NCBI GenBank assembly: GCA_046543235.1
Contig: JBKGZT010000027.1
Coordinates: 1 to 17,014, forward strand
Direction of reading: 5' to 3'
From: Candidatus Acetothermia bacterium
GTDB lineage: Bacteria > Bipolaricaulota > Bipolaricaulia > M55B111
DNA: 17,014 nt
Part shown: in pieces, positions 1 to 17,014 of the stretch
How the letters are laid out: the number at the start of each line of letters is the position of its first letter
How positions within the stretch are numbered: position 1 is the first letter of the stretch
The notes under the pieces: generated by a model
What the model was told of the DNA's origin: nothing
The model's input: only the letters and a program-made list of their open reading frames with translations
Databases searched by the model: none
Program-made: the position numbers and the translations under genes

Positions 1-107
1 CATTATTGATATGACCTCGCTTGCCCGATATATTTACGTTACAGAGCTTGTATGACCGGGAAAGATGACGAGTATGGTTCGAGTTATTAGACGATCAGGG
101 GGTAAAA

Positions 108-593
108 ATGACAAATATTCCATTTTCTGCCGAAGAAACGTTGAAGATCGCCATCCAAATCGAAGAAAACGGCCGGGAGTTTTACGAGGGAATGTTAGAA
201 GAAACCGAAGATGACGATATAAACGAGATCTTTAGTGATCTCGCGAATCAGGAAGTAAAGCACAAGAAGACCTTCCAGGAAATGCTGGGGGAGGTAGAGG
301 AGGAAGAAGGGCCTGATTTAAACTCCTTGCTGTATGGAGAACTCGAGGATAGCTATCTCGGTGCGCTGGCGGATTCAAAGGTCTTTACGCCTGCCAACAG
401 GAATATAGACGAAGCAAAACATGTCGATAGCAGGGATGAACTTTTGAGCATCGCGATTTCCCTCGAAAAAGATACGATCCTTTACTATTACGAGATTCTC
501 CAGAAGGCCAAAAACTCCGACGACCAGGATATAATCATGGACGTGATCGAGGAGGAGAAGTCCCATGTAAAACGGCTCGCCGGCCTGCTATGA
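108..593 (+). CDS. Ferritin-like / rubrerythrin-family diiron protein (no rubredoxin domain)
   Basis: 161 aa with paired diiron-ligand pattern IEENGREFY...EVKH and LEKDTILYY...EEKSH; SD-like AGGGGGT at 97-103; very acidic composition. Confidence 0.85.
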   Translation: MTNIPFSAEETLKIAIQIEENGREFYEGMLEETEDDDINEIFSDLANQEVKHKKTFQEMLGEVEEEEGPDLNSLLYGELEDSYLGALADSKVFTPANRNIDEAKHVDSRDELLSIAISLEKDTILYYYEILQKAKNSDDQDIIMDVIEEEKSHVKRLAGLL

Positions 594-763
594 TACCCTG
601 CATGGTTCAGATAGGCCCCTGGAATAAGTTTCTCTGCGGGGAACCTCGTGTCCAGCTAACATGGATCACCACCAGGGAGAACAAAAGTAACTGATATTCT
701 CGACAGCCCTCCTCGAGTTTTGGGAGCAGTACCACCTATCATTCTAGAATAGGAGGTGGTATC

Positions 764-1279
764 TTGGCCGGAGCTTCGTGGAGAACGGGGTTAGTCGTTA
801 TATTTTTGCTGTTTTCTCTTATTTTGCCCGGCTATGCCCAGGACGGGGCCGAAGAGGAGAGACTCAGAGAAGATATTGAGGCTAACAGGGACGCGATCGA
901 AACGATGAAAGAAAACCAGGAATCCCTGCAGGAGTCTTTTTCCGCCATGGAAGAAATGACTAGCAACCTGGAAAATCGGGTTAAGGGGATCGTCGACGAG
1001 CTGGCCACCCTGAAACAGGGCGCCTCCGAGGAAGATGACGGGTTTAACGAGCTGGAAAAGAGTTACCGTTCGCTCGAAGGCGAAATAAGCAACGTCAACG
1101 GGGAGATGGACGAAATAAAATCCACTCTGACTAAGGTCAGGGAGAAGACGATTGACAACGAGAAGACGCTGGCCGAACTGGAGGAGACTTACAGGGAGTC
1201 GGCGAGAAGGAACTTGCTGGTAGCAGCCAGCGGAATAGTAATTGGCCTTGCCGGTTTAACTCTTTTCTGGGCTTCTTAA
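764..1279 (+). CDS. Hypothetical exported coiled-coil protein with C-terminal membrane anchor
   Basis: TTG start after strong SD AGGAGGTG (751-758); N-terminal hydrophobic signal ending PGYA-Q; about 120 aa acidic heptad region; C-terminal hydrophobic helix LLVAASGIVIGLAGLTLFW. Confidence 0.75.
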   Translation: MAGASWRTGLVVIFLLFSLILPGYAQDGAEEERLREDIEANRDAIETMKENQESLQESFSAMEEMTSNLENRVKGIVDELATLKQGASEEDDGFNELEKSYRSLEGEISNVNGEMDEIKSTLTKVREKTIDNEKTLAELEETYRESARRNLLVAASGIVIGLAGLTLFWAS

Positions 1280-1383
1280 CCGTTTATCAGCGCTGAAGTT
1301 GATTTCCCGTCGATTTGACTTTCTCCTGATGGTCGATAGTTATTTCGAGGTAATTAAAATATTCTTTTCCGTCCACGCCAGTT

Positions 1384-3912
1384 ATGTCCGTTATAAATAG
1401 CTTGGAGCTTCAGGGTTTCAAATCGTTTAAGAAGAAGACGGTTATTCCATTTCAGAAGAGCGGTCTCACGGCGATTATAGGGGAGAACGGCTCAGGAAAG
1501 TCCAACATAGTAGACGGCCTGACCTTCGTAATGGGGCAGCGCTCGTCGAAGTTGCGTGCCAACCGGCTGAGCCAGTTGATTTACAACGGCGGGGAGTCAG
1601 GAAAACCCGCTGATAGCGCGGCCGTGAAAGTCAACCTGGACAACACCGACAACCGATTTACGGACGCCGTCAAAGAACACCTGGAGAACGGCCGGGAGCC
1701 GGACGAGATAACCATCGGTCGGAAAGTGACGCGGAACTCCTCTTCCTACAAGTTTATGGGGAAAAACTGCAAGAGATCAGTCATTGACGACGTGTTGGAC
1801 GAAGCCAACATGGATCCCAGTCGGCATCACATCGTCAATCAGGGAAAGATAACGGAAATAGTGAATATGAGCTCAACGAAAAGGCGGGAAATAATTGACC
1901 GCCTGGCCGGGATCAGCGAATACGACGAGAGAAAGAAGCAGGCCATAAGGGATCTGAGGGATGTCAAGGAAAAGTTGATGACGAACCGGGTCATCCTGGG
2001 TGAAAGGAGAACCCAGCTGAACAGGCTGGAGAAAGAGCGGAACGCCGCACTGGATTACCGGGAGAAAGAAGAAGAGCTTGAGCTTGTCGAGAAGTCCATC
2101 GATAACAAAAAATTCAAGAACAAACAGGAAGAACTGAAAAAGTTCCAGGACAAGGAGGAGAGAATAAAGGAGAAGCTCTCTACTCTGGAGAAGAACCTCG
2201 AGAAAGCCGACAAGGAAGCGGAAGAGAAAGAGAAGAAGCTGAAAGAATTAAAAGAGGAACGGGAGGGCGACGAGGAGAAAGAGCTTTCCGGAGAAGTGGA
2301 GCAGTTAAAGATGGATCTCGTTGCAAAGAGAGGGGACGTCCGTTCCAAGGAGAAGGAAATTAAAAACCTCGAGGATTCCGTGAGGGAGCTGAAAGACCTC
2401 AAGAGCCGTACCAGCACGAAATCCACGAGGAAGAAGAGATCGGTCAAGGCTCTGCTTGATAGCGGAAGGAGCGGCATATACGGCACGATCCAGGGCTTAA
2501 TGGAGGTCGAACCCGACTACCAGGTTGCGCTGGAGACGACTATCGGGGGACACCTGCAGGATCTGGTCGTGGATTCCCGTTCTACGGCAATAGATTCCGT
2601 TAACTACCTGAAGGATAACAACCTGGGCAGGGCTAGGTTCCTGCCGCTGAGGGATATTTCCGGTTCGAGGATGAGCCAGGCGTCGAAGAAAGCGGCCAAG
2701 TTGCCCGGCGTGATTGATTATGCCATCGAACTCGTCGACTTCGATTCAAAATACCGGCGTGCATTTGAATACGTATGTCGGGATACTCTGATCGCGGAGA
2801 ACCTGGAATCCGTCGAGGAGGCGGAAAACGTTCGAGTCGTAACTCTTGATGGCGACGTCCTTAGTCGGGGAGGAGCAGTATCGGGTGGTACTGCAAAGAA
2901 AAAGAAAAGCAGCTCGACGAACGACAGGAAGAAGGAACTGGACAAGAAGATAGAAAAGAAGAAGGAAAACATCCAGCGCCTGAAACGTGAGGTTGAACAG
3001 GGCCGAAACGAGCTCGAAGAACTGAAAAAGGAGCTCGAGAAAAAGGAAAATCAGCTCGACGAAAGGACGAAGACGGACGAGGAGCTGAAGGAGCGGGCGG
3101 AAAAACTCCAGTCCGAGCTGGCTGAACTAAAAACAAGGCAGAAAGAACTGTATCGTAAGACGGAGAGGCAGAGGAGAAAAAAAGACAACGTAGAAAAGGA
3201 CCTGCAGGGAGTCAAACGGGACCTGAAGAACCTGGAAGAGCCGGACCAGAATACCGACTTCCTGGACGAGCCCCTGAAGGAGCTCATTACGAAAAAGCGT
3301 AACCTGAAAAGGGAGCTCGAGCGTCTGGAGCCGGTCAACATGAAGGCGATAGACGAGTACAAAAAGTTCAAAGAAGAAGTGGACGAGCTCGAGAACAAGC
3401 TGAACGACCTCCGCGGTGAGAAGCGGGAAGTGGAAAGACTTATCGGGAAAATAGAGAGGGAAAAGAAGGAAAAGTTCTATTCGACCATGGACGAGCTTTC
3501 CGAACATTTCGAGGAAATCTTCCGAAAACTCTTCGAGGGCGGTGAGGCTCATCTCGAGCTGAGTCGGGAGGGTGATATCGAATCCGGTCTGTTGATAAAA
3601 GCCCATCCTCCCGGGAAGGAGTTGATAGTTCTGGATTCGCTCTCCGGCGGGGAGAAGACACTTACGGCGATTGCGTTCATATTTGCACTGCAGGAGATGA
3701 ATCCGGCCCCCGTCTACGTAATGGATGAAATAGACGCCGCCCTGGACCAGCGACGTTCCAGAAAGGTAGCCGATTTACTCGAGGAATACGCAGAGGACGC
3801 ACAGCTGATTCTCATATCACATAACCGGGAGACGGCAAAACACGCCGACGAGGTATTTGGGATTTCGATGCAGAACGGTCAGTCCGAGGTTCTGTCGATA
3901 GAGTTGAACTAG
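1384..3912 (+). CDS. smc: Chromosome segregation ATPase SMC (short-armed, 842 aa)
   Basis: N-terminal GFKSF, Walker A GENGSGKS, Q-loop VNQG, hinge (GIYG...LGRARFLPL...GDVLSRGGAVSGG = GX6GX3GG), signature LSGGEK, Walker B/D-loop VMDEIDAALD, H-loop ISH; followed by scpA and scpB. Confidence 0.95.
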   Translation: MSVINSLELQGFKSFKKKTVIPFQKSGLTAIIGENGSGKSNIVDGLTFVMGQRSSKLRANRLSQLIYNGGESGKPADSAAVKVNLDNTDNRFTDAVKEHLENGREPDEITIGRKVTRNSSSYKFMGKNCKRSVIDDVLDEANMDPSRHHIVNQGKITEIVNMSSTKRREIIDRLAGISEYDERKKQAIRDLRDVKEKLMTNRVILGERRTQLNRLEKERNAALDYREKEEELELVEKSIDNKKFKNKQEELKKFQDKEERIKEKLSTLEKNLEKADKEAEEKEKKLKELKEEREGDEEKELSGEVEQLKMDLVAKRGDVRSKEKEIKNLEDSVRELKDLKSRTSTKSTRKKRSVKALLDSGRSGIYGTIQGLMEVEPDYQVALETTIGGHLQDLVVDSRSTAIDSVNYLKDNNLGRARFLPLRDISGSRMSQASKKAAKLPGVIDYAIELVDFDSKYRRAFEYVCRDTLIAENLESVEEAENVRVVTLDGDVLSRGGAVSGGTAKKKKSSSTNDRKKELDKKIEKKKENIQRLKREVEQGRNELEELKKELEKKENQLDERTKTDEELKERAEKLQSELAELKTRQKELYRKTERQRRKKDNVEKDLQGVKRDLKNLEEPDQNTDFLDEPLKELITKKRNLKRELERLEPVNMKAIDEYKKFKEEVDELENKLNDLRGEKREVERLIGKIEREKKEKFYSTMDELSEHFEEIFRKLFEGGEAHLELSREGDIESGLLIKAHPPGKELIVLDSLSGGEKTLTAIAFIFALQEMNPAPVYVMDEIDAALDQRRSRKVADLLEEYAEDAQLILISHNRETAKHADEVFGISMQNGQSEVLSIELN

Positions 3913-3921
3913 AGGAGACTT

Positions 3922-4692
3922 ATGGAAGATTATCCACGGGAAGTCCAGGAGTTTGAAGAGGGCAGTAAACCGGTAGTCTCATCCGAAGTCCTAAGTTCGC
4001 CCGATTGGAGAAACGTCCTCGAATGGTACGAGTACAGCGGTGATCCGTGGGAAGTATCGGTTCGCGACACCGCCCGGGGCTTCCGACAGGAACTGGAACG
4101 GATGGAGGGTGACAACCTGGAGCTTTCCGGGAGGATGGTTTTAACCTGTGCGGTAATCCTCCGGGCAAAAGCAGAAGGTTTGTCCGCCGAAGGGAGCTCG
4201 GTCGAGGAAGAAGAAGCGGAAGAGGGGCTCGGAGACGGTTACTGGGGTTACGAGGAGTTCGATTCCGAGAACTACATTCCCGACCTAGAGGTCCCGCTCA
4301 AGCGAATTCAGCAGAGGACGGTTTCTCGAAACGAATTGAGCGAGGCCTTTTCCAGCGCTATCGAAGTTCACGAAAGGAGAAAAGAAAGGCGGGAGAACGT
4401 AGAAGGGGACGTAAGTCCGGACTGGGGTATGGACCTGGAGGACCAGGGGAGCTTCAGGGTAAAGTTACAGAGGCTCTATCGGAAGGTAAAGAACAAACTC
4501 TCGCAGGGGAAACGTGTCCTGTTCTCTCGTTTGTTGAGTGAAAATTCCAGGGAGGAGAAGTTCCAGAAGTTCATGGAGTTGCTCCACTTGCAGTCGGAGG
4601 GGAAGATCAAATGCAAACAGGAGAAACCCTTCTCAGAGATAAAGGTGGAGCTAGCCGAAGAAGGGGGCGCCACGGGGCGAGAAGATGAGTGA
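3922..4692 (+). CDS. scpA: Kleisin ScpA (segregation and condensation protein A), archaeal-like
   Basis: N-terminal DPWEVSV...SGRMVLTCAVILRAKAE and C-terminal winged-helix motif FMELLHLQSEGKIKCKQEKPFSEI; SD GAGGAG at 3912-3917; directly follows smc. Confidence 0.88.
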   Translation: MEDYPREVQEFEEGSKPVVSSEVLSSPDWRNVLEWYEYSGDPWEVSVRDTARGFRQELERMEGDNLELSGRMVLTCAVILRAKAEGLSAEGSSVEEEEAEEGLGDGYWGYEEFDSENYIPDLEVPLKRIQQRTVSRNELSEAFSSAIEVHERRKERRENVEGDVSPDWGMDLEDQGSFRVKLQRLYRKVKNKLSQGKRVLFSRLLSENSREEKFQKFMELLHLQSEGKIKCKQEKPFSEIKVELAEEGGATGREDE

Positions 4693-5227
4693 GGGTCGGG
4701 AAAAAAGAGGCGGGGGAGGTCAGGTCGGTCCCAAGGCAACGATCGAAGCGGCCCTTTTCCTTTCCAGCGAACCGGTTTCCAAGGTAGAGTTGCTCGATTT
4801 AACCGGATTGAACGGGGACCAGCTGGGTCGAGTGCTGGATGATCTAAAAAAGGACCTCGAGGGAAACGACCGTGGACTGGAGCTATTCGAAAACAAAGAT
4901 ACTTACCGGTTCAGGGTAAAGAGAGAACTGCTGGACAGGGTCAAACACCTCGCCCCCCACCAGGACATGTCACGCGGCGTTCTGCGGACCCTGTCCGTCA
5001 TAGCTTACAACAGCCCCGTTTTACAGAAAGAAGTCGTGGATATAAGGGGTAACGGCGCCTACGACCACATCGACAAGCTGCAGGAACGAAACTTCGTCAA
5101 ATCGGAGCAGGAAGGACGGACGAAACTCCTCTCCGTAACCCAGCACTTCCTCAATTACTTCGAGCTCGAAAGCCTCGAAGAACTGAGACGGGAGGGGAAC
5201 GAGCCGGAGGAATTCTCCTCTAGTTGA
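4685..5227 (+). CDS. scpB: Kite subunit ScpB
   Basis: IEAALFLSSEPVS and LRTLSVIAYNSPV...IRG...GRTKLLSVTQHFLNYFEL motifs of ScpB; 8-nt overlap with scpA stop (ATGAGTGA). Confidence 0.93.
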   Translation: MSEGREKRGGGGQVGPKATIEAALFLSSEPVSKVELLDLTGLNGDQLGRVLDDLKKDLEGNDRGLELFENKDTYRFRVKRELLDRVKHLAPHQDMSRGVLRTLSVIAYNSPVLQKEVVDIRGNGAYDHIDKLQERNFVKSEQEGRTKLLSVTQHFLNYFELESLEELRREGNEPEEFSSS

Positions 5228-6464
5228 ACTTTTCCAGGTATTCCTGCTGCTCCGGACTCAAATCGTCTATCTCGACGCCCATGCTCCTCAGCTTCATTTT
5301 CGCGACTCTGTTGTCGACCTCTTCCGGGACCGAATAGAGTTGGTCCTGCAGCCCGTCCGTCTTAACTACGTGCTCGGCCGTCAGGGTCTGGAGGGCGAAG
5401 CTTATGTCCATGATTTCCGCCGGGTGTCCGTCCCCTGCAGCTAGGTTAACTAGCCGTCCCTGGGCGAGCAGGAAGAGTTCGCGGCCGTCCTTCGTTTCGA
5501 AACGTTCCACGTTCTCCCGGACCTCCTCCCGGCTCGTCGAGAGGTCCTCGAGCGCGTCCAGGTCTATTTCGACGTCAAAATGACCCGCGTTAGCGAGTAC
5601 TGCCTTGTCCTTCATCTTCGCGAGGGCCCGTCTCGGTATCACTTTTATGTTTCCGGTTGCCGTGACGAAGAAGTCGCCCAGTGGAGCAGCTTCCTCTATG
5701 TTCATAATCCGGTGGCCGTCCATTTTGGCCTCGAGTGCCTTGACCGGGTCCACTTCGACTACTATGACGTCCGCCCCCATTCCGTCCGCGATTTTTGCGA
5801 TTCCTCTTCCGCACCAGCCGTAACCCACCACGACCGCAGTGCTACCGGCCACTGTGAGGTTGGTCGTCCGCGTGATTGCGTCCCAGGTCGACTGACCCGT
5901 CCCGTACCTGTTGTCGAACAGGTATTTCATCCGGGCGTCGTTTACGGCAAACATCGGGAAGTTCAGTCTGTCTTCCCGGTCGAGAGCTTTGAGCCTGTGA
6001 ATGCCGGTGGTGGTTTCCTCTGCTCCCCCAATAATTCCACTGCTGAGCTCTTCCAGCGGCCCATGGAGTTGTTTTACCAGGTCGCCGCCGTCGTCTATAA
6101 TCAGGTCGGGCTCGTTTCCCAGGACCTGTTCCAGTTGTTTCTCGTACTCCTCTTCGCTTACTCCCCAGCGGGAGAAGACGGTTACACCCTCGTGTTCGTT
6201 CAGGGCGGCAGCCACGTCGTCCTGGGTGGACAGTGGGTTGCTGCTCGTTATGTAAACCTCTCCGCCCGCTTCCGCCAGCGCAATCGCCAGCCGAGCAGTC
6301 TTCGCTTCCAGGTGAATGCTGACACCGATTTTGTGATCGGCAAAAGGTTTCTCCCTCGATAGTTCGTCTTCGATCTCTGCCATTACAGGCATGTGGGATT
6401 TTACCCAGTCTATCTTCTCCTTCCCGCGAGGAGCAAGGCTCGCGTCCGCTATGTTACCTTTCAT
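5220..6464 (-). CDS. ahcY: Adenosylhomocysteinase (SAH hydrolase), short form
   Basis: HLEAKT, SNPLSTQD, DDGGD, EETTTG, KYLFDNRYGTGQS, NAD-binding GYGWCGRG, NAGHFD, GRLVNL..GHP; SD AGGAGGT (complement of 6469-6475). Confidence 0.96.
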   Translation of the reverse strand: MKGNIADASLAPRGKEKIDWVKSHMPVMAEIEDELSREKPFADHKIGVSIHLEAKTARLAIALAEAGGEVYITSSNPLSTQDDVAAALNEHEGVTVFSRWGVSEEEYEKQLEQVLGNEPDLIIDDGGDLVKQLHGPLEELSSGIIGGAEETTTGIHRLKALDREDRLNFPMFAVNDARMKYLFDNRYGTGQSTWDAITRTTNLTVAGSTAVVVGYGWCGRGIAKIADGMGADVIVVEVDPVKALEAKMDGHRIMNIEEAAPLGDFFVTATGNIKVIPRRALAKMKDKAVLANAGHFDVEIDLDALEDLSTSREEVRENVERFETKDGRELFLLAQGRLVNLAAGDGHPAEIMDISFALQTLTAEHVVKTDGLQDQLYSVPEEVDNRVAKMKLRSMGVEIDDLSPEQQEYLEKFN

Positions 6465-6604
6465 AAAAACCTCCTGAAGTAGTTTAATTTAAAGAGGTCC
6501 GGTATTTGGTAGCGACGAAAAAGTCGCTTCCACCAGCAAACAAAAACCCTCGTCGTAATCGTAAAACTATCCCCAGCCGAAGTCGGGCAAGACTCTTTTT
6601 ACCA

Positions 6605-6613
6605 ATTTTATCA
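6605..6613 (-). promoter_or_regulatory. Putative extended -10 promoter for ahcY (TGATAAAAT)
   Basis: Minus strand reads TG-A-TAAAAT about 140 nt upstream of the ahcY start; no good -35 seen. Confidence 0.4.
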
Positions 6614-6848
6614 AACAAGAACTGGAACCCCAGGCCAGATGGAGGAGACCCACACCTGTTTGTAAATAAGTACTATAGGCAACACCAAAGCTTTATCTGG
6701 CTTGTGGGTACCGCTCGATTTACCTCTAATTAAACCCAAAATACCATGAGTAATCAACAGATTCACGAAAACCGGTAAGTTTCGACGATTCCTGCGAACA
6801 ACCTGTAGGCCGAAAAGGACAAAAAAGCTGCTTTCTTGGAAATTTATT

Positions 6849-6876
6849 TTGACTATCAGGTTTCATTGTTTAATAT
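6849..6876 (+). promoter_or_regulatory. Putative sigma-70 promoter for the sigma factor gene
   Basis: TTGACT (6849-6854), 16-nt spacer, TAATAT (6871-6876); AT-rich upstream tract. Confidence 0.5.
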
Positions 6877-6993
6877 TAGATGAAATCCTACAAATGGGGG
6901 CTGGGAGCTGGAGTAAAACGTTCTACTTTGATCGTTCTCGATTAAACGACGTTGTAGTCGCCTTTTTCCGGACTCGGCCTCAAGGAGGCAAGC

Positions 6994-7824
6994 TTGACCG
7001 ACGAAAACCTCGAGCGGTATTTCAACGAAGTGAAAGAGGACGTTCTTACCCGAGAGGAAGAAGTCGAACTGGCGAAACGGATCGAGAAAGGCGACGAAAG
7101 TGCAAAAAAAGAGCTGGCCCGCCATAACCTCCGCCTGGTAATTAGCATCGCCAAAAAGTATAGGAATTACGGGTTACCCTTTCTGGACCTGATTCAGGAA
7201 GGAAATCTGGGATTGATGCGGGCAATAGAGAAATTCGACTATACAAAGGGGTACAAGTTTAGCACCTATGCCACCTGGTGGATCAGACAGAGGATATTCC
7301 GGGCTATAAATAATCAGTCCAGGACGATAAGGATCCCGGCCCACATGAACGAATTGATTCGGGAAATTTATAAGCTGGAACAAAAGCACATCAACGAAAA
7401 CGGCGAGGAACCGATAGTGGAAGAGATCGCTGAGAAGCTGGACGTTGCCGAGGAGAAAGTTCTCAAGGCGAAGAAGTCGGCCCACAAGACGACCTCTCTG
7501 GACAAACCGCTCGGTAACGATTCTCCGGAAGGGAACGTTCTCGGAGATATGTTGGCCGACGAGAATGCCCCCAGGCCGGAAGAAGAGACGCTGGATAAAC
7601 TGGTAACCGACAGGCTGGAGGGTGTTCTGGAGGAATTTCTCACCGATAGGGAAAAGAGAATCCTTCAGCTCCGTTACGGCCTGAAGGACTACCACCCCCG
7701 CACTCTCGATGAGGTAGGCAAGGTCTTCGATATCAGCCGCGAAAGAGTAAGACAGATTCAGAAGCGCGCAATTCAAAAGCTTCAGACTCCCGAGGTCAGA
7801 AATAAGCTGAAAGGGCAATTCTAG
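6994..7824 (+). CDS. RNA polymerase sigma-70 factor, RpoD/RpoS-like, regions 1.2-4 only
   Basis: [13 protein letters not shown] (1.2), [12 protein letters not shown] and [33 protein letters not shown] (region 2), [19 protein letters not shown] (4.2); TTG start with SD AAGGAGG at 6982-6988. Confidence 0.93.
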
Positions 7825-7881
7825 ATATCTCCCCTAAAATAGGATAATTGGATCATTATCGGAGGGAACGTGGAGGAAAGA

Positions 7882-8637
7882 ATGAAGGAAAACTACGGAG
7901 AATTCGCGAAGGTTTACACCGCGGGCACTTACCCCTCTTACAGCCGGTACATGGCGGAAAGACTACCCGACATGCTGGGGCAGCTGGGGTACAGGACCAG
8001 GTCGATACTCGATCTTGCCTGCGGGGAAGGTACATTCGTTCTGGAAGCGCGGGAACTTGGCTTTAACGCGGTTGGAGTCGATAAATCCAAGCAGATGGTC
8101 GAAATAGCGCGGAAAAAGGCGAGAAAAAAGGATTCGGACGTAAAGTTCTTTCAGGGCGATATGAGGGACTTTGTACCCGACGAGGAGTTCGGTCTGGTTA
8201 CCAGCTGGTTCGACAGCATGAATTACCTCCTGACCGCTTATGATATTAAACGCACCATGAACACGGCTTACTCCGCTCTCCAGGATGGTGGTTATTTCGT
8301 CTTTGATATGAACACCATTTACGGCTTGAGCCAGGAGTGGCAGCAGGAGGAATGTTACGTCGAAAGGGACGATGGCGAGGTCTTCGAAGTTCACAGAACC
8401 GATTATAGCCCGTCCAGAAACGTGGCAGAGTTGCAAATAACCTTCTTTACGAAGGACGGTGACTGCTGGAGAAAGAGCGAGGAGGTTCACGAGGAACGGG
8501 CCTACGAGCTGGAAAGGATAAAAGAACTGGCCCGCGAGGTCGGCTTCCAGGTTTCCGGAGTTTGGGATGACGTGCGGGAGTTTACCCCTCCGGACGAAGA
8601 GTCCGGGAGGGTCTGGGTTGCTCTAAAGAAAAGTTAG
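7882..8637 (+). CDS. Class I SAM-dependent methyltransferase
   Basis: Motif I ILDLACGEG, GVDKS, QGDMRDF, FDSMNYL, GGYFVFD; ATG at 7882 with SD GGAGG (7872-7876) preferred over GTG 7870. Confidence 0.88.
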   Translation: MKENYGEFAKVYTAGTYPSYSRYMAERLPDMLGQLGYRTRSILDLACGEGTFVLEARELGFNAVGVDKSKQMVEIARKKARKKDSDVKFFQGDMRDFVPDEEFGLVTSWFDSMNYLLTAYDIKRTMNTAYSALQDGGYFVFDMNTIYGLSQEWQQEECYVERDDGEVFEVHRTDYSPSRNVAELQITFFTKDGDCWRKSEEVHEERAYELERIKELAREVGFQVSGVWDDVREFTPPDEESGRVWVALKKS

Positions 8638-8644
8638 GTGATAC

Positions 8645-8672
8645 TTGCAAAATTCCGTCTTTCCGATAAACT
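8645..8672 (+). promoter_or_regulatory. Putative promoter of the pyr operon
   Basis: TTGCAA (8645-8650), 16-nt spacer, TAAACT (8667-8672), right after the methyltransferase stop. Confidence 0.45.
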
Positions 8673-8835
8673 TTCTGAAACATATTTTTATGGTTTTCAT
8701 CCGAGTCCGTCGCTGGCCCGGGATCGGTACCCTGGAGAGTTAAGCTGCTCGAGAGGGAAAAGGTCCCCTGAATCAAAGATCGTTCGTTTAGATTTCTTCC
8801 AAACAAGATCCCCCCTGGAGACTGATTCCTACAGA

Positions 8836-9600
8836 ATGAGTAAGTACTTTAAAGAAAAAATAACGAAGAGAAGCGAAGCTCTCGACTCCAGATTAATATT
8901 TGCCCTCGACATCTCTTATCCCCTTTATTCGCTTTCGAGAACGGAGAGATTGGAGAAGAGGGATGAAATTTATCAAGAAGCCCGAAATCTGCTCGATCAC
9001 GTACAGAACCACATCGCCGCGGTTAAGATAAACTACCCGCTTTTGCTTACGCTGGGCCCGGATATGACATCCCAGCTGCTGGATGAGACTGACGTCCCCT
9101 CGATTGCCGACTTTAAGGTCGCGGATATTGCCAATACCTGCAAGTGGATAGGGACCCAGGCAATGGAAATGGGGTTCAGCGCGATAATTGCCCATCCGTT
9201 CGTTGGATACGAAAAGGGATTAGATGTCCTTTTCGACGTTACCGAAGAGTATGACGGCGGAGTGATACTGGTCATCAACATGTCACATCCCGGAAGCAAG
9301 CAGTTTATCACCCCCGTAGCCGAAGAACTCGCTGACTTTGCCAGAGAAAAGGGGGCGGATGGAGTTGTTGCTCCTGCTACCAGACCTGAAGAGGTAGAAG
9401 AAGCTCGATCCTGGGTTGGTCAGGATCTCCTTTTGCTGACGCCGGGAGTGGGGGCTCAGGGTGGTGAGCCAGGCGACGCTATCAGGGCTGGAGCTGATTT
9501 TGAAATAGTCGGACGGGGAATATATCAGGCGGAGCGGCCCGGAGAGGCCGCGGGTAGCTTAAGAGACCAAATGAGAGAAGCGGGTCAGGGCGATGGATAA
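8836..9600 (+). CDS. pyrF: Orotidine-5'-phosphate decarboxylase, archaeal-type
   Basis: Catalytic DFKVADI, ALD, VK, MSHPGS, APATRP, TPGVGAQGG, IVGRGIY; in-frame ATG at 8836 chosen because the upstream 66 codons look non-coding. Confidence 0.92.
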   Translation: MSKYFKEKITKRSEALDSRLIFALDISYPLYSLSRTERLEKRDEIYQEARNLLDHVQNHIAAVKINYPLLLTLGPDMTSQLLDETDVPSIADFKVADIANTCKWIGTQAMEMGFSAIIAHPFVGYEKGLDVLFDVTEEYDGGVILVINMSHPGSKQFITPVAEELADFAREKGADGVVAPATRPEEVEEARSWVGQDLLLLTPGVGAQGGEPGDAIRAGADFEIVGRGIYQAERPGEAAGSLRDQMREAGQGDG

Positions 9601-10234
9601 CTCAAAGAAACCTATAGAGGCCAGGAGCAGGGAACTTGCTCCGCTGATCTGGGAGAGTGACTGTCTGGATTTCGGGGAATTTACCCTGACTTCCGGGAAA
9701 AAGAGCCCCTATTACGTCGATCTAAGGATGCTACCTTCCTATCCCGAACTGTTTTCCCGCGCGACCGACCTAGCGTCGGAATACCTGGGCAGGAGGACAA
9801 ATACCTTCGACTTGCTTTGTGCCGTCCCGACGGGCGGCTTACCGTTCGGGACCCTGCTGGCGCAGAGAATCGGCAAGCCGCTCACCTACGTCCGTAAGGA
9901 AAGCAAATCACACGGCGAAGGGAGGAAGGTAGAGGGCCGGATGGCGGAGGGTGACGAACTGCTCCTCGTCGACGATATCATAACCACCGGAGGGAGCGTG
10001 ATTTCCGCGGCGGAATCGGTTCGTAAAGCGGGGGGTAGTGTGAAAGGGGTTATAGTTCTGGTGGATAGGATGGAAGGCGCGGAGAAGAACCTGGAAAAAG
10101 AAGGGTTAGAACTTTTGAAGGTGGCGAATATCGAGCCCGTGGTTGAAGAACTGGGTAGTAGTGGAGAGATTTCCAAGGAGATGGTCGAAAAAGTGAAGAA
10201 TTATCTGAAGAAAAGAGGTGGTGGATTTGCCTAA
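9593..10234 (+). CDS. pyrE: Orotate phosphoribosyltransferase
   Basis: FGEFTLTSGKKSPYYVDLR, RKESKSHG, PRPP-binding VDDIITTGGS, LVDR; 8-nt overlap with pyrF stop. Confidence 0.95.
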   Translation: MDNSKKPIEARSRELAPLIWESDCLDFGEFTLTSGKKSPYYVDLRMLPSYPELFSRATDLASEYLGRRTNTFDLLCAVPTGGLPFGTLLAQRIGKPLTYVRKESKSHGEGRKVEGRMAEGDELLLVDDIITTGGSVISAAESVRKAGGSVKGVIVLVDRMEGAEKNLEKEGLELLKVANIEPVVEELGSSGEISKEMVEKVKNYLKKRGGGFA

Positions 10235-11156
10235 TCGGTTTGCGGGGATGGACTTTATTACGATCAGGGACAAATCGAGAGAGGAACTAGATATCATTAT
10301 GGACAGGGCACGAAGCATGGAGAAGTTTAGAAACAGGGGGAAAGACTCTGCCAGAGGGCTTCTGTTGGGGACGCTTTTTTTCGAACCGAGCACCCGGACG
10401 AGGCTAAGCTTCCAGGCGGCCATGAAACGGCTGGGCGGAGATACTGTAGGTTTTTCTTCCAAGCAGGGAACGAGCGTTCAGAAAGGTGAAACACTTGCCG
10501 ATACTCTCCGGACGGTTGAGCAGTACGTCGACATACTGGTAACTCGTCATCCCAGCGAGGGGTCCGCTAGGCTGGCGTCCGAGTTGCTGGAAATTCCGGT
10601 TATCAATGGGGGGGACGGGAGCGCGAACCACCCGACCCAGACCCTGCTGGATCTCTATACGATAAGAAAGGAGCTCGGGGAAATCGATGGAAAGACGATA
10701 ACGCTGGCCGGGGACCTCCGTTACAGTAGAACCACCCGGTCGCTCTCCCGGGCTCTGACCCGTTATGACGTAGAACTGATACTGCACTCCCCGGAACAGT
10801 TGAGGATGAAGGACGATCTGTTGCTCGAACTCGAAAATGCCGGCTTGACCCCAAAAGAAACCGAGGACCTTGAAAGCTCTATGCGTGAATCGGACCTCGT
10901 TTACGCGACCCGGATTCAGAAGGAGAGGTTTCCGGAAGTAGCCGAGTACAGGAAAGTAGCCGATGCTTACAAAATAGATAGGGATCTGCTCGAACGATCC
11001 GGCGACCCCGTGTTGCTCCATCCACTTCCCCGGGTTAACGAAGTCGATACGGACGTGGATGAGCTGGACAATGCCGTCTTTTTCGAACAGGCCGGAAACG
11101 GAGTGCCGGTAAGAATGGCGCTGATATCCACCCTCCTGGATTTATCCGATAGGTGA
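10227..11156 (+). CDS. pyrB: Aspartate carbamoyltransferase catalytic subunit
   Basis: FFEPSTRTRLSF, KGETLADT, HPTQTLLD, TRIQKER, HPLPR; TTG at 10227 lies 6 nt after SD GAGGTG and gives an 8-nt overlap with pyrE (alternative GTG starts at 10218/10221). Confidence 0.95.
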   Translation: MPNRFAGMDFITIRDKSREELDIIMDRARSMEKFRNRGKDSARGLLLGTLFFEPSTRTRLSFQAAMKRLGGDTVGFSSKQGTSVQKGETLADTLRTVEQYVDILVTRHPSEGSARLASELLEIPVINGGDGSANHPTQTLLDLYTIRKELGEIDGKTITLAGDLRYSRTTRSLSRALTRYDVELILHSPEQLRMKDDLLLELENAGLTPKETEDLESSMRESDLVYATRIQKERFPEVAEYRKVADAYKIDRDLLERSGDPVLLHPLPRVNEVDTDVDELDNAVFFEQAGNGVPVRMALISTLLDLSDR

Positions 11157-11160
11157 TAAC

Positions 11161-11646
11161 ATGGCAGAAGAAAAGCAAGAGATGAAGATTACCCGGATCG
11201 AGGACGGAACCGTTATTGATCACATCGCTCCTGGCTCAGCTCTAAAGGTCTTTGAAATACTCGGTCTCGGTGAAGAAGAAGAAAACTCCATAACTATCGC
11301 TATTCGGGTCAACAGCGAGGAGATGGGCGAGAAAGATCTTTTGAAGATCGAAAACAGGTTCCTGACGACGACGGAAAGCGCGATGATTTCCCTCATTTCT
11401 CCCGAGGCTACGATCAACATAATTCGGTCCTTCCAGGTTGAGAGCAAGGATGCAGTCCAGTTACCTGAAAAAATGAAGGGAATCTTCAACTGCAGCAATC
11501 CCAATTGCATTACCAACCAGGAGAGGGAACCCGTCGAAGCCCGGTTCGAGGTTACGGAGGAAGACCCGCTCATGGTTAGGTGTCTTTACTGTGACAACCT
11601 GATGGACGAGGAGGAGATCACTAACAAGCTCCTCCAGAACACCTAA
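11161..11646 (+). CDS. pyrI: Aspartate carbamoyltransferase regulatory subunit
   Basis: IEDGTVIDHI, KDLLKIE, PEATINII, Zn ligands CSNPNCIT...RCLYC. Confidence 0.95.
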   Translation: MAEEKQEMKITRIEDGTVIDHIAPGSALKVFEILGLGEEEENSITIAIRVNSEEMGEKDLLKIENRFLTTTESAMISLISPEATINIIRSFQVESKDAVQLPEKMKGIFNCSNPNCITNQEREPVEARFEVTEEDPLMVRCLYCDNLMDEEEITNKLLQNT

Positions 11647-11660
11647 AAACCTGGATAGAA

Positions 11661-12440
11661 ATGAGTATAAAGGACCAGCGAGTACGAGAGATAGAAAAAG
11701 TTCGCCGCGTGACGCCAACTATCAAGATCTTTCGAGTTAAAGACCCGCCTTCGGCGCGGGCACATCCGGGACAGTTCCTAATGGTCTGGGTGCCGGGTTC
11801 GGGCGAGGTCCCTCTCGCGGTTTGTGCGAGTTTCGGCGACGAATTCGAGATGTCGGTCAAGCTCAGGGGGGATACCACCGAAAAACTCCACGGGCTCGCC
11901 CCTGGTGACGTGATCGGGCTAAGAGGACCTTTCGGGAACGGGTTTACCCTGGAAGCGGAAAATCCTATGCTCGTCGGAGGGGGCTACGGGATAGCGCCTC
12001 TTCGGCACCTCTACAGGACCATTCCGGATCAAGATGGAGTTTCAGTCGTGGCGGGAGCCGCTACCGCGGACGAATTGCTTTTCCTGGACGAGATGGAGCC
12101 CGACCGCCTGGCCACGGATGACGGAAGCAAGGGGAGGAAAGGAACCGTAATCCCTCCGATGAGAGAGCTTCTGGGCGAAAGGGAGATAGATAAAGTATAT
12201 GCTACCGGCCCCGAGAAAATGATTTACCGTATCGCAGAGATATGCAGGGAACAGGAGCTTAAGCTGGAAGCCAGCCTGGAGAGGATTATGAAGTGTGGCG
12301 TGGGTCTCTGTGGTTCCTGCCTGATAGATGGTTTCAGGGTATGTCAGGATGGACCCGTTGCGAACCTGGATGATTTAGCCGGATTGAAGGAGTTCGGGAA
12401 CTGGGAAAGGAGCTTCTCAGGAAAGAAAAGGCGATTATAA
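11661..12440 (+). CDS. pyrK: Dihydroorotate dehydrogenase B electron transfer subunit
   Basis: PGQFLMVW, RGPFGNGF, GGGYGIAP, TDDGS, [2Fe-2S] motif MKCGVGLCGSC...VCQDGP. Confidence 0.92.
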   Translation: MSIKDQRVREIEKVRRVTPTIKIFRVKDPPSARAHPGQFLMVWVPGSGEVPLAVCASFGDEFEMSVKLRGDTTEKLHGLAPGDVIGLRGPFGNGFTLEAENPMLVGGGYGIAPLRHLYRTIPDQDGVSVVAGAATADELLFLDEMEPDRLATDDGSKGRKGTVIPPMRELLGEREIDKVYATGPEKMIYRIAEICREQELKLEASLERIMKCGVGLCGSCLIDGFRVCQDGPVANLDDLAGLKEFGNWERSFSGKKRRL

Positions 12441-12509
12441 TCCAATTCTTTCGGCTTCTCATGAACCAGGGTTTCAGGTTTCAAGTTATGCGTTGGTGAA
12501 GAAATAAAA

Positions 12510-13775
12510 ATGAGTTATCGGTTTAAGCTGAGGAGCAAAAACGTCTATTATGACGGTGAATTCCGTAACCTGGAAGTCGGAATAAAAGACGGGGAGATAG
12601 CCGCCGTCGGTACGGAAACAGGGGAGGCCAACGAAATAATAGATCTCGAGGATAACCTGGTGATTCCGGGTGTAATCGACGGTCACGTCCATTTCCGCGA
12701 CCCGGGAGAAACCGCAAAAGAGGATTTCCGCTCCGGATCCCGGGCTGCTGCCCGGGGAGGAGTCACGACCGTCGTCGATATGCCGAACAACCAGCCCCCG
12801 ATTAAGTCGGAGGATCTGTTTGAAGAGAAGAAACGAATTGCCGAAAAAAAGAGCGTTGTTAACTTCGCGCTATACGCCGGAATCCCGAAGGACCTTTCCG
12901 AGATCCCCGCTCTGGTCGACTCCGGTGCCGTGGGTTTCAAGTATTACATGGCCGAGGAAGAGGTCGATCTGGCAGAACTATCGGGCCGGATAGAAGACCT
13001 GGAAGCCTTGCTGACCGTCCATGCCGAGGCCTCTGAAGAGTTAAACCCTCAGGGTCCTCCTGGTTCGCCGGAGGAGTACCTCGACTCGAGGCCGCCCCGG
13101 GCCGAGTTAAAGGCGATGGAGAAACTTTTGGAGGTTCGGCCAGCCCGGCTTCACCTGGCACATGTGACGTTGCCCGAGACTGTCTGGAAGGCCGAGGGAA
13201 CAGCCTCGAAAGAGGTAACTCCACACCACCTTCTGCTTTCCAGGTCGATGGTAGGGCTGAAGGACTTTACGGCCGTTACTAACCCACCAATTCGAGATGC
13301 CGAGACCGTCAAGGACCTGAAAGAGTCCTTCCTGGATGGGAGAATCGGGATGCTGGCAAGCGATCACGCCCCGCACCTTAGTTCCGAGAAGTTGACCAAA
13401 AAACCTTCCGAAGCCTCTCCGGGCATACCGGGAGTCGAAACTTTGGTGCCTCTCAGTTTGACTTTTGCCCGGGAGAGCGGAAGTCCGCTTTCCCTCGCGG
13501 TGGATGCCCTGACGAAGAAGCCCGCCGAACTTTTTGGTTTCGAACGTCGGGGGCGGATCAAAGAAGGCTATAGAGCGGACATCACCGTACTCGACGGAGA
13601 CAAATCCACCCCCATTAGAGGCGATGACTTCCTTTCGAAGGCGAAAGTAACGCCTTTCGAGGGCCGGGAGGTCTCCTTCTGGCCCAAAATGACGATTGTA
13701 AATGGAACCCCGGTCTATCGGGATGGAAAGATTACTGACGAAGGAGCCGGAGAGTTTCTCAGGGGAGGAGATTAA
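12510..13775 (+). CDS. pyrC: Dihydroorotase (amidohydrolase superfamily)
   Basis: PGVIDGHVHFRDPG, DMPNN.PP, GFKYYM, VHAE, EVTPHHL, NPPIR, ASDHAPH, PGIPGVE; inside the pyr operon. Confidence 0.9.
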   Translation: MSYRFKLRSKNVYYDGEFRNLEVGIKDGEIAAVGTETGEANEIIDLEDNLVIPGVIDGHVHFRDPGETAKEDFRSGSRAAARGGVTTVVDMPNNQPPIKSEDLFEEKKRIAEKKSVVNFALYAGIPKDLSEIPALVDSGAVGFKYYMAEEEVDLAELSGRIEDLEALLTVHAEASEELNPQGPPGSPEEYLDSRPPRAELKAMEKLLEVRPARLHLAHVTLPETVWKAEGTASKEVTPHHLLLSRSMVGLKDFTAVTNPPIRDAETVKDLKESFLDGRIGMLASDHAPHLSSEKLTKKPSEASPGIPGVETLVPLSLTFARESGSPLSLAVDALTKKPAELFGFERRGRIKEGYRADITVLDGDKSTPIRGDDFLSKAKVTPFEGREVSFWPKMTIVNGTPVYRDGKITDEGAGEFLRGGD

Positions 13776-13777
13776 CT

Positions 13778-14692
13778 ATGAACGAGGAAAGCCTGGAAAT
13801 CGAAGTAGCGGGACTGAAACTCGAAAACCCATTGATCCTGGCAAGCGGGGTTATGGGGACCACCCCGGGCGGCCTGAGGCGAGTCGGACGGGAAGGGGCC
13901 GGTGCCGCAGTGACGAAAAGTCTGGGGGCAACTCCACGGGAAGGTCATTCTTCTCCAAACGTTATAAGAGTGGACGGTGGATATCTTAACGCGATGGGAT
14001 TGCCCAATCCCGGTGTAGAGGAATTCGCCGACGAAATGGAGGAGGAGGCAGTCGACTTCCCGGTTATAGGGAGTATTTACGGGGGAGATCCGGAGGAATT
14101 CCGGAGCGTTGCTCGGAAGCTGGCCCCTTCGGTCGATGGAATCGAACTGAACCTGTCCTGTCCGCACGCCGAGAACCTCGGAGCCGCGGTCGGTTCCGAT
14201 CCCCGTCTGGTAGAAGAGGTAGTTGGAGCGGTCGCCCAAGAGACGGAGAAACCCGTATTTGCCAAATTAACTCCGAACGTGTCGGAGATTACCGAGATAG
14301 GAAAAGCCGCCGAGCTGGGTGGGGCGGATGGAGTCGTCGCCATAAACACCCTTCCCGGAATGGCCATAGACGTCGAGACCGGCCGTCCTGTCCTGGGTAA
14401 CGGGAGCGGAGGTCTTTCCGGTCCGGCTATTCATCCCGTGGCGGTAAAGTCGGTATACGATCTTTACGAAACCCTTTCAATACCGATCGTCGGCGTCGGC
14501 GGCGTGCAGTCGGGCGAGGACGTGGTCGAATTGTTTCTGGCTGGAGCCAGGGCGGTCCAGGTCGGAACCGCGGTAGCCGATCGGGACCTATCCGTTTTCC
14601 GGGAGCTTTGTTCCTACTTGAAAAAATACCTGGATTCTAGGGACGAGAAACTCGGTGGGTTGATCGGGGCAGCTCACGACTTCCGAAAGTAG
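13778..14692 (+). CDS. pyrD: Dihydroorotate dehydrogenase (family 1B) catalytic subunit
   Basis: NPLILASG, VTKS, NAMGLPNPG, ELNLSCPH, AKLTPN, AINT, GGLSGPAI, GVGGV, VQVGTA. Confidence 0.95.
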   Translation: MNEESLEIEVAGLKLENPLILASGVMGTTPGGLRRVGREGAGAAVTKSLGATPREGHSSPNVIRVDGGYLNAMGLPNPGVEEFADEMEEEAVDFPVIGSIYGGDPEEFRSVARKLAPSVDGIELNLSCPHAENLGAAVGSDPRLVEEVVGAVAQETEKPVFAKLTPNVSEITEIGKAAELGGADGVVAINTLPGMAIDVETGRPVLGNGSGGLSGPAIHPVAVKSVYDLYETLSIPIVGVGGVQSGEDVVELFLAGARAVQVGTAVADRDLSVFRELCSYLKKYLDSRDEKLGGLIGAAHDFRK

Positions 14693-14700
14693 GTGAAACT

Positions 14701-15438
14701 TCAAAGAGAGATTCCGAAGAGGGAAAGGAGCGTCACGAAGAGGGGGGCGAGAAGGATTGCAGGCAGGAAGTTGCTCACTTTTACGTCCTTTATCTCCAGC
14801 AGGGCCAGGCCGATTCCGATGATAAGCACGCCTCCCGTTGCGGAGAGTTCCCCCACCGCGGTGGAGCTTGCGACGGCTTCAGCCCCCAGGCTTCCCCGGG
14901 CGAGAAGGGCAAGTAGGGTAATCCCGCCCTGGTAGACGATCAGAGTTACGATCGAAAAGAGAACGCCTACCCCCAGAGTAGATGCGAATATCATCGCCGC
15001 GAACCCGTCCAGGCCGGACTTTATAGCGAGCAACCTGAAATCTCCAGTTAGACCGTCCTGAATTGCTCCGAGGAAGGTCATCGGTCCGACGGCGAAGACG
15101 AGGCTGGCAGTTACGAAACCTTTGGTAAACGTGTCGGTGGTAGCTTCCAGCGCTGAAAGTCTGGAGAACCAACGCTTCAGTAGATCTCCCGTCCTGTCGA
15201 GTCTGGACTTTATCTCTCCCCATTCTCCCAGCAAACCACCTATAGCGACGCTGGTCATTGGAATGAAAACGTTCTGGGTATCGAGGGCCATCCGAAAGCC
15301 AATTACCAGGGTTATCAGTCCAAGCCCTTTCATGACTATATTTTGAAGATCCTCTGAAAGCCTTTCACCAAGAAAGAGCCCGGCGGTGCCCCCGACGAGG
15401 ACTGTGACGATATTTAGCAGAGTTCCAGTTCCGACCAC
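14701..15438 (-). CDS. DUF554 (YdfK/YqgA-like) integral membrane protein
   Basis: GTLLNIVTVLVGG, FTKGFVTASLVFAVGPMTFLGAIQDGLTGD..LLAIKSGLDGF, YQGGITL, VSNFLPA; GTG start 6 nt after SD GGGAGG. Confidence 0.88.
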   Translation of the reverse strand: MVGTGTLLNIVTVLVGGTAGLFLGERLSEDLQNIVMKGLGLITLVIGFRMALDTQNVFIPMTSVAIGGLLGEWGEIKSRLDRTGDLLKRWFSRLSALEATTDTFTKGFVTASLVFAVGPMTFLGAIQDGLTGDFRLLAIKSGLDGFAAMIFASTLGVGVLFSIVTLIVYQGGITLLALLARGSLGAEAVASSTAVGELSATGGVLIIGIGLALLEIKDVKVSNFLPAILLAPLFVTLLSLFGISL

Positions 15439-15456
15439 CGGTTGCCTCCCGTTGGC

Positions 15457-16488
15457 TCAGTTGGCCATGAAATTCCTGATTTCCTCCACGGTCTTCTCGA
15501 TGTCTTTTTCGCTTACGTCCAGATGGGTGACGAACCTGATATTGCTCGCGTCCCTTGGTCCGATGATTATTCCTCGGTCCTTCAGGTATTCTGCCAGCTG
15601 GATCGCATCGACGCCACTCTCTTCGGTGTTAACGAAAAGGATGTTGGTCTCGGGGGGATCGGGAGTGAGGTCAAAGCCGAGCTCTTTGAGTTCTCGCCCC
15701 AGGTACCTGGCGTTTTTGTGGTCCTTTTTGAGTCTTCCCACGTGGTTGTCGAGGGCGTGGAGGCCGGCTGCTGCCAGTATTCCGACCTGACGCATTCCAC
15801 CGCCGAACCTCTTCCTTCCAACGAGCGCCTCGTCGATGAACTCCTGGTCTCCGACGAGTACCGAACCCACCGGCGCCCCCAGACCCTTTGAAAGGCAGAA
15901 CATGACTGAATCGAAGCCCGAGGCCAGTTCGGATGGTTTCCGGTCGGAAGCGATCGCGGCGTTGAATAACCTGGCGCCGTCAAGGTGGATTGGAATATTC
16001 TTCTTATTCGCGAATTCGGTCGTTGCTTCGAGTTTATTCGGGGGATATACCCTCCCGCCCCTGTTGTTGTGGGTGTTTTCGAGACAAATTAACCCGGTTT
16101 CCGGCAGGTAATACCTGTCCGGGTTTAATTCCTTTTTGATACTTTCGGGAGAGAGGGTTCCGTCGCTTGAAGTAATCGGTCTGGGCGTCACTCCGGAAAA
16201 AGACGACATGGTTCCCATCTCGTAATTGTACACGTGGCTTTTTTGTTCGACGATTACTTCCTCACCTGAAATCGTATGGGTCCAGATGGCAACCTGGTTT
16301 CCCATGCTGCCCGACGGAACGAATAGTCCCGCTTCGAATCCAAGTAAATCAGCGGCCTTTTCCTGAAGTTCGTTGACGGTTGGGTCCTCCCCATATACGT
16401 CGTCACCCACCCCGGCGCTGGCCATCTCCTGGCGCATCTCGTCAGTCGGTTTAGTTACGGTATCGCTGCGAAGGTCTATTTCGACCAT
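15457..16488 (-). CDS. ltaE: Low-specificity L-threonine aldolase (PLP-dependent)
   Basis: [43 protein letters not shown] lysine in [29 protein letters not shown]. Confidence 0.93.
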
Positions 16489-16652
16489 CGTCTCACCTCA
16501 AAATTGGTTCATTTGCTCCAAAAAGACTAATCCAGAACCGCCTGCTATACAACTTTAAATATAGAATTTGCTCCGACCGAAAGCTTGATCGCCGGAAAAT
16601 CTATTAATATTGGTTATTTGCCTGTGATTTTTCAGAAAATGGGGTGAAACAC

Positions 16653-16681
16653 TTGACATGATCGACATCATGTTGTAAATT
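16653..16681 (+). promoter_or_regulatory. Strong sigma-70 promoter
   Basis: Perfect TTGACA (16653-16658), 17-nt spacer, TAAATT (16676-16681), upstream of the small ORF at 16766. Confidence 0.75.
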
Positions 16682-16714
16682 GATATAGATCAACTAAGCG
16701 AATGATGAAAATCA
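16659..16714. promoter_or_regulatory. Three tandem TGAT-N4-ATCA palindromic operators (FNR/Crp-family-like), 22-bp period
   Basis: TGATcgacATCA (16659-16670), TGATatagATCA (16681-16692, within perfect TTGAT-N4-ATCAA), TGATgaaaATCA (16703-16714). Confidence 0.7.
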
Positions 16715-16765
16715 AATATAGTTGTCTATTGTCTAAAGATCCTTTGGAAAATTGAAGGTGAAAAT

Positions 16766-16936
16766 ATGAGGGTAAAGGTAAAACAGAGAAAGCCCGATTA
16801 CTGGGAAGCTCTGCCCATGCCAAGAGAGTGGAGAGTAGTCGAAAGAGGGAACGGCGATCGGGAAGAGGAAAAAAGGGAAATGGCCAGATCGGTGATGGAG
16901 GAATGGTTATCCGTTCACCCGATGGATGGAGGGTAA
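16766..16936 (+). CDS. Small hypothetical protein, 56 aa, C-terminal Gly-Gly
   Basis: Hand translation MRVKVKQRKPDYWEALPMPREWRVVERGNGDREEEKREMARSVMEEWLSVHPMDGG*; SD GAAGGTG (16754-16760); purine-rich codon style like neighbouring genes; dedicated upstream promoter. Confidence 0.7.
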   Translation: MRVKVKQRKPDYWEALPMPREWRVVERGNGDREEEKREMARSVMEEWLSVHPMDGG

Positions 16937-17014
16937 GCGGTTGATACTTGTCTCTTAATTAACGGTTACCTTCAGCTTACACCGACATAACTCATTCCAG
17001 GATAGTGTAGAAAT

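Follow-up and report, generated by a model that had tools for sequence, protein, structure and literature searches.

In Bacillus subtilis, the function of Smc varies with the length of its coiled-coil arms with a period of ~91 aa, as found with engineered Mini-Smc proteins, and the shortest engineered arms that still function measure 253 to 267 aa (Bürmann et al. 2017, Mol Cell 65:861, PMC5344682). That paper also lists natural arm-length modes of 238, 341, and 515 aa and "possibly" of 163 and 423 aa; in the accessible part of its text, the 163-aa mode is given as a statistic, with no taxa named and the class not studied. Natural SMCs that lack a hinge and have roughly half-length arms have been described as well (accessible part of Sussfeld et al. 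2025, PMC12153180). For SMC complexes, the models of how DNA is captured and loops are extruded lead to predictions on the length of the arm, the size of the ring, and the step size; most tests of these to date have used engineered B. subtilis proteins, and those cease to work once the arms are shorter than ~253 aa.

The locus studied here lies in a stretch of 17,014 nucleotides (the window) from a Bipolaricaulota bacterium and encodes an SMC of 842 aa, which we call P0001. Compared to canonical Smc-ScpAB, P0001 has the same domain order, ATPase motifs, glycine-motif hinge, antiparallel strands, near-head breaks, and ScpA/ScpB partners, but each of its strands is ~170 aa shorter (the usual arm is ~340 aa, in a protein of ~1150-1200 aa). 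The features of the locus, with their evidence, are as follows.

764..1279, + strand: 171-aa protein encoded upstream of smc, a coiled coil with hydrophobic termini
1384..3912, + strand: smc (P0001), short-arm SMC, 842 aa (Pfam and NCBIfam matches)
1384..1911, + strand: ATPase head, N-terminal half, aa 1-176, with Walker A G33-S40 and Q-loop Q153 (motifs, alignment, model, PDB head chains)
1912..2439, + strand: N-terminal arm strand, aa 177-352 (DSSP of the AlphaFold2 model; length of 176 by HMM anchors)
2440..2898, + strand: hinge domain, aa 353-505, with glycine motif G490..G502 (PF06470 at aa 363-476, PDB hinge chains)
2899..3345, + strand: C-terminal arm strand, aa 506-654 (DSSP of the AlphaFold2 model; length of 149 by HMM anchors)
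3346..3912, + strand: head, C-terminal half, aa 655-842 plus stop codon, with S754-E757, D781-E782, and H813 (motifs, PDB chains, alignment)
3922..4692, + strand: scpA (kleisin), 256 aa (SMC_ScpA 35.6 bits, Rad21_Rec8 C-terminal 34.3 bits)
4685..5227, + strand: scpB, 180 aa (SMC_ScpB 140.7 bits; TIGR00281 120.6 bits, cut-off 89.2)

We confirmed that P0001 is an intact prokaryotic Smc with half-length arms, a canonical hinge, and all ATPase motifs. The original prediction had read an 842-aa protein with its ATPase motifs and GX6GX3GG hinge intact, and the motifs in the translation, the Pfam matches, and an alignment of 56 sequences all agree with it. SMC_N matched aa 4-833 (161.9 bits) and SMC_hinge PF06470 matched aa 363-476 (103.2 bits). 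The translation contains Walker A (G33-S40), Q153, the signature motif (S754-E757), Walker B (D781-E782), and H813 in the head, and the glycines G490-x6-G497-x3-G501-G502 in the hinge; the conserved segment P650-V-N-M-K-A-I-D-E-Y begins at aa 650, where it had been placed. K39, Q153, S754-E757, D781, E782, D784, and H813 are invariant columns of the alignment. Within Walker A, the position occupied by E34 is variable in other SMCs. Among the NCBIfam models, TIGR02168 scored just over its cut-off (567.7 bits versus 567.35) and TIGR02169 under it (689.5 versus 729.4), a shortfall to be expected when arm columns are missing. In the PDB, the closest sequences were prokaryotic Smc head chains, with 5xei_A at the top (E 1.9e-87); the head entries used for comparison were 5xei, 5xns, 4i99, 5xg3, and 3zgx, and the matching hinge chains were 5h69, 3nwc, 1gxl, and 4rsj, all of which we take to be canonical prokaryotic Smc of the B. 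subtilis type (TIGR02168) or the Pyrococcus type (TIGR02169).

Arm bounds were fixed by HMM anchors (head N 1-176, hinge 353-505, and head C 655-842 in P0001 numbering). By this measure the strands of P0001 are 176 aa (N) and 149 aa (C) long, with a mean of 162.5 aa, compared to 342-343 and 322-323 aa (mean arm of 332.5) in three Bacillaceae SMCs of 1189-1190 aa and to medians of 346 and 315 aa (median mean arm of ~330) in 99 full-length representatives. The medians of 28 short representatives are 171.5 (N) and 146 aa (C), and no representative has a mean arm of 170-209 aa. The loss in P0001 is 166-171 aa from the N strand and 166-174 aa from the C strand, in keeping with the symmetric loss of ~160-170 aa per strand that had been proposed, and the N strand exceeds the C strand by 27 aa in P0001 versus a median of 31 aa in full-length relatives. 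An asymmetric deletion, the outcome that would have counted against a functional protein, was not found. In a phmmer comparison with 102 full-length SMCs, the short strands were colinear with the head-proximal halves in all 102, but a hinge-centred stretch also matched the hinge-proximal halves, coiled-coil similarity being too unspecific to tell which half is missing. An AlphaFold2 model of P0001 (mean pLDDT of 75.6, pTM of 0.46) was assigned secondary structure with DSSP. Its N strand is helical over aa 177-338 with one break at 291-297 (helices 177-290 and 298-338); its C strand has helices at 516-560, 569-616, and 631-648, with breaks at 561-568, 617-630, and 649-654, and runs on into the head helix at 655-717. 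We estimate that the arm is ~23-24 nm long, compared to the usual ~47 nm.

When the scale is calibrated such that the B. subtilis arm is 344 aa, the mean arm of P0001 becomes ~174 aa. With both strands alike, either value (162.5 or ~174 aa) fits the possible 163-aa mode of Bürmann et al. 2017, as that mode is given in the accessible text. Like the Mini-Smc proteins described there, P0001 has shortened arms between a head and a hinge that are both unaltered, and its arm is about one further period below the shortest functional engineered length. By extrapolation, moving the functional window of 253-267 aa one period down gives a window of 162-176 aa, in which the calibrated arm would lie. The loss had been described as close to two periods of ~91 residues, which holds roughly (170 aa versus 2 x 91 = 182) and not as an exact multiple, given that 170 aa equals 1.87 periods of 91 or 1.72 periods of 99. 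Arms of 288-306 aa occur in 14 of 147 relatives, a range in which B. subtilis constructs failed, and the period rule is therefore a loose one. The hinge-less SMCs (PMC12153180, accessible part) have similarly short arms, but P0001 retains a canonical hinge.

The half-arm build is the norm for Bipolaricaulota and Nanohaloarchaeota and is not unique to P0001. A hinge was found in 136 of 184 Bipolaricaulota genomes, with the short build (818-847 aa) in every hinge-bearing family, and all 17 loci measured, from 5 families, encode proteins of that length with mean arms of 154-167.5 aa. Among Nanohaloarchaeota, 52 of 61 genomes have a hinge, and 12 loci encode proteins of 827-847 aa, or of 1366-1370 aa with an intein. 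The class occurs in Aenigmarchaeota too, and after calibration the arms of Bipolaricaulota family f6 and of the archaeal members are ~157-175 aa. The survey of homologs that had been proposed thus found the same length across the phylum, but also a class that extends to Nanohaloarchaeota and Aenigmarchaeota. Open frames of 898-1250 aa in some relatives seemed to be intermediate-length SMCs; the excess proved to be stop-free upstream sequence in high-GC genomes, and once each frame was trimmed to 10 residues before the GFKSF-type motif (most rows show an M-T-x-I start), all of these relatives fell at 818-847 aa. A second contig scan, using the short-SMC alignment and generic P-loop/D-loop patterns, yielded for the most part ordinary bacterial SMCs, and these served as labelled references. 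The rarity and novelty implied by the original prediction were not supported, given that this build is the rule in a bacterial phylum and in an archaeal one, at the least, and may correspond to the possible 163-aa mode listed in 2017. As to whether the family was already described, the class had been glimpsed through that mode and not studied, as far as the accessible text of PMC5344682 goes. No description of a hinge-bearing short-arm SMC in Bipolaricaulota or DPANN archaea was found in the accessible literature, including PMC12153180, PMC11344861, and bioRxiv 10.1101/2024.01.07.573240.

The 842-codon frame recurs across many independent assemblies. In 7 near relatives it has 842 codons each and zero indels, with dN of 0.064-0.127, saturated dS, and a whole-gene dN/dS of 0.024, the sole defined value. 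As judged from these gene comparisons, the length is shown to be tightly kept across the phylum under strong purifying selection. The scpA gene starts 10 bases past the end of smc, scpB overlaps the 3' end of scpA by 8 bases, and both adjoin smc in all 19 loci tested, 3 Nanohaloarchaeota loci among them. A check for a second, full-length smc, which had been called for, gave a single hinge match and no second smc in the organism's own genome (97 contigs, 87% complete), and one hinge match in each of two relatives assembled as single contigs, G023 (99% complete) and G026 (96% complete). The only other protein over the SMC_N cut-off in the own genome is a 379-aa open frame, which may be read as RecF solely on the basis of its length and its matches to TIGR02169 and SMC_N. 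On these genomic grounds P0001 is a real, functional short-arm condensin that has been selected and has not decayed, as had been argued, given that the build is present in 136 of 184 genomes, that the gene stands in an smc-scpA-scpB operon, that there are no indels at saturated dS, and that no second smc was found.

P0001 also differs from canonical bacterial Smc-ScpAB in being an archaeal-type sequence in a bacterial host and in the lack of a detected ParB. We found no ParB_N match in the own genome at 87% completeness or in 39 of 41 relatives; the two positives, both in family f5, have no hinge, and no ParB_N-positive relative among the 41 belongs to a short-Smc family. Because ParB was not detected in 39 of 41 relatives, P0001 probably loads independently of ParB/parS.

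The trees place the bacterial genes with archaeal ones. In an IQ-TREE analysis (LG+C20, 81 rows), 9 Bipolaricaulota rows (support of 87) grouped with Nanohaloarchaeota in a joint clade of 17 rows (SH-aLRT of 100) whose three sub-branches are in no resolved order. The next group outside this clade includes an Aenigmarchaeota-labelled sequence (support of 92), and the two groups nearest outside it are short-armed as well, with Aenigmarchaeota-labelled sequences. Eighteen ordinary bacterial SMCs formed a clade (support of 100) far from the Bipolaricaulota rows. A tree holding the labelled archaea apart from Bipolaricaulota plus ordinary bacteria lost 40.25 lnL units (AU test, p = 0.029), with the groups for this test named once the tree had been seen. 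Most short representatives in the trees carry no taxon label, and amino-acid make-up is deviant in several rows. A FastTree analysis of 176 rows had put a full-length, Halanaerobacter-labelled clade inside the short group; we treated this as an artefact, and with 16 labelled bacterial and archaeal rows and LG+C20 that clade shifted to the ordinary bacterial SMCs. Sigma-70 was found in genomes G000 and G023 and TFB in genomes G184, G188, and G198, and not vice versa. The ScpB of the window is about equally similar to Nanohaloarchaeota ScpB (44-47%) and to that of other Bipolaricaulota families (42-50%), and its nearest named match beyond the phylum is archaeal (Methanonatronarchaeum), a weak indication from 164 scored candidates of which few came from outside the phylum. 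Archaeal-type SMC also occurs in some other bacteria, e.g., Vampirovibrionia.

Bacterial short-arm genes nested in an archaeal short-arm clade, with an operon common to both, suggest an inter-domain transfer, and the most likely course would be that the Bipolaricaulota stem acquired smc, scpA, and scpB as a set from a DPANN-type archaeon akin to the Nanohaloarchaeota. We considered whether the short arms could instead have arisen vertically in Bipolaricaulota, the likeness to Nanohaloarchaeota reflecting convergence or a tree artefact of acidic halophile make-up, or a transfer from bacteria to archaea. This is rather unlikely in our judgment and deserves weight all the same, given that the record titles place both the window's organism and the Nanohaloarchaeota at hypersaline sites, that make-up deviates in several rows, that FastTree drew a clade of halophilic Firmicutes in among the short sequences and so shows that such a pull exists, and that the joint clade has its three sub-branches unordered with an AU p value of just 0.029. 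Pulling in the other direction, the high-GC family f6 falls in the same clade, its amino-acid make-up also flagged as unlike that of the alignment, and its members are Bipolaricaulota that we take to be non-halophiles; the joint clade has full SH-aLRT under a site-heterogeneous model, with short-armed groups, Aenigmarchaeota-labelled sequences included, as the next two out; and the ScpB of the window is equally close to Nanohaloarchaeota and to other Bipolaricaulota families, with an archaeal protein as its nearest named match beyond the phylum.

The two remaining alternatives concern the gene itself. P0001 could be an SMC-like paralogue with a special role in repair, defence, or plasmid handling (compare Rad50/SbcC, MksB/JetC, and the archaeal SMC-related proteins) in place of the main condensin, given that some SMC-like proteins have similarly short arms and that TIGR02169 falls below its cut-off. 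We consider this very unlikely. The hinge has the canonical glycine motif and, in contrast to Rad50/SbcC, there is no CxxC zinc hook, the only cysteines being C129 and C465; the gene shares an operon with ScpA and ScpB and encodes the sole hinge protein found in its genome and in the relatives. The Rad50 models gave 38-71 bits against cut-offs of 700-1087, sbcC TIGR00618 gave 39.8 against 478.5, and NF045487 ASRP (archaea-specific SMC-related proteins) gave 87 against 300. The least credible explanation, to which we assign almost no probability, is that the short gene reflects decay or an assembly or binning artefact, either an smc that was collapsed or had lost an internal part, or a contig of archaeal origin binned by mistake with a bacterial genome. 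The genome is indeed in 97 contigs at 87% completeness, and the closest relatives outside the phylum are archaeal; however, the 842-codon frame is present in many independent assemblies and the 818-847 aa build in 17 loci of 5 families, the short smc is present in G023 and G026, each a single contig, with six sigma-70 matches on the G023 contig as well, the window itself contains a sigma-70 gene (6994-7824), and purifying selection is strong.

The reading that we hold to be highly probable is that P0001 serves a halophilic Bipolaricaulota (Acetothermia) bacterium as its chromosomal Smc, part of an Smc-ScpA-ScpB condensin, with each strand ~170 residues short and an operon most likely of archaeal origin. 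Two Smc copies would join via the hinge, ScpA would span both heads and bind a ScpB dimer, and ATP-driven head engagement with arm opening would lead to DNA capture and translocation, following the scheme put forward for the Smc of B. subtilis and Pyrococcus. For the short-arm class, we infer dimerization, ATPase activity, ScpA binding, and DNA loading. The perimeter of the ring would be about half of the usual, and the arm would probably have one of a discrete set of lengths that the coiled coil, through its superhelical period, permits (Bürmann et al. 2017), a permitted length being one that would keep head and hinge in one rotational phase. A more tentative hypothesis, which we think somewhat less likely to be right than wrong, is that the phylum acquired its whole smc-scpA-scpB module from a DPANN-type archaeon near Nanohaloarchaeota and that this module replaced a ParB-loaded bacterial condensin, its ~170-aa arm representing the next permitted window, one superhelical period below the shortest functional in B. 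subtilis, such that a half-size ring would serve free-living cells with 1.2-2.9 Mb genomes without ParB.

Two observations are new here: in the trees the bacterial genes fall inside an archaeal short-arm clade, with the operon in common, and 39 of 41 relatives gave no ParB match. Both bear on how SMC loading evolved, given that an operon central to chromosome maintenance appears to have passed between domains of life and that its recipients seem to lack ParB. Across one bacterial phylum and several DPANN archaeal lineages, a half-size ring appears to be enough for cells with 0.6-2.9 Mb genomes. A conserved natural class with arms of ~160-175 aa and normal head, hinge, and ScpAB is ready material for structural, single-molecule, and complementation tests; P0001 itself is an ordinary member of the class, and the significance is not particular to it. 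The 171-aa coiled-coil gene upstream of smc is present at only 3 of the 19 loci, those of the close relatives L023, L036, and L032.

P0001, the short-arm SMC of this contig, is encoded at the head of an operon, and smc followed by ScpA and ScpB was found in all 19 loci tested (19/19):

1384..3912, + strand: smc, a single open frame encoding P0001 (842 aa)
3922..4692, + strand: ScpA-type kleisin, 256 aa, starting 10 bases 3' of smc
4685..5227, + strand: ScpB, 180 aa, with an 8-base overlap with the end of scpA

P0001 begins with M-S-V-I-N-S-L-E-L-Q-G-F-K-S-F, and Pfam assigns SMC_N to aa 4-833 and SMC_hinge to aa 363-476. Its top NCBIfam model was the archaeal-type Smc TIGR02169 (689.5 bits, below the cut-off of 729.4), followed by the bacterial-type TIGR02168 (567.7 bits against a cut-off of 567.35). 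The head has Walker A, Q-loop, signature motif, Walker B, D-loop and H-loop all intact, the hinge glycine motif reads G490-x6-G497-x3-G501-G502, and the head and hinge motif residues, where checked, were invariant in a 56-sequence alignment. The original prediction had the coordinates and landmarks of smc right. Directly upstream of smc lies a 171-aa protein (764-1279, +) whose N and C ends are hydrophobic and whose coiled coil is acidic; it is kept at that site only in three close relatives.

The prediction had also claimed that both arm strands are shortened by roughly the same amount. An AlphaFold2 model from the 56-sequence alignment (mean pLDDT 75.6, pTM 0.46) places the N strand in a helix at 177-338 with a single break at 291-297, and the C strand in a helical stretch running from 516 to the head helix at 655-717 with breaks at 561-568, 617-630 and 649-654; the hinge spans ~353 to ~505. 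For every SMC measured, strand length was taken as the segment linking adjacent HMM anchors from the same alignment, namely head N (aa 1-176), hinge (353-505) and head C (655-842). The strands of P0001 measure 176 and 149 aa (mean, 162.5), and those of Bacillaceae SMCs (n = 3; 1189-1190 aa) measure 342-343 and 322-323 aa (mean, 332.5). Our comparison set came from searching 1.84 billion cluster representatives and taking the best 150; all three anchors could be placed in 146, the fragments P0134, P0163, P0197 and P0250 were left out, and P0001 was added (n = 147). Full-length arms were found in 99/147 (medians, 346 and 315 aa) and short arms in 28, with a median N strand of 171.5 aa (range, 153-180) and a median C strand of 146 aa (range, 131-154). 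The 20 in-between SMCs had means of 216-259 aa (6 SMCs) or 288-306 aa (14 SMCs), and mean arms of 170-209 aa were absent from the 147 measured. Because both P0001 strands are shortened alike relative to the Bacillaceae and the 99 full-length SMCs, by 166-171 aa in the N strand and 166-174 aa in the C strand, the loss is indeed symmetric.

Arm lengths have been surveyed in 3,337 prokaryotic SMC sequences (Bürmann et al. 2017, Mol Cell 65:861, PMC5344682). On the scale of that paper the wild-type B. subtilis arm is 344 aa, and resized arms functioned at 253-267, 321-373 and 407-435 aa, lengths that repeat every 91 aa; its natural modes are 238, 341 and 515 aa and possibly 163 and 423 aa. Our Bacillaceae value of 332.5 lies ~11.5 aa below 344; on the published scale, arms are ~174 aa in P0001, ~166 aa in the Bipolaricaulota family f6 and ~157-175 aa in archaeal members, lengths that fit the possible minor natural mode of the survey at 163 aa. 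By extrapolation, the P0001 arm would fall inside a window of 162-176 aa, which is 253-267 shifted down one period. The predicted loss of nearly two periods held only roughly, given that 170 aa is a loose 1.87 periods of 91 aa. In SMCs of 977-983 aa from uncultured Bacilli, Tenericutes and Clostridium (L075-L077, L079, L082), the strands measure 241-243 and 217-219 aa (mean, ~230); these SMCs form a natural one-period-shorter class that matches the 238-aa mode of the survey. The 14 SMCs whose arms average 288-306 aa (P0151, P0152, P0155, P0156, P0165, P0166, P0171, P0204, P0212, P0213, P0216, P0237, P0238 and P0249) are an archaeal-type class, ~300-318 aa on the B. subtilis scale. In PMC5344682, B. 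subtilis constructs at this length are non-functional; since 14 natural SMCs have lengths that fail there, the periodic rule is not universal.

We found no second smc in the window's own genome (1.32 Mb, 97 contigs, 87% complete), which had one hinge match. The only other SMC_N protein above cut-off was a 379-aa open frame, which we read as a probable RecF from its size and matches. Two further weak coiled-coil matches were a CheR/PAS protein and an 843-aa frame (contig C63, L006 937-3465, -; 26.9 bits to the Smc model), in which no Pfam family was found. Within Bipolaricaulota, a hinge is present in 136/184 genomes (f1, 17/18; f3, 1/1; f4, 67/74; f6, 46/50; f11, 4/4). Once trimmed to 10 residues ahead of the conserved GFKSF-type motif, the 17 loci read encode 818-847 aa, and their mean arms measure 154-167.5 aa; what had been considered longer SMCs, at 898-1250 aa, were open frames extended by stop-free upstream sequence. 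Seven near relatives of smc have exactly 842 codons each and no indels, with dN of 0.064-0.127 and saturated synonymous sites; the sole defined whole-gene dN/dS is 0.024. The short gene is neither decay nor an artefact, and the operon, the phylum-wide length, the lack of indels and the dN/dS of 0.024 make the predicted selected, functional short condensin well supported.

No hinge was found in f5 (0/18 genomes), f7 (0/9), f8 (0/4), f10 (0/3), f2 (0/1) or f9 (0/1), many of these genomes being >90% complete. In five examples searched with P0001 (G022, G025, G028, G034 and G037) no orthologue was found, and only SMC_N/AAA_23 proteins of 813-830 aa were recovered, from G028, G034 and G037 (f7, f8). 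These lineages may lack Smc or may have a hinge-less relative instead.

The implied rarity of the short-arm SMC found no support: P0001 is unexceptional within a large natural class, glimpsed in the 2017 survey. The window's relatives are labelled Candidatus Bipolaricaulota (Acetothermia), with some records labelled 'uncultured Thermotogae', and a 159-kb contig that bears the label Nanohalarchaeota carries a full-length match at 41% identity. The hinge occurs in 52/61 genomes of the Nanohaloarchaeota phylum, where 12 loci read encode 827-847 aa, or 1366-1370 aa with a post-P-loop insert, with mean arms of 157-163 aa. Labels on short representatives include Nanohaloarchaea, Aenigmarchaeota (three clusters) and Naiadarchaeales. 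P0272 (842 aa, cluster of P0123) is labelled 'Candidatus Heimdallarchaeota archaeon' and groups with family f4 in the tree; the label may stem from a mis-binned contig. The window's genome and G023, a relative, have sigma-70 and lack TFB, and three genomes from the archaeal phylum show the reverse; therefore, the class occurs in both domains. Some members (1321-1383 aa) have an insert of ~530 aa straight after the Walker A lysine (L061 and L062 from Nanohaloarchaeota G212 and G205; P0128-P0130, P0142, P0144 and P0092), after which the match to P0001 resumes at residue 39. P0092 has Pfam intein and LAGLIDADG domains, and the insert looks like a P-loop intein.

With FastTree (176 rows; head and hinge columns only), 56/57 short rows fell in a single group. 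IQ-TREE (LG+C20; 65 of the 176 rows plus 16 labelled loci) placed 18 ordinary bacterial SMCs in one clade (SH-aLRT, 100) and nine Bipolaricaulota rows together (support, 87), within a 17-row clade with Nanohaloarchaeota (100); the next group outside includes an Aenigmarchaeota-labelled sequence (92). The short state changes twice on the tree, with only one change forced by well-supported branches. A constraint that separated 12 labelled archaeal rows from Bipolaricaulota and ordinary bacteria cost 40.25 lnL (p-AU, 0.029), with groups chosen after the tree was known. The window ScpB shares 44-47% identity with Nanohaloarchaeota ScpB and 42-50% with that of other Bipolaricaulota families; its closest named match outside the phylum, among 164 candidates scored with few from outside, is Methanonatronarchaeum. 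The Bipolaricaulota stem may have received the whole operon from a DPANN-type archaeon, a scenario to which, in full, we give slightly less than an even chance, its main caveats being deviant amino-acid make-up and unlabelled rows.

Beyond what was observed (the parts list, two half-length strands that match, one copy, conservation and the operon), the family suggests that Smc would dimerize via the hinge, that ScpA would bridge the heads with a ScpB dimer, and that ATP would drive DNA capture and translocation. At a helix rise of 0.148 nm per residue, ~155 helical residues give an estimated arm of ~23 nm. Scaled from the 47 nm given for a 344-aa arm in PMC5344682, it should be ~24 nm. ParB_N had no match in the window's genome and was not found in 39/41 genomes (this genome plus 40 relatives), including single-contig G023 and G026; both matches were in f5, a family without the hinge. 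Because no ParB_N was found in this genome or in most relatives, loading is probably ParB-independent, as in archaea. No account of the short-arm class in Bipolaricaulota or DPANN archaea was found in the accessible literature searched; new here are the precise measurement of a symmetric loss, the distribution across the phylum, the lack of ParB and a likely inter-domain origin.

The window's proteins are very acidic, with long E and D runs in ScpA (3922-4692), and record titles place its relatives at hypersaline sites, which is consistent with a salt-in halophile.
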